A stretch of DNA of 64,000 bases from Paramoeba atlantica (taxonomy: Eukaryota > Protista > Discosea): contig CDRNVI010000039.1 in the NCBI GenBank assembly GCA_977017575.1, positions 1-64,000 of the forward strand. The letters run 5' to 3'. Numbering within the stretch: the stretch's first letter is position 1; each line of letters starts with the position of its first letter. The position numbers and the translations under genes are program-made. The notes beneath the pieces were generated by a model. It saw only the letters and a program-made list of their open reading frames with translations. It was not told the DNA's origin and made no database searches. Below are positions 1 through 64,000 of the stretch, piece by piece.

Positions 1-264
1 CTTTTCTTGGTCGGATGAACCAGCCACCTTCCAGTGGCAAGATACGTGACTCGCATCACGTACCTATGCCGTATGGGGAGACACCCCATTACAGAGTAGT
101 GCGGGACTTGCTAGGAAGGGCTTTGTCAATTACAAGACGTCCTGTTCCTACCGCTCACCCGCTAAAACTCTACGGCCCCGGAATGTTAGTCCGGGACGGT
201 CCTGGCTGGAGAAGTGAAGGCTTGTACACCTCCACTCCTCCGGAGATGGGGTGGGATTTTCCTT

Positions 265-1154
265 TTTAGGCTCTTCGTTAAACGCGGTGGTTGTTTTCAA
301 CTTAGAAGTCACTAATGCTGCGCGCTTCGCGTTGAAAACTACCTCCGCGTTTAACGAAGAGCCTAAAAAAGAAAATTTAGCCTGGAAAACGGAAAGATTA
401 TAGCCAAAAATAGCCGAATTTCGGGTAAAAATGGGGTCATTTTCGCGTATTTTTGCTGTCAGAGCACTAAATCCGACATTTGCGCGTGGGAAATCACTCG
501 CAGGCATGAATGAAAGCCTACCGAACGTATTGGGTAGAGAATGCGACTCCAACCATACCATTCTTTCGACACAAAAATGCCCCTTTAGGTCCGAAAAATA
601 CTTTTTCACCTTTTTTAGTCAAAAATAGGTCATTTTGGGGGGCGCACCACAGTTCGAAGAAGTGATATCTTGCGAAAACAACTGCGTAGAAAGCTAGTGT
701 AGGTCCCAAACTATCAAAATACAATAGGGGAAACGATTTTGGAATAATATTTTTTTTGTCATTTTTTTCGCCAAGTTGAATTGTTTTTCAAAAAAAAAAT
801 TCCGAAAAAATCCGAACTTGGCGGACCCGTCCTGCGGATACGCGGGGGGGTCACCCCCGGGTAGGGGGGTGGAAAATGCGCGCCAAGACCCCGGCTACCC
901 TTTCTGCGGTTTTTTTTCGAAAACTAATTTTTTCGAAAAAATTTGCTCGACCATGACCCCCCCCCCTGGACCCCCCCCCATGGACCCCCCATTTTTCTCA
1001 ATTTTTTTTTTCAGTTTTGGTCCACCGGAGCCCCCTTTTATATTTTTTTCTTCTATTATATTACTGTGTTCCTCTTTATGTTTTCACTGTTTTTGTTCAC
1101 TTTTTTTTCAATAATCGAGTGTAGAGCGGTAGTTTTACAACCACCGCAATTTCA
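265..1154. mobile_element. ~890-bp non-coding dispersed repeat with hairpin ends (copy 1), possibly a non-autonomous rolling-circle (Helitron2/Helentron-like) element
   Basis: Closely similar copy at 53078-53965. The left end has a 39-bp stem (263-301/331-369, 2 mismatches); the right end has a short hairpin (1126-1147). The motif GCGGTGGTTGT is present as an asymmetric inverted repeat at both ends. No TSD seen; the left boundary lies in a T run. Confidence 0.7.
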
Positions 1155-2581
1155 CTACAGTTACTATCGAAAAGCGTTAATGTAAGGCAAAATTACCACA
1201 TAAGGGTGCACTCAAAAATGGTCAAAAATTACCCTTAATACCCACAGGAAGACCCGTTTCGCTCAATAACGATGCGACAACGCTTGCGGAAACTGCTCAT
1301 CGTGTTAATACATTCTTGCTTGCGTTCTGATTGTAATCTTTCGAACGCTGTCTCAATGGCCGATACTAATTCAGCCCGATTCTTGGGTCGAAGATCATTT
1401 TTGATCCTGTCCATGGTCCCCCAAAGGTTTTCAATGGTGTTTAAATCGGGGGATTTTGCAGGCCAAGAGAGTACATTAATACCTTCGTTGCGAAAGGTTG
1501 TTCGCGCAGAATTATGAACAGGACAATTATCCATTGCAACGACCCCAGATGGGTGGCGCCTCAAATAATTTAAAAGTGCTTTGCGCTTCTTCATGGCGTC
1601 ATTGAAAACATCCCCTGTTACAGTTACTTTTCGGCCGGAAGGGTCGTGGGAGGGAAAAATGTGTAGATGAAATCCATGATTTAAACTGACCCCCATCCAC
1701 ACCATGACGCCGTTCCCTCCATACCAAGGTTCTAGCTCTCCCTGCTGTTCCTTGGCGGGGTCAGTCTTCCGGCAAAGGTAAGTAATTTTGTTTCGTCCCC
1801 TACCGCAAGTGAACTTCTTCTCATCGCAGAAAACAATTTGTCTCAGTTGGGTATCTGACCAAGTGAGCATCTCAGAACAAAAATGCACTCGTTTCCTCTT
1901 GTGTTCATCGGTCAGTGCGGGCTTTCTTTTTAAAGTTCGCATGATCATACCATGGCTCTTCATGGCGTTAACCAAAGTTGGTCTTGAACACTGAAATCCA
2001 AGAGAAAGCACAACTCTATGGAGTGCACACCAGTTCTCAATCCCGTACGGGAGGTCACGGTATCCCTCATCAATGAGGCGGATAGCTGCTTCGTGCAGCG
2101 CAGGGGTACTGACAGGAGATGGGCGTGAAATAGGAGAGCTTTCCACGTCTCCAGTGTTCTCATAGCGTATCACAAGACGTTTTACTGTATTTTCGTGGAC
2201 GCCGAAGTTTTGGGCTGTCCGAGAATAGGACCCTGTCTCAAGATAATCTGAGACAAGAAGCATACGGTGACTTGGTATCACCCGTGCGGGGGAGGAATAG
2301 GACCTGTCGCTGAGTACACCACGTGAGGTTCGGGAACGAATCCGTTTCTGGGGCATATAGTGCTAATATTGACTGAAAAACAGCTAAAAACTGAAAAAAC
2401 GTAAATTTGGGCAAGAAAAAAATCATGATTTTTTTGTCTCATCGTTTCATGTTGAGTCACAGGCCGCAAATAGTGCTAAAACATACAACTCTGTGAGAGC
2501 TCTCGAATGCGCTATTACTTTCCAAAATTGGATAATTTTTACGAATTTTAGACCCCCCCCACCACGAGGTTTTCACCCCTG
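1155..2581 (-). mobile_element. Tc1-like element A with one recognisable terminal repeat
   Basis: 2475-2581 matches the ~110-bp TIR family of 12377-13126 and 14607-16184, ends CCCCTG and is followed by TA (2582-2583). No matching TIR at the other end, which abuts the 265-1154 repeat. Confidence 0.7.
1235..2356 (-). CDS. Tc1/mariner (IS630-Tc1-mariner) transposase, intact, DD32E
   Basis: 373-aa ORF with N-terminal HTH-like region, FCDEKKF (D1), VAMDNCPVH (D2) and WPAKSPDLNTIENLW (E); 32 residues between D2 and E. Confidence 0.95.
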   Translation of the reverse strand: MPQKRIRSRTSRGVLSDRSYSSPARVIPSHRMLLVSDYLETGSYSRTAQNFGVHENTVKRLVIRYENTGDVESSPISRPSPVSTPALHEAAIRLIDEGYRDLPYGIENWCALHRVVLSLGFQCSRPTLVNAMKSHGMIMRTLKRKPALTDEHKRKRVHFCSEMLTWSDTQLRQIVFCDEKKFTCGRGRNKITYLCRKTDPAKEQQGELEPWYGGNGVMVWMGVSLNHGFHLHIFPSHDPSGRKVTVTGDVFNDAMKKRKALLNYLRRHPSGVVAMDNCPVHNSARTTFRNEGINVLSWPAKSPDLNTIENLWGTMDRIKNDLRPKNRAELVSAIETAFERLQSERKQECINTMSSFRKRCRIVIERNGSSCGY

Positions 2582-2680
2582 TATAAAGGTAAGTTGAAAC
2601 CCAGTACACGAACCATGTAGGTCCATTGGGGGGGTATATGATTTTCTTTTTGTTGAGCTGCTAATTTTGCAGCTTAGATC

Positions 2681-3124
2681 TTAGTTATTGCCCATACTTG
2701 GGCCTCTCTTCCATAACTTCGTTCGTTCCAATACTTGCATCTTATTTTCCCTCTTTCGCCTAAGCACAAGAGCCGAATACCTCACGCAAGAAGCGTATTT
2801 TTTCTGAGCTGAAAAGGTTTTAAGGCGCTCGAAGATTAAATTCACCACTTTGGAGTAAGTACCATTCGGATCGTATGACCGTCTCATGGACCTCTGCAAG
2901 GACGTGTGCAAATTGCGCGCGTTATTTTTCCCCAGCGCAGTAACATCAAGAAGAGCAAATGCCTCTAACCGAGCTGAAATAAGATTCGAGCGCTCAAGAT
3001 TAGAGGAGGACGCGTTCTTTACAATGCTACAGCGCTGCTGTAAAAGATTCCACGCCAAACAATAGGAAAATATCTTTGCAATTTCAATGCACGCAACCTC
3101 CATCAGTACAGCCGTCTCAAACAA
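2681..3124 (-). CDS. Unassigned ORF (147 aa), possibly a decayed mobile-element gene
   Basis: Protein-like composition; no recognisable motif; TTG start. Confidence 0.25.
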   Translation of the reverse strand: MFETAVLMEVACIEIAKIFSYCLAWNLLQQRCSIVKNASSSNLERSNLISARLEAFALLDVTALGKNNARNLHTSLQRSMRRSYDPNGTYSKVVNLIFERLKTFSAQKKYASCVRYSALVLRRKRENKMQVLERTKLWKRGPSMGNN

Positions 3125-3228
3125 ATGGGAGCGAGCAACGTTTCCCTCTTGCTGTTATCAAAATCCATTAATGTTCGGCATCGCTATCACATCAGAGTGC
3201 AAAACCCAGACGAATCATTAAAACTTAC

Positions 3229-3732
3229 TCAAAAATTCGACCACGAGGTAGCCAGCGTCGTTCGTACGTGGTTCGGTAATCTTTCCGACAAGAAAATTAA
3301 ATGGACACGCCTTCCACTAAAAAAAGGAGAAAAAACCACATTCCTCATCTGAAGTGTTCGCTTCTCTGCGCCGCTTCTTCTGAAGCCCATCTTGACATCT
3401 TTTAGACCACAAAATCCGGTGGTAAACCTTTCATCCCTCGTCCATCTCTGGTTTACGGGGAGATCTTCTACTTGACGATGCGCCACCGCGGATCGATTTT
3501 TTTCCAAACGAGAAGCACCGTAAACTTCCTCAAGATATTTCGTGATATCAAGAAATTTATTCATACCAACCTCACTTGTATGTTGTACTTTCAGTGCAGC
3601 AAGCAAGTAGTTCCTGTCTCTTTCCCGCTCCAAGACTGTTGCCTCCTTTACTGCAGCATCTGCAAGATCTCTGTGTCTGTCATTTTTTTCTCTTTGGTCC
3701 TTTATGTATTCCTGTAGGTCATCTAGCTTCAC
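3229..3732 (-). CDS. Unassigned ORF (167 aa) with charged, helical N-terminus
   Basis: ATG-initiated, coiled-coil-like first half; no recognisable family. Confidence 0.3.
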   Translation of the reverse strand: MKLDDLQEYIKDQREKNDRHRDLADAAVKEATVLERERDRNYLLAALKVQHTSEVGMNKFLDITKYLEEVYGASRLEKNRSAVAHRQVEDLPVNQRWTRDERFTTGFCGLKDVKMGFRRSGAEKRTLQMRNVVFSPFFSGRRVHLIFLSERLPNHVRTTLATSWSNF

Positions 3733-4538
3733 TTTTCGAAGCGTATTTTACATCACAAATAAAGTGCAGTTCGCCAATTAGCCGGAAAAGCAACATATAA
3801 ATTATGAGGTAATTAACGGGAAACGTTACACACAGGTATTCCTCCATGCGTTTAAGTACGCGTACTTGTCTTTTTTCTAAATAAATAGTAAAGAAAACAA
3901 ACAAATAAGAGGGTTGAAACAGGTGGGTGCGTCCGGGTGCGCCCGGGTGCGGCTGAGTTAGGGGAGTGGTAACTTGGAAAGACCCGTGGAGAGGGTACGG
4001 TGCTAACTCTACGTGCATATTCTATGGCATTTATTTTTAAAATATTTTGCAAATAATTGGGAGAAAATAGTATTGATTTTGACGTTTTTATCTACTTTTC
4101 GAACACTTTCGTACATTTTTCACACTTAACCCTTCACCGTACTTACTCCCCACTTTCCCTTAAGTTAAGGGTTAAGTTAAGTAAGGGTTAAGTTAACCCT
4201 CTCATCCATCCCCTTCCCTACTCCCTACCCTATATCAACTCGTCCGCGCGGGGGCCCATGTGGTCCAGAACCTCCGCACCCACCCCGTTAGCAGTATTAA
4301 ATACGTTTGGTAGCTGTACGAGGGTGGAAGAGTCACTTTACAGGTCAAATGCCCCTGGACAGATAAAATGCCTATGGACAGATAAAATGCCAATGGACAG
4401 ATAAAATGCCACAAATAAAAAAGATCTGCGTCAGTACCATCTGAAAGATGGCAATGCCGGGGAAGAGTGAAGGTTCCAAAGTGAGGTCCCGACCATACTT
4501 CCCCATGTTAGGGCTATCGAAAATTTACATTATATTTA

Positions 4539-5535
4539 CCGTTACCCCCCCCTTACTTCGCCTCCCCCCTTACTTCACCACATTTAGTCGCTGGACGTGT
4601 GGTGAAGTAAGGGGGGTGTCGGATTTTTCTCAGACAACTTACCACCTCTTTACACAGCCGGGGGGGGCGGGGTGCACTGCAACCGACCGTTGCATCGGGG
4701 TAAGGCGAGGCAGAGCCACGCCCAGTGATCTTCAAGGAGGGACACAGATGGCGCACAAACATCGATGAACAAAGGTTCTTGGTGCACACGTCGGTGAAGA
4801 CGACGCCGTCATACCAGGATTTTAAACCACAGTCCGGTTTAACGTTCCGGGGGGAAATGATAACGGTTACAGGAATGCTACGTAGCTGCAGGAATGATAA
4901 CTTTTGAAGATTGTCTTGGGTTTACCGTACGATTCGTCGACGCAACGGGTTGGTAGCAGCGCGTTGTTGCCGCCTTGTACTAACGAAAACAGGTAGAGGA
5001 CTTCGGCCTCGAAACTTCCAAATCTGTCTGTGAAGGGCCTGGCTTGCTAGTGACCGATCGGAGCTATCCGGAATGATTTAGTATGTTGAACCATTTCTAA
5101 TTCAGAACGATTTTCTTCCATGTCAGTTTCATCATCATGTCAGTTTGATCATAAAATTGCGCCACAGTGTTTTGTAGTTCTAAAATTTAAATTGGTGTTC
5201 AATGGGTTATGTTCTGCGACACCATTTAAATTTCACGATGTAAGAAATTTTCATGGGGGGAGAGTTAAAAGCCCATGGGACATTGTAGACAAGCTAAACG
5301 AAATATAAAATATAGAATGTGCAACACGAGGTATTACAACACTCAAGAAAAGGAAATTACGCCCAATGTCGATAGCATAGTGTACTTCAATAATTTGAGG
5401 ATTTTCGAGAGAACTATAAATTGATCGAACTTTGAATCATTTATTCACCCCCCTTACTTCACCACCCCCCTTACTTCACCACAAAGTACGGGTCTTGGGC
5501 CAAAAAGTGGGGGCTAAGTAAGGGGGGGGTAACGG
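4539..5535. mobile_element. MITE, CCGT family, copy 1 (997 bp)
   Basis: Perfect 20-bp TIR CCGTTA(C)8TTACTT; TA at 4537-4538 and 5536-5537; near-identical copy at 17156-18134. Confidence 0.92.
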
Positions 5536-5596
5536 TAGATAAAATCTTTCATGGGGCTATATTTACATAAATATTTTATTGGGAAATAACGATATC

Positions 5597-6003
5597 AACT
5601 GTGAGCGTAGCCCACTTCTGGAGGTAAAAGCCCCCGTTTGCCAGCAAGGCCCTATTCTGAGCGTAGCCCTGGGACAGAATTATTTTTTTTTGGCGACCCG
5701 CGCGCTGAGAACCTATGTCTAGCCCTTCCGCAGGATTGTCCAGATGCTAGGCCCAACTGTGAGGGATGCCTACTTCTGGAGCCAAAAGCCCCTGTTTGCG
5801 AGCAAGGCCCAACTGTGAGCGAAGCCCACTTCTGGAGGCAAAAGCCCCCGTTTTCGAGCAAGGGCCTATTGTGAGCGTAACCCTGGGACAGGATTATATT
5901 TTTTGGCCACCACCGCACTCCAGCGCGTGGGTCGCGCACTGAGATCCTATGTCTACCCCTTCCGCAGAATTGTCCAGAGGCAAGGCCCAACTGTGAGCGA
6001 TGC
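5597..6003. repeat. Nested degenerate direct repeats (~55-bp subunits within a ~215-bp duplicated unit)
   Basis: Recurring AACTGTGAGCG-AGCCCACTTCTGGAG-AAAAGCCCC-GTTT-AGCAAGG motif; larger blocks starting at ~5597 and ~5813 align. Confidence 0.75.
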
Positions 6004-6149
6004 CAAAGGCATTTTATCTGTCCCAAGGCATCGGTCCTGTCCGGCCGCCGGGTGGGAGACATGGAGGAGAAATAATTCAACAAGGTACAATCCTCAGAAT
6101 TATTCTCAGAGTTCAGGAACTCTGAGGATAATTCACTTTGGCGCGTGTC

Positions 6150-6371
6150 CACTTTGCATTTGGCTACGTTGAGCCGTAACCCTAGTATTTTAATCTCCCG
6201 TTGCAGTGCCTCCAGGGCCGCCCCGCACACCTTGGGCTCCCCTGCAAAGGTAACATTATCCAGGTAGGTCCAGACTTTGTGGGTTCCTGGGAATTTAGCA
6301 GCCACTTTGGCTATGGCCCCGTGTATCCCTATGGCGAAGAGGATAGGAGCCATAGGATCCCCTTGCTTAAC
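6150..6371 (-). pseudogene. Non-LTR retrotransposon reverse transcriptase fragment (CRE/SLACS/NeSL-like)
   Basis: VKQGDPMAPILFAIGIH...VWTYLDNVTFAG...ILGLRLNVAKCKV corresponds to RT motifs QGDP, YxDD-like and GLxLNxxK; similarity is lost on both sides. Confidence 0.75.
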
Positions 6372-7697
6372 GAACTGTCGGAGGGGTTTTGGGTTAGATC
6401 CTGCAAAAAAACCGCATGGTGAAGCACACGTACAAATTGACTGAAAAGAAAAGTCATCCCTCTCCGGGAGTAGTACCCCGAACGTGTTCCTTCTGGATCT
6501 CCCGAATTTCGCTAAGTCTTTGCCGTTGGAGATGCACTGGGTCCGGGTGGGTGCGGCTGGGGATGTTTCAACCCTCTAATGCGCTGTAGGGTTATGATTT
6601 ACGTGGTCCACCTCGAACAAGAAGTCGACATCACATGTTGTCTACCTGAAAAACCAAGGGGGGGGGGGTATGCTATTGACCCTGGGTCACGATACCATAC
6701 CCCCCGGTATGGTACCAGGTCACAGGTATGCTAAACCGGACCCCCGTTTCATTGGATGTATCTTTCTTGCTGATGACGTATCAAACGTCATCTGATTACG
6801 TTAGAAACGTATCGGGCTGGACTTCTCATGCTGCAGAGCAGTTCGACATGGTGATGTACCGCAACGCTCGTGTTGTTGTTGCTAGGATGTGACATTGGAT
6901 GTCACATTCTGGTTAGTTACGGGGAATTGGGCTCCCTTCGTTGCCGCTGGTAGGCTTCGGCATTGGATGTCACGTACGGGTTAGTTACAGGGAGTTAGAC
7001 TCGGTCGGATTGAACGAATAATGTACAAATTTTCAGTTTTTTAATTTTTCGCTAAATTTAGAGAAAAGTTAAAATAATATTTTCCCTACGATCATGGTCC
7101 TGTAATTAAAATACTTCTGACCCCAGAACATAATGCCCACAATACACACACAGATCCTCTAAAGCTCACTTCAAAACACTTGCTCCATTCACCCACAAAT
7201 CGGACCATCCTATGACATCAAATTGTGGTACTTTTTTGATATACGTCTGATATAGGTCTATCTGCGTCAGCCCTCTACCTGCTTCAGGTGGGGTTCGCTA
7301 GACCCCAACATCGCCTAATACGGCGATGCCCTTGACCATTTGGTGTGTGTGGATTTCGCCCTAGTCTTTTTCCCGTTTTTCTAGAGCAGTTTTTTCCTTT
7401 TCTGAGTTTTCCAGGGAGTCGAAAGATTTTTTGCGCGCCTGTAGGACAGTACCAATTTCTAACAATAGTTCCATAGTTTAGGTTCGACGTAGAAAAAAAA
7501 GTTCGACGTCGAAATTCGACGTAGTGACTTAGAACATTACAAAATGGGATTTTCCTCAGGGATTTACATGTGTTCGGAAAGGCAAAAATCGGTCGAGAGG
7601 GGGGATAAGGGTATATATTTTGCGTAGAAACTTGCATTTTGCATGTTCCCGCTATTATTTGATGTCATAGACAAACAATTATTGACAATTAAATATT

Positions 7698-8101
7698 CTA
7701 GTAGGTGAAAGGGGACTTTTTTCCTCCTAAAAAAACTTAAATTTTTTCATGGTGGTTTCTCAAACAAAATTTCAGTATTATCCAAGCGAGTGATTAAACA
7801 TCGTATTTTTGCTACTTACACGACTCCGCTCTATCATTTTTCTTTGCACAGTCTGTAAAATGTATGACGGTATCACTTTTTGTAGTTGGGAACCTTGGAT
7901 GACGTGATGATAGAAGCCTGTACCGTACGGTGTGAATTGAGGAGTTCTTGTAATCCGCTGTTTAAGGAATTTGAAATTATTGTCCAGGCTCAGAACCGGA
8001 ACCAAGGTAGAGCTCATAAATTTTCTTGTTTGGTATATTTTATTAAGGAAAGTACGAAGATAAAAGTTTTTGGGGGAAAAAAGTCCCTTTTGACCTTCTA
8101 G
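7698..8101. mobile_element. MITE (~400 bp) with ~38-bp imperfect TIRs and CTAG at both ends
   Basis: CTAGTAGGTGAAAGGGGACTTTTTTCC... matches the reverse complement CTAGAAGGTCAAAAGGGACTTTTTTCC...; TATT flanks both sides. Confidence 0.75.
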
Positions 8102-8121
8102 TATTATATTCGTCTTCCTGT

Positions 8122-8202
8122 GCTATTAAGATACAGTTAAGATACAGTGTTAAGACAGTGTTAAGATACAGTTTCTGTACCTTGTTGGTACATTTTCGCT
8201 AG
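8122..8202 (+). ncRNA. Spliced-leader (mini-exon) RNA-like relic with internal tandem duplications
   Basis: GCTATTAAGATACAG...GATACAGTTTCTGTACCTTGTTG|GTAC matches the kinetoplastid SL core CAGTTTCTGTAC-n7-GTA. The first ~7 nt of a canonical SL are absent; TTAAGATACAG occurs 4 times (one copy with a 2-nt deletion). Confidence 0.65.
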
Positions 8203-8527
8203 CACTAGAAGCAATGGAATGCTCTTCGCTTACCTCGCTGGAGGAAGTAGAATCTATTTCATCAGTAAGAGACTCTCCGTCGGAAGAAAAGGCCAAAGCA
8301 TCGTCAGGCGGAACAACACAAGTACCAAATTCACTCTTTTCTACGCGAAAATGTTCGAGTTGAAGAAGAAAAAGGTTTTCCGAACAATCTGGAATATGAA
8401 TGTCCTGCGAAGCGGTGATCGACGACATGCAGGAGTAAACTAAAAAAACTGCTCAAAAATCGCCGATGAAATTAAAAAAAATGACAATAATAACGTGATT
8501 TGGCAATAAGTCCAGATTTTGCGGCCA

Positions 8528-8742
8528 CTTAGAGGGGTGACTCTGGGTGGGAGCGCCTAGGATATCTTTTGTCAAATTTTTCTTCTTTAGTTTCTTAATA
8601 TTTTTTGCTTCAATCGGAAGATACAGAAATCATGTTACGGGAATTGTTATTCTGCAGAGCCCAAACGAGGGTTTCAGCATGTAATACACGTTAATAATAC
8701 ATTGTGCTTAGAGGGGTGACTCTGGGTGGGAGCGCCTAGGAT
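8528..8742. repeat. 36-bp perfect direct repeat, two copies (8528-8563, 8707-8742)
   Basis: CTTAGAGGGGTGACTCTGGGTGGGAGCGCCTAGGAT read at both positions. Confidence 0.85.
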
Positions 8743-9021
8743 CCCGCCTAGGATTTTTTTCAACTTTTTTTCCGTCAAAATTCCGAACTCGGCGGACCTT
8801 CGTTAAACGCGTACAACTCTTCGCCCCAATTAGAAACAGTTCCAAAAAGAAATGTGCATTATCCGTTCCATCCCTCCCTTTTTTGGAGCCTTTCGAAATT
8901 TTAATAATTTCAAAAATATTTAGAAATATCAAACAGAAAAGGTGTTTCGTCTTTGCTGCATTCTTGTTTGTCTTAGTCTTCGCGTTGTTCGGTACCTTTT
9001 TACATCTTTTCGTTGCTTTCA

Positions 9022-10299
9022 ATGTTTTCGCAAATTAGCACCCAGCTTACACCAACGGTGAGGCGCCTTTTAAAGGAAACCCATACCGCCTACGGAACAT
9101 ACTACCGTGTTTTTCTTCACAATCATTTGGTACACGGATTAATTTCACTAGTTGCGTTACAGCGCTCAGATGCTGAAATCGAGAAGCACTACTATTCTCA
9201 AGCACAACTACTTGAGAAGCCAACTCCTCGTTTACTGCAAATAACAGAAGCGAACTGGGAATCTCACTTGGATGAGGGCTTCCGTGCAGCTCCAGACTTT
9301 GTAAACTTCTTTGATCATGTTGTCAGCAGAATTGGTTTTCAATCCTGTCTAAAGAAATTCGTCTTGCATCCAAAGCTGGCTTCGCGACTTGTGGCAGGAG
9401 CAGTGCACGGGCTCATTCACTTAGGCTACGCGTGTGAGTTAGCAGAGAAGGAACCGGACGCCGCATGCGACTTATTATCGGAAACGTTGGCTATGGTTTG
9501 TACCACTCGAGATCAATTTCGGCAAATCGTTGATATGCTCCCTTCTTTGAGTATGGAACACGGCAATTTCGAAGGAAATATTGTGTTGTCTATAATCGAG
9601 GCGATGGAGAAAGAGACAAAACTTTATGAAATTCCTCCTCGGGATCATCCAGACAAGCTGGATTACGTGATCGCACATACAGATGTCATGAAACCGTTTT
9701 ACGCCAAATTTGAAATAGAACCTTCTCACGCAAGCATTACGAAGCGACTGAAGGAACTATATGTTGCCGCGACGGTCATTGTATTCGCCTCCGTTGTGGA
9801 TTATAGAGCCCCGCGAGTGGATTTTTTTCTTGTTCACTTGCTAACCTCTTGCTTTGCTTTGGTACAGGTTCTTCCCTCCATTGAATTAAGTGTCGCTCTG
9901 GTTCTGTGTCGACTTCATTTCATTGCGACACTAACGTGGTATCGAGCCCGCGCGTCGCCCACTCTATGCGTTCATGCTTTACTACAAGAATCTACCCCAT
10001 TAAGCTGGATCGATGTAGAAAACCTTTACGCACAACCCGACATGGAAGTTCACGCTGTCAAAGCTGTTAGAGCTTTAAAATTCGGTCAAGAGCTTTGTGT
10101 ACAAGAAAGTTTAGAACAAATGCTTCCCGAAACGAAAGGAAAGAATTTCTGGTTAATCTGCGCTAACGTTTTGGCAAAGGCAATTCCTGAAGAACAGGAC
10201 ATGGAAATATGGATGCAAAAGGGTGTAATGGTGGGGAAAACGGGCAGCCCTTTATGGCTGCAGGAGGAAGCTTGGGCTTACTACAAACCTACAAGTTAG
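9022..10299 (+). CDS. Questin oxidase-like / DUF4243 (HypA/AflY-type) oxidoreductase
   Basis: Family His motifs: FLHNHLVHGLISL, RLVAGAVHGLIHLGYACE, DFFLVHLLTS, EVHAVKAVRAL. First ATG at 9022. Confidence 0.8.
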   Translation: MFSQISTQLTPTVRRLLKETHTAYGTYYRVFLHNHLVHGLISLVALQRSDAEIEKHYYSQAQLLEKPTPRLLQITEANWESHLDEGFRAAPDFVNFFDHVVSRIGFQSCLKKFVLHPKLASRLVAGAVHGLIHLGYACELAEKEPDAACDLLSETLAMVCTTRDQFRQIVDMLPSLSMEHGNFEGNIVLSIIEAMEKETKLYEIPPRDHPDKLDYVIAHTDVMKPFYAKFEIEPSHASITKRLKELYVAATVIVFASVVDYRAPRVDFFLVHLLTSCFALVQVLPSIELSVALVLCRLHFIATLTWYRARASPTLCVHALLQESTPLSWIDVENLYAQPDMEVHAVKAVRALKFGQELCVQESLEQMLPETKGKNFWLICANVLAKAIPEEQDMEIWMQKGVMVGKTGSPLWLQEEAWAYYKPTS

Positions 10300-11392
10300 T
10301 TCGTCCCATGTACACGGGTTGAATGAAAAGACCAGTCTGCACATTTTAGTAGTCTACTGTATGTTGCACTTGTGACATTACTCCTTGTGACACGTGATAA
10401 ATATCAACTTGTAAATACAAAATATTTATTTTTGTACATACAGGTACACCCCTTAGACGATAGCAGTCCCCCCCCCTTAATTTTCGTACAGGTGGAGCTC
10501 AGAGCTCATATTTATTTTAAAGAATGTGTAGAATAGAAAAGTAGAACGTTTCCCGCTATTTTTAGCTCAGTTTATTCATGATATGAAACGCCGGAGTGGG
10601 GCCAAAAAAATTACATTGATTTTTGACAATTTACTTCTCCAAAATATTTTTAAATATGGCAATTCTTGGTGAAAGTAAAGGAAAATTCGCTTTTTTATGA
10701 CTTTTTAGCTTGACATTTTTCTTTTCAACAAAAGGACATTATCTACGTACATAATATTGTATATGACTATTGTATACTCATTTTCCGTTATTTTCTATGG
10801 TATGCCAGGGGTGTAGTGGGTTCGCTTGTCGATGACAGTTCACCCTCAGCCGTATATCACGCTGGTCGGAAGCACAGTGCGAGCACTGGCTTCGAAGGCA
10901 CGGGCTTGTCACGAGAAGCGTTTTCTGTGGAAAAAGGACACACTCATCAACAAAAGAAATGGAATTAGAGGATAGTATGTGGCACTGTACTAAGAAATGC
11001 AAGAGTAGATTTCTAGATAGGTTGTAAACTAGGGTGTAAAGCAAATGTTTTTCAAAAAAGGCGAATTTTCCTTTACTTTAACCCAATTCTCTCGTGAAAG
11101 AAAATCTCAAGTCCGTCGAATCCGCCAATTTAGTTGAATACAGGAGGGGCCACGAAAACTGACAAGGTCCGCATTTTAGCGTCCTGAGGCAGTTTGAGCT
11201 GATTTTTGTTGCAAACGAGAGATCTCGTTCTGAATATCGTGTCTACGCTATTTAAAATACAAAAACGTTCACCGGAAAACATTTCCAATGAGTTACAAAA
11301 GTGAAATTTTAAAGATTTTACAAATTGAAAAACGGGTCTAAAATTCGTAATTTTTACGTACCACGGCCCAAAAAGTACCCAGAAAGTAGGTC

Positions 11393-11824
11393 TTAATAGC
11401 CAGTATTCCCACCTCCACGCTCACGTAGTATAGCGAGGCGCGTGGGAAGACTCTTTAGCGTATTCACATACGCCTCGTGACATTCGTTCAACAAATATTC
11501 CTTGGCCTTTGGAATAGCCGCTTGTAATTCTTTTCGATTCTGTGGACGGAGATGGCTGTGGATGTACTTATCCATCATGCTCCACAAATTCTCAATCAAA
11601 TTGAGATCAGGAGATTTCGAAGGCCAATCAATAATTTTGATGTCTTCCAACTTACCTATTCTCCTGGCTTCCCCATGCCCTGGCGCGTTGTCAAGGACAA
11701 TTGTAGCCCCGGGGTGGCGATGCATCCAGTTGAAAAACCCATTTCGTTTTTTCATTGCATTCAAAAAGACCTCATTTGTAACAGTTTCATTTTGTGCGAA
11801 CTCATGGAAACACGCATCAGGCAC
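11393..11824 (-). pseudogene. Tc1-like transposase C-terminal fragment (element B), DD32E
   Basis: IVLDNAPGH...WPSKSPDLNLIENLW...GGNTGY*; 32 residues between D and E; first catalytic Asp and HTH missing. Possible left end TA|CAGGAGGGG at 11141. Confidence 0.85.
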
Positions 11825-12376
11825 TTCCCAATTTTATACCGTCTTCAAGCCTCTTGAAACGTTTGTTTTTATGTGGTATCTCGCCACAGATAATACGGGG
11901 TGTATTCGCCCACAAAAGTGCTTCTAAAGACATACCGGCACATTTTCTTCCGTTTTTCACAAGATTGAGCTGAGAAACACCAAGAATGAAAACATTATGC
12001 AGCTCAGACGATTCATAGAGAGAAGAGGGGATTCGAAACGTGGACAAAAATGGGTGAAAAGTCAGTAGAATAACCGAATTTGATCAATGAAAGATCATTT
12101 TTGTTTCTAAAAATTTAAGTGAAAAACGGAGAAAAATTCAAAAAATTGGGGTACATTTTCACCATAAAATACCCACTTTTTCTTTTCCTTTGTCGGTAAG
12201 AGAACAGAATTGCTCTGAAATTTCGGCAAAATATCCCAACATTGTCGGTTTCGTGACTGTCGAAAGAGCCTCGCCCTACTCATCAGAGGTCGAACTCCTC
12301 CGCACGGGTAAACTAAACCAACTGTACGAATATTATTCGCACCTTTTTATTACTATTAGTATTCGCAATACACTTA

Positions 12377-13126
12377 CAGGGGTATCAACTTCCATTTGGG
12401 GGGGTCTAAAAATTGTAAAACTTGGCCAATTTTGGAAAATAATGGCGCATTGGAGAGTTCTCGCAGAATTGTATGTCTTTGGCATATTCGGAATGCTCAA
12501 CTTGAAAGATCTAATTTAAAAGAAAAAAGTATTGTTTTTTTCACGTGAAAGTGTGGCAATTTTTCATTTTTTACCCATTTTATGACCACAAAAACGAGTT
12601 TGCTTAAGGATTCCCCTGGTGTTTTGATCGCGCGTTCATATGCTTTACCATGGAAGATTAGGTAATGTAACGGAATGCTTCTTGTGGCAGACTTCGAGAA
12701 AACACAGACTTATTCCCGGACTTACCTAAATTTTCGTGTCCACTAGGAAACTGTGAAACACTGAGTGGAAGGGTTCATGTTTTTAATGATAAACGTCAGA
12801 GAAAAGACAAAGTGAAATTTGAGTGCGTTAAAAAACTTTAAAAAACGTATAGAATTGACGTAGAGAAAAAGAGGGCACATTGCGGATGCTACATGGGCTT
12901 GAAAAAAATGAGTGTTAAAAAACCTGAGATTTTTTTGTCATTTCTTTAAGTGACAATTCGCATTTTTGGCCTATTCGGCATTCGTAGTTCTAATTTGATA
13001 TGATAAAAGCTACCAGTGCAAAGACATACAACTCTGCGAGCGCTCTCCAAAGCGCCATTATTTTCCAAAATTGAGAAGTTTTTATAAATTTTAGACCCCC
13101 CCCCCAAATGGAAGTTGACACCCCTG
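12377..13126. mobile_element. MITE (750 bp) with ~110-bp TIRs of the CAGGGG/DD32E family
   Basis: TA|CAGGGGTATCAACTTCCATTTGGGGGGGTCTAAAAATT... and ...GGAAGTTGACACCCCTG|TA; no ORF inside. Confidence 0.92.
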
Positions 13127-13752
13127 TATTATTCGCAAAAAGACCTATGATTCCCATTTTTTATTATTCGCATTTTTTGGTTTCGTATTTTTTTTATATA
13201 TAATTCACCATTATTGAAAATCAAGTAATCCATTATGTCCTAAAATTGAAATCTTTTTGTCATATAGTGCGTACACAGTGTTCCTTGGTCTCTTACTATG
13301 TCGGTATTCAAATCTAACATATTTTGTATATCCTATTGCATATTATATTTTTGGGCCCTATAATAAACTAACTGTAATAACTTACGATTGGGCAATCTCC
13401 TGGTTAGCATTGCGGCCCATTCGCAAGTTATCAATCCCCAACGCTTAGTGTACAATTTTGAGAAGGTAGTGCATGTGACCATTAAAACATGCGTAAGTTT
13501 TGGTAGTGTAAATGCGGTGCCCGCCACATTCATAACACGAGAGTCTGCTTTCATACTCCAGAAATGCCCAGTTCCCAAAGCTCAAAGCAGAAAATTTAAA
13601 AATATTTTTTTTTTGGCCAGTCGGGTTTGTCCCCAAGTCTCAGCAAACAATATGTGAATAAAAGTAATTGTATGTAAGTGAATGAAGATAAAGAGTTAGA
13701 TAAAAGATTTTTTTTTTCGTCAGCACGGTCTCGGTATGTGTTTTCTTCGTGA

Positions 13753-14604
13753 TCAATTAGCACTAAATTCGCGGCTGTAGGAATCGGCCATGTTTTCCTT
13801 GGTGTTTACATATGATGGTGTTATATGCAATCCTCTTCCTTCGGCATAGGGAAGTATTCTCTCTAATGTGGCTGAGAGTTGCTGGGAGTCAGACCAGCGT
13901 TTACGTAGGGCTGCTTCGACACTGGTGTTGTCTACTCGGAGTTGGATCTTTCGGAATTGCGTCCAGCGATCCTCGAACGCGGTGAGCGCATGTTGAACAG
14001 CGAGGGTTTCGCCAGCGTTTATCTCCATCGGTGCGTTCCACGGTGCCCCTGTGGCGTGTACAGGGCCGGTAGGTAATATCAACACAGCACCCCAACCCTT
14101 CAAAGAGGCATCAGTATAAAGGACGGCTGGCTGCCCGTTGGGTACGGGCTCGTATCTTTTTAGCTCGTTGGTGCGTATTTTTGCTAGCCATCTGTTCAGT
14201 TGATCTAAAACGCACGGCGATAAATCGAGCAAGGTATTGTCATTTATGATGCCTTTGTTTATTCGAGAAATTTGCCTTCGTGTGTATTTGATGCACCGGT
14301 AAAACTGTGGAAGGTATATCTTTAGGACGGAGCTTGCATAAACTAATCTGGCTACGCCTGATTCCAGCTGGTAGAACGGGATCCTGCCGGGAAATGTTTG
14401 AGGCAAATTGGAAATAAATCGGTCCGACAGATTATATTGTTTTGTATCGTGGTTGTAATTTACGCCTAGGAATTGATACTTGCTGCCATTGACGGTTTCA
14501 TCAGGATCGAAAGTCATACGCAAATCTCTTGCTCGGGCTTCCAGCCACTTCTCATATTTGTGTCGTTCTACTTCTGGACCTGTCTATCGAAGCCCATCAA
14601 GATA
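13753..14604 (-). pseudogene. RT C-terminus plus DIRS-type RNase H of the YR retrotransposon
   Basis: YLDG, FLGV, LYTDASLKGWGAV, INAGETLAV, VDNTSV, NMADSYSR; one in-frame TAG at 14586-14584. Confidence 0.9.
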
Positions 14605-14606
14605 TA

Positions 14607-16184
14607 CAGGGGGGTAAATCAGATGCTGCGGGGGGTCTAAAAATTGCAAAACCCTTCAAATTTTGGAAAATGATAGCGCATTCGAGAGCTCTCGCAGAGT
14701 TCTATGTTTTTGCGCTATTTTCACCCCAAAAGAAAGCAATTTTGTTTATGGCATTTTTTTTAAAGTTTTTTTGCCCCTCTAAAATTTGCAGTTTTTCCCA
14801 AATTTGCTCATTTTTTCGTTTTTTCTCCATTTTGTCTCAGTTTTATGCCGCGAAAGCGATCCCGTTCTATGCAGAACAAAGGATCTCTCTCCGATAGGGC
14901 GTACTCCTCCCCTGGGCACACCGAATATTCACATAGGATGCTTCTTGTAAAAGATTACGAGAATACAAATTCCTATAGTGCGACTTGCCGAAGAGAAGGC
15001 GTCCACCACAGCACTGTCAAGTTGTGGGTGAAACGCTTTGAGGAAACCGGGGACGTTGAACGTTCCACACCCCCTCGCGAACGCACTGTGGCGACACCCG
15101 GGCTTCTTGATGCGTGCCACGAGATTATTGACACGGCCAACACGTCGAGCACACGCGGTTGTCCCTCCTGGAATTTTATACTTCGAGAGGTCAGGAAACG
15201 AGGTTTCACCTGCAGCAGGCCAACTGTAGTAAATTTTTTGAAGGACGCAGGGATAATCCAACGTTCTTTTTCGAAAGGCCTTTTTTAACTGAATCTCATA
15301 AGGCCAAGCGACTAACCTTTGCATTGAAAATGCAGAAGTGGTCTGTCGCACAGCTTCGTCACATAATTTGGTGTGACGAAAAAAAATTCACTTGCCAGCT
15401 TGGACAGGAAAGCCGCTCGTACATTTGCAGAGCAAGTGACCCCCCGAAACCACCTCTAAAAGCTTCGCAAAAGTGGTTTGGGGGGGTGGAGTGAACGTTT
15501 GGATGGGTATAAGCTTTATTTATGGATTTTTTTATGATGTTTTTCCAAACAGGGACAGTAATGGGAAAATTACCATCACTTCAGATGTTTTTAAATGCGC
15601 GATGACAAAAAGAGTGGTTTTTTTAAGTTTCTTAAAGCGTCATAGCGGGGCCCGGGTTGCTATGGATAATGCTCCTTGCCACAATGGCAGTTTTAGAACC
15701 TTTAAAGAAAACGAAGTCGTTGTTTTGGACTTTCCCCCAAAATCCCCAGATCTTAACCCCATTGAAAACATTTGGGAAATTATGGATGCCTTTATTAAAA
15801 ATGGTACAAATCCAGAAAATAGGACTGAACTCTTGTTTTCTATTGAAAGAGCGGTTGATTACATTAAAACAGATGGTCATGACATGCTCATTAACACTTT
15901 AAACAGCATGCCGCGGCGTTTCGACATAGTAGTAGAAAAAAAGGAGAAAGTTGTAATTATTAGTCGTCTAAAACCTTTCTCACAATTTTTGCATTTTGAC
16001 GTTTTTGGGCTTCTTGTCAGTTGAACACCCCCCTATACCCCGGGAAACTGCCTTTTCTAAAACATAGAACTCTTCGAGAGCTCTCGAATACTAATAATAA
16101 ATCTCGAATAAATAATATCATTTTCCAAAATTGGAAAGGTTTTGCAATTTTTAGACCCCCCGCAGCATCTGATTTACCCCCCTG
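14607..16184 (+). mobile_element. Complete Tc1-like element C (1578 bp), DD32E
   Basis: TIRs identical over the first 47 nt (CAGGGGGGTAAATCAGATGCTGCGGGGGGTCTAAAAATTGCAAAACC), then imperfect; TA at 14605-14606 and 16185-16186. Confidence 0.95.
14845..15963 (+). pseudogene. Transposase of element C with three -1 frameshifts (possibly assembly errors)
   Basis: ORFs 14845, 15159 and 15473 carry consecutive parts (MPRKRSRS..., WCDEKKF, AMDNAPCH...PPKSPDLNPIE); adding one base to the runs at ~15275, ~15480-15486 and ~15935-15942 gives one ORF ending KKGESCNY*. Confidence 0.88.
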
Positions 16185-16967
16185 TATATCACAGTTTCCT
16201 GAGCAGGAATATGGTTCATCCACATACTCAGGCTGTCCAGCGAGTACTGAAGTTAGAATTTGTTGCACCTCAGGAGCACACATATGGCCCATTGGAACTC
16301 TCGTCATTTGATAAACCTTGTCTTCGAATATGAATCGGTAGTAAGGCCTAGACAACTTCGGCAATGGAATCTGACAAAATCCGCAGCGTAAATCGCGTTT
16401 CACGGCACCAGATGTTTCGAGTTTTGGAAGATACGAGCTCGACTGTTCAATGGGAACATCAGCATGATATACACCCTTTAAAGCTGCATTATGGGCCTCC
16501 GGCCAACATATGAATCTTCGTCGTGGCCCTGAGTCCCGCACCTCTACTGTAGTAAACGGTTTCACATAGGCTTTTGTCGGTTGTGAATGGAGGGATTCAT
16601 GTGATAGGTGTTCGATAATACCCGTATCGGTCAGTACTTTGATATCATCTCTTGAAAGTGAATTGTTGACACTGATAGCCTCCTGGGAAAACACATCTCG
16701 TGGAATATCTGGCTTAAGAATGTGGTAGTACACCTCATTGAATCGTTTGAGGGTGGAATCGGACATTAGATGCGTGGCTTTATCCAAGTCAAGAGTGTCA
16801 ACTGCCTTTGCGTGCAACGGATATTTCATTTCTTTCGGTCCTGGCTTGGAAGTACGTGCTTTTGTTCTGTTAAAAGTTCGACGCGGTCGCCAGAGTGCTT
16901 CGTCCTGATCACGTTGCCAATTTACTGTCGTTATTTCGAAATTCGTTGCGTTCTCTGAAGATATCAT
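16185..16967 (-). pseudogene. RT N-terminal part of the YR retrotransposon
   Basis: RRRFICWP, KRDLRCGFCQIPL, YQMTRVPMGHMCAPEVQQ are DIRS/VIPER-type RT motifs; the ORF runs into the Tc1 TIR at the TA. Confidence 0.88.
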
Positions 16968-17153
16968 AGCAGTCTGGTTGCATTTTGTGTTCCCAAAGCG
17001 ATGGCCGCTGTAGCGTTTATTCCGGCATATCGGAGGAGTGTCTGCAGGTGCTTGTGTTTCGTCAGTCTCATTATTTCTTCTAGAGTAAGTTTCCCTTTTC
17101 CCACCTCCTCCATCAGTACATGGACTGCACCGTGTTTTAATGAATGGCTCGTA
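16964..17153 (-). pseudogene. Tyrosine recombinase C-terminal part (box II)
   Basis: After removing the MITE: YTSHSLKHGAVHVLM...IMRLTKHKHLQTLLRYAG..., i.e. HxxK/R, H and catalytic Y. Confidence 0.85.
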
Positions 17154-17155
17154 TA

Positions 17156-18134
17156 CCGTTACCCCCCCCTTACTTCGCCTCCCCCCTTACTTCACCACAT
17201 TTAGTCGCTGGACGTGTGGTGAAGTAAGGGGGGTGTCGGATTTTTCTCAGACAACTTACCACCTCTTTACACAGCCGGGGGGGGGGGGTGCACTGCAACC
17301 GACCGTTGCATCGGGGTAAGGCGAGGCAGAGCCACGCCCAGTGATCTTCAAGGAGGGACACAGATGGCGCACAAACATCGATGAACAAAGGTTCTTGGTG
17401 CACACGTCGGTGAAGACGACGCCGTCATACCAGGATTTTAAACCACAGTCCGGTTTAACGTTCCGGGGGGAAATGATAACGGTTACAGGAATGCTACGTA
17501 GCTGCAGGAATGATAACTTTTGAAGATTGTCTTGGGTTTACCGTACGATTCGTCGACGCAACGGGTTGGTAGCAGCGCGTTGTTGCCGCCTTGTACTAAC
17601 GAAAACAGGTAGAGGACTTCGGCCTCGAAACTTCCAAATCTGTCTGTGAAGGGCCTGGCTTGCTAGTGACCGATCGGAGCTATCCGGAATGATTTAGTAT
17701 GTTGAACCATTTCTAATTCAGAACGATTTTCTTCCATGTCAGTTTCATCATCATGTCAGTTTGATCATAAAATTGCGCCACAGTGTTTTGTAGTTCTAAA
17801 ATTTAAATTGGTGTTCAATGGGTTATGTTCTGCGACACCATTTAAATTTCACGATCTAAGAAATTTTCATGGGGGGAAAGTTAAAAGCCCATGGGACATT
17901 GTAGACAAGCTAAACGAAATATAAAATATAGAATGTGCAACACGAGGTATTACAACACTCAAGAAAAGGAAATTACGCCCAATGTCGATAGCATAGTGTA
18001 CTTCAATAATTTGAGGATTTTCGAGAGAACTATAAATTGATCGAACTTTGAATCATTTATTCACCCCCCTTACTTCACCACAAAGTACGGGTCTTGGGCC
18101 AAAAAGTGGGGGCTAAGTAAGGGGGGGGTAACGG
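17156..18134. mobile_element. MITE, CCGT family, copy 2 (979 bp)
   Basis: Same termini as 4539-5535; TA at 17154-17155 and 18135-18136; only a few differences seen by eye. Confidence 0.92.
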
Positions 18135-18535
18135 TACTGTTTTCCTAAGCGAGTCGAAAGGGCCCTCGTAATTTCCTGCGTGGTTGTATTTGATATGCAA
18201 TCCTGTGGGTGCATGGGAAAAAGGTAACGATATATTTGCGGCGTGAATCTTCCGTCTATGACCGTGAACGCATCTGGGCGGAAAGGCTCTGTTTTTGCGC
18301 TCTTTTCCTGAAAAATTAAGGTTGTGTACACAGTAAACCTTGAAGCGAACTTTTTTATATTTTTTTGCGACCTTTCAAGTGGAACCATGGATTCGGATAC
18401 GACAAAAGAATAACGGGAGATACTGTTCCATTTTAGTCGTGCCTTGTCAACAGAGCTTTTAGTATTTTCCTCGTTCACAATAGCCTGGGTCATAGAGCAC
18501 ATGTTCCTCAGACGTCGAGTTCGAACCCCGCTCAT
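18135..18535 (-). pseudogene. Tyrosine recombinase N-terminal part
   Basis: LKWNSISRYS (candidate box I Arg) and EKSAKT (candidate catalytic Lys); joins in frame to 17153-16964, giving 196 aa. Confidence 0.78.
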
Positions 18536-18887
18536 GGAACATAATTCCCGGCGGCCTCACTCCAGGAGGCTGGGTTGAGAATCGACTAGGCCCAGTACTC
18601 GAAGGACCGGTCAGGACCCCTCTCAGGGAGCCAGGTACCTTACACGGCTTACACCTCTTGGGTTAGCCGTGTTGACGTACAATTCGTCGTAATCGATTCG
18701 TCCTTTCGCGGTGACGTCGTATTTTTTCTTCCGGAGAGAAATATTTTGAATTTTGTTGATGAACAGACCGACAACCAACTCAAATGTTTCGGAAGATTTT
18801 GGTGAAAATCTAAAAAAAATCCGTTAATTATTATTCCGTTAATTTTCATTCCAATGATTTTTATTCCTTTAATAAGTGCTTTGACGG

Positions 18888-19242
<355 letters not shown>

Positions 19243-20488
19243 GGACATACGAGTGCAGAGCAGAATTTTTCCAAAGTTCCGGTGTGATAGAACCTGGAGA
19301 GTTCACGAAAAACACCAAAAAAGATTCCTCGGTGATATTCCCCGGTGTATTACCAACACTGTGCACCTCTAGTAATCGTTCAAGCCGAAAGAAGCACGTT
19401 GTTCTTTTTCACCTGTTGGGGGCGCTGCTGCATATCATATTGCGAGATACATGAAAATTGCGAGCCGTTGATGAAAATGACCCTGTTTTCTCGAAATTTT
19501 CAACCAGCAACATTATAAAAAAAGGGGGGGTTATGTGTTAGTTTTGTTTTATTTGAGGGTGAGAAACGGTTCTCCGAGAATTTCCCTCGAAGAACGTGAA
19601 TGTAACCCGATTTTGGGGCATCAATGTCCAAAAAAGGGAAAAAACAGGCAAAAAAATGCGAATTTTACAACCTGAAAAAACGTAATTTTACTCTAAAATG
19701 CGTTGTGTGTGAAAGCATGGGAAACGACATGTAAGTAGGCGATGTTGACCTGCTTTGTTTGCATTTGCGCCCTGTTTAGCAAGGAAAGGTGAGCAAGCCA
19801 CATACAATTTTTTTGGCATCGGAAGGGGTGGGGAAGGATTTCGGCGTGTATGCCTTGATACGACCTCATAATAGGTTGTGTGGGAGCAGGCACGAATTTC
19901 GCCGATAGGGGAATCTGCACGAGAATGCGATAGGAGATCTGTGTGACAAAACGTGAGCCGCAGTGACAACACTAGAGTTTCCCCCTGATCGAGGGCCTTG
20001 CATTGGTGTATTGTAGGTCAGCAAGAAGGAAACGAACAAAAGATAAAAATCTTGCTCCCATGGTCCGAACGGACCCTCCTGGAGCACCTTCGAAAACCAT
20101 TTGAATTCTAAATCTGTTTTATTTTCGAAATAACTTTGTTTCTGTGAATCTCGACCCCTGGTATGTTCTCGTTTTCCCTGGAACCTCATGCCTTCCCCTA
20201 GACTCCCTCCGCCTGAACGCTCGCCCCGAACCCCCTCCCTGAACTCCCCTTTACCACCCCCTAGAACCCCCTGGACCCCCCGAATTCTCCTTAGACTCTC
20301 AAGTCCTAAAATCCTTTTGCTGAATTTCGGATCCCCCTATTTTTTCCTTTCCTATTCTATTACTGGGGGTCTACGGTTTTTCGAAGCTAGGAATCAAAAT
20401 TAGTGTTGAATTTTTACGTGCTGAATTTTACGACGCGTTTTTGATATCGTTACAGATTTTTTTTATTACATTTTGATATTATATCCGC

Positions 20489-20995
20489 ATGGCGCCGAAA
20501 TCTGAAACTAAGAAAAAGGCGAAAACGAATCAGTCAAAGACTGAAATTAAACCTTTGAAAACCAAAGCGAAAGCCCGCGCACCCACCAAAGCCGTGTCTA
20601 CCCCAGTAAGGCCAAAGGCAGGTCACGCGAAAAAGAGAAAGATCCGAACCGACGTTACCTTTCGCCGTCCCCGGACTCTGCGACCTGCGAAACAGACCAA
20701 AGTATCCCGAAGGACTGCAGTTGTGAAAAAGCGGCTGGACACCTTTCGCACCATCCGGTATCCGCTTACTTCCGAAAAAGCAATGAAAAAGATTGAAGAC
20801 GACAACACATTGGTCTTTATTGTCGACATTCTTTCGAACAAACAACAAATTAAGGAAGCCGTTAAGCGAGCCTACAATATACGCGCCATCAAGGTGAACA
20901 CGCTCATCCGTCCGGATGGGAAGAAGAAGGCAATGGTGAAACTCCACAAAGATGATGATGCGCTGGACCTAGCCAACAAGATCGGTATTGTGTAA
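20489..20995 (+). CDS. RPL23A: 60S ribosomal protein L23a (uL23)
   Basis: [56 protein letters not shown]. Confidence 0.97.
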
Positions 20996-21245
20996 TTTCC
21001 TGTGTCAGATTGCGCTCGAGATGGAGTGGAAGATATGGAAGTGAATCGGAAAAGCCAACCGGAAGAAAGTGGTAGGTAAAGAAAAAAAAACCTTTGTGTT
21101 GTTTATGTGACTGGTATACTTCAACGGAAGAAGCTTTTACTAAACTAATGTTTATTTCAAAATATAGGATGCTCTGTACTTTCGTAGACCTGAAAACTTA
21201 GTCTCTAGGACAAACTTAATACACGAACTTCATTTTCTTTTTCTG

Positions 21246-21650
21246 ATGTTTCAAACTGCGCTGTGCCGATCTTTAGGCGGGAGTAAAGGTATTGGAGCCG
21301 CAACGGCTCTACTTTTGGAGCGTCGCTCGGGTGTGTGTAAGACATGGATTGATCAAAAAGGGTTTGGATTCGTCACCGATTCTAGCACCAACCAGGACGT
21401 GTTTGTACACTTCCGAGAGCTTACGTGCCAGAAACCGCGCAAAATGATGCAAGTCGGGGAGGAAATCGAGTTCGACGTGGAGGAGCTGGAAGGACGCCAG
21501 CGCGGAGTTCGTGTTACTGCCCCCGGTGGGGGACCTCTCCAAGGAGGCGACTTGGATCCCAGCATGTCGCGTGGGCGAGGTGGCAGCCGCGGCGGTCGCG
21601 GGGGCCGAGGGGGGCGTGACTACGCCTCCGATGATGGGTTTGATATCTAA
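21246..21650 (+). CDS. RBP16: Mitochondrial cold-shock-domain/RGG RNA-binding protein, RBP16-like, copy 1
   Basis: Presequence-like N-terminus, KGFGFV (RNP1), DVFVHF (RNP2), VGEEIEFDV, VTAPGG, RGG tail and DDGF end, as in trypanosomatid RBP16. Confidence 0.85.
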   Translation: MFQTALCRSLGGSKGIGAATALLLERRSGVCKTWIDQKGFGFVTDSSTNQDVFVHFRELTCQKPRKMMQVGEEIEFDVEELEGRQRGVRVTAPGGGPLQGGDLDPSMSRGRGGSRGGRGGRGGRDYASDDGFDI

Positions 21651-22114
21651 AATGAGCCAAAATAATCTTTCGCATCAGTAACAGGTACATTCACGTTATT
21701 TTTATTCATGTCTACATCACTATTTTGAAGTGTCTATTTAATTTGAGCTGGTAACCCATTTTATAAAAATCCTTTTAAACGATTTCTCGTGGTGTCGAAA
21801 AGAAAATTGTCAACGTCCAATAGTCTACTATACGATTTTGTTTGCCTTTTTCGAATTGGTGATTGCTTTTATGGTCAGTGTTGTTATGGGATTTTGACAC
21901 GCATTTTGGAAGAATATCGAAAGAAAGCTTAAGTTTTGGTGCTCAATTTTCCACGATGAACACGATGCACTTACTATTCCTTCCAGTTGTATACGATTTC
22001 TATATTTTTTTGCATTGTCTTCGATTGTCCAGACGTAATAAGGTTGTAAGGAAATTATGAGCATCGAGAAAAAGACGAAATTTTACTTACAGCAACTCAT
22101 ATCACAATCATTTT

Positions 22115-22516
22115 ATGTACTCTACCGCTCTTCGCCTGGCTGGTTCGACGCGTGGCATTGGAGCCGCAACGGCTCTACTTCTGGAACGCCACTCGGGTGT
22201 GTGTAAGACATGGATTGATCAAAAGGGATTCGGATTCGTCACCGACTCTAGTACCAACCAGGACGTGTTTGTACACTTCCGAGAGCTTACGTGCCAGAAA
22301 CCGCGCAAAATGATGCAAGTCGGGGAGGAAATCGAGTTCGACGTGGAGGAGTTGGAAGGACGCCAGCGCGGAGTTCGTGTCACTGCCCCCGGTGGAGGAC
22401 CTCTGCAGGGAGGTGACTTGGATCCCAGCATGTCGCGTGGGCGAGGTGGCAGCCGCGGCGGTCGAGGGGGTCGTGGAGGACGCGATTACGCCTCCGATGA
22501 CGGCTTCGATATCTAG
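22115..22516 (+). CDS. RBP16: RBP16-like protein, copy 2
   Basis: Protein identical to copy 1 from GIGAATALLLER onward except one R/H; different N-terminus. Confidence 0.85.
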   Translation: MYSTALRLAGSTRGIGAATALLLERHSGVCKTWIDQKGFGFVTDSSTNQDVFVHFRELTCQKPRKMMQVGEEIEFDVEELEGRQRGVRVTAPGGGPLQGGDLDPSMSRGRGGSRGGRGGRGGRDYASDDGFDI

Positions 22517-23002
22517 ATCCAAAGCGCAATCACGTCGTGATATTATCCTAGATTTTTATTAGATGATTTTTTTTGCAAAGCGTCACTATAATATAAGATT
22601 GCATTGAAAGATAGCAGTTGAATTACGGGTGTCCTTAAAAGGAATATTTTCGCTTGTTTTGCGCCTTTAGCAAGGTTTTCCGTCTGAGTTGCGTTCCGTG
22701 CGCGGGAGTGATGGCTCAATTGCATTTTAACCACATGTAACTTTTCTTGGTAACAATTTCTATTAACCAAATTGCAAAGTTCTGATTATTTCGAATCGTT
22801 TTTCACAGGTGCAACATTCTTGGTAATACACGTTGCACCATCTTCACATTTTATCGTAGATGGATAAACACACACCTTCCCTTTACAGCTTAACGCTCAC
22901 GAAAAAAAAACACACCTCTATCCAAATCCTCCTTTTTCCCTCCTTAACATCACCCCCCTCTCTTTCATCGCCTTTTTTCATCCCCCTTCCCTCTCCCCAC
23001 CC

Positions 23003-26000
23003 ATGCTACGCCACCCTCTCCTCCCCTGTCGTAAAATCACCTCCTCCCGCTCCTCCCCTCCCCCTCCTCCCCCCCTCCCCCTCTTCCCCACGCCCCACGC
23101 CCCCTACTCCACCCCCCCTACCCCTCCCCCCCGCTTCCACCCCTTCACCCGCCGCGACGAGGACGAGCTCCTCCACACGGTCACCACCAAGCCCCGCCAC
23201 GTGCTGCGAAAGGTGCGCCAACTCGTGTGGAGGTCCCGCAAGAGGGAACTCCAGTTCCGCTCCACCCTCACCTTCCTGGTGCTCACCCTCCAGGACCAGC
23301 TCCGGGCCCGCGCCCTCCCCCCCGCCACCGCGAGCGCCATCATGGAGGCCGTGATGCGGGAGTGCGTGCGGCTGGCCCAGCACGACATGGCCCACCTGCT
23401 GTTCCGGGCCTTCCTGCGGTTCCGCAAGCACGGCTGCGGGGTCACGGTGAACTGCGTGAGGTACCTGTTTGAGAGCTATAAGGGGGGGGTGGGGAGTAGT
23501 CGTATGAATAATAATGAAAATGTGAAGAATGATAATAGGAAGAATGATAATAGGAAGAATGATAATATGAGGAATGATAATAGGAAGAATAAGAACAATG
23601 AAACGATGAAGAATAATGAAACGATGAAGAATATAAACCATGAAACGATGAAGAATAAAAACGATAACAACACATGTAAGAAGAGTCCTAAGAACGATGA
23701 AAAGAATACGAATCCTGAAAACACGGATCACAACAACCCCTGTTACAACAACAACCAGGAGTTTATGTATCAACTCGCGTGTGAGATGAGAGGGGAGTCG
23801 GGGCTGCGACCGCTATGTATGGCGGCGCTGCTCTATGCGGGTCGCCCCAAGGAGGCGGAGGCGATGAGGGGGGCAGGGGGGGAGACCGGTGAGATGACCA
23901 CGCAGGATCGGTTAGCGTTACTCGAGGGGTACGACAAGTTGGATGATGTGAAACGGTTGGGGGAGTTGGAGAGGGAGTTTTTGGAGACACCGCAGGGGGG
24001 AGGGGAAGGGGAGAACGCCGAAGGGGAGAAACAGGCCAAAGAAAGTAAGGCCGCGGTGGTGAAAACCTTGTTAAGGATTTATCAAAGAAGGGGGGCGTAT
24101 GGGAAGGTGGAGGGGTTGCTGGGGGTGGTAACGCAGTGTGGGTTAGCGCTTGACCCGGTGGCGTTTTGTTCCATCCTACGCCATCGTACGCAGAAAGCAC
24201 AAACGGTGGAGGAACTCAACGAGGCGGAGCAAGCGGTACGTGACATGGGGTATGAGTTTGATATCGCAGGGTACAGTATTTTGGTCAGCGCGTATGCGCG
24301 GCTCACGACCTTTGGGGATCGTGCCAGTGAGGAGATTATGTTGGGGAAGGTGGACACGCTGCTGGGGTCGATTGAGGCTCGGCTAAAACACGGGGACCCG
24401 GACCTGGATGTGTCGGTGTCCCACCTGCGGGCGGTGATCCGGGGGTACGGCGCCGCGGGGAAGGCGGAGCGGATGCGGGAGGCGTGGAAACGGATGCAGT
24501 TCCGAGGGCTGAGTAACGACACCCGGGTGTATAATGAGATGGTGAAGTGGTACTCGCTGATGGGGAGTGTGAAGGATGTGCTGGATTTGAAGGAGCACAT
24601 GAAGGAGAGTGAGGTGTACCCGGATGCTCAGACCTATACGTGGATCTTTCGCTCCCTCGGGAAGTACTACCCGCGCCAGGTGGCCGCGCTTTATGAGGAG
24701 ATACAATCCAATCGCGTGCGTCCGGACCTGACGCTGTACACCACCATGTTGGGTGTCTTCGGGGATCTCCGAATGGAGGACAAGGTGAAAAAAATTGTCT
24801 CGGAAATGCAAAAGCGAGAGGAGGCGGGGACGCTGCAACCGAGTCCGTTTACTTATGCTGTGCTGATGCGGTTGCACTCGTCGAACCTCGCAAAGGTGGA
24901 GGAGCTGTTCGCGGAGGCGCAGAAAAAGGGTGTCGGGGATTTCCCTCATGTTATTACGATATACCTACACTGCCTCACGCGAGCGAATGAACGCGAAAAG
25001 ATTAACACCCTGCTGCAGTCCTGGCCCACATGGCACACCAATGTGTACAACGTTCTCATTGCCTTTCACGCTCGCCACGATGAGAGGGATAAAGTGTTTG
25101 AGCTGCTGGACAAGATGAAGACAGAAAACGTCGAGTACAACCACGTCACCTATGGCACACTGATTACGGTGTTTGGTCGCTGGAAGGATACCCCACGGGT
25201 TCTCGAGGTCATGGAGAAAATGAAAACAAGCGGGAACTCGCAGCTGAACGCTCATTTCTACTCCATTCTCGCGAGCACCTACAGCCGTCTCGGGGACAAG
25301 GAGGGGGTCAACGACGCGTGGGAGGATTTGCAGTCCTCCCGTCTTTACCCCGACACGGAGGTCTACAACACCTTCCTTGCACTCTATGGTAAACAGCACA
25401 ACGTGGATAAGATGCAGCACGTGCTGGATAACATGCTCAAGAACGTCCCACCGAATCCCCTGACCTCCTCGACGGTGGTCGACATGTTAGGCAAAGCCGG
25501 GAAGATCAGTGACATGGAGCAGCTCGTGGGGGAGATGAAGAACCACCCCGACATGTGTCCCACCAGTGTGACGTATCACCAAATCATGAATGCGTACGCG
25601 AAGACGGCGGATGTTCGAAAGATGGAGCACACCCGGGCAGAGATGCTCGAGAAAGGGTACACGGAGAATGCCGTGACGTACAACATCCTCTCCGATGGCT
25701 ACGGCCGCGCGAAGCGTTATGAGCAACTCGGCGAACTCGTCCAAGAAAGGGTCTCGAAAGGGATTCCAATGGAAGAGACAGGGGTATGTGTTCTGGTGAC
25801 GTCGTTTGCGCGTGCACGGATGATTAAGGACGTGAACAAGACGATTTCGCTGTTTGTACCCGATCCGGATACCCCGCCCGTGAAAGAGGGGGAAGAGAAG
25901 AGTGAGGAGAAACCCCCAACGTCGCCATCCGTGCCCTACACGAATAAACTGGTATGGACAATGATTGACGCGTACTGTCGGTGCGGTGATGCCCATCGTA

Positions 26001-26383
26001 TGGAGCAGTGGGTACGACGTCTCCATCACGGTACCATTCCCTTGAAGCCTTCCGATCGCTCTTCCCTGATTGGGTACTACGGCCGTGTAGGTGCTGTGGA
26101 GAAAATGGAAGAAATGGCGAACGAGCTGAAGAAGGCTGACGTGTCAGTGAGCTATGCGGCGTTAAATTCCATGGCACGGACGTACGCCAAGGCGGGAAAG
26201 TTTGAAAACACCATCGAGGTTCTTCACAGATTAAGGGACAAGAAACAAGTCCCAGACGCCTCCACAAGTTTAATGCTGAGTGGACTGTTTCTGAAGGCAG
26301 GGTTGCAGGAACAGGCCCAACAGGTTGTTGAGTGGAGGAAACAGTACGCACAGTCCTATGCTGATGAGATTGAACAAGCCTAA
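23003..26383 (+). CDS. Pentatricopeptide repeat (PPR) protein, probably mitochondrial
   Basis: 1126 aa with many ~35-aa helical repeats (TRVYNEMVKWY, TEVYNTFLALYG, VTYHQIMNAYAK, VTYNILSDGYG); Asn/Lys-rich tandem insert at ~23500-23760. Confidence 0.92.
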   Translation: MLRHPLLPCRKITSSRSSPPPPPPLPLFPTPHAPYSTPPTPPPRFHPFTRRDEDELLHTVTTKPRHVLRKVRQLVWRSRKRELQFRSTLTFLVLTLQDQLRARALPPATASAIMEAVMRECVRLAQHDMAHLLFRAFLRFRKHGCGVTVNCVRYLFESYKGGVGSSRMNNNENVKNDNRKNDNRKNDNMRNDNRKNKNNETMKNNETMKNINHETMKNKNDNNTCKKSPKNDEKNTNPENTDHNNPCYNNNQEFMYQLACEMRGESGLRPLCMAALLYAGRPKEAEAMRGAGGETGEMTTQDRLALLEGYDKLDDVKRLGELEREFLETPQGGGEGENAEGEKQAKESKAAVVKTLLRIYQRRGAYGKVEGLLGVVTQCGLALDPVAFCSILRHRTQKAQTVEELNEAEQAVRDMGYEFDIAGYSILVSAYARLTTFGDRASEEIMLGKVDTLLGSIEARLKHGDPDLDVSVSHLRAVIRGYGAAGKAERMREAWKRMQFRGLSNDTRVYNEMVKWYSLMGSVKDVLDLKEHMKESEVYPDAQTYTWIFRSLGKYYPRQVAALYEEIQSNRVRPDLTLYTTMLGVFGDLRMEDKVKKIVSEMQKREEAGTLQPSPFTYAVLMRLHSSNLAKVEELFAEAQKKGVGDFPHVITIYLHCLTRANEREKINTLLQSWPTWHTNVYNVLIAFHARHDERDKVFELLDKMKTENVEYNHVTYGTLITVFGRWKDTPRVLEVMEKMKTSGNSQLNAHFYSILASTYSRLGDKEGVNDAWEDLQSSRLYPDTEVYNTFLALYGKQHNVDKMQHVLDNMLKNVPPNPLTSSTVVDMLGKAGKISDMEQLVGEMKNHPDMCPTSVTYHQIMNAYAKTADVRKMEHTRAEMLEKGYTENAVTYNILSDGYGRAKRYEQLGELVQERVSKGIPMEETGVCVLVTSFARARMIKDVNKTISLFVPDPDTPPVKEGEEKSEEKPPTSPSVPYTNKLVWTMIDAYCRCGDAHRMEQWVRRLHHGTIPLKPSDRSSLIGYYGRVGAVEKMEEMANELKKADVSVSYAALNSMARTYAKAGKFENTIEVLHRLRDKKQVPDASTSLMLSGLFLKAGLQEQAQQVVEWRKQYAQSYADEIEQA

Positions 26384-26626
26384 TGCTTCCTTTTTTCGTT
26401 TATGTGTATAGCACCAAAAAAATGCGCCCATTTTACTTTTTTAAAAACAAAAATGATCCACGATGGTTTCACATCACCCTTCAATTACAATTCTTTGTGT
26501 CCACGTTTACCACACGCTGCAGTGTAACGCAATCCTCATGTATTACACAATGTACGAACTCTCTACCATGAAAAAACAAAGTCACTTTCTTCTTTTTACA
26601 ACACACACACACACTCACTCACCCCC

Positions 26627-28891
26627 ATGTCCACCCCCCACGAACCGACCTACCCCGAGACCTTTAACGGGGTCATTGGAATTGATCTCGGCACCACCTA
26701 CTCCTGCGTCGCTGTTTTTCGTCACAACCGGGTCGAGGTCATCCCCAACGACCAAGGCAACCGCACCACCCCCTCCGTCGTGTCCTTCACCCCCGAGGGC
26801 ACCGTCATCGGGGACGGCGCCCGCAACCTTCTCACCCGCTACCCCGCCTCCACACTCTACGACGCGAAACGCCTGATTGGTCGTAAATTCACCGACCGTG
26901 AGGTTCAGCAGGATATCCCGATGTGGCCGTTTAAACTGATCCGGGACCCCAACAGTGGGAATATTCAATATGTCCTGGGTGAAAACAACAATGAAAACAA
27001 CAACACGGATATGAGTAATAATGAGAAGGAGATGACAAACAGATCAAACGCGTCCTCCCTGCTCTTCCCCGAGGAGCTCAGCGCCCTGGTGCTTCGTTAC
27101 CTCCGTACCTGTGCGGAACGGTTCCTTCACCAAAATGTCAAGACCGCAGTGCTCACAGTCCCGGCCTACTTCACCGATGCCCAACGGGAGCGTACAAAGG
27201 CCGCGGGGCAGATTGCGGGGCTCGAAATCTGTCGTATCATTAATGAGCCCACAGCCGCAGCCCTGGCCTATGGGCTGGAGCCCCATGGAAAACAAAATAA
27301 GGAAGGGAAACCAATGTTAAAAGAAGATGAAAAGAATAAGGAAAGTGAAATTTTGAAAGAAGATGAAAAGAATAAGGAAAGTGAAATTTCAAAAGAAGAT
27401 GAAAAGAATAAGGAAAGCAAAACCATTTTAGTGTTTGACCTCGGAGGGGGCACGTTTGATGTCTCCGTGATTGTCCTCGAGCAGGGGGTACGGGAGGTGA
27501 AGGCCACCGCCGGGGACACCCACCTCGGGGGACAGGACTTTGACAGCGCTGTGGTGCACGCGTGGGTGGAGGAGATACAGCAAACCCACGACGTGGATTT
27601 GAGTAAAAATGTGAAAGCGATGGCACGACTGCGGAATGTCGCGGAGAGTGCAAAACGGACGCTGAGTTACGCACAAAGCTTTGAGACCGAGGTGCCGGGG
27701 TTGGTGGGAGGGGAGGATAAAATATTGCGGCTGAGTCGGGCGAAATTCGATGAGTTAAACGAGGGGCTGTTTCGGAAATGTCTCGTGGAGGTGGAGAGGG
27801 TGCTGAAAAGTGCCAAGGTACATGAGAAGCAGGTGGATGAGGTGTTGCTGGTGGGGGGGAGCACGCGGATTGTGAAGATTCAAACGCTGCTGGGGGAGTA
27901 CTTTAAGGGTGTGGTGCTGAGTCAGTCGGTGAACCCGGATGAGGCGGTGGCTGCGGGGGCCGCCGTCCAGGGGGCGATTCTCAGCGAAGCCCCGGAGCAG
28001 CAAAGTGAGGCTACAAAGGATATGCTCCTGCTGGATGTCGCCTCCCTCTCGATCGGGGTGAATATTGACGAGGGCAGGATGGATGTACTGATCCCACGTA
28101 ACAGCTCCATTCCCACCCGTGTCACAAAGGAGTACCACACCATAGATGATTACCAAACCGAGGTGCTGCTGGAAATCTACGAAGGGGAACGCCCTCGAGT
28201 GTCCCAAAACCATTTGCTCGGGAACTTTCGACTCACGGGGATACGAAAGGCCAAACGAGGAAAAGTGGACATTGCGGTGACGTTTGCCGTGGACGCCAAT
28301 GGAGTGCTCACCGTAACCGCCGAGGAGGTGGGGGGGAAGAAGCAGTCTCTTGTGGTGAAAAACCAGGACCGGTTGGGGGTACAGGAGATTGAGCAAATGG
28401 TTAAAAACGCGGAGGAACGCGCCGCCGAGGACGCCACGCTTCGACGTGTCCTGGAGCTTCGCACGGAGGTGGAGCGACGGCTCTACCAGGCTCGTTCCTC
28501 TCTGAATTCTTTGCTCAAACACTTCAGTTCGTCGGATCCTGCGCATGAGGAGTCCTTGAAACTGAAGGAAAAGGTGGGAAAAGCTTTTGCGTGGTTGCTG
28601 GATAAGGGACTGGATGTGACTCTAGAAGAGTTAGAAAGAAATGGCACCAAGTTGGACAATATCGAGAGTGCGGTTGAAAGACTGCAGAGTCTTGCGAAAG
28701 AGTCTGGCAAAGAGAAGCGGAAAGACAGCTCCGTGCACTCACCTCATTCTCCTGAAGAGAAAAAGAAGAAAAGAGAAAAATTGAAGGCGAAATATCACGT
28801 TGCGGAGGCCCCGAACGAAGAAAGTAGGGAAACTCCAGCGGAGGATAAGAGCACTAATGATCAGGGTGATGAAGCAGAGGAAGTCAACTAA
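26627..28891 (+). CDS. HSP70: Atypical cytosolic-type Hsp70
   Basis: [59 protein letters not shown]; two low-complexity inserts; ends EEVN. Confidence 0.93.
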
Positions 28892-29368
28892 CATATTGCG
28901 TCAACGAAAGGAGAAGCGTGTAGTTGCAAGAAGAGCTCATGGTCATACTTCTGTGCGTCATGAGCGACTTAATCTTATTCCATCTGCAAGAATTTGCAAA
29001 CGAAGAGACAAAAGAGAAATTGCAATAGCCTGCTTTTTTATTTTGTACATGTCAACATTGCTTTTGTTTTTCAAAGCTTTTCTTACGATTGTCTGACTTA
29101 GCCACCCTACGGGTAAACCTACAGGATAAAGTTTATGCGTACTGTATCAAGCTAGTAGCCGGTTGTATTCGTTAGTTTTCTGCTTCGGTGGTATACAAAC
29201 GATTACTGTACTCTTTGTATATAACCCTTTGTATGTAAATATAACCCTTTGTATCTTTTATCCTTGTATTGCTCTACCTGAGTATAATTTTTCATCCGAT
29301 CAAATTTGTGTGTTACACCTCTCTCAAGAAAATGGTACGCCACTCCAACATTTCTTCTTCTTTAGCTC

Positions 29369-31651
29369 ATGAAAAGTGATATCACGCAAGATATTCTCGT
29401 TGCTGTTTGTGGACAACGAGATATTGCCTCTAAGTTGCCGACCACAAAATCAGTTAATTTGAAACCATGCCGAGCTAGCGAATTTCTGAACAAAGTACTT
29501 CCCTCTTTCTTGTCGATACCATCTTTAATCCCGACTATTAAAAGCAATGATGAACAATATCTTGTATGCATTACCATAGCCAAGTTGCTAGGCAATGCCG
29601 TATTCACTAGTCTGCAAAATATAATTACGTCAAGTGACTCGATAAACGATCAAAATGTTATGGAATGGATAGAGCAAGTCACGGGGTGTTTCGAATATGT
29701 TACCGAACGAATTCTCCCCTGTATATCTTCTGTCTGTGCTCGCCAGAAAGCTGCAGAAAAAGCAACAGGTCGGATTCACTCAACTACAGAATATCGAGAG
29801 GTCGTGGACACATTTTATTGTCACGTTCATGCTTCACTGGAGGCATACTGTGGGAGAATTCGAACGACTCATTCTGAATCTGCGCGATGGATTGAGCACG
29901 CTGACGGTTTTATGCGGAGACTGATAGAAGTCTCTTTGCTTCACGAAGAATGTTCTTCAAGCATTAGAGAGTTGGGGGTAAACCGACTTCCTTGTCTACA
30001 TGCAGCAGTTCAGAAACTCATCGAAATTCAAGTCAAGAAATGTGTGGGTCAATGGAATAGGACTCCTTTACACCACAGGGCATTCCATAAAGTGTTGGAA
30101 GAGATAAATATTTACACAAATGGATTTGGTCGTTTAGGAATAGAAATTCATGCGAATGCGTACGAAAAGGTTTTTTCAAAAGAAATGTATCGACTGCGCT
30201 TGGATCAGCTGCTCCTTATTTTCTTAGAGTATCCTGAAACGATCGCCTCTTTGAACGATTTTCAGGATGCAATGAATTTCTTGCTGGACAGCTCTGAATT
30301 GAATCGGCGAGAGGTTACCGAACAGATTACCACAAGCCTCGTAAGCCAGTGGGAAGATTATTTTGTGCAAGATAAGCATACAACGACGGCTATCCGTCTC
30401 TATTTTCTCGCGTCTTGGATCTCCACTCATGAGCTGGAAAAAGCATTGAACGTCTTTAACGCTGAAATGTTTCTTGTCGCCTTGCGAGAAAAGTCCGATA
30501 TCATAAAGGAAATTGCCTTTGCATTTCTGGACCCTCATAGCGTGTTACGGATTCCGGCTGCAGATGTCTCAGAGAAGGAGGAAGAGAATGACAGGGATAA
30601 AATCTTTTTGAAACTTCTTGAACACGTTTCTAAAGAACAATTTTTGTTAGTCTATCATGAAAAATTGGCCTCTCAGCTCTTAAAATCTGACAAGTCGAAC
30701 ATAGATAACGAATCTAGCAGTATCGATCGCCTCGAGAGACTGCTGGGAGAAAATAGCGTAAACTCGTTTCGAATTATGCTTAGTGACGTTGTGGCTTCGC
30801 ACCGACTTGAGCAAAGTATCCAAAAGAAGCCGCGATCCAGGATAGCTCGCGATACTTCTTCAGTTCAGGTGGCATTTACCATACTTTCAGAAAGTTTTTG
30901 GCCGAAGTTTCCTACAGAAAGCGCCGTTGGCATTCGCTGGCACCCTAAAATTGATGAGCACTTAAAAACAATTTCTCGTGTATACGAGACGAAGTACTCT
31001 AGACGCACTTTGAGTTGGCATATAGCCCATAGCGAGGTGGAGATAGAGCTTGAGCAAATCAATGACAAAAGAACAAAAGAACACGCTCACATCTTGACGG
31101 TAAACGTAGTACAAGCAAGTGCTCTACTTTATATAGTTGAAACATTGCCCGTACTGTCGGCATCTTTAGGGATTCCTGGAAATGATTTCGTACAAGGGAT
31201 GAAAACATCAATCATTTCGAAGAAATTGGGAATCTCGGTATCGATGTTATCCGGATATTTACATGATCTTGTACCGACTACACTAAAATATTATCCCGGG
31301 AACGAACCGGTTTATGTACTTTCAACAAATAGATCGTTTCCATCAGAATTCTTGAGTAATACAAAGGAAGCTACAAGCAACAAAGATAAGGGAGCGGGCG
31401 AGCATGACCGTGAAGACGAATCAAAAGAGGTAAACGACATTCAACCGATGATAGATTCAGTGTGCCACTCTATTCTTTCATATTTGCAAAGCAGTGCTGT
31501 CCCCAAAGCGCAGTCACAAATTGAAAGTTCTTTACGGATTTTCGGTCAGTTACCAAGGGGTGCTCCAATAAACCTCATAGGGAACTGCATTTCAACATTA
31601 GAAATAGATGACAAGGTCTTGCGCAGGAATAACAAGTTTACATTGAAGTAA
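29369..31651 (+). CDS. APC2: Anaphase-promoting complex subunit 2 (cullin-homology protein)
   Basis: FLLVYHEKLASQLL...LGENSVNSFRIMLSDV, ILSESFWP and RTLSWHIAHSEVEIELE match the APC2 cullin region; winged-helix-like C-terminus. Confidence 0.75.
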   Translation: MKSDITQDILVAVCGQRDIASKLPTTKSVNLKPCRASEFLNKVLPSFLSIPSLIPTIKSNDEQYLVCITIAKLLGNAVFTSLQNIITSSDSINDQNVMEWIEQVTGCFEYVTERILPCISSVCARQKAAEKATGRIHSTTEYREVVDTFYCHVHASLEAYCGRIRTTHSESARWIEHADGFMRRLIEVSLLHEECSSSIRELGVNRLPCLHAAVQKLIEIQVKKCVGQWNRTPLHHRAFHKVLEEINIYTNGFGRLGIEIHANAYEKVFSKEMYRLRLDQLLLIFLEYPETIASLNDFQDAMNFLLDSSELNRREVTEQITTSLVSQWEDYFVQDKHTTTAIRLYFLASWISTHELEKALNVFNAEMFLVALREKSDIIKEIAFAFLDPHSVLRIPAADVSEKEEENDRDKIFLKLLEHVSKEQFLLVYHEKLASQLLKSDKSNIDNESSSIDRLERLLGENSVNSFRIMLSDVVASHRLEQSIQKKPRSRIARDTSSVQVAFTILSESFWPKFPTESAVGIRWHPKIDEHLKTISRVYETKYSRRTLSWHIAHSEVEIELEQINDKRTKEHAHILTVNVVQASALLYIVETLPVLSASLGIPGNDFVQGMKTSIISKKLGISVSMLSGYLHDLVPTTLKYYPGNEPVYVLSTNRSFPSEFLSNTKEATSNKDKGAGEHDREDESKEVNDIQPMIDSVCHSILSYLQSSAVPKAQSQIESSLRIFGQLPRGAPINLIGNCISTLEIDDKVLRRNNKFTLK

Positions 31652-31833
31652 AAAAGCATGATTATTTATTGCGTTAGTTGCACCAACATTGCTTTCCTTG
31701 AAGGCTACAAAACAGTGACGCATGGCCTTTAGCACATTCCACACGTTGTTACACAAGCCTGTGATCCGCTAACCAATAGAAAGTGTCCCTCTCCCTTGTT
31801 AATGCTAAAAATGTGTATTACCAATTTTCAGTA

Positions 31834-32393
31834 CAGAGCGGAACTTAATTACGGGGCACCATAGTTAAGGGACACCCCCTTTGGGGTCAAAAGTGTCCCT
31901 TAGCTTTCAGCTGTCTTATGGAAAAGGGCGATATTACATACACCATTATTGTGTTTTAACAATTTTTTTTCTTGCAAATACTGTCCCCCCCCTTAAGAGC
32001 ACCCGGTCAGACCCCCCCGTTTAAGCGCACATAGAGTTGAGATGCGGACTCCGGCGCCACGAAGCGGCGCCAAATTTGTTTTTACGTACTGATTCAGACC
32101 CCCCCGTTTAAGCGCACTTTTCACGGAAAACGAGGTGCGCTTAAACGGGGGGGACAGTATATCTTCTCATGGAGCCGCACCAAGTCCAAGTTTCAGCAAG
32201 ATCAATTTCAACCAGTGTCCCTGTGGTCGGCGAACTTGCGCTTGAGGAACGTGGAAAGGCTGAAAATGGGACCCACAACACTTTGTTACGGGCAGTGGGA
32301 GCGAAACTCCCAAGGCCCAAGTGCCCCTTCATTAAGTGTCCCGTAATTAAGTTGTCCCGTAATTAACGTGTCCCGCAATTAAATCCCGCTCTG
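31834..32393. mobile_element. MITE (560 bp including a nested element)
   Basis: TA|CAGAGCGGAACTTAATTACGGGGCAC and the reverse complement CAGAGCGGGATTTAATTGCGGGACAC|TA; subterminal TGTCCCGTAATTAA repeats. Confidence 0.85.
31981..32157. mobile_element. Mini-MITE (177 bp) nested at a TA
   Basis: TA|CTGTCCCCCCC...GGGGGGGACAG|TA; internal CAGACCCCCCCGTTTAAGCGCAC twice. Confidence 0.85.
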
Positions 32394-32496
32394 TACATGA
32401 TATCAGCGCAATGGCGCAAATTCATGTACTATATCCCCCCCTGCTTATGAGTTCCCCCAATTGAGGTACGCTTAAGAGTTCCTTGTTCTAAAGTGA

Positions 32497-33492
32497 ATGG
32501 CTTTGTACCCACTTTTCGCTACGGAATCGCTCACTAAGTGGGTACCCATAATTAGCACATTTTGTTCTTTATTTTTTACAATGCAGAGTGTCATATTCCA
32601 AATACATTATTTCCTTTCTGCGGCAGAAGATCAACCCCCCCGCTCCTCGTGTCTGAGACGTGGAAAAGTCGATGTCTCGTTGCTCTCCCACCTGGAGCTA
32701 CTCGATCAGTTTGTCCAGCACGTACGAAACCGTCCCAAAAGTTGGACTGTCGGGAAGCATTCTCACGCATGCCATTGGAGAGGCATTACATGTGACTCTA
32801 ACCGGCAGGTGGTACGACTTCTGTGGGATAATCTCGAGCTGCGGGGAAACCTCACCTTTGGGTTACTCCCCGTAACGCTGCGGTCGCTGCGGGTGTCAGA
32901 AAACGGGTGTGCTGGTAGTGTCGCCGAGCACAATTGGCCCCCCAATCTTGAGCTCGTGAAAATGGGTCGAAATCAGTTCTCCGGCGACGTGCCTTGGGAA
33001 CTTTTTCCGAAGGGCACTGAGCATATTGATTTCCATAATAACCGCTTTGAAGGTCCGTTACAGGCAGAGAAGTTGCCCCAGACACTGGTAACACTGAACG
33101 TGGCTTACAACAAATTCCAGGGCCACTTGGATCTCACCTCGCTCCCCCGTTCGTTAAGGATTTTGGACTTGGAAAACAATCAGTTCACAGGAAAAATTGC
33201 TCTTCACACGCTTCCTAACGGAATGCGTAGATTATTTTTAAATGGGAACCACCTAGAGGGTTCAGTAGCTATTGGGGTGCTTCCCAAAGGCATGCAACAG
33301 ATTTCGCTGGCTTCAAACTCATTTAAAGGGGAATTACGCTTGGAAGTGGAGGAAGCGCAACTTCCTCGGGGTTTATTCTTCATTGATATATCACACAATT
33401 CCTTCGTGTTGTTACCTGAGTGGTTGCCATCTATCTTCATCTTAAGCGAATCACAAAAACGAATACGCGACGGTTTAGCTAACGCACGTTAG
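32497..33492 (+). CDS. Leucine-rich repeat protein (family member 1), hydrophobic N-terminus
   Basis: ACHWRGITC cap, then LPxxLxxLxLxxNxFxG repeats. Confidence 0.9.
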   Translation: MALYPLFATESLTKWVPIISTFCSLFFTMQSVIFQIHYFLSAAEDQPPRSSCLRRGKVDVSLLSHLELLDQFVQHVRNRPKSWTVGKHSHACHWRGITCDSNRQVVRLLWDNLELRGNLTFGLLPVTLRSLRVSENGCAGSVAEHNWPPNLELVKMGRNQFSGDVPWELFPKGTEHIDFHNNRFEGPLQAEKLPQTLVTLNVAYNKFQGHLDLTSLPRSLRILDLENNQFTGKIALHTLPNGMRRLFLNGNHLEGSVAIGVLPKGMQQISLASNSFKGELRLEVEEAQLPRGLFFIDISHNSFVLLPEWLPSIFILSESQKRIRDGLANAR

Positions 33493-33802
33493 CTAAATCA
33501 TAAAAGAACACGAAATAAAGATTCTTTCAAAAACAAAAGACTTTTTAAAACAGAAGCGTGTATATTAATTTTGAGTCAAGTGACCTGAAAAGTGTACCCG
33601 AAAGATACATTCTTTTAAACTGTTGATTTCAAGATTGTACGTATTCCCTTAGTCTCCTTCATCCATTAATTTTATTACATTTCGTCATGATATTTTAAAT
33701 TTAAGGCGCAAGCTTGGTGCCGCCGCGGGGTACGGTAGCTGGGCGAAGGGTGTACAGAGGGGACGATATATAAAATTTATCATCTGAAAAAAGAATGATT
33801 TA

Positions 33803-34112
33803 TTGACCCCCTTTATACTTCGCCCATTTTGAGCAGTAACGAAGTATAAAGGGGGGTCTGAATTTTTTCTCCGCTGTAAAAAAAAGGCAGCGCCGCTTCG
33901 CGACGCGGCTCTTCCAGTTTTCCTGCCTCTCCTTTTATATCACCTTCCATTTCTAGAAGAGAAGACTTAGAACGTTCTTGTTTTTTTCTAAAGTTTTAAG
34001 AAAAATTACGTAATTTTTAAAAAACAATCGTCCCCCCTCCGGGGGGCACACGAAGAACGAAGTATAAAGGGGTGGGGTCTGACCAGCGAAGTATAAAGGG
34101 GGGGGGTCACAG
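33803..34112. mobile_element. Degenerate MITE with subterminal GACCCCCTTTATACTTCG inverted repeats
   Basis: Motif occurs in both orientations at both ends; right end GGGGTCACAG|TA, duplicated at 34121-34140; left end eroded. Confidence 0.6.
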
Positions 34113-34272
34113 TACATTAATTTCAAGGGGGGTCACAGTACTAAAAAAGGTCCACACAAAGGATCTTGTTACTGTGTCAAGTCTTTGTTCAGCATAACCA
34201 ACCCATCCTTTATTTCTCCTTCATCCTCCACCCTTTTCTACCTTCTCCCCCCTCTTATTTCTTCTCCTCTCC

Positions 34273-35355
34273 ATGTCTTCCACCTCCGCCGAATCTCCCC
34301 CCTCCCCCCACTGGGGTTTTGACATTGCCTCCACGTTTGCCGCGGGCCTTGTTGCGGGGTGCTGCTCCCGGACCCTCACCGCGCCCCTGGACCGCATCAA
34401 GCTCCTGATGCAGGAGGGCCGCATCCTGCAGCACACGATGCCCCACCCCACGGTGCACATCCTGGCGCGTGACCTGCAGCGTCCCCGGTACAACCTCCCG
34501 GAGGTCGTGCGCGTGGTGATGCGGGAGGGGGGGCTCAGCTCCTTCTGGCGCGGCAACGGCATCAACTGCCTGAAAGCGGGGCCGGAGTTCGCGACGATGT
34601 TCACCGCGCGCCACTTCTTTGAGTCCCAGTTCGGGTCCTCCCCGGGGGAGGGGACCCGCGCCGAAGGGGAGCGTACGAACGTGTTGGAGAACTTTGTGCT
34701 GGCGGGGGCTGCCGGGGCGACGGCACAGATTCTGATCTACCCAATGGAGCTGATTAAGGCCCGTATGGCGGTGGCCAGTGCGGGGGAGTTTCGTGGCCTG
34801 GGGGATTGTGTCGTGCAGTGCTGGCGACGGGGTGGGGCGCGGGAGTTCTACAAGGGACTGGGAGCTAACCTTTCGGGGATTGTCCCGAATCGTGGTATCG
34901 AGATGGGATTGTTTTTCACCTTGGAGGACCTGTGGAGAAGCAGCACGGGGGAAGCCCCGCCGGTGAAGGCGCTGACAGTGATGGGTGCGGTGTCCTCGAC
35001 CATCGCACAAATTGCGACCTACCCGTTGAATTTAGTGCGGCTGAAAATGCAAATTCAAGGGGTGAACGGACGCCCGGTTATCTACTCCTCCATGTTTCAC
35101 TGCATCACCCATATTTTTCGCAATGAGGGATACAGAGGTTTGTTTCGTGGGATCCTTCCCAATCTAATGAAAGGGGTACCTGCTTCCACTTCTATGTACG
35201 TTATCTTTCGAGGTACGAAGAATGCGATAGATTCGCAATTAGATCCATTGAAAGGTATAAAAAAGGAGAGCACGAAGCCTGAAGTCCAAAACTTGCCAGT
35301 CACTACATCCCCAGAGAGTGTTGCCATTGCAACGCCGGATACAGTGGCTGAGTAG
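34273..35355 (+). CDS. Mitochondrial carrier (SLC25), ATP-Mg/Pi or CoA carrier-like, no EF-hand extension
   Basis: Three repeats with PLDRIK, PMELIK and PLNLVR signatures; FWRGNGINCLK, FYKGLGANL, LFRGILPNLMK. Confidence 0.92.
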   Translation: MSSTSAESPPSPHWGFDIASTFAAGLVAGCCSRTLTAPLDRIKLLMQEGRILQHTMPHPTVHILARDLQRPRYNLPEVVRVVMREGGLSSFWRGNGINCLKAGPEFATMFTARHFFESQFGSSPGEGTRAEGERTNVLENFVLAGAAGATAQILIYPMELIKARMAVASAGEFRGLGDCVVQCWRRGGAREFYKGLGANLSGIVPNRGIEMGLFFTLEDLWRSSTGEAPPVKALTVMGAVSSTIAQIATYPLNLVRLKMQIQGVNGRPVIYSSMFHCITHIFRNEGYRGLFRGILPNLMKGVPASTSMYVIFRGTKNAIDSQLDPLKGIKKESTKPEVQNLPVTTSPESVAIATPDTVAE

Positions 35356-35688
35356 TGGTTACAAATCCAATACACCGTATCCTGACAAACCAGTTCTTTG
35401 TAGTTTTGAGGTCGCGCAAAATTCTAGTCCAGATCCACTTACAGCGACTTATATTTTCCGAATTGTAATTCGGAGCCTATGTTTATCTTGACCATACTCA
35501 CGTTATGTCCCTCTGCTTGTTGTCACGCGTATACTTTTAAATGGGCGGTAGAATTATGAGGTGTAGTCCCACAGCGCATGTGTTTTTCGTGAGTAATCGT
35601 CAACGTATCCCGATCATCTCATTTTTCTTACATGACTAGATTTTTTTCTTTCCCCATTTGATCTATACAGACTTCTTACGCAAACGCC

Positions 35689-37197
35689 ATGTGGCGAAAA
35701 ACCCTTGCGCGGCATTTCCAAGCCAAAATGGGTGATCTCCCGGACGTCCGCCCCGTCTCCTTTCACATGCTCTACAACAGCTGCACCCAACACAAACACG
35801 CCACCGTCACCATTGACTGCCTCTACCGCTCCATCCCCATGTCCGCTGCCGCCTACCTCCTCTGGAGTACCCCCCACGGCACTGACCCCTCCACCCCCCT
35901 CCACGCCGCCCTCATCGACAACAACACCACCCACGCCCTCCCCGCGATCGAGGCCGAGTTCGCCAACGTGGAAAAGAACTCCGGGCTGCGCTACGACCAC
36001 ATCCGCTATCTCATTGTCACCCACATCCATCTCGACCACGCAGGCGCCACCGGGGCGTTGCTCCAGAAATGTCCCAATGCCACAGTGCTGTGTCACCCGA
36101 ACGCCGTGCGCCATCTCGTGGACCCGAGCTACCTGACCGCCGCAGTCACTAAGGTCTATGGAAAAGCAAAGTTCAAAGAGCTCTACGGGGAACTGCTGCC
36201 CTGTGAGCCCTCACGCGTACGCGCGGTGGGGGATAACGAAACCGTGGAGCTCGGGCCGGAGCGCACGCTTCGGTTTTACCATGTCAGCGGCCACGCGAGG
36301 CATCACATGGTGGTGTGGGACGGCCTGACGCGGAGTGTGTTCACCGGGGACGCGTTCGGGGTGCGCTACCCCTGGCTGGAGCTCTACAACGTCCGGGAGT
36401 CGTTCTACTTCCCCTCCACCCCCCCGAGTGAGTTCAGCGCGGCGGAGCAACGGGAGGGGGTGGAGCGGATTCTCGCGCTCAAGCCGCGGCGGGGGTATTT
36501 GACGCATTATGGGATGGCGGAGGATTTGGAGAAGGGGGCGCGGCAGCTGAGGGAGGCGCTGGATTTTCACGAGGTCGTGCAACGTGGGATGGAGAAAAAG
36601 CTGATGCAGGAAATGGAAAAAGAAGACTCGAGGGAAGGGGATCTCGAGGCGAGTCTTATGGAGAACGGCAAATCGGAGATACGCCGGTGGTTGGAAGATG
36701 CTTTACGAGAAAAGGGTTTGTCCTCGGATGATGGGGATTTTTGGGGCTTTTTTAACGCTGAGGTGGATCTCAATGCCCAAGGATTGCTGTGCGCCGCGAA
36801 AAAGAGAATCAAAGATAACCCTTCAGGTGTTCGTGAAGATTTATTAAAAGAAAGGAAGCCGGAGAGCGTAAAAGTTCAATCCCCACAAGAGCCAGTGGGT
36901 GAAGTGGACGACGAAGAGCCCACTCCTGTGGCACCAGAAAACACATCTCCTATCACGCCCAAGACATTGTCGGTACAAACACCAATCTCACAGATGACCA
37001 AAGATGAACTCGAAATTAGTTTTAGAGAGTTAGGACTTGAACGATATTGCAACTTGATTCGAGAGCAAGAGCTTGACGGATTCGTCTTTTCTCACATGTT
37101 GGATGTGGACATGAGAAAGATATTTCCTAATCTTTCTTATGGCGCTTTTACGAGATTACGCTTGCTTCGAGATCGTGACGCATCTTTAGAAAAATAG
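35689..37197 (+). CDS. Metallo-beta-lactamase-fold hydrolase with C-terminal SAM-like domain
   Basis: THIHLDHAG, GHARHH, FTGDAFG, LTHYG; C-terminal LGLERYCNLIREQELDG...LSYGAFTRL is SAM-like. Confidence 0.88.
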   Translation: MWRKTLARHFQAKMGDLPDVRPVSFHMLYNSCTQHKHATVTIDCLYRSIPMSAAAYLLWSTPHGTDPSTPLHAALIDNNTTHALPAIEAEFANVEKNSGLRYDHIRYLIVTHIHLDHAGATGALLQKCPNATVLCHPNAVRHLVDPSYLTAAVTKVYGKAKFKELYGELLPCEPSRVRAVGDNETVELGPERTLRFYHVSGHARHHMVVWDGLTRSVFTGDAFGVRYPWLELYNVRESFYFPSTPPSEFSAAEQREGVERILALKPRRGYLTHYGMAEDLEKGARQLREALDFHEVVQRGMEKKLMQEMEKEDSREGDLEASLMENGKSEIRRWLEDALREKGLSSDDGDFWGFFNAEVDLNAQGLLCAAKKRIKDNPSGVREDLLKERKPESVKVQSPQEPVGEVDDEEPTPVAPENTSPITPKTLSVQTPISQMTKDELEISFRELGLERYCNLIREQELDGFVFSHMLDVDMRKIFPNLSYGAFTRLRLLRDRDASLEK

Positions 37198-37527
37198 AGT
37201 GTTAAGGTGAATGTACGTGCTCGTGGACCGTATCTGTAAGTAAGAAAATACTTACGTAATTTGCTCGGGTTGTACATTTAGCTGGATGCAGTGTAGTGTA
37301 GCTTTGATACGCCACAGCGTCGTACGAAACCGTACACGCTGATTCACTATACTGAGCCTTACGGTGTATTTATACCTTTGTACTACCTTTGTATTCCCTC
37401 TTTCGCAGCTGGTAATGGACGAAATCCTCCGAACATTTTTTCACTCACGATCTACCACTAGATTTAAATTATTAAAAAGTGTTTCAACGGAAGCACAAGT
37501 ACCTTTAGTAAATTACCTTGAGATCGC

Positions 37528-37644
37528 ATGGTGAGCTCAGCACTTCATTTTTCTTGCATCGACGCATCCATTCCTCCAAGTGAACGACCTCGTCTGGGTC
37601 GGGTGCGAGGTGCCGAGCTCTCTCAAGAAATTCGCAGTAATTAG
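37528..37644 (+). pseudogene. Truncated LRR-family head (38 aa)
   Basis: MVSSALHFSCIDASIPPSERPRLGRVRGAELSQEIRSN* carries the family motif but no cap or LRRs. Confidence 0.7.
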
Positions 37645-37882
37645 TGTGCTGTAAATTTTGCGCTTGACGAATGAAGTGTTGTCTCCGTGGAGGGATTCAG
37701 AATATTACTGAATTTTGGTTTTCTATTTACATGTACTTTATTCTGTCGAGCTCAGGGTCTAGAGGTTTTCCTGTTACACTCAGGTAATCTGAGAGATAAT
37801 CTGATTACATAATCTGATATTATGTAATCATGTTCCCTATGCTCATGAACTAGCAACATTTTTTCAAAAGCAAGACTATACA

Positions 37883-38710
37883 ATGTATAGAGTTTTACAA
37901 ATGTTATTTTTTACCAGTATTAATGGTTACCAGTATTTTTTACCAGTTAGTTATCCGTGCGAAAACTTTTGTATGCTTTGCGAACCCAGTGGACGCGTTT
38001 TTGCTGATGTAAGGACAGTCAGGAGAGAAGTATTTTTACCCCTCCCGACCACTCTTCCTTCACATTGTTTCGGTGACGACGCATCTGGATCAAATACGCG
38101 CATTTTAGCTTTGAATTTTCAACAAAAGAGGCTTCTACTTACTCCTCTGCGAACGGACTTGGTGTGTATTTTATGGATTCCATTTGAAATGGGAATCAAC
38201 GTAAAAGGGGGAGTACGCATTCCTGCTGGAGTTAGCATTGAAATCAGAACCAATGACAAAATAGTTATTGTTCCCGCTACTGTACCCCTCGATAGAGATT
38301 CCCATAATGTGCATGTTGAAACGTTTAAATCTGAGGCTGCGCATTGTACATTTGTCGTATACGTCCCTGATAGACACAGTGTAGAAGATTCATTGCCCTT
38401 AAAAGGTTCGAAATACGCACACACAAAAAAGTCTATGTATTCTGTATCCCGTGGTAAACATAGAAGAATATCGAAAATGAGAGTCCATTGCCCTGTTGAA
38501 CGTCAACCATCAAAATTGCCTGAAATGCATGAAGGCTTCTCCAATAAAATAGAGAATCAAGAAGAAGAAAACACTTTTTGTAAGGAAGAACAAGATGAAG
38601 TTTCCGTGCAAAAACCATTTTGCCGATACGGCAAACACTGTTATCAAAAAAATGATCACCATCTTAACACTTTTCGACACGATTTTGAGAATAGTGTAGA
38701 TGTGGTTTGA
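37883..38710 (+). CDS. PBZ (poly-ADP-ribose-binding) zinc-finger protein, APLF-like layout
   Basis: C-terminal CRYGKHCYQKNDHHLNTFRH matches the PBZ pattern; acidic stretch before it; beta-rich FHA-like N-terminal half. Confidence 0.75.
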   Translation: MYRVLQMLFFTSINGYQYFLPVSYPCENFCMLCEPSGRVFADVRTVRREVFLPLPTTLPSHCFGDDASGSNTRILALNFQQKRLLLTPLRTDLVCILWIPFEMGINVKGGVRIPAGVSIEIRTNDKIVIVPATVPLDRDSHNVHVETFKSEAAHCTFVVYVPDRHSVEDSLPLKGSKYAHTKKSMYSVSRGKHRRISKMRVHCPVERQPSKLPEMHEGFSNKIENQEEENTFCKEEQDEVSVQKPFCRYGKHCYQKNDHHLNTFRHDFENSVDVV

Positions 38711-38930
38711 GTGAACTACACCTTGCTTTCCTAGAGAAATTGCTAAACAGATTAGCAATATTACCTAAATACCGAGTATAAAGTATGTACCTACTATATT
38801 GTACTATATCTATCATTCATCCTCTTGTATACTGCCCCCCCCCCTTGTTTGTACGATAATTATATTAAAAAATCTTTTAGAGAATTTTTATTTTGTCGGA
38901 CTACTTTCTTTGGCATACATATTTATTCTC

Positions 38931-39527
38931 ATGAATTGCAAACTCGGGTTATTCGCCGCGGACACGAGTTACACCGCTACTCGGTTGGGTCGCGTAAGTG
39001 CTGCGCTGTCGCAAGAATATCGGCTTTTAATGTTTCTTCAGAATGTGTCTAATCTAAGTCCCTCGTGGGACTCACACACTCCTGCATGTCAGTGGGATGG
39101 TGTAAACTGCAATCAAGACGGAGAAGTAACAGACATCAACTGGGCGGGGAAAAAATTGGAAGGAACACTTGATTGGAAAAGTCTACCGGAAAGTCTTCTT
39201 GAGTTGCGGCTCTATTCAAACAGGTTGTCAGGTAGCATTGTTCTCGGAGACTTACCTCGCAATTTGAGGTACTTCAGCGTGGGATCGAATAAATTTTCCG
39301 GGAGCATTAACCTCCAGAAAGCACCAAAAGCAATGGAACGACTTCTTGCTGGTGATAATAAGCTTTCGGGTCCTGTGTATTTTGATAATTTGCCGCCGAA
39401 CTTAAGCTTTCTTTACTTGTCTAGGAATGCAAAGCTTTCAGGTAGCGTGGACGGGTCGATATTGCCCTGTAGATTGAAAAACGGAAGTCTTTATATTGAT
39501 GGATCGTACATAGTGTACTCCCCTTAG
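38931..39527 (+). CDS. LRR protein (family)
   Basis: RLGRVSAALSQEY, ACQWDGVNC, LRRs; ATG at 38931. Confidence 0.9.
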   Translation: MNCKLGLFAADTSYTATRLGRVSAALSQEYRLLMFLQNVSNLSPSWDSHTPACQWDGVNCNQDGEVTDINWAGKKLEGTLDWKSLPESLLELRLYSNRLSGSIVLGDLPRNLRYFSVGSNKFSGSINLQKAPKAMERLLAGDNKLSGPVYFDNLPPNLSFLYLSRNAKLSGSVDGSILPCRLKNGSLYIDGSYIVYSP

Positions 39528-39910
39528 CTATCTGCCGTATCTGCACCCTCTAGTCAGCTGTTTTTTTTCGCTTTTCGAAAAAGTGTGACAGATAAGTAGG
39601 AAGATTCAGTAAGATGAAATGTATAGATTTTATACTGTAAAGAACAACGTACAACGTGCAATACCTTGTATTGCGGAATATCAGTAATGTCAAGAAAAGA
39701 TCTTTACTTCTGTTTATGTGTGTATAGCAGTTGTGTATACGTGGTATCAACCAAACTCGATTTGATGCATTGACGTCAGGAGTCACTGATTTTTGAACCG
39801 AAAAGTTCTCTTTTCCTTTCAAAAGCAGTTTGTTGCATCCACTTTTGAGTAGATCGTGTCGCATCCAAAAAACTGTGTTTACTTTTCTAATACATGTCAT
39901 TTGTCGTAAC

Positions 39911-40708
39911 ATGATCGAGTGCCATTCCTTGATCAGGGCAGCAACTGTTGATGATGAAAATTTCGGCCGTTCACGAACCAGCAAAGTTCGTGGCGCAGAA
40001 TTTTCACCGGAGATCCTTTTACCTCTTTTTATGCAATTTGTTATTAATCGGCGATCAACTTGGAATCAGGATATGTCCGTGTGCCATTGGACTGGAGTAT
40101 ATTGTAGTTCCATTCTTCCTCCAGTTGTTAGTCGAATTATAGTCCCAACAGCAAGATTACGGGGAAATATTACATGGAAGTATTTGCCTCAATCCGTCGA
40201 AGTTCTCCGCTTTCCACAAAACTTATTAAGCGGTGAGATTCAGCTTGCGTACCTCACGAGGCATCGCGGTTTGCGTATTTTATCTTTGGAGTGTAACTTG
40301 TTTTCCGGTAGTATATCACTTGATGCTTTACCTTATCGGTTGACAGAATTTAATGTCTCGCAAAATGATCTTTCAGGAAATCTTGATTTTAAACATCTGC
40401 CGCAGACCTTGGTAAATCTCCGATTGCAACATAATAGATTTTCAGGGGGGATTGAGCTGCGCTCTTTGCCCAAAGGACTTAGAGAACTAGATGTAAGTCA
40501 CAATCATTTGTATGGTTCATTAGATTTCTCTTCGTTAGCAACCGCCGAATGTGCCCACGGACTAACCTTAAAATTGTATAAAAATCAATTTAGCGGAGTC
40601 GCAGATTGTAGCCCAGTGCCGCAGAGTTGCATCGTTCAACTTTGGTCGAACCGTATCACTGAATATCATCCTATGGATCTCCCGATGAACATACAGATAG
40701 ATCCCTAA
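39911..40708 (+). CDS. LRR protein (family)
   Basis: SKVRGAEFSPE, VCHWTGVYC, LRRs. Confidence 0.9.
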   Translation: MIECHSLIRAATVDDENFGRSRTSKVRGAEFSPEILLPLFMQFVINRRSTWNQDMSVCHWTGVYCSSILPPVVSRIIVPTARLRGNITWKYLPQSVEVLRFPQNLLSGEIQLAYLTRHRGLRILSLECNLFSGSISLDALPYRLTEFNVSQNDLSGNLDFKHLPQTLVNLRLQHNRFSGGIELRSLPKGLRELDVSHNHLYGSLDFSSLATAECAHGLTLKLYKNQFSGVADCSPVPQSCIVQLWSNRITEYHPMDLPMNIQIDP

Positions 40709-40908
40709 ATTATTTGTGAACTTTAAGTACTCCAGCACGTGGTCGCATGTACTCGGCAAATCGTACGCCGTACTCGGTAAGGTATGTAAATAGCAAATAA
40801 ACTTCGACCAGTTTCAATGAAAACGAAATGTAAAGGGAGATAATAATTAAAAAAATTAACGTTCTTAAATTTCTCCCTTTCAAAAAATAAACACACCCCA
40901 ACGAGATA

Positions 40909-42315
40909 CAGTCAGCAAAAAAACCGTTCGATTGTTTCGGTTTTTTTTCTTTTGTATAGAGCTATTGATTAAATATCACCGTTGCGCTGGTAATGTGTGC
41001 TAGTAGTGTAGGCATGAGTGTCACCTAATAGTACCCGTAGATAGTCCACCTCAGTTCGTTCTACCAAAGAAATAAGAATGAATATAAAAAAGTTTAGCAT
41101 TCGAAAGGTTTTTTTGCTACCTATTATAGAGAAAATCTTGTCCCGAAAAATAGATGAAACGTAATGGCCCAAGAGAGATTATGCCCGTAAAATTAGTATT
41201 TAGTATTCCCCACACGAGCCTTCAGCACTGCCTTCATACGGGCAGGCATACTGTCCACCTGGGCACGGCATACTGAAGGTGGTATGTTCGCCCATTCCAT
41301 TTTTACCCTCTCCCACAACTCTCGGACCCCGCTTGGTGGATCATCGTGCGCTGCAAGGCGCCGCTTGAGTTCCCCCCAAACGTTTTCGATTGGATTTAAG
41401 TCAGGGGACTGCGGGGGCCACCGCATGACTTCAAACCCGGTACCCCGGAGGTGCCGCTGCGCACAATGGTTTGTGTGCTTGGGGTCATTATCTTGTTGGA
41501 AGATGACCATTGGGGGGTCTAGACCCATAGTTTCGATGGAGGGGGCAAGATTCTCTTCAAGAATCTCGACGTACTGTGTGGCGTTCAGGTTCCCTTGAAC
41601 TAGACGCACATGCCCCACACCGCTTCGGGACATGCACGCCCAAATCATGATGTGCCCCCCTCCGTACTTTACCGTGGGAATTACCCCTTTTTCACCCAGT
41701 TCCTCCCCCGGGGTCCCCCATGTCCAAAGACTTCCCCCCGTTTCAAAGCGCGAGATCTTCGTCTCGTCCGACCATACAACTGGAGCCCAGTCGTGCACTG
41801 TCCAGTGCTCATGGGCCGTGGCAAAGTCCATCCGAAGCTTGCGATGGCGCTTGGACAGGTAGGGCTTGCGGACACGCTTTCTACCTTTTTGTCCGAAGCG
41901 GTGCATCGAAACTCGGATAGACTGAGGAACAACATCAGCAACGCCCTCGCGGCGCAGCTGAGATGATACTTCTCGCGCAGAATTGCCGGAGAACACAAGT
42001 CGTCGCACACGGCGTGTGCACGGCTCGGAAAGCTTTCGAGGGCGTCCACCCTGCATCCTGAGAGTATCAGGCCATTCTTTTTTTAATATCATAGAAATTG
42101 TTGAGATGCTTAAATTTACTGTATCAGAGATGGACCTCATAGACACACCGCTGTCGTAGAGCTCTGCAATTTGTTTCTTTACGTAACGTGGTGTGGGCCT
42201 CATATAGAGTGCAAAATGTAACAGTGTAAGATAAACAATGTAATAGTGTAAGATAAACAATGTAATAGTGTAAGATAAACTCTATAACCTACTACCAAGG
42301 GGTAATTCCTGACTG
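40909..42315 (-). mobile_element. Tc1-like element (1407 bp), DD34E, with very short imperfect TIRs
   Basis: TA|CAGTCAG at 40909 and CTGACTG|TA ending at 42315; similarity decays after ~10 nt. Confidence 0.75.
41193..42203 (-). CDS. Tc1 transposase, intact, DD34E
   Basis: GRPRKL, RKRVRKPYL, WSDETK, FQQDNDPKH, WPPQSPDLNPIENVW; likely ATG at 42203 (the upstream in-frame extension is a ~22-bp tandem repeat). Confidence 0.95.
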   Translation of the reverse strand: MRPTPRYVKKQIAELYDSGVSMRSISDTVNLSISTISMILKKEWPDTLRMQGGRPRKLSEPCTRRVRRLVFSGNSAREVSSQLRREGVADVVPQSIRVSMHRFGQKGRKRVRKPYLSKRHRKLRMDFATAHEHWTVHDWAPVVWSDETKISRFETGGSLWTWGTPGEELGEKGVIPTVKYGGGHIMIWACMSRSGVGHVRLVQGNLNATQYVEILEENLAPSIETMGLDPPMVIFQQDNDPKHTNHCAQRHLRGTGFEVMRWPPQSPDLNPIENVWGELKRRLAAHDDPPSGVRELWERVKMEWANIPPSVCRAQVDSMPARMKAVLKARVGNTKY

Positions 42316-42715
42316 TACATATGCGGGGCCTGGCGTGTTACTCGTGAAAGAGAGTGGCAACTTCCCAAAGGCGGTGAAAACCCCTGAGGGAGCCAGTGAC
42401 CAACCGGGGCAACTCGTGTCCATCATTTTCAACGAGTGAAGAGAATCGTGTATTCGGAACAATTGGGTCGAAAAACTGTGCCTTGCAAAATATTTCCAAA
42501 ATCGAATAAAATACAAGACACGTACCGTTGTGTACACCCCTGTATTTGAACGAATTTGTGTGTTCCTACTCTAAAGCACTCCCATTGCGTTCGCATAGCA
42601 CTGCCTCGCTACATTTCACGATTTTTTATGACCCAAATACTTCAACTCTCATTAGCTTTTTCTTTTTTTACGGTTCACAATTTTACAATTCGTATTGCGA
42701 TTTTCAGTTCCAAGC

Positions 42716-44773
42716 ATGGAGAACTCTTGTACTGCATCTGAAGACAAGGAATTCGTGCTGCTGCAGATGGAGGAATTGCGACAAACGGAATCTCAACTTC
42801 TTTTGCCTTCTGCTGTTCATCGATTACTATATCCTCTTGTAGATCGCATTCTATCTCTCCCCATTGAAGCAAAAGCGTGCGATACCCCAATGAGCACTGC
42901 TAAAGATCACGACTACGAAGATGGATTCGTACGCGAAAATTACAGACATGAATCTGACATTCTACGCGATTTAGCCATAAAGCACAGTGACTTTTGCAAT
43001 ATTCTTCTGGAGTCCGTCATCGAGATTCTTGTTCCGGGATTTGAGAAATACGAAAGCCATACCCGGAGAGTAATGCTTCTTAACGCTATTTCCCTTATGT
43101 ATGACGTGAAAATAGCTTCGTCGGGAACCTTATTTTTTGAGTGTAACACCACTATTTCTACGCAAACTCAGAATGCAGAAACCAACTTACCCACCGGTAC
43201 AGATTTCACGGCGTCCTCCCGGCGCAACTTTACCAAATTCTGGCTCTTTTGCCTGCAACATTTAGACACGGAACTACACTCTCTCCCCTGCCCCCATTGT
43301 GTCCCCCCGTCACCCACCACCCCCCTCCTACGCCGCACCCGTCTCCGCCTCCTCCGCTCCCTCACAGACCATATCCTCCCACTTCTCACCTCCCCCCTCA
43401 TCCTCCTGGACTACCTGATCGCTAAACTTCAACTGGCACGACGACAACAACAACTACTCAAGGTTACCCCATCCGACGACTCCTCCTCTAAGGCTTCTAC
43501 CTCTCATCCCGATCACAACAACAACAACAATACTAACAATAACAATATTGATCCTCATAACGATACCATCAAAACATCCAAACCTCATCCTGTCCTTCCC
43601 CCCTCAGATCCTGTCCCACCCCCACCCCTTCTATCTCCCCACCACGCCGACCCCCTCACGCCATTGAACCCGACGACGACTTCTCCTACTCCTTACAAAC
43701 CCCTTACGTCATTGAACCCGACGACGACTACTCCTACTCCTTACAAACCCCTTACGTCATTGAACCCGCAGACGACTACTCCTACTACGACTACTCCTAC
43801 TACACCTACTACGACCATGCCTACGCCTACACCTACTACGCCTACACCTACTACGCCTACCACTACTACGACCACTCCTACACCTACTACGCCTACGCCT
43901 ACCCGCTTCGACCCCGACGCCCTCGCCCTCTCCTGCGCGGCCCTCCCCCCCCTCGCCGCCCTCCTCCTCCTCTCCCCCCACCCCGTCGAGGCCCCCTCCT
44001 TCCTCCCCGGCCTCCTCGGCCTCCTCCGGCACCCCGGCTTCCCCCACATGGGCGGACCCACGGCCGCGGGGCTCCACCTGGTCGGGGAGATCCTCAAAGG
44101 GGGCCACCTCCCCGACGCCCTGGTCCACGTGTTCTGTGGCACACTGGGGGCGGTGGCACGGGAGAGGGCCCCGGCGCCCGTGGCGCAGAGGGTGCTGGAG
44201 GTGGTGAGGGGGGTGGTGGGGGGACGGCAGGGGGTGGGGGTGGGGGGGAGGGGGAGTAAGGGGGGAAAGAGGGGAAAGAGGGGAAAGTCGCAAGAAGGGG
44301 TAGTGGTGTATGAACGGGTGGGGAGGCTGCCGGGGGGGTTGGGGAGGGAGGGGGGAGAGGGGACGGGGACGGGGGGGAAGGAAAGGGGAGGAGGGGGAAA
44401 AAGGGAGAGGGGGGAGGAGGAGGAGGAGGGAGGGGAAGGAGGAGGAGGGGAGGAGGAGGATCAGGGGTTGCTGTTAAAGACGTTGGTGGCGTTAGCCCAG
44501 CATCCGAGTCAAGGGGTACGGTCTGCTGCGCTGTCGTTTCGGTCGTTGCTGGGGAGGAACCCGGGCCGTACGTTTGTTGAGGTGGGGGAGAGGGAGGATG
44601 TGGGCGGAAAGGGTGGGCACGCCAGGGATTCCATAAAGGATGCCTATGGTTTGCTCCTCCAACGCGAGTTGAGTGCGAAACCCCGATTTCCGTCTGGGAT
44701 ATCTGGATTTCAGGATGAGGTGTTCGACAACGCAATGGAACAGTTGTGGGTTTCAACGGATACGCAGCCTTGA
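42716..44773 (+). CDS. NOC4: CBF/Mak21-domain nucleolar protein, NOC4-like, with Pro/Thr and Gly/Glu inserts
   Basis: HILPLLTSPLILLDYL, VEAPSFLPGLLGLL, HLPDALVHVF...APAPV and LAQHPSQGVRSAA follow the Noc4 CBF motif order. Confidence 0.65.
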   Translation: MENSCTASEDKEFVLLQMEELRQTESQLLLPSAVHRLLYPLVDRILSLPIEAKACDTPMSTAKDHDYEDGFVRENYRHESDILRDLAIKHSDFCNILLESVIEILVPGFEKYESHTRRVMLLNAISLMYDVKIASSGTLFFECNTTISTQTQNAETNLPTGTDFTASSRRNFTKFWLFCLQHLDTELHSLPCPHCVPPSPTTPLLRRTRLRLLRSLTDHILPLLTSPLILLDYLIAKLQLARRQQQLLKVTPSDDSSSKASTSHPDHNNNNNTNNNNIDPHNDTIKTSKPHPVLPPSDPVPPPPLLSPHHADPLTPLNPTTTSPTPYKPLTSLNPTTTTPTPYKPLTSLNPQTTTPTTTTPTTPTTTMPTPTPTTPTPTTPTTTTTTPTPTTPTPTRFDPDALALSCAALPPLAALLLLSPHPVEAPSFLPGLLGLLRHPGFPHMGGPTAAGLHLVGEILKGGHLPDALVHVFCGTLGAVARERAPAPVAQRVLEVVRGVVGGRQGVGVGGRGSKGGKRGKRGKSQEGVVVYERVGRLPGGLGREGGEGTGTGGKERGGGGKRERGEEEEEGGEGGGGEEEDQGLLLKTLVALAQHPSQGVRSAALSFRSLLGRNPGRTFVEVGEREDVGGKGGHARDSIKDAYGLLLQRELSAKPRFPSGISGFQDEVFDNAMEQLWVSTDTQP

Positions 44774-44938
44774 TATTTATTTTTGATCGAATAAGAAACA
44801 AATTGGCTTTATAAGAGTATATCTTTACTTTACTTTAGGAGTTTATAAAATTTTAGTGAAACTACATGTATTCTTAATGATATTGTTTCTAAGTATCAGG
44901 TCGTGCGTATTGGTTTTGCTAAGTTATGTTTGTCATGA

Positions 44939-46681
44939 ATGGCTTCTGATGCAAGTACAACCCGAACGGGGTCCTCCGAGGGATGGGGAGCTGATGCTCT
45001 GCAGCGATTTACAAACCACTATGTCCCTCAAAATTTAGTTGTTAGACAACTTGAAATGGGGGCACTTCTTGGGTTCGCCCAAATGAGCTGTTGCAAGATT
45101 TGTCACTCAAAAGAGAAATGTTCCGTAGGGAAAAGTAAGAAATCCCGAAATGTTAAGAATAAAGATGAAGGTTTGTGTGCTCCGTGCACAGAGGCCCGAA
45201 AACACCTCTTTTCTGTCTGCGGCAAAGACTCTGTAGAAGATGCCGGCGTACACAAAAGTACTTTAAAAGCGCAATGTCGAGTTCTTCATCTTGCGGCTTT
45301 TCCAGGCAGTGGAAAAACAATGCTACTACAAAAACTGGAAGACTATAAACGTGCTTATCGCTCCCACGAAAGAAAAAGTGTAGAAGAAAAGAAAAAACAT
45401 GCTCAGATTGATCTCGAGACGTCATCGTTGCGAGACGCAGACCATATAGAAATTATGTCTTGTGCAGCGAAATCTTGGTCATGTGTGCTGCAAACTTTAC
45501 TTCAAAAAATTGATATTGAAGCCGAGTCACATCGTGGAAAACTTTCAGCGAAGCTCCAGGGAGATAAACTACGTGACGCTATAGTAGATAAATTAGAAGA
45601 ATATAGTGGACTTATCATACTGGATGAAATTGATACCGTTCTTACTATGGGATCTCACATAGGTTACTCTCATCCCACACGAAAACGTAGCAGCCAAAGT
45701 CAAGCTGAGTCCTGTCACAATCATTTTGAGTTTCTTATCAGTGCCTTGAGTCGATTTAAGAGCTGGACGCGCGTGGGGGTTGTGCTCATATCCAACAACG
45801 TAAACATCCACCCCAGTGCTGTGATCCGTCCCTCAATTCGCACGAGCGTATACACTATGCTGCTACGTGCATACGAAAAGGAGGAAATTCAAAAAATTAT
45901 TTTAGAACGCTGTGCGGGTGAGGCCATTTTCGAAGAATCCGCTCTTGCCTACGTCACCTCGCTGGGTAACGACATTCGCAGGCTACTCACCATCATTCTA
46001 AACGCCATGCTGCGTGTACGGGATGCCCAATCTGTGGTGTGTCCATCGAATACGGATGTCACAAATCACAAAAAATCGAAATCCCCTCCCTACTTACGCA
46101 AACTTAAGATTACGGACATTGTGGAGTCGTGTTCCGGGCAAGGGGACATTACGCTACGACAAGTTCGTACCGCGTTGCGTGCACTGAGTCCAGAGTTACA
46201 ACTTTTGTTGGTCGGGATGATTGCACTTCAACAGGGGCGTGAATGCCCCACGGTCACGGCTGCACAACTCTATGGGTGGGTATCCACACAGGGCACCGCA
46301 GCCACCCAACTTACGGAACTCATCAATGTGACACAATTTTGTAACGCGTTACATTCGTTGTGTGACTTAAGCTTGTTACGTAGCAGTGGGCTACGGGGGA
46401 ATGGAAGTCAAATGTTTATGGCCTCCCTAAATAAAAAAGGAGCGGCCCCCGGAAAGGGTATTATGGGAACGAGTGGGCATCACTGTCGACTTCACCTCTC
46501 GTTTGATCTCCGTGTGTTGACCACCGCGATGCGACACCTGATGATGGGAAGTGGAATCCCGGAGAGTGTGGCGGGTGGCGAACCCGTGCTTCGATCAGCC
46601 GGTTCTGATTTTGTGGTGTTCCGCGCCACAGAGGGGTATTGGGGGAGTAAAGAGAGTAAAAAAGGGGGTAGGGGGTTATAG
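44939..46681 (+). CDS. ORC1/CDC6-family AAA+ protein (possibly ORC1B-like)
   Basis: Walker A AFPGSGKT, Walker B IILDEID, LISN, YEKEEIQKIILER, NDIRRLL, winged-helix-like tail. Confidence 0.8.
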   Translation: MASDASTTRTGSSEGWGADALQRFTNHYVPQNLVVRQLEMGALLGFAQMSCCKICHSKEKCSVGKSKKSRNVKNKDEGLCAPCTEARKHLFSVCGKDSVEDAGVHKSTLKAQCRVLHLAAFPGSGKTMLLQKLEDYKRAYRSHERKSVEEKKKHAQIDLETSSLRDADHIEIMSCAAKSWSCVLQTLLQKIDIEAESHRGKLSAKLQGDKLRDAIVDKLEEYSGLIILDEIDTVLTMGSHIGYSHPTRKRSSQSQAESCHNHFEFLISALSRFKSWTRVGVVLISNNVNIHPSAVIRPSIRTSVYTMLLRAYEKEEIQKIILERCAGEAIFEESALAYVTSLGNDIRRLLTIILNAMLRVRDAQSVVCPSNTDVTNHKKSKSPPYLRKLKITDIVESCSGQGDITLRQVRTALRALSPELQLLLVGMIALQQGRECPTVTAAQLYGWVSTQGTAATQLTELINVTQFCNALHSLCDLSLLRSSGLRGNGSQMFMASLNKKGAAPGKGIMGTSGHHCRLHLSFDLRVLTTAMRHLMMGSGIPESVAGGEPVLRSAGSDFVVFRATEGYWGSKESKKGGRGL

Positions 46682-46942
46682 GGAATCCAGATGCTGATAA
46701 TTATGATGGCGTTTGGATGAGATGGTTTAGGGGACAAAATAAATCAAAGTTTTGTGCAACAAGGCGGTACATTGTTACAATCTACATTCCAAAATTGCTA
46801 CTATTTGTAGCAATCTTTGGAATGTACGAATTGTGAGGTTTCCATTTTCTTTTGTTTTAAGGCAAAGACGTTTACCCAAATCTTTATTTCTTCATTTATC
46901 CTTCAGACATCAATTTTAACACTCATTTCTAATCGAAACCAT

Positions 46943-47752
46943 ATGCTTCCTCTGACCCTTCTCCCTCTTCTTACCCGTGACGTGCAGGAGCCTCCCACCA
47001 AGCGGCAAAAGACCCAACCCTCCCCTTCCTACCGCCTTGAAATTGTAAACGCACCCCTCGAGGCGGGTCTGGGGGCTCAACTTGCGGCGGAGTCCATGCT
47101 GGAGAAATTCCTCGAAAACGTGCAAGGCAAACACAAGTCATGGAATTCTAAATATGCAGCCTGCAAGTGGTCTGGGGTGAAGTGTGACAAGTACGGCAAT
47201 GTGCGCAACATTGACTGGGGCAAATACCCCCTCGAAGGGACCAACCTGACCTGGGGGTATCTGCCCTCTACGCTCACCCACCTGGACATGGACGGGAAGA
47301 AACGTAAAAAGTACGTCCCTGCCCCGATGTTGCGTGGGGAGGTTCCCTCTGCGGCACTCCCTCGGTCGTTGGTCAAGCTTCGCATCGGGCACAATGCGTT
47401 CAGCGGGGTGTTTGATCTGACCAATCTCCCGGTGGGGTTAAAAAAGCTAACTTTGCGGAACAACGCGTTTGAAGGTCCGTGTGATTTTACGCAGCTTCCT
47501 GTGGCAATGAAAAAGCTGTACTTGTCGCATAATTTGTTTTCGGGGCCTGTTGATGTGACTAAATTGCCACAGAACATGAAGAAATTGGATTTGGAGCATA
47601 ATTTGTTTGTTGGGGAGGTAGACGTAAAAACTCTTCCCAAAGGGCTGAAGCTGCTTAATTTGTTGCAGAATAATTTCACTTCGATCTCGCGGCCTATTCC
47701 AAGTGTTGTGAAAGTTGATATCGATTTAAAGGAGAAAGACCGTTTGCCGTGA
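46943..47752 (+). CDS. LRR protein (family) with N-terminal NLS-like PPTKRQK
   Basis: ACKWSGVKC cap, LRRs; ATG at 46943. Confidence 0.9.
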   Translation: MLPLTLLPLLTRDVQEPPTKRQKTQPSPSYRLEIVNAPLEAGLGAQLAAESMLEKFLENVQGKHKSWNSKYAACKWSGVKCDKYGNVRNIDWGKYPLEGTNLTWGYLPSTLTHLDMDGKKRKKYVPAPMLRGEVPSAALPRSLVKLRIGHNAFSGVFDLTNLPVGLKKLTLRNNAFEGPCDFTQLPVAMKKLYLSHNLFSGPVDVTKLPQNMKKLDLEHNLFVGEVDVKTLPKGLKLLNLLQNNFTSISRPIPSVVKVDIDLKEKDRLP

Positions 47753-48257
47753 TTAAATAGAGCGGCAATGGATATCCATGGAGCTAGCTTTTAAATTATT
47801 TTTTTAAATGTTTTTACTGCTTTCTACTGCTGATTTATTGATTTGATAGTGGACACAATTAAAACAATACAAAGTTAAACCACACTACTATACTTTTTTT
47901 TCACTAAACATGTTTTTCGACACGATATTTCCTCTCAATTAGTCCTACCCAATGTACAATGCAAAATATCTTTGATACCAACGTTATTGGACAATAGCCA
48001 TGCTCATATAGACCGATTTGTGTGTGCATCTCTCTTATCTTTTTATTTTTGTGCAGTAACTCGCAGGTTTTTATGGTATTTGAAACGCAATTTAATGTAC
48101 GATGGTTAGTTTTCCAAAAACGTTGCATACGAACCTAGCCCGTACGGGGGACTACAGTAAAATTGTACAGTAGATTCTACAAAACTACTGTATAAAATTT
48201 ATACTTTAGCGGTTGTAAATATTTTATCTAGATCATTTGCCCAAAGCTGCTACCGAG

Positions 48258-48964
48258 ATGATTATTTCCAACATGCTAACCACGTGGGAATCTGCGGATT
48301 CATCTTCCGTCTCTCGCCTCGGTAGAATAAATAGAATTACGTTTTCTCCCGAACTTCAGCTTTATAGTTTTTGCAAAACGTGACTCACCCAGAGTACAAT
48401 TGGAACCTGACAACTCCCATAGACAAATGAGAAGGAGTCGCCTGTGATCAATCGGGGCAAGTCAAAGAAATTGTGTGGACAGCAAAGCGCTTGAAAGGCG
48501 CACTCTCATGGAGATTCTTGCCATGCCAGCTCACAATGCTCAAGATTTCAGAGAACCAATTTAGTCAAGCAATGGAGTACACGGCGCTGCCTGATTCCTT
48601 GCAGACTTTGTACGGTAGTGAATGCGGCTTTCATGGAGAGCTTCCCCTTAATCTTCTTCCGCGAACCCTGGATACTCTGTCCTTATTTGACAACGAACTA
48701 AACGGGACCCTTGTGTTGCAGGACTTACCACCACAAATTCGCAATGTGTGGCTTCACAAGAATAAGCTCTCTGGTGAGATATTTTTTCATAATTTACCTC
48801 ATCCTTTGGAAATGCTCTACCTGCACTACAATAAGTTTGATGCAGAAGTTGATGTATCAATTTTACCTCAGAGAACGAACGAGGTTTTTTTGCATGGCGA
48901 TGAACTTTTTATTCGAGGTTTCCATCTAGCACAGTCGTGGATGGCCCTGTTTGAGAGACCCTGA
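48258..48964 (+). pseudogene. LRR family pseudogene
   Basis: SRLGRIN head; -1 frameshift in a T run at ~48368-48372; TGA at 48428-48430 replaces the conserved cap Trp (DK*EGVAC). Confidence 0.8.
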
Positions 48965-49261
48965 TTGAAATGTTCTAGTCTAATAATAAAGCAAATAATA
49001 TTCCCAGTCGCGTGGTAATCCTTGCGATGTCCACAACCGTGATATGATATTGAAATGTTCTAGCCTAATAAAATATACTCTCTAAAAAATTCATTTTTAT
49101 CCACTTCCTCTCCTTTGTTTGCCAGCCATCTTCGATCGTTAGATTAAGCACGACGATTATTCTTAATTTTTAAGAAGTCATGACTTTAAAGTCTACTCTT
49201 TTGTAAATTAACTGTTCTTATACCATTACTGCATCCTCAATTTCATAGGCTCCGGGACGGA

Positions 49262-50521
49262 ATGGAGGCTACCTTTCCTATGTCGGAGCATCTGTTACAT
49301 GCAGCCCCTTTTCTTGTCATTGTCGCCATGGCACTGTGCGTGATTTATGTGGGCGCGTGGCGTAGTGTTGAAAGCGCTTCTCATCCCGATACAGAGCAAA
49401 TGGATCACAACTCTGCACTTCGTTTTCCCGTCGTTGGTAGTGTCGTTCTACTCTCACTGTACGTGGCCTATCGCTACCTACCGAAATATTATCTAAATCT
49501 ACTTCTTTCCGGGTACTTTTGTTTTCTGGGCGTTTTTGCTGTTACCGAGACGTGTCGTCCATGGCTCGGAGAAAATAAAGGTCCCGAAATTATTGCCGTC
49601 CTGCTCTGCGGGTATCATTTTCTGTACCCCCACTGGTTGCTCAACAATGGCCTGGGCCTGTGTTTCTCCCTAACGGCTCTAGAGGTGATTACAGTGGGTA
49701 GTACCCAAATAGGAGTTCTGCTGCTTTCCGTGTTGTTTTTTTACGATATCTTTTGGGTGTTCGGCACAGAGGTGATGGTGTCTGTGGCCACGCAGGTGGA
49801 GGGTCCAATAAAGCTAATGGTACCAAAGTCGCTTTCCCCGGAGGCTACTGTCGCATTTCACATGCTTGGGTTAGGGGACATAGTTCTCCCTGGGCTGTTT
49901 ATCTCTCTAATGCTCCGTTTCGATCGGAGCTTGGCCCATGTGGATGCAAATGAAACAAAGACAGTTAAAAAGTCCTCGCGAGCTGGGCGCAAACTTCAGA
50001 AAACGTCACCGCCTCACAATTCGTACTTTACGACCGCAATGGTGTGTTACGTCGGCGGGCTGATTCACACCATCTGCTCCATGTTTCTTCATGAAAGAGC
50101 CCAACCCGCTCTTCTGTACTTAGTACCTTGGACAGTAGGCGGCGTATGTGCACTTGCAATGCTTCGTGGAGAATTATCCGAGTGGTGGAGTTATACAGAA
50201 ATGGAGGTCGAAGATGAAGGTTTGAATAAAACAAACTATGATCGTTTGAAACAGTTTCTGGGTGTGGAACCCACGAAAACGGGAAACAAGAAATCCACGT
50301 CTTCTGAAGTTGATATGGACGATGCGAGAATTGATTCCAGGCAGACGAGTTCCGAGAAAAAACTGCAAAAACCGAAAAATACAACGACTGGCAGCTCCTC
50401 TGTTACGCGTACAAAAACATTGAAAAGGTCGAGTTCTACGACTCGTAAGAGCTCACGTCGAAGTGCAAGCAAGGCTTCAAGAACGTCATCTGTCGCTCGC
50501 AAAAAAACTACGCTTACGTGA
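49262..50521 (+). CDS. SPP: Signal peptide peptidase (A22B aspartyl intramembrane protease)
   Basis: YDIFWVFGT, LGLGDIVLPG, QPALLYLVP. Confidence 0.95.
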   Translation: MEATFPMSEHLLHAAPFLVIVAMALCVIYVGAWRSVESASHPDTEQMDHNSALRFPVVGSVVLLSLYVAYRYLPKYYLNLLLSGYFCFLGVFAVTETCRPWLGENKGPEIIAVLLCGYHFLYPHWLLNNGLGLCFSLTALEVITVGSTQIGVLLLSVLFFYDIFWVFGTEVMVSVATQVEGPIKLMVPKSLSPEATVAFHMLGLGDIVLPGLFISLMLRFDRSLAHVDANETKTVKKSSRAGRKLQKTSPPHNSYFTTAMVCYVGGLIHTICSMFLHERAQPALLYLVPWTVGGVCALAMLRGELSEWWSYTEMEVEDEGLNKTNYDRLKQFLGVEPTKTGNKKSTSSEVDMDDARIDSRQTSSEKKLQKPKNTTTGSSSVTRTKTLKRSSSTTRKSSRRSASKASRTSSVARKKTTLT

Positions 50522-50852
50522 CCTCACCTCTCGTGAAAACACAGCTGATACAGCAATTTACCGAAAAAAATATTTGAATTATTAGCTGTAACGAAAAAAT
50601 AATGGATCGTAGCAAAAGAGAGCTGCTGGCAGCTAGGAGGACATTTCGGTATTGAGATTTTTATCGAAATATTAATAGGTTATTAGCAGGCTATTAGTAG
50701 GTAGGTTATTTATGGTGTTTTTATTTTGCTTTCCAAGTAGCCAGAGAAGGAACATTCAATTAATTACTTCGCAAAACAACATATTTACATAGGTTCGCTA
50801 TAGTTTTTTTTACGCTCTTAATCCGAAAAATACATCGCCTGCTACAACGAGT

Positions 50853-51680
50853 ATGTCATCCTTCAAAATAGTTTGCTTGTCTTTTCTTATGCGAAGTCTT
50901 ATAGCACCAGACTACACCTCAAGTGCTCGTCGCGGGAAACTTACCAACGTCGAGCTACCTGACGAGTTGCTTATGGAAAGACTTATTGTCGATGTGGACA
51001 ACGCTCCGACTTCTTGGTCCCTTCAAGGAAGAACTTTCTTTGGATGCACGTACTCCGTATCCATATGTTCCTGGGAGGGGGTGCAGTGTAATTCTCATCA
51101 CCAGGTGGAGTCAGTGCGATGGAGTCGTTTTGACCTGCGAAGATATCTTGCTGGAACGATGCGTCTGAGTACACTTCCGCCGACGGTGGTTTACTTCAGC
51201 GTTGTCGGTCATTTAGCACTTCAGGGAACGGTACGGACCTCGACCTTGCCAAATAATGTTACAAGACTGTTTTTGGGTGATAATGCCTTCAATAGCTCAT
51301 TCGATTTATCAACTCTTCCACTGAATTTACAGCATTTAAAAGTGCAAGGAAACGCTTTTTCAGGGAGTATTGATCTTTGCCACATGCCAACCAGACTAGT
51401 GCAACTATTCCTGCATAATAATGCATTCACCGGCGGATTATTGTTCGAGTCTCTACCACTTAGCCTTCGACGTCTAAATTTGAGTGGAAATTATTTTGAA
51501 GGGGTAGTGGACTTAACGCCTTTAATGAATCGTGCACAACAAAACTCCACCATACATGTTTACCTTCAAAATAATTTTCTTAAAGCCAACATAGTCATAA
51601 GCTCATTACCCAATTCGGTATATTTTTTTCCTCAGAGAAAAGCAGTTGAACTAACAAAGGAAAGGTGTGAGAAATACTAA
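50853..51680 (+). CDS. LRR protein (family)
   Basis: RRGKLTNVELPDE, ICSWEGVQC, LRRs. Confidence 0.9.
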   Translation: MSSFKIVCLSFLMRSLIAPDYTSSARRGKLTNVELPDELLMERLIVDVDNAPTSWSLQGRTFFGCTYSVSICSWEGVQCNSHHQVESVRWSRFDLRRYLAGTMRLSTLPPTVVYFSVVGHLALQGTVRTSTLPNNVTRLFLGDNAFNSSFDLSTLPLNLQHLKVQGNAFSGSIDLCHMPTRLVQLFLHNNAFTGGLLFESLPLSLRRLNLSGNYFEGVVDLTPLMNRAQQNSTIHVYLQNNFLKANIVISSLPNSVYFFPQRKAVELTKERCEKY

Positions 51681-52158
51681 GCATACAGTTCTGCTTAAGC
51701 GCTCAAGTGCTTTTTTTCCTCACCCCAGGGAAAGAGGCATCTAATTTAAAAGTAACTCAATGCCAACGAATTCCAAAGAAAATCAAAACTATGCGCACAA
51801 GGCGATCCCGTAATGAACCATTACGGTCCAACCACAGTTCATTTCGGGATATTCGTAACAAAACCCTCCATCAAAATCATTGATCATGATTTCACTCGTA
51901 CCTGAGAATGTCAAAAGGTGAAAATGTTAGAAAAGACTCTAAAGTATCATACTTCAAATACATACTTTAAGTATGTATTTCGCAAGAAGCGGAAACGAAA
52001 AAGAATGAAAACAACTATTACTTATTAGTAGTACTTATTTCTTATTTAAAAAGTGCGCAAACTTCGCTCAGTTTCGCTCAATTCCACCTGCAAGAGTGCT
52101 TTACGCTTTTTACGTGGGCGCCAGTTAGCAGCTATTAATTTCCTTTATTACTCTTCCT

Positions 52159-52881
52159 ATGGACACACCAATAAGCACAAAAGCTCATCGGATTCGCGGC
52201 GCAGTCCTACCCATAGAATACGAGTTGCAGACTTTTCTCTCTCTTACTACGAATCCACCCCCGAGTTGGAATGTCTCCAATCCGTTGGCCTCCTGGAAGG
52301 GAATTCAGAAATATCAATCGAATCCTATCTCAGATGAGATCTTCGGTCTAAATTCGTATAAATTTAAGCTCTCTGGAAAATTAAACTGGAGCGCTCCTCC
52401 TCGAGGGCTTCATTATCTTAATATGTCTGACAATGGCCTTACGGGACCTGTAGATTTCGCGTATCTCCCTGGGTGTCTTAAGGAATTGTTTTTGTATATG
52501 AATCGTTTCCACGGACGCCTTGATGTAAGCCTTCTTCCGGCGGGCATAGAGGTCATCAGTTTCGGTTCGAACAGTTTTGAAGGAAAGTTTGATTTTTCTA
52601 CTTTACCTACAGCGTTGACGTCGGTCATGATTGGTAGGAACCAATTAAGCGGTTGCTTGAACGTTTTAGTGCTACCTTCTGAATTACAGACTTTATGGAT
52701 AGAAGAAAATTTCTTTGACGGAATAGTGAAGCTTGATTTATTGCGGCTTCAATGCGCGAATTTGATTGCATTTAAAATACATGATAACTATTTTACTATA
52801 GAAGGAAACTCGACCAAGCACGCTTGGATTCTGCACCCGCAAAAAGTAGGTAAAAGAAGTAGTAAAAATAAGATTCAGTAA
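52159..52881 (+). CDS. LRR protein (family)
   Basis: HRIRGAVLPIEYEL, SWKGI, LRRs. Confidence 0.9.
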   Translation: MDTPISTKAHRIRGAVLPIEYELQTFLSLTTNPPPSWNVSNPLASWKGIQKYQSNPISDEIFGLNSYKFKLSGKLNWSAPPRGLHYLNMSDNGLTGPVDFAYLPGCLKELFLYMNRFHGRLDVSLLPAGIEVISFGSNSFEGKFDFSTLPTALTSVMIGRNQLSGCLNVLVLPSELQTLWIEENFFDGIVKLDLLRLQCANLIAFKIHDNYFTIEGNSTKHAWILHPQKVGKRSSKNKIQ

Positions 52882-53077
52882 GACGGACCGAAATGTGTAT
52901 AGGAATGGGAGCAATCGAAATAATATTACTGTAACTACATACTCAATACTACTGTGACTACTGTGTGTACGGGCCGTTTGGCCGAAACCCGCGGCACTAG
53001 TGGGGGGCACAGAGTGTATTGTAATCTTGCATAGGAGTACGTACTTTTACAACAATATATGGCTTTTAATTAATAGA

Positions 53078-53965
53078 TTTAGGCTCTTCGTTAAACGCGG
53101 TGGTTGTTTTCAACTTAGAAGTCACTCATGCTGCGCGCTTCGCGTTGAAAGCTACCGCCGCGTTTAACGAAGAGCCTAAAAAAGAATATTCGGCCTGGAA
53201 AACGGAAAGATTATAGCCAAAAATAGCCGAATTTCGGGTAAAAATGAGGTGATTTTCGCGTATTTTTGCTCTCAGAGCACTAAATCCGACATTTGCGCGT
53301 GGGAAATCACTCGTAGGCATGAATGGAAGCCTACCGAACGTATTGGGTAGAGAATGCGACTCCAACCATACCATTCTTTCGACACAAAAATACCCCTTTA
53401 GGTCCGAAAAATACTTTTTCACCTTTTTTAGTCAAAAATGGGTCATTTTGGGGGGCGCACCACTGTTCGAAGAAGGGATACCTTGCGAAAACAACTGCGG
53501 AGAAAGCTAGTGTAGGTCCCAAACTATCAAAATACAATAGGGGAAACGATTTTAGAAAAATATTTTTTTGCCATTTTTTTCGCCAAGTTGAAATTTTTTT
53601 CAAAAAACTTTTTCGGAAAAAATTCGAACTCGGCGGACCCGTCCTGCGGATACGCAGGGGGGTCCCCCCCGGGTAGGGGGGGTGGAAAATGCGCGCCAAG
53701 ACCCCGGCTACCCTTTCTGCGGTTTTTTTTCGAAAACTAATTTTTTCGAAAAAATTTGCTCGACCATGACCCCCCCCCCTGGACCCCCCTGTGGACCCCT
53801 CATTTTTTTCAATTTTTTTTTATGTTTTGGACCACCTGAGCCCCCTTTTATATTTTTTTCTTCTATTATATTACTGTGTTCCTCTTTATATTTTCACTTT
53901 TTTTTGTTCACTTTTTTTTCAATAATCGAGGGTAGAGCGGTAGTTTTACAACCACCGCAAATTCA
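53078..53965. mobile_element. Hairpin-ended dispersed repeat, copy 2
   Basis: Aligns end to end with 265-1154, same orientation, with both hairpins retained. Confidence 0.75.
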
Positions 53966-54188
53966 TACTATGTACTATACGTATGTAGGGTTCCATTATT
54001 CCGTGTGCGTGCATCTACGGACACGTAGTGGAACTAGATGTTGTAGTTATGCAGTCAGGTAAACATACCTCAATCCATTCTTCAGTTAAAATAATACGAA
54101 AATAGTTGCTTGTCTTACTTACAATACTGTAATTATCTTCTTAATTGTCTTGTATAATTATCTTCTCATAATTGTATAAGAAGACCCT

Positions 54189-55130
54189 ATGTCCACTCCA
54201 GAAATTTTACTCGCAGCCTACTCCAGTCAATTCCTCTCCACCGTGTTGTTCTACCCGTGGCGCGATCTCATGAATCTACCTGGGCGACTCGAATGGCGCA
54301 GACCAAAAGCCTTACACGCGAGTACCCCTCGAAACACGGCCACGGACCCTACGTTTTACACACGTCGGTGGAAAGGAATGATACGAAATCCGCAGCAGCC
54401 TGCCCTTATTGCCCTGTTTCCCACTGCGCTCTACTACTGTGTAATATCCGGCAGCTCCGTGACTCCCGAGCACACAACCGCACTCGTCGCATGGCTCGTC
54501 ACAGGCACCGTGACGCATGCCATTGGCACAACAGCACTGCCCATCCTCTCCCACCGTATGGCGGATACCGACCACAAAGGTCGGTTTATGTACGGCTCCC
54601 TCTCGCACTGTATAACGCAAAGCACCGCGCGCCTGGGGTACTGCAGCTGGCTCTCCGGGCTCTCCTTCCAGGTTCCCATCTCGTTTCTTGCGCACACCGT
54701 GCCGCTGTATCTGCTGTGTGCCTCCGAGAATGCCAAAGGAAGGGTGAAAACGCAAAAACGACAAAGACGCGGTAGCAACGTGTGGTGCACAACCGCGTGT
54801 TTCTTGAAAGACTGGTGTACGGGAACACTTTACAACGTCTATGGTGTCCTAGGGGCTACCCTGTTTAGGGTGATGCGCAACAGCACGACGAGAGGACAGT
54901 ACAATGTGATTCTGCCGCTCCCGGGGCATTGGGTGCGGTATGAGGCCCAGGCCTGGCGAGAGGCCACCCGCACGTTTCAGAGCTGTTGCCACCGCGATGG
55001 GGTGATTTCGTATTTGGTCCAACCTGGGGGGCCGAATTCGGTGCTGCGGGTGATGAGCAAGACGTCCCTCCCGTTTGGGTTCTCATGGGCCGTGTACCGA
55101 ACACTTGGAGGACCCACGAGTGTGTGGTGA
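54189..55130 (+). CDS. Highly degenerate mitochondrial-carrier-like protein (ADP/ATP-carrier-like spacing)
   Basis: 313 aa with three repeats: YPWRDL, RMADTD...YGSLSHCITQSTARLGYCSWLSG, CHRDGVISYL...PNSVLR; signature motifs eroded. Confidence 0.55.
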   Translation: MSTPEILLAAYSSQFLSTVLFYPWRDLMNLPGRLEWRRPKALHASTPRNTATDPTFYTRRWKGMIRNPQQPALIALFPTALYYCVISGSSVTPEHTTALVAWLVTGTVTHAIGTTALPILSHRMADTDHKGRFMYGSLSHCITQSTARLGYCSWLSGLSFQVPISFLAHTVPLYLLCASENAKGRVKTQKRQRRGSNVWCTTACFLKDWCTGTLYNVYGVLGATLFRVMRNSTTRGQYNVILPLPGHWVRYEAQAWREATRTFQSCCHRDGVISYLVQPGGPNSVLRVMSKTSLPFGFSWAVYRTLGGPTSVW

Positions 55131-55311
55131 AAACGAAGTTGTGGGTTCCCCTTTCAAAGGAACGTGCTCTTACCGTAACTGTGGAAGGTTATGGTGCTCT
55201 TGTGAGTTGTGTTTTGATTATAAAACAATAATTTGTGATTGCATGATTTGGTAGTCGAGTTTCTATTGTATTTGCGAAAAAATATCCTTCTATATTCGCA
55301 TTCTTTTGCCG

Positions 55312-56226
55312 ATGTTTTCGCTGATGACTTCTGGAATGTATACGGAAGACATCAGCATTTCGGAAATTTCTCGTGATTCATCCTCAAAGACACGTTCTGG
55401 AAGAGTCCAAGGTGCTGAGTTGCCTCCGGAATACGATCTGCAGCGGCTTGTACAATTTTTTGATAACGCTCAAGATTTGTGGGATATGGATGCACCAGCA
55501 AACGAGTGGTATGGAGTGACATGTACAAATACGGGGAAAATCTCTGTCATTGACTGGAAGTCATATGAATTGGGGGGAGTGTTGCGGAGTAAGTTCTTGC
55601 CTCGTTCCCTGGAGTTCCTCCATCTGACGGGAAACAGTTTTTCAGGAGAACTGGATTTGTCTGTACTTCCACCGTTAATTCAAGTGGTTTACCTTTCAGA
55701 CAACGCATTTACTGGGGGCCTAGACTTGGATCACTTACCAGCTTCGGTAGAATATTTAGATGTTCATGACAATCTCTTTCAAGGACGAATAAATCTCATG
55801 TCTCTTCCGCATTCCCTCATTTCTTTAAATTTGTCACACAATAAACTGTCAGGAGCTGTATCTCTTACCAGTCTTCCGCGTAAGCTAACTGATCTTGACC
55901 TTTCACGAAACTGGTTTTCTGACGAAATCGATCTAACGAATTTGCCAGCGGGATTAAGATGCCTGAGTCTTCACCATAATCGCTTTTCAGGTCGTCTTGA
56001 AATGACGAAGTTAGCCCCTCGACTGGACAGAATGCTCTTGGGCAGTAATTTATTCGAAGGATACACTGAGTTGACTAGTTTGCCGAAGAGTTTGGTAGAA
56101 CTTGATCTTAGCGACAATGAAGGATTAACGGGAGAGATTGATCAGAGACGAGTAGCCACGTTTTATTTAGGTTTAAGAATATCAGGCACGAAAGTAGCTG
56201 TTCGGGGGTATCAGTCACGAAGGTAG
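55312..56226 (+). CDS. LRR protein (family)
   Basis: RSGRVQGAELPPEYDL, WYGVTC, about nine LRRs. Confidence 0.9.
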   Translation: MFSLMTSGMYTEDISISEISRDSSSKTRSGRVQGAELPPEYDLQRLVQFFDNAQDLWDMDAPANEWYGVTCTNTGKISVIDWKSYELGGVLRSKFLPRSLEFLHLTGNSFSGELDLSVLPPLIQVVYLSDNAFTGGLDLDHLPASVEYLDVHDNLFQGRINLMSLPHSLISLNLSHNKLSGAVSLTSLPRKLTDLDLSRNWFSDEIDLTNLPAGLRCLSLHHNRFSGRLEMTKLAPRLDRMLLGSNLFEGYTELTSLPKSLVELDLSDNEGLTGEIDQRRVATFYLGLRISGTKVAVRGYQSRR

Positions 56227-56623
56227 GCACACCCCCTTTCATCAATAATGACCATTGAAACAAGATTTTCAGCTCGGGCTGTGAAAATTACTCAAAAATT
56301 ATCGAAAACAAATCATACTATCTTTTTGACGCGGGAGTTTTCCCGTGATCTCTTTAATCTTGTCTTGTTTTCCCCTTCGTAGACAAAGTATCATACACAG
56401 ATGTAAGCTTATTTCAGCTCTTCCCTTATTGCGTTCATAAATTGTCGCTGTGGTAGCTGTTTTGTCAAAAAGCGGTAATCGCGTTGTGTAAGTGCACGTA
56501 AGCTCGGTTTCGCAAATTGCTTCCCACTACCGATTCCGCGTATGGCTCAGGCCCTCTCACGCGGGCCCTCGCCATGCCCCCCTCCGGCTTCGTAAATTGT
56601 TTCCCACTAACGACTCCTTTTTG

Positions 56624-56700
56624 GCAAAACGGGCAGTGGGTTCGAACCAGCAACCAACGCACATTCTAATGTGTGGTATGTGCCACTGGACCAATCCGGC
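56624..56700 (-). ncRNA. Degenerate tRNA-like unit with Pol III A and B boxes
   Basis: A box TGGTCCAGTGG, B box GGTTCGAACCC, CACAT/ATGTG stem; acceptor and D stems do not pair fully. Confidence 0.5.
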
Positions 56701-56754
56701 CAGACATCGTGGACCCATGCTTCTCGGCTCCTCCCTACGTAGCCGTACGAAAAT

Positions 56755-56832
56755 ACCGTTAGTGGGAATCGAACCCAACCACCTTAGATATACATGTAGA
56801 GTCACTGGGCCTAACGACTAGGCTAATAACAC
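56755..56832 (-). ncRNA. Degenerate tRNA-like unit with Pol III A and B boxes
   Basis: D arm GCCT-AGTCGTT-AGGC, T arm TGGG-TTCGATT-CCCA; anticodon arm does not pair. Confidence 0.55.
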
Positions 56833-56971
56833 CGTAAAGAAAGAAGCAGAGGTTGTAAATAAATCTGGTTGTAATTAAATCTCAGAAAAAAAAATCATTA
56901 TCATTATTGTTAGAGAGTGTGTATTGCATCATCCATCAATCTTGAATGCGAACATTTGTACTTTGATATAC

Positions 56972-57585
56972 ACAGGGCGAAAACCTGTAGAGATACTGGG
57001 CTCAGCAGAGGTTGACGCAAAGGGCGCTCCCTGCTGAACCTGTCGCCTTCCTCTGCTACACCGAGAAAAGTACGGAATGTCCGCCGAGGGGGAACGAAAA
57101 GAACGGCTTCATCGGGTTAAGATGTCCCGATACGGGACGAGAGCGTAGTCCTGCCATACGAATTCGTAGGACGAGGATGGTACTCCCATCGTACATGCTA
57201 CAAATGACTTACATGGTTCATGATACAACATGGTCAAGGCCATGGATACATGCTGGCAAATGGAATGCCACGGTTCATGATGCATCATGGGCATCGGGGT
57301 CCCACCGAGTTCGCCTCGGCTGGTGAGCAAGGGAGGTGTCATAGAGCATCCTCTGCACGCATAGTGCGTAGAACACGCATACGACGTGTTCGCTAGCCGT
57401 GTGGGAATGAGACAAGGGAAGCGCACACCTACTTTATGATAAGAGGGACAGTTTCGATTCCAGCACCGTCCGGAAACGGGCACGTAAAAGTGTTCCCGTT
57501 TCTGGGAGAGAAAAGACGATCTAGAAAAATGTATCAACATGGTACAGAAACTGTATCCTTGAGTATTCACCGGGACACTTTCTCA
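56972..57585 (+). ncRNA. Candidate long structured ncRNA (unassigned)
   Basis: At least eight consecutive stems with G-U pairs favouring +; no convincing ORF; divergent from the tRNA-like unit. Confidence 0.45.
57521..57557 (-). ncRNA. Second spliced-leader-like relic
   Basis: GATACAGTTTCTGTACCATGTTGATACATTTTTCTAG on -; 34 positions match 8165-8202; donor GT is AT here. Confidence 0.65.
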
Positions 57586-57927
57586 AAATTACTTTACTGC
57601 ACTGTACCCTCAGAATAGTGTAACTCAGAGTCTCTGAGTTTCATAGTGCACAGTTCTTCTACGCTACGTATTACACTGACCCCTCTTAATAGTACGATGA
57701 GTAACCCCTATTTGAAAGTTCTTTTTCATCATCGACTCTTTTTTTGAGCCGCAAGTATTGCTGTGTAAGTCCGCCGGGTCACCAAAACTGACAGTGTCCG
57801 CATTTTGCCTCCCCACTTTCCCCCTGTATAGAGCGGCGGGTTTACCAAACGGCGCTATATGAGAAAGTATACATTTTCTACGAAATATCTTTTTTACATT
57901 TTATCAAGAGTTCAAAATACCGACGCG

Positions 57928-58518
57928 ATGTACGTGACATTGAATTTTGCAACTGAAGACTCCAGTTCAAAGCCTAATAAAGTACGAGGTACGGCCCTAC
58001 CGCAAGAATACGAACTTGAAGCTTTTACTAGAAATATGGCACCTCATCATGTAACGTGGAACACCCACATCCCCGCATGTCAGTGGAAAGGAGTAAAATG
58101 CGACGATGACACAGAAAGTATAGTGACGCATATATCATGGATTTATTATTCGCTAGTAGGTAACCCTCGATGGGAGCACATGCCAATAACCCTGACAGCG
58201 ATCTCTCTTCTAGCGAATCAACTTCAAGGATTGGTCTGTCTTCACCAGCTGCCTCTAGTGATGGCAAACTATAGTGTCTCATACAACTTATTTAATGGAC
58301 CACTCGACTTTTCCCAACTTCCATCTTCTCTCTATCGATTACAACTTGAGAATAATCAATTCTCGGGAAATATTGACCTTTCTTGTTTGCCGTTTGATCT
58401 TGTATCGCTGGGCTTAGCAGGCAATCCTATGCTTGTTGGAACAGTTCGAAAAAATAGTTTCCCCAAGAATTTGATGTACTTTACTTACAGTGAAACTAAC
58501 ATAACGGTAATAGCATAG
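57928..58518 (+). CDS. LRR protein (family)
   Basis: NKVRGTALPQEYEL, ACQWKGVKC, LRRs. Confidence 0.9.
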   Translation: MYVTLNFATEDSSSKPNKVRGTALPQEYELEAFTRNMAPHHVTWNTHIPACQWKGVKCDDDTESIVTHISWIYYSLVGNPRWEHMPITLTAISLLANQLQGLVCLHQLPLVMANYSVSYNLFNGPLDFSQLPSSLYRLQLENNQFSGNIDLSCLPFDLVSLGLAGNPMLVGTVRKNSFPKNLMYFTYSETNITVIA

Positions 58519-59171
58519 TCTAAAGATTTCAAAAACTGAAACAATAATCTTGTTAAAGTTTTCTTACTTCTGAAGAGAAAGGCCGAGTTCCGGAATTTTA
58601 AGTCGCTACTTCGAACTTCCTTCGAGAATTTTGCTTCATCCGAAGTTTCTCTCCGAGGACACCAAGCTGTGAACAGAAGACATAAAGCTGTGAGCTCACA
58701 AGCACTCTCAAGGACCACACAGCAACGAGTATGTATATGATAAATATTTTATTAAATATACGAGTATGAATATAACCACATAGCGACGAGTATAAATATG
58801 ATAAGTTATGATAAAAAAGCCAAAGTAGTTTTAAAAATATTCTTTTTACTTCAATGTTCAAATCAGTTGACCCCAATAAATATTGGTCCGACTTTTTTTC
58901 GAACTCGAAGGACCAAATTAAAAAAAGACAAATTTTCTGCTCGACCAATACCAAACAAAGGCAGATGTTTCAAAGAAAATGCAGAAATGAGCAAAAGTGC
59001 GGAAATTGATTCAGTTTCAACAAAGTTTATAAGAAAGGGATTCTCTCAATATTTTAGCTTATCGGGGGAAAGGAGGAGTTGACTCTAAGTTGCTTTTTTA
59101 ACAGCTGCACAAAAGTTCTTGCAGATTCCTTTGTTATTTTTATCATATTATTATTTTTGTATTATGAATTA

Positions 59172-60047
59172 ATGAGTTTTCGTACCTTCGTCGAAACGGG
59201 ATCCTCTTATGTAGAACTTTCGGTGCCTCAACCTTATCGAATACTGAGTGCAGGAGTAACATTACATGGGTACGCCGTGCTGACTGCATCATATCCACGC
59301 AGTACCACTACCTGGGTAGCAAAAACCACACCTCTTCATCGTGATGCACAGATATCACTACAAGTGATTGCTATAAAAGAATCTCATTTTTCTTTGTCTA
59401 CACACGTAGTAGAGAAAAAGGGCAAAGGTAACGTGATGTTGACCCTCCAGGAGGCGTCCGAAAAAGTTTGGCCTTCGACGGGTGAGGTACAAACCGGAAA
59501 AACAGACTCTTCGCTAGGGTTGCATGGCGCAGACATCCAAAGTGCTCATTCAGAACTCACTGAGTCTCCAACTGTTTCATCTTTGGTTGCACTCTGTGGA
59601 GGGTTTCAGATTACCCATTCCTGTGTCACGTCCTCCAGTGCTGTGTTTGACAACGCGAGTCTTACTCCCACGTCTGACTTCACACCCATGACCGGGTGGT
59701 GTGTCGATGCGGAGCACCCGGAGGCGGAGGTGAATTGTTATCTGCTCGTCGCGGAGGACTGCCCCTCCCACTCTATCAACGTAGGGGTAACCCCGCGAGG
59801 GGTGTGGCGGATACACATCGAGGGTGTCGGGGAGAGCGTGTCGTACTTTGGCTCCTGTAAGGGTCAAAACCCAATTGCCCGCAGCACGTTGCTCACCCCA
59901 CCGAGTGCGTATTCGGTTTCACACCCACGTAAAGCCACGCCGGCGTTGTGGAAGCTACACCGGCAGCCCCCACCTGTAGAAAAAATACGTGACATGTCGC
60001 TTGCGTACTGTAAAATGACGAAGCGAATGCCTGGGAGGTCCTCGTAG
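59172..60047 (+). CDS. Hypothetical protein (beta-rich)
   Basis: Long ORF on the cluster strand; no motif recognised. Confidence 0.6.
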   Translation: MSFRTFVETGSSYVELSVPQPYRILSAGVTLHGYAVLTASYPRSTTTWVAKTTPLHRDAQISLQVIAIKESHFSLSTHVVEKKGKGNVMLTLQEASEKVWPSTGEVQTGKTDSSLGLHGADIQSAHSELTESPTVSSLVALCGGFQITHSCVTSSSAVFDNASLTPTSDFTPMTGWCVDAEHPEAEVNCYLLVAEDCPSHSINVGVTPRGVWRIHIEGVGESVSYFGSCKGQNPIARSTLLTPPSAYSVSHPRKATPALWKLHRQPPPVEKIRDMSLAYCKMTKRMPGRSS

Positions 60048-60369
60048 ACGGCCCCACTAGGACACTTGCTGCGACTTAAAAATTCATATAGTACTATCAA
60101 TGTATACATTAAACTATATTCAGTAGTGCATATGGATCGCTGTACGTTCGTGGAAAGAGAGAAACTTGTAAAAATGTGGCAAAAATAGATGTGCATGGGA
60201 ATAAGAATCTTACTAAATCCTCCAAAAAACTAGAATTTCACATAACTCCATATGTTTAGTCTCATTTGTTTGAACAATGGAACACTCACAATGAATAAGC
60301 TTCGACGAATGTGCCTGTATTTTTCCTGAGTATCAAGGTTTGTATTTATAAAACGTATCCTTTGTTTGA

Positions 60370-61563
60370 ATGTTTGACGCCTTGTGGAAAAGGAAAAAAA
60401 GAACGCATTCCCCAGATAGAAGTCATGTGGGAGTCCTTTCGGAATATACCAAACCACACTTTGCATTGCCACAATCGCTGAATACAAGTGATAGTACTGC
60501 AACGCAACCCCTTTGGCAGACTCTGCGTCCGTCAGCACAATCATTCATGTCTGATACTACAGATATTTCACATCATGAGCGACTATACCGGCCTTCGGTG
60601 GTAAGAAATGGTGTTACACCACCTACGCCTAATATTGCTGGCATTGAAATTGACCCACCGACTCGTGGGAGTTCTCATTCGACGCAAGCAAGCAACATCC
60701 CGATGACACGGGAACAGACTTTTTCGCCATTACATCCTCATCATCGAATTACAGAGAAATCTTCAACCGCTAGACATGAAACAGTCCCATTTTTCAAAAC
60801 CACGTATGGAGAAGATTCGAAGACAGCTATGCGCACTTCCTCTGTTTTAGTTGATCGAGCGGACCCCTCGGCCTGTAACTATTGTATCGCTCCTCCATTA
60901 GTGGGTACCGATACTTCTACTATGAATCCTAACCAGGAAGGTGAACAGATAACGCCTATTACGTCAATGGGGGGAGAAATTCTTCATGCTTCATACCCAA
61001 GAGATCAGGAACCCGAACCATGTCCGTTGACTCCAGTATCACTTTCAGAAAGATACTTTCGATCGAATTTGTATCACAGGACCTCCCTTCGAAATTCTGT
61101 GCGTCAAAACGATGAAATGCCATCTCAGGAAGGATTCCATGATTGCTTTGATGCAGTCGAAGCTCTTCCCACTCCAGATTCTACTTCTATAGATTCTAGT
61201 ACTTTAGCCTCTTTAAACCAAGAATTTCACAAGGTTACCTCATCCATACATTCCGCGGTTCAGACAACGTTGAGCGTATATCTTCCCTATACGGAGGCGC
61301 TGGATCACCTGCAGAAAATACTTTTTGATAAGCAAAAATCCGACACTGGTCAAGAGTACCTTGCTCACCAGCGTAGTCGCGTTCGAGAATTACTTCGAGT
61401 TGTGGAACACCCCCCATCTGCTAGTACACTACTAACGGCACTACGTACTGCAACAGAGCAGGTTGAGGAGACGTTGCTACAAACACAGCAATCGCTTGCA
61501 CGCCAAAGAGCACTTTGTTTTCAAGAGGCTAATGCCGTGTTTTACGATCAGGACTTGGGATGA
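60370..61563 (+). CDS. Hypothetical protein, disordered N-terminus and coiled-coil C-terminus
   Basis: 397-aa ORF on the cluster strand. Confidence 0.7.
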   Translation: MFDALWKRKKRTHSPDRSHVGVLSEYTKPHFALPQSLNTSDSTATQPLWQTLRPSAQSFMSDTTDISHHERLYRPSVVRNGVTPPTPNIAGIEIDPPTRGSSHSTQASNIPMTREQTFSPLHPHHRITEKSSTARHETVPFFKTTYGEDSKTAMRTSSVLVDRADPSACNYCIAPPLVGTDTSTMNPNQEGEQITPITSMGGEILHASYPRDQEPEPCPLTPVSLSERYFRSNLYHRTSLRNSVRQNDEMPSQEGFHDCFDAVEALPTPDSTSIDSSTLASLNQEFHKVTSSIHSAVQTTLSVYLPYTEALDHLQKILFDKQKSDTGQEYLAHQRSRVRELLRVVEHPPSASTLLTALRTATEQVEETLLQTQQSLARQRALCFQEANAVFYDQDLG

Positions 61564-61935
61564 CTCTCGGTTAATCGAAACATAATATACCGTATCTCAT
61601 TTTACACCGTAAACGACACCCGATATTGACATCCGACTTGACAACACAACAAATTTACCTTTTTATTGCTGTGGGCATACATATTGAGTTTCATTTTTTT
61701 CTTTTACCATAAGTAATCTCGAAACCATCATCTCAAATTCCATTTTTAGCCATTTTCAATAAATTTTATTAAAACGTTCTTGTTTCTTCTCCTTCTCACC
61801 TCTTTCCAAAAAGAAAAAGGCGCAAAATCAAGGACACCATAATTGTATCCAAAAACCATTTGAGCACAACCTTTTACCCCAATCACCCTCCATTTACCCC
61901 CTTTACCCCACTTTTTCACACCACCCCCACCCTCC

Positions 61936-62715
61936 ATGTCCCTCTACCCCTCTCTCCCCCCCACCTCCGCCCTGGACGACCCCCTCCCCCCTCCCCCCCG
62001 CCTCGGCAAGATCCGCGGCGCCGCCCTCCCCCCCGAGTTCGACCTCGCCCACTTCACCCACGCCCTCACCAACCCCCACCCCAGCTGGACCACCCACACC
62101 CCCGCCTGCGACTGGGCCGGGGTCAAGTGCACCGAGGCCCGCGTCCTCTACTGGATCTGCTGGGAGCGCCGCGCCCTCCGCGGCCCCCTCCGCTGGTCCC
62201 ACCTCCCCGCCCCCACCCAGCGTCTCGACCTCGATGTCAACCGCCTGCACGGCCCCCTCGACACCGCAGCCCTCCCCGCCCCCCTCCAGGCCTTCAGCAC
62301 CCACGAGAACCAACTCACCGGGGCGCTCGCCCTCGAGGCCCTCCCCCCCGCGGTCACGGAGGTCTACCTCTCGGTGAACGGCTTCACCCACGGGGTCGAC
62401 CTCACGCGACTGCCGGGGGGGCTCCAGCGGCTCTACCTCTGGGGGAACCGACTCACCGGGACCCCGGCGCTCGGGGCGCTCCCGTGGGGGCTGCAGGAGC
62501 TGCTGCTGAACGACAACGCGTTCAGCGGGTGGGTGGGGGCGCTGGGGCGGGCGGGGGGGCTGCGGGAGGGGCTGTGGGGGCTGGACGTGAGTCGGAACCC
62601 CGGGCTGCGGGGGGAGGTGGTGGTGGGGAGCTGGCCGCGGTCGCTGCGGAGGTGTGAGTGGGGGGGGACGGGGATGGTGGTGGGGCAGAAGGAGGAGGAG
62701 GAGGGGGGAGGGTAG
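61936..62715 (+). CDS. LRR protein (family), extreme GC skew
   Basis: RLGKIRGAALPPEFDL, ACDWAGVKC, LRRs. Confidence 0.9.
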   Translation: MSLYPSLPPTSALDDPLPPPPRLGKIRGAALPPEFDLAHFTHALTNPHPSWTTHTPACDWAGVKCTEARVLYWICWERRALRGPLRWSHLPAPTQRLDLDVNRLHGPLDTAALPAPLQAFSTHENQLTGALALEALPPAVTEVYLSVNGFTHGVDLTRLPGGLQRLYLWGNRLTGTPALGALPWGLQELLLNDNAFSGWVGALGRAGGLREGLWGLDVSRNPGLRGEVVVGSWPRSLRRCEWGGTGMVVGQKEEEEGGG

Positions 62716-63012
62716 GGGGGGGGTCGGATTGTAGTTAGTAAAAACCAAGGTGGAGAGGAGGGAGAGGGGTAGATGTGTGCGACACGGGGGGGGGGGTAGA
62801 TGTAGTGTTTTGTGTAGGTAGTAATTATTTAGCTTTTTCTCATGCTTTAATAGAGGATGGTAAATCGAACACGTGTAGATACTCGAAAACGACGGTTCAC
62901 ACGTTTCTAATATTTCTTTGTTTCTTTGTTTCTTTGTTAGGTTCTTTGTTTCTATAAAGTTAGCATTATACAAGACTGATTCAGAAAGAAATCATATCTT
63001 CTCCACTTCAAC

Positions 63013-63903
63013 ATGTCTCGGCTAGCGAGACTCGACGATGCCCAAGAGCCTCCGTTAAAAAGACGTCGGAGTTCCAGCCCTACGACCGATTCCTTTTCGT
63101 CGTTGCAACCGACTGGAGTGCAAGCCCGAAAATCCTATGGTGCTAAAGTACGTGGCACAGTGATGCCACAAGAATATGAGCTTGAAAAACTCTTGGAGAG
63201 GATCACTTCGAGGAGTGATTCATGGAACGTTTCAAATCACGCGTGTGATTGGTCAGGTATGACATGTAACGAAGAAAGGGAAGTTACCGTAATCGATTGG
63301 ACGTGCTGTGGGCTAGGAGGTCCTCTAAATTGGGCGCACCTTCCTTCAACTCTTAAAGAGATGTATGCATGCGGTGATGACATAGAAGGAGACCTTCCAC
63401 TCGAAGAACTTCCAAACCACCTGGAGGTTCTTTCGCTTTTCGATAATTATCTTCGCGGAGAGCTAGATTTCAGCCAGCTACCAAAGACAATGAAACAGCT
63501 GTTTTTAAATCGCAACGAATTTGAGGGTCATGTAGACTTGACGTGCTTGCCTACGACTTTGCTATACTTAGAGCTCCAACAGAACACTTTATGTGGAGAG
63601 GTACGATTGGATAAATTGCCAGAGGGGTTACAAGGTCTTAATCTCGGAGAAAACGAATTTTCTGGGACACTTGACCTCGAACACTTGCCAACCACATTAG
63701 AAGAGCTCCGTCTTGACCATAACGAATTTGAGGGAACCGTGGACTTGAGTGAACTGCCGGACACATTGTCGAAATTAGACCTTTCAGGAAATACTGATTT
63801 AACAGGATATGTTTATGGTCCCCGTCTGCCCCGACGTCTGGGTCGTAAATCTTTTTCTACACGTGGCACAAAAATTGAAATACAGGGTATGAGAAGATAT
63901 TAA
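63013..63903 (+). CDS. LRR protein (family) with NLS-like PPLKRRR
   Basis: AKVRGTVMPQEYEL, ACDWSGMTC, LRRs. Confidence 0.9.
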   Translation: MSRLARLDDAQEPPLKRRRSSSPTTDSFSSLQPTGVQARKSYGAKVRGTVMPQEYELEKLLERITSRSDSWNVSNHACDWSGMTCNEEREVTVIDWTCCGLGGPLNWAHLPSTLKEMYACGDDIEGDLPLEELPNHLEVLSLFDNYLRGELDFSQLPKTMKQLFLNRNEFEGHVDLTCLPTTLLYLELQQNTLCGEVRLDKLPEGLQGLNLGENEFSGTLDLEHLPTTLEELRLDHNEFEGTVDLSELPDTLSKLDLSGNTDLTGYVYGPRLPRRLGRKSFSTRGTKIEIQGMRRY

Positions 63904-64000
63904 TAGTTAAAGGTTACTGTAGTTCCGCATACAAGGTCGGCGTATACGACTCATGTGCAGCGAAATTTATATCTAAAGTGAAAAATGTAGAATACTTCGT

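Follow-up and report, generated by a model that had tools for sequence, protein, structure and literature searches.

A decayed element in an intergenic spacer, very probably a copy of a non-autonomous retroposon family with a spliced-leader relic at its 5' end

Introduction

R2-derived SIDEs of Drosophila are short, internally deleted elements that combine the 5' and 3' ends of a LINE, and the RNA of their 3' end is the handle for the R2 protein. They stay in the rDNA target and have their 3' UTR in common with a living R2. Another kind of reverse-transcribed sequence is found in dinoflagellates, where retrocopies of host genes carry tandem relics of the spliced leader (SL). The RIME, NARTc and SIDER elements are short, non-coding, dispersed retroposons of kinetoplastids, with a 77-nt Pr77, a poly(A) tail and target-site duplications (TSDs), and they depend on APE-type LINEs of the ingi clade. 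SLACS, CZAR and CRE are autonomous elements of 6-7 kb and are confined to the SL gene arrays. The insertion point of CZAR and SLACS lies between SL nucleotides 11 and 12 (PMC5814959). RIME, NARTc and SIDER are copied in trans by LINEs, are often located in intergenic regions or UTRs, and are deletion derivatives of LINE ends (PMC12278014, PMC5814959). SIRE, the short version of VIPER in T. cruzi, is dispersed, non-coding and makes no TSD (PMC6681497, PMC12278014). It corresponds to the A2-B2 terminal repeats of a tyrosine-recombinase (YR) element.

Here, we analysed a densely base-paired stretch of non-coding DNA and found that it is, very probably, a dead copy, with an internal deletion, of a family of non-autonomous non-LTR retroposons. 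A full unit of this family measures about 740 nt. The family resembles RIME, NARTc and SIDER in being short, non-coding and dispersed, but it has an SL-derived head, a hairpin followed by a short A-rich tail, and no clear TSD, and its sole physical link is to R2/CRE-like LINEs and not to the ingi clade. With the SIDEs it has in common that it is non-autonomous, that it may be built from LINE ends and that a structured 3' RNA may be the handle, whereas its insertions are dispersed and no LINE with its 3' module is among the scored matches. Like the dinoflagellate retrocopies, it carries a DNA-encoded SL piece at the 5' end of a reverse-transcribed sequence; in contrast to them, the relic is inherited as a constant head by families of mobile elements. 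The candidate helper enzyme falls in the same class as SLACS, CZAR, CRE and R2, with a reverse transcriptase (RT) closest to R2, and the modal 28-nt relic equals the part of the SL downstream of the canonical SLACS/CZAR insertion point (PMC5814959). Unlike those elements, the family is made of dispersed 0.74-kb non-coding units at non-SL sites, with the SL piece at their own 5' end. SIRE is of similar size (PMC6681497), whereas the truncation pattern of the family points to target-primed reverse transcription. In behaviour the family is SINE-like, while in build it is more RIME/SIDE-like, and it appears unusual for kinetoplastids in its hard-coded SL piece and its apparent tie to R2/CRE-like elements. 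No published description of an SL-headed retroposon family was found.

Results

The window, that is, the whole stretch of 64,000 nt of DNA that was analysed, looks kinetoplastid in character, with long intronless ORFs on the same strand and an SL-type sequence, AACTAACG...CAGTTTCTGTAC, present elsewhere in the genome. The region 56972-57585 sits in a spacer, with the plus-strand ORF 55306-56226 (an LRR protein) on one side and the plus-strand ORF 57859-58518 on the other. The initial annotation, made from the letters of the window, had read the region on the plus strand as an unannotated large RNA or as the structured part of a non-autonomous retroelement. When the segment 56900-57700 was searched against its own 45.7-Mb assembly, 76 matches were obtained (242 candidates), and the genome contains at least 35 near-full copies, with about 40-130 candidates scored per genome search. 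The tail of the family alone gave 42 candidates. Apart from one match on contig C37, all matches start exactly at 56972-56973 and stop near 57550-57560, so that the start at 56972 proposed by the initial annotation is a true boundary of the unit. The C37 match is 99% identical over the whole query, and since its flanks match as well, it is a duplicated segment or a haplotig. Alignment of 17 copies with their flanks shows ends that are sharp and common to all, and flanks that are unrelated. The region is a dispersed repeat and no unique RNA gene.

The sense direction of the window copy runs from 57560 down to about 56961, and the copy therefore lies antisense in the intergenic spacer of a plus-strand gene array, where an unrelated tRNA-like repeat adjoins it. 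Its features, in coordinates of the window, are as follows.

56961-57560, minus strand: retroposon copy of about 600 nt; matches to at least 35 other loci stop at the same boundaries
57535-57560, minus strand: SL relic at the 5' head, reading AAGGATACAGTTTCTGTACCATGTTG, with 2 mismatches to the family head
57407-57534, minus strand: 5' structured module, with an outer stem, a 13-bp hairpin (57470-57505) and the conserved block GAAACTGTCCCTC; common to at least four sister subfamilies
57406-57407, minus strand: junction of a 138-nt internal deletion; columns 169-305 of alignment A1 are absent in the window copy only
57158-57406, minus strand: near-invariant core that includes the CATG-rich imperfect duplication; 97% mean pairwise identity among the other copies
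57355-57369, minus strand: 15-nt insertion (local duplication) private to the window copy; columns 343-357 of A1
56961-57157, minus strand: subfamily-specific 3' module, with the terminal hairpin (56972-56990) and a degenerate A-rich tail (56961-56971); pairing across copies

On the minus strand, the first nucleotides of the unit, up to 28, read ATAAAGATACAGTTTCTGTACCTTGTTG, and GTAC comes next. In the 5' module, the conserved block GAAACTGTCCCTC is able to pair with the SL relic; the possible pairing of the relic with an invariant block downstream is ACAGUUUC with GRAACUGU. The CATG-rich core is the most conserved part of the family. The duplication described there in the initial annotation is present, with 84% identity between 57212-57236 and 57269-57293. 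The unit ends with a hairpin, CTACAGG-loop-CCTGTA, and then ATGAAyAAAC(A), a 10-12-nt A-rich tail beyond which the flank is unrelated. The 3' module is a putative handle for the reverse transcriptase. Compared with all other full copies, the window copy lacks 138 nt at the junction 57406|57407 and has gained its private 15 nt, which accounts for a full unit of about 740 nt and a window copy of about 600 nt. The window copy is 80-87% identical to 12 aligned copies, and its identity to the family is 91% in the core and 75% in the tail. It is old, and it is probably inert.

Truncation in the family is one-sided. Ten independent copies are 5'-truncated, at unit positions 50, 52, 147, 154, 256, 487, 536, 573, 584 and 650, and all ten have kept the 3' end. 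About four loci have a head and no tail, of which at least one pair is split by a 5-kb insert. Locus L037 on contig C99, which resembles a 5.7-kb element with the head and tail of the family, is likewise probably a copy split by inserts, because its interior has no RT or YR domain. In a young subfamily, the tails are 98-100% identical, and independent insertions start at ATAAAG, ACAG, CAG, TTTCTG or TACC, which means that the SL relic was retained to unequal lengths. These young, near-identical copies show recent activity of the family. In the copies with flanks, TSDs of at most 3-6 nt are possible, and they are unconvincing. R2-type elements often leave no TSD. Element copies were also found in pairs or triplets with near-identical flanks (L003/L004/L033, L011/L012, L017/L020/L023, L036/L040 and window/C37). 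Haplotigs or large segmental duplications are probably present in the assembly and inflate the copy counts, and since many copies share identical flanks in pairs, the independent insertions are fewer than the raw matches.

The initial annotation was right that the region is non-coding. No ORF is common to the copies, the ORFs of the copies have no Pfam match, and the same is true for the two chance ORFs of the window copy, 57012-57326 (plus) and 57109-57570 (minus). Sharp ends in many copies, 5' truncation, a variable SL junction, the lack of an ORF and a tail hairpin, taken together, fit a non-autonomous non-LTR retroposon that has spread by target-primed reverse transcription, with the minus strand of the window as the sense strand.

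The dense pairing of the region could be confirmed in part. The listed stems are present in the sequence, and the region folds better than dinucleotide shuffles, with z-scores of -3.8 on the plus strand and -6.2 on the minus strand (20 shuffles each). When the stems are followed into the other copies, some are kept while others are limited to the window copy or to its subfamily. The stem 56972-76/56984-88 is kept, with a switch from A-U to G-C; 57470-80/57495-505 is kept with compensatory changes; and 57176-80/57186-90, 57371-77/57385-91 and the alternative stem 57111-16/57126-31 are kept as well. On the other hand, 57124-29/57133-38 is kept in the closest subfamily only, and 57004-11/57050-57 and 57305-09/57315-19 occur in the window copy alone. 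A four-helix model of the 5' module, compared over 15 sequences from five subfamilies, has 89.7% of cells paired, versus 34-48% in slid controls, and six of its pairs are altered on both sides (16 cells, versus 0-5 in the controls). For the 3' module, the corresponding values over 23 sequences are 94.8% of cells paired versus 41-48%, and 26 doubly changed cells versus 3-7. In the terminal hairpin, one pair is A-U in 12 copies, G-C in 11 and broken in none. These pairing counts are moderate evidence, because the copies are related and the structure was predicted on the same copies, and RNAalifold over the whole unit gave no net covariation. Part of the dense predicted pairing is a conserved feature of the family, with compensatory changes.

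Other readings of this structure did not hold. G-U pairs had been taken to favour the plus strand; the consensus folding energies are equal on both strands, so folding does not decide the strand, and it is the anatomy of the element that points to the minus strand. A pairing of 57119-129 with 57571-580 had been likened to helix P4 of RNase P/MRP. Its second arm falls outside the unit, which ends at 57560, in a flank that differs at every other copy, and this helix is therefore no feature of the element. At gathering thresholds, Rfam gave nothing in the whole window, and around the region nothing relevant at E<=10. Intact young copies searched at E<=5 likewise gave nothing relevant, including no ribozyme family.

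The head of the family is a piece of the SL of the organism. A 28-mer that covers the head was found at 257 sites in the genome with at most 2 mismatches, versus none for the 28-mer read backwards. Twenty sampled head sites fall into at least four subfamilies, which have the head and ~110 nt after it in common, and their upstream flanks are unrelated. The head is assigned to the SL because these 28 nt recur as the 3' part of a 36-nt SL relic at C18:76413 (L064, minus strand), where a poly(A) run, the complete relic, an unrelated 5' UTR and an ORF are found. The locus has the appearance of a trans-spliced mRNA that was retrocopied and joined to an older copy's tail. Aligned from the 3' end of the SL, the 28 nt correspond to SL nucleotides 12-39. 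Some heads are 1-2 nt longer, and in the copies examined the SL portion never extends beyond about 28-30 nt. Pattern searches for the complete SL gave only this one full relic, at a locus unrelated to the family, and canonical kinetoplastid SL patterns found relics in the assembly and no bona fide SL RNA gene. Since the copies stop at 28-30 nt and the sole full relic is unrelated, the SL relic appears to be inherited now and not added in each round.

Two further SL pieces were observed. At 8120-8196 of the window (plus strand), an SL-type head, AGATACAGTTTCTGTACCTTGTTGGTAC, follows three stuttered partial heads; the body behind it is unrelated to the family at 56972, and a similar stutter is seen in L060. 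In L031:1470-1560 (C42:14576), a lone SL piece of 18-26 nt lies between perfect 24-bp direct repeats (GTTGTTATTTTGTTACGTTTAAAG); it may have inserted as a head alone, with a long duplication of the target.

The genome has a second type of RT, with 1002 candidate loci, whose closest solved relative is Bombyx R2 (E 6.6e-21, versus 5.5e-9 for L1 ORF2). Just past the window, a 170-bp satellite harbours one such R2-like LINE, L065. At the 5' end of this LINE is an SL relic, GTTTCTGTACCTTGT, and its tail consists of a hairpin and then TGATAAAATAT, which is the tail architecture of the family in a different sequence; the SL relic and this architecture are all that the two have in common. A tblastx comparison of this LINE with all loci returned mostly matches of a nested MITE. 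The sole physical link is provided by an element of 1.46 kb, of which two copies (L036 on C70 and L040 on C44, 98% identical) are effectively one locus. In it, a segment matching unit positions 12-523 of the family (84-91% identity) precedes the final 720 nt from an R2-like LINE lineage, made up of about 200 C-terminal codons and the 3' UTR. Full-length copies of this lineage are located on C34, C45 and C54. The hairpin followed by an ATGA-A-rich tail is common to the family and to two R2-like LINE tails. As for the 3' module of the family itself, no LINE that carries it was found among the scored matches, and no scored RT match is located upstream of any of the 42 tail candidates or 40 terminal-motif sites. 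The helper LINE is for this reason named by its class and not as an individual element.

Heads and LINEs also occur next to each other. The 3' ends of R2-like LINEs lie 1317-1358 nt past the end of the RT match, and at five loci (C11, C12, C23, C47 and C101), judged by coordinates, heads begin 1343-1447 nt past that point. By chance, about 0.04 such abutments of LINE tail and head would be expected. Heads on C71 and C101 are also located, by the same measure, 3.4-4.1 kb upstream of the RT domain, as the 5' ends of LINEs would be.

The tRNA-like boxes to which the region had been linked belong to another element. The segment 56498-56833 is dispersed in its own right, as a repeat with 82 candidates at 74-84% identity; it has two tRNA-like modules, both on the minus strand, and is not normally adjacent to the SL-headed family. 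ARAGORN and Rfam called no tRNA at these boxes. The neighbourhood thus consists of two unrelated elements in one spacer. The first ~110 nt of the tRNA-like repeat also form short tandems elsewhere. Several other repeats were noticed. Two MITE-like elements, 12375-13128 and 14601-16190, have terminal inverted repeats of 75-87 nt; one of the MITE-like elements in the window splits a YR-RT-RNase H element at 13753-18535, and a related MITE is found inside the R2-like LINE of L065. A long perfect tandem of an 8-bp unit (18792-19400) adjoins the YR element. On contigs C149, C177 and C172, SSU rRNA genes of ~2.1 kb are 40-120 kb apart, in no tight array.

Discussion

In the mechanism that we propose, the element would reach new sites by target-primed reverse transcription of its RNA, with an enzyme supplied by one of the R2/CRE-like LINEs of the genome, which carry a restriction-like endonuclease. 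That enzyme would recognise the 3' hairpin module of the family, and the SL piece, now hard-coded, would be passed on with each copy and not be freshly added each round. Copying by the many R2/CRE-like LINEs of the genome is the most likely route, although none of those scored has the tail of the family. Of the two proposals in the initial annotation, the structured part of a non-autonomous retroelement was essentially right in kind, although the element lies on the opposite strand, has no link to tRNA-like boxes and gave no ribozyme.

The other proposal, a large structured RNA gene of the cell on the plus strand (a divergent RNase MRP, telomerase, vault/SRP-like or new RNA) under upstream tRNA-like boxes, is now very improbable. 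Trypanosomatid small-RNA genes do use divergent upstream tRNA boxes, and the region does fold better than its shuffles. A cellular gene, however, would not be expected in dozens of dispersed copies, some of them 5'-truncated; Rfam has no match at E<=10, the P4-like helix draws on flanking DNA, and the boxes form a repeat of their own that does not adjoin the unit at other loci. RNase MRP and RNase P RNA in particular were rejected on the missing Rfam match, the P4 partner in the flank and the at least 35 copies. Somewhat less remote, but still improbable, is a solo terminal repeat of a VIPER/TATE-type tyrosine-recombinase retrotransposon, that is, a SIRE-like A2-B2 unit. The genome has 589 candidate YR/RT loci, including the one at 13753-18535 of the window, and the likeness in size to SIRE and the lack of clear TSDs at the family copies agree with such a repeat. 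Against it, no copy of the family adjoins a scored YR-type RT match, no A1...B1-A2-B2 layout was seen, and the YR element of the window has nothing in common with the window copy; the one-sided 5' truncation, A-rich 3' end and SL head are as expected if reverse transcription starts at the 3' end, and do not suit a recombination of repeats, and the sole element that physically shares the 5' module carries the tail of an R2-like LINE. Just as hard to sustain as the cellular gene is a DNA transposon of the cut-and-paste type, or a MITE, in which ATACAG...GTACCT at the two ends would be imperfect terminal inverted repeats. The reverse complement of the tail hairpin does resemble the head, and MITE-like elements with terminal inverted repeats occur in the window. 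Both ends are small hairpins, which explains the resemblance, and subfamilies whose tail stem has covaried to GCAGG/CCTGC no longer show it; there is no convincing TSD, and truncation proceeds from the 5' end only. A self-cleaving ribozyme of a retroelement (HDV-like, hammerhead or others) found no support, since neither decayed nor intact copies match an Rfam ribozyme. Two further candidates were rejected: a canonical SINE with a Pol III-derived head, since the head is an SL relic with no tRNA, 7SL or 5S match; and a member of the ingi-clade RIME/NARTc/SIDER group, since the unit has an SL relic at its 5' end and a short A-rich tail in place of Pr77 and poly(A).

Taking the unit as a retroposon, the origin of its head can be considered separately. 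Three observations leave room for a target-derived or functional head: LINE tails abut heads far above chance, the modal relic of 28 nt matches SL nucleotides 12-39 downstream of the canonical SLACS/CZAR nick, and the relic can pair with the invariant block behind it. We tentatively raise, at well below even odds, that the SL head has a function and is inherited as a module in CRE/R2-type elements that left the SL gene arrays, and is not a passive scar of trans-splicing. If this is true, heads would define the 5' end of the RNA, like upstream-cleaving R2 ribozymes, and/or would be landing pads that build head-to-tail trains. More doubtful still is a derivation of the 5' module from the SL RNA gene itself (exon nucleotides 12-39 plus intron), as an SL-RNA-derived SINE or orphon, either through a chimera with SL RNA or through the capture of DNA downstream of a SLACS/CZAR-type insertion. 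GT(AC) does follow the relic at the 257 sites, as an SL intron would, SL nucleotides 1-8 are in no copy, and the modal relic begins where the part downstream of the CZAR/SLACS insertion point, nt 11/12, begins (PMC5814959). Against this origin, the ~740-nt unit far exceeds the length of an SL RNA, the U-rich-looking loop differs between subfamilies, other full or partial SL relics in the genome precede unrelated sequences, some heads reach 1-2 nt past the 28 nt, and the search of the assembly offered no bona fide SL RNA gene for comparison. An origin from the SL RNA gene would concern the head only, and it is compatible with the retroposon explanation of the unit.

For the window, the retroposon explanation means that what looked like a candidate "new large ncRNA" is the decayed copy of a transposon, to be masked and not annotated as a gene. 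Beyond this locus, whether the head is a scar or is derived from the target bears on how site-specific retrotransposons of the SL genes escape their target, and the origin of the head bears on how retroelement RNAs come by defined 5' ends in organisms without gene-specific promoters.
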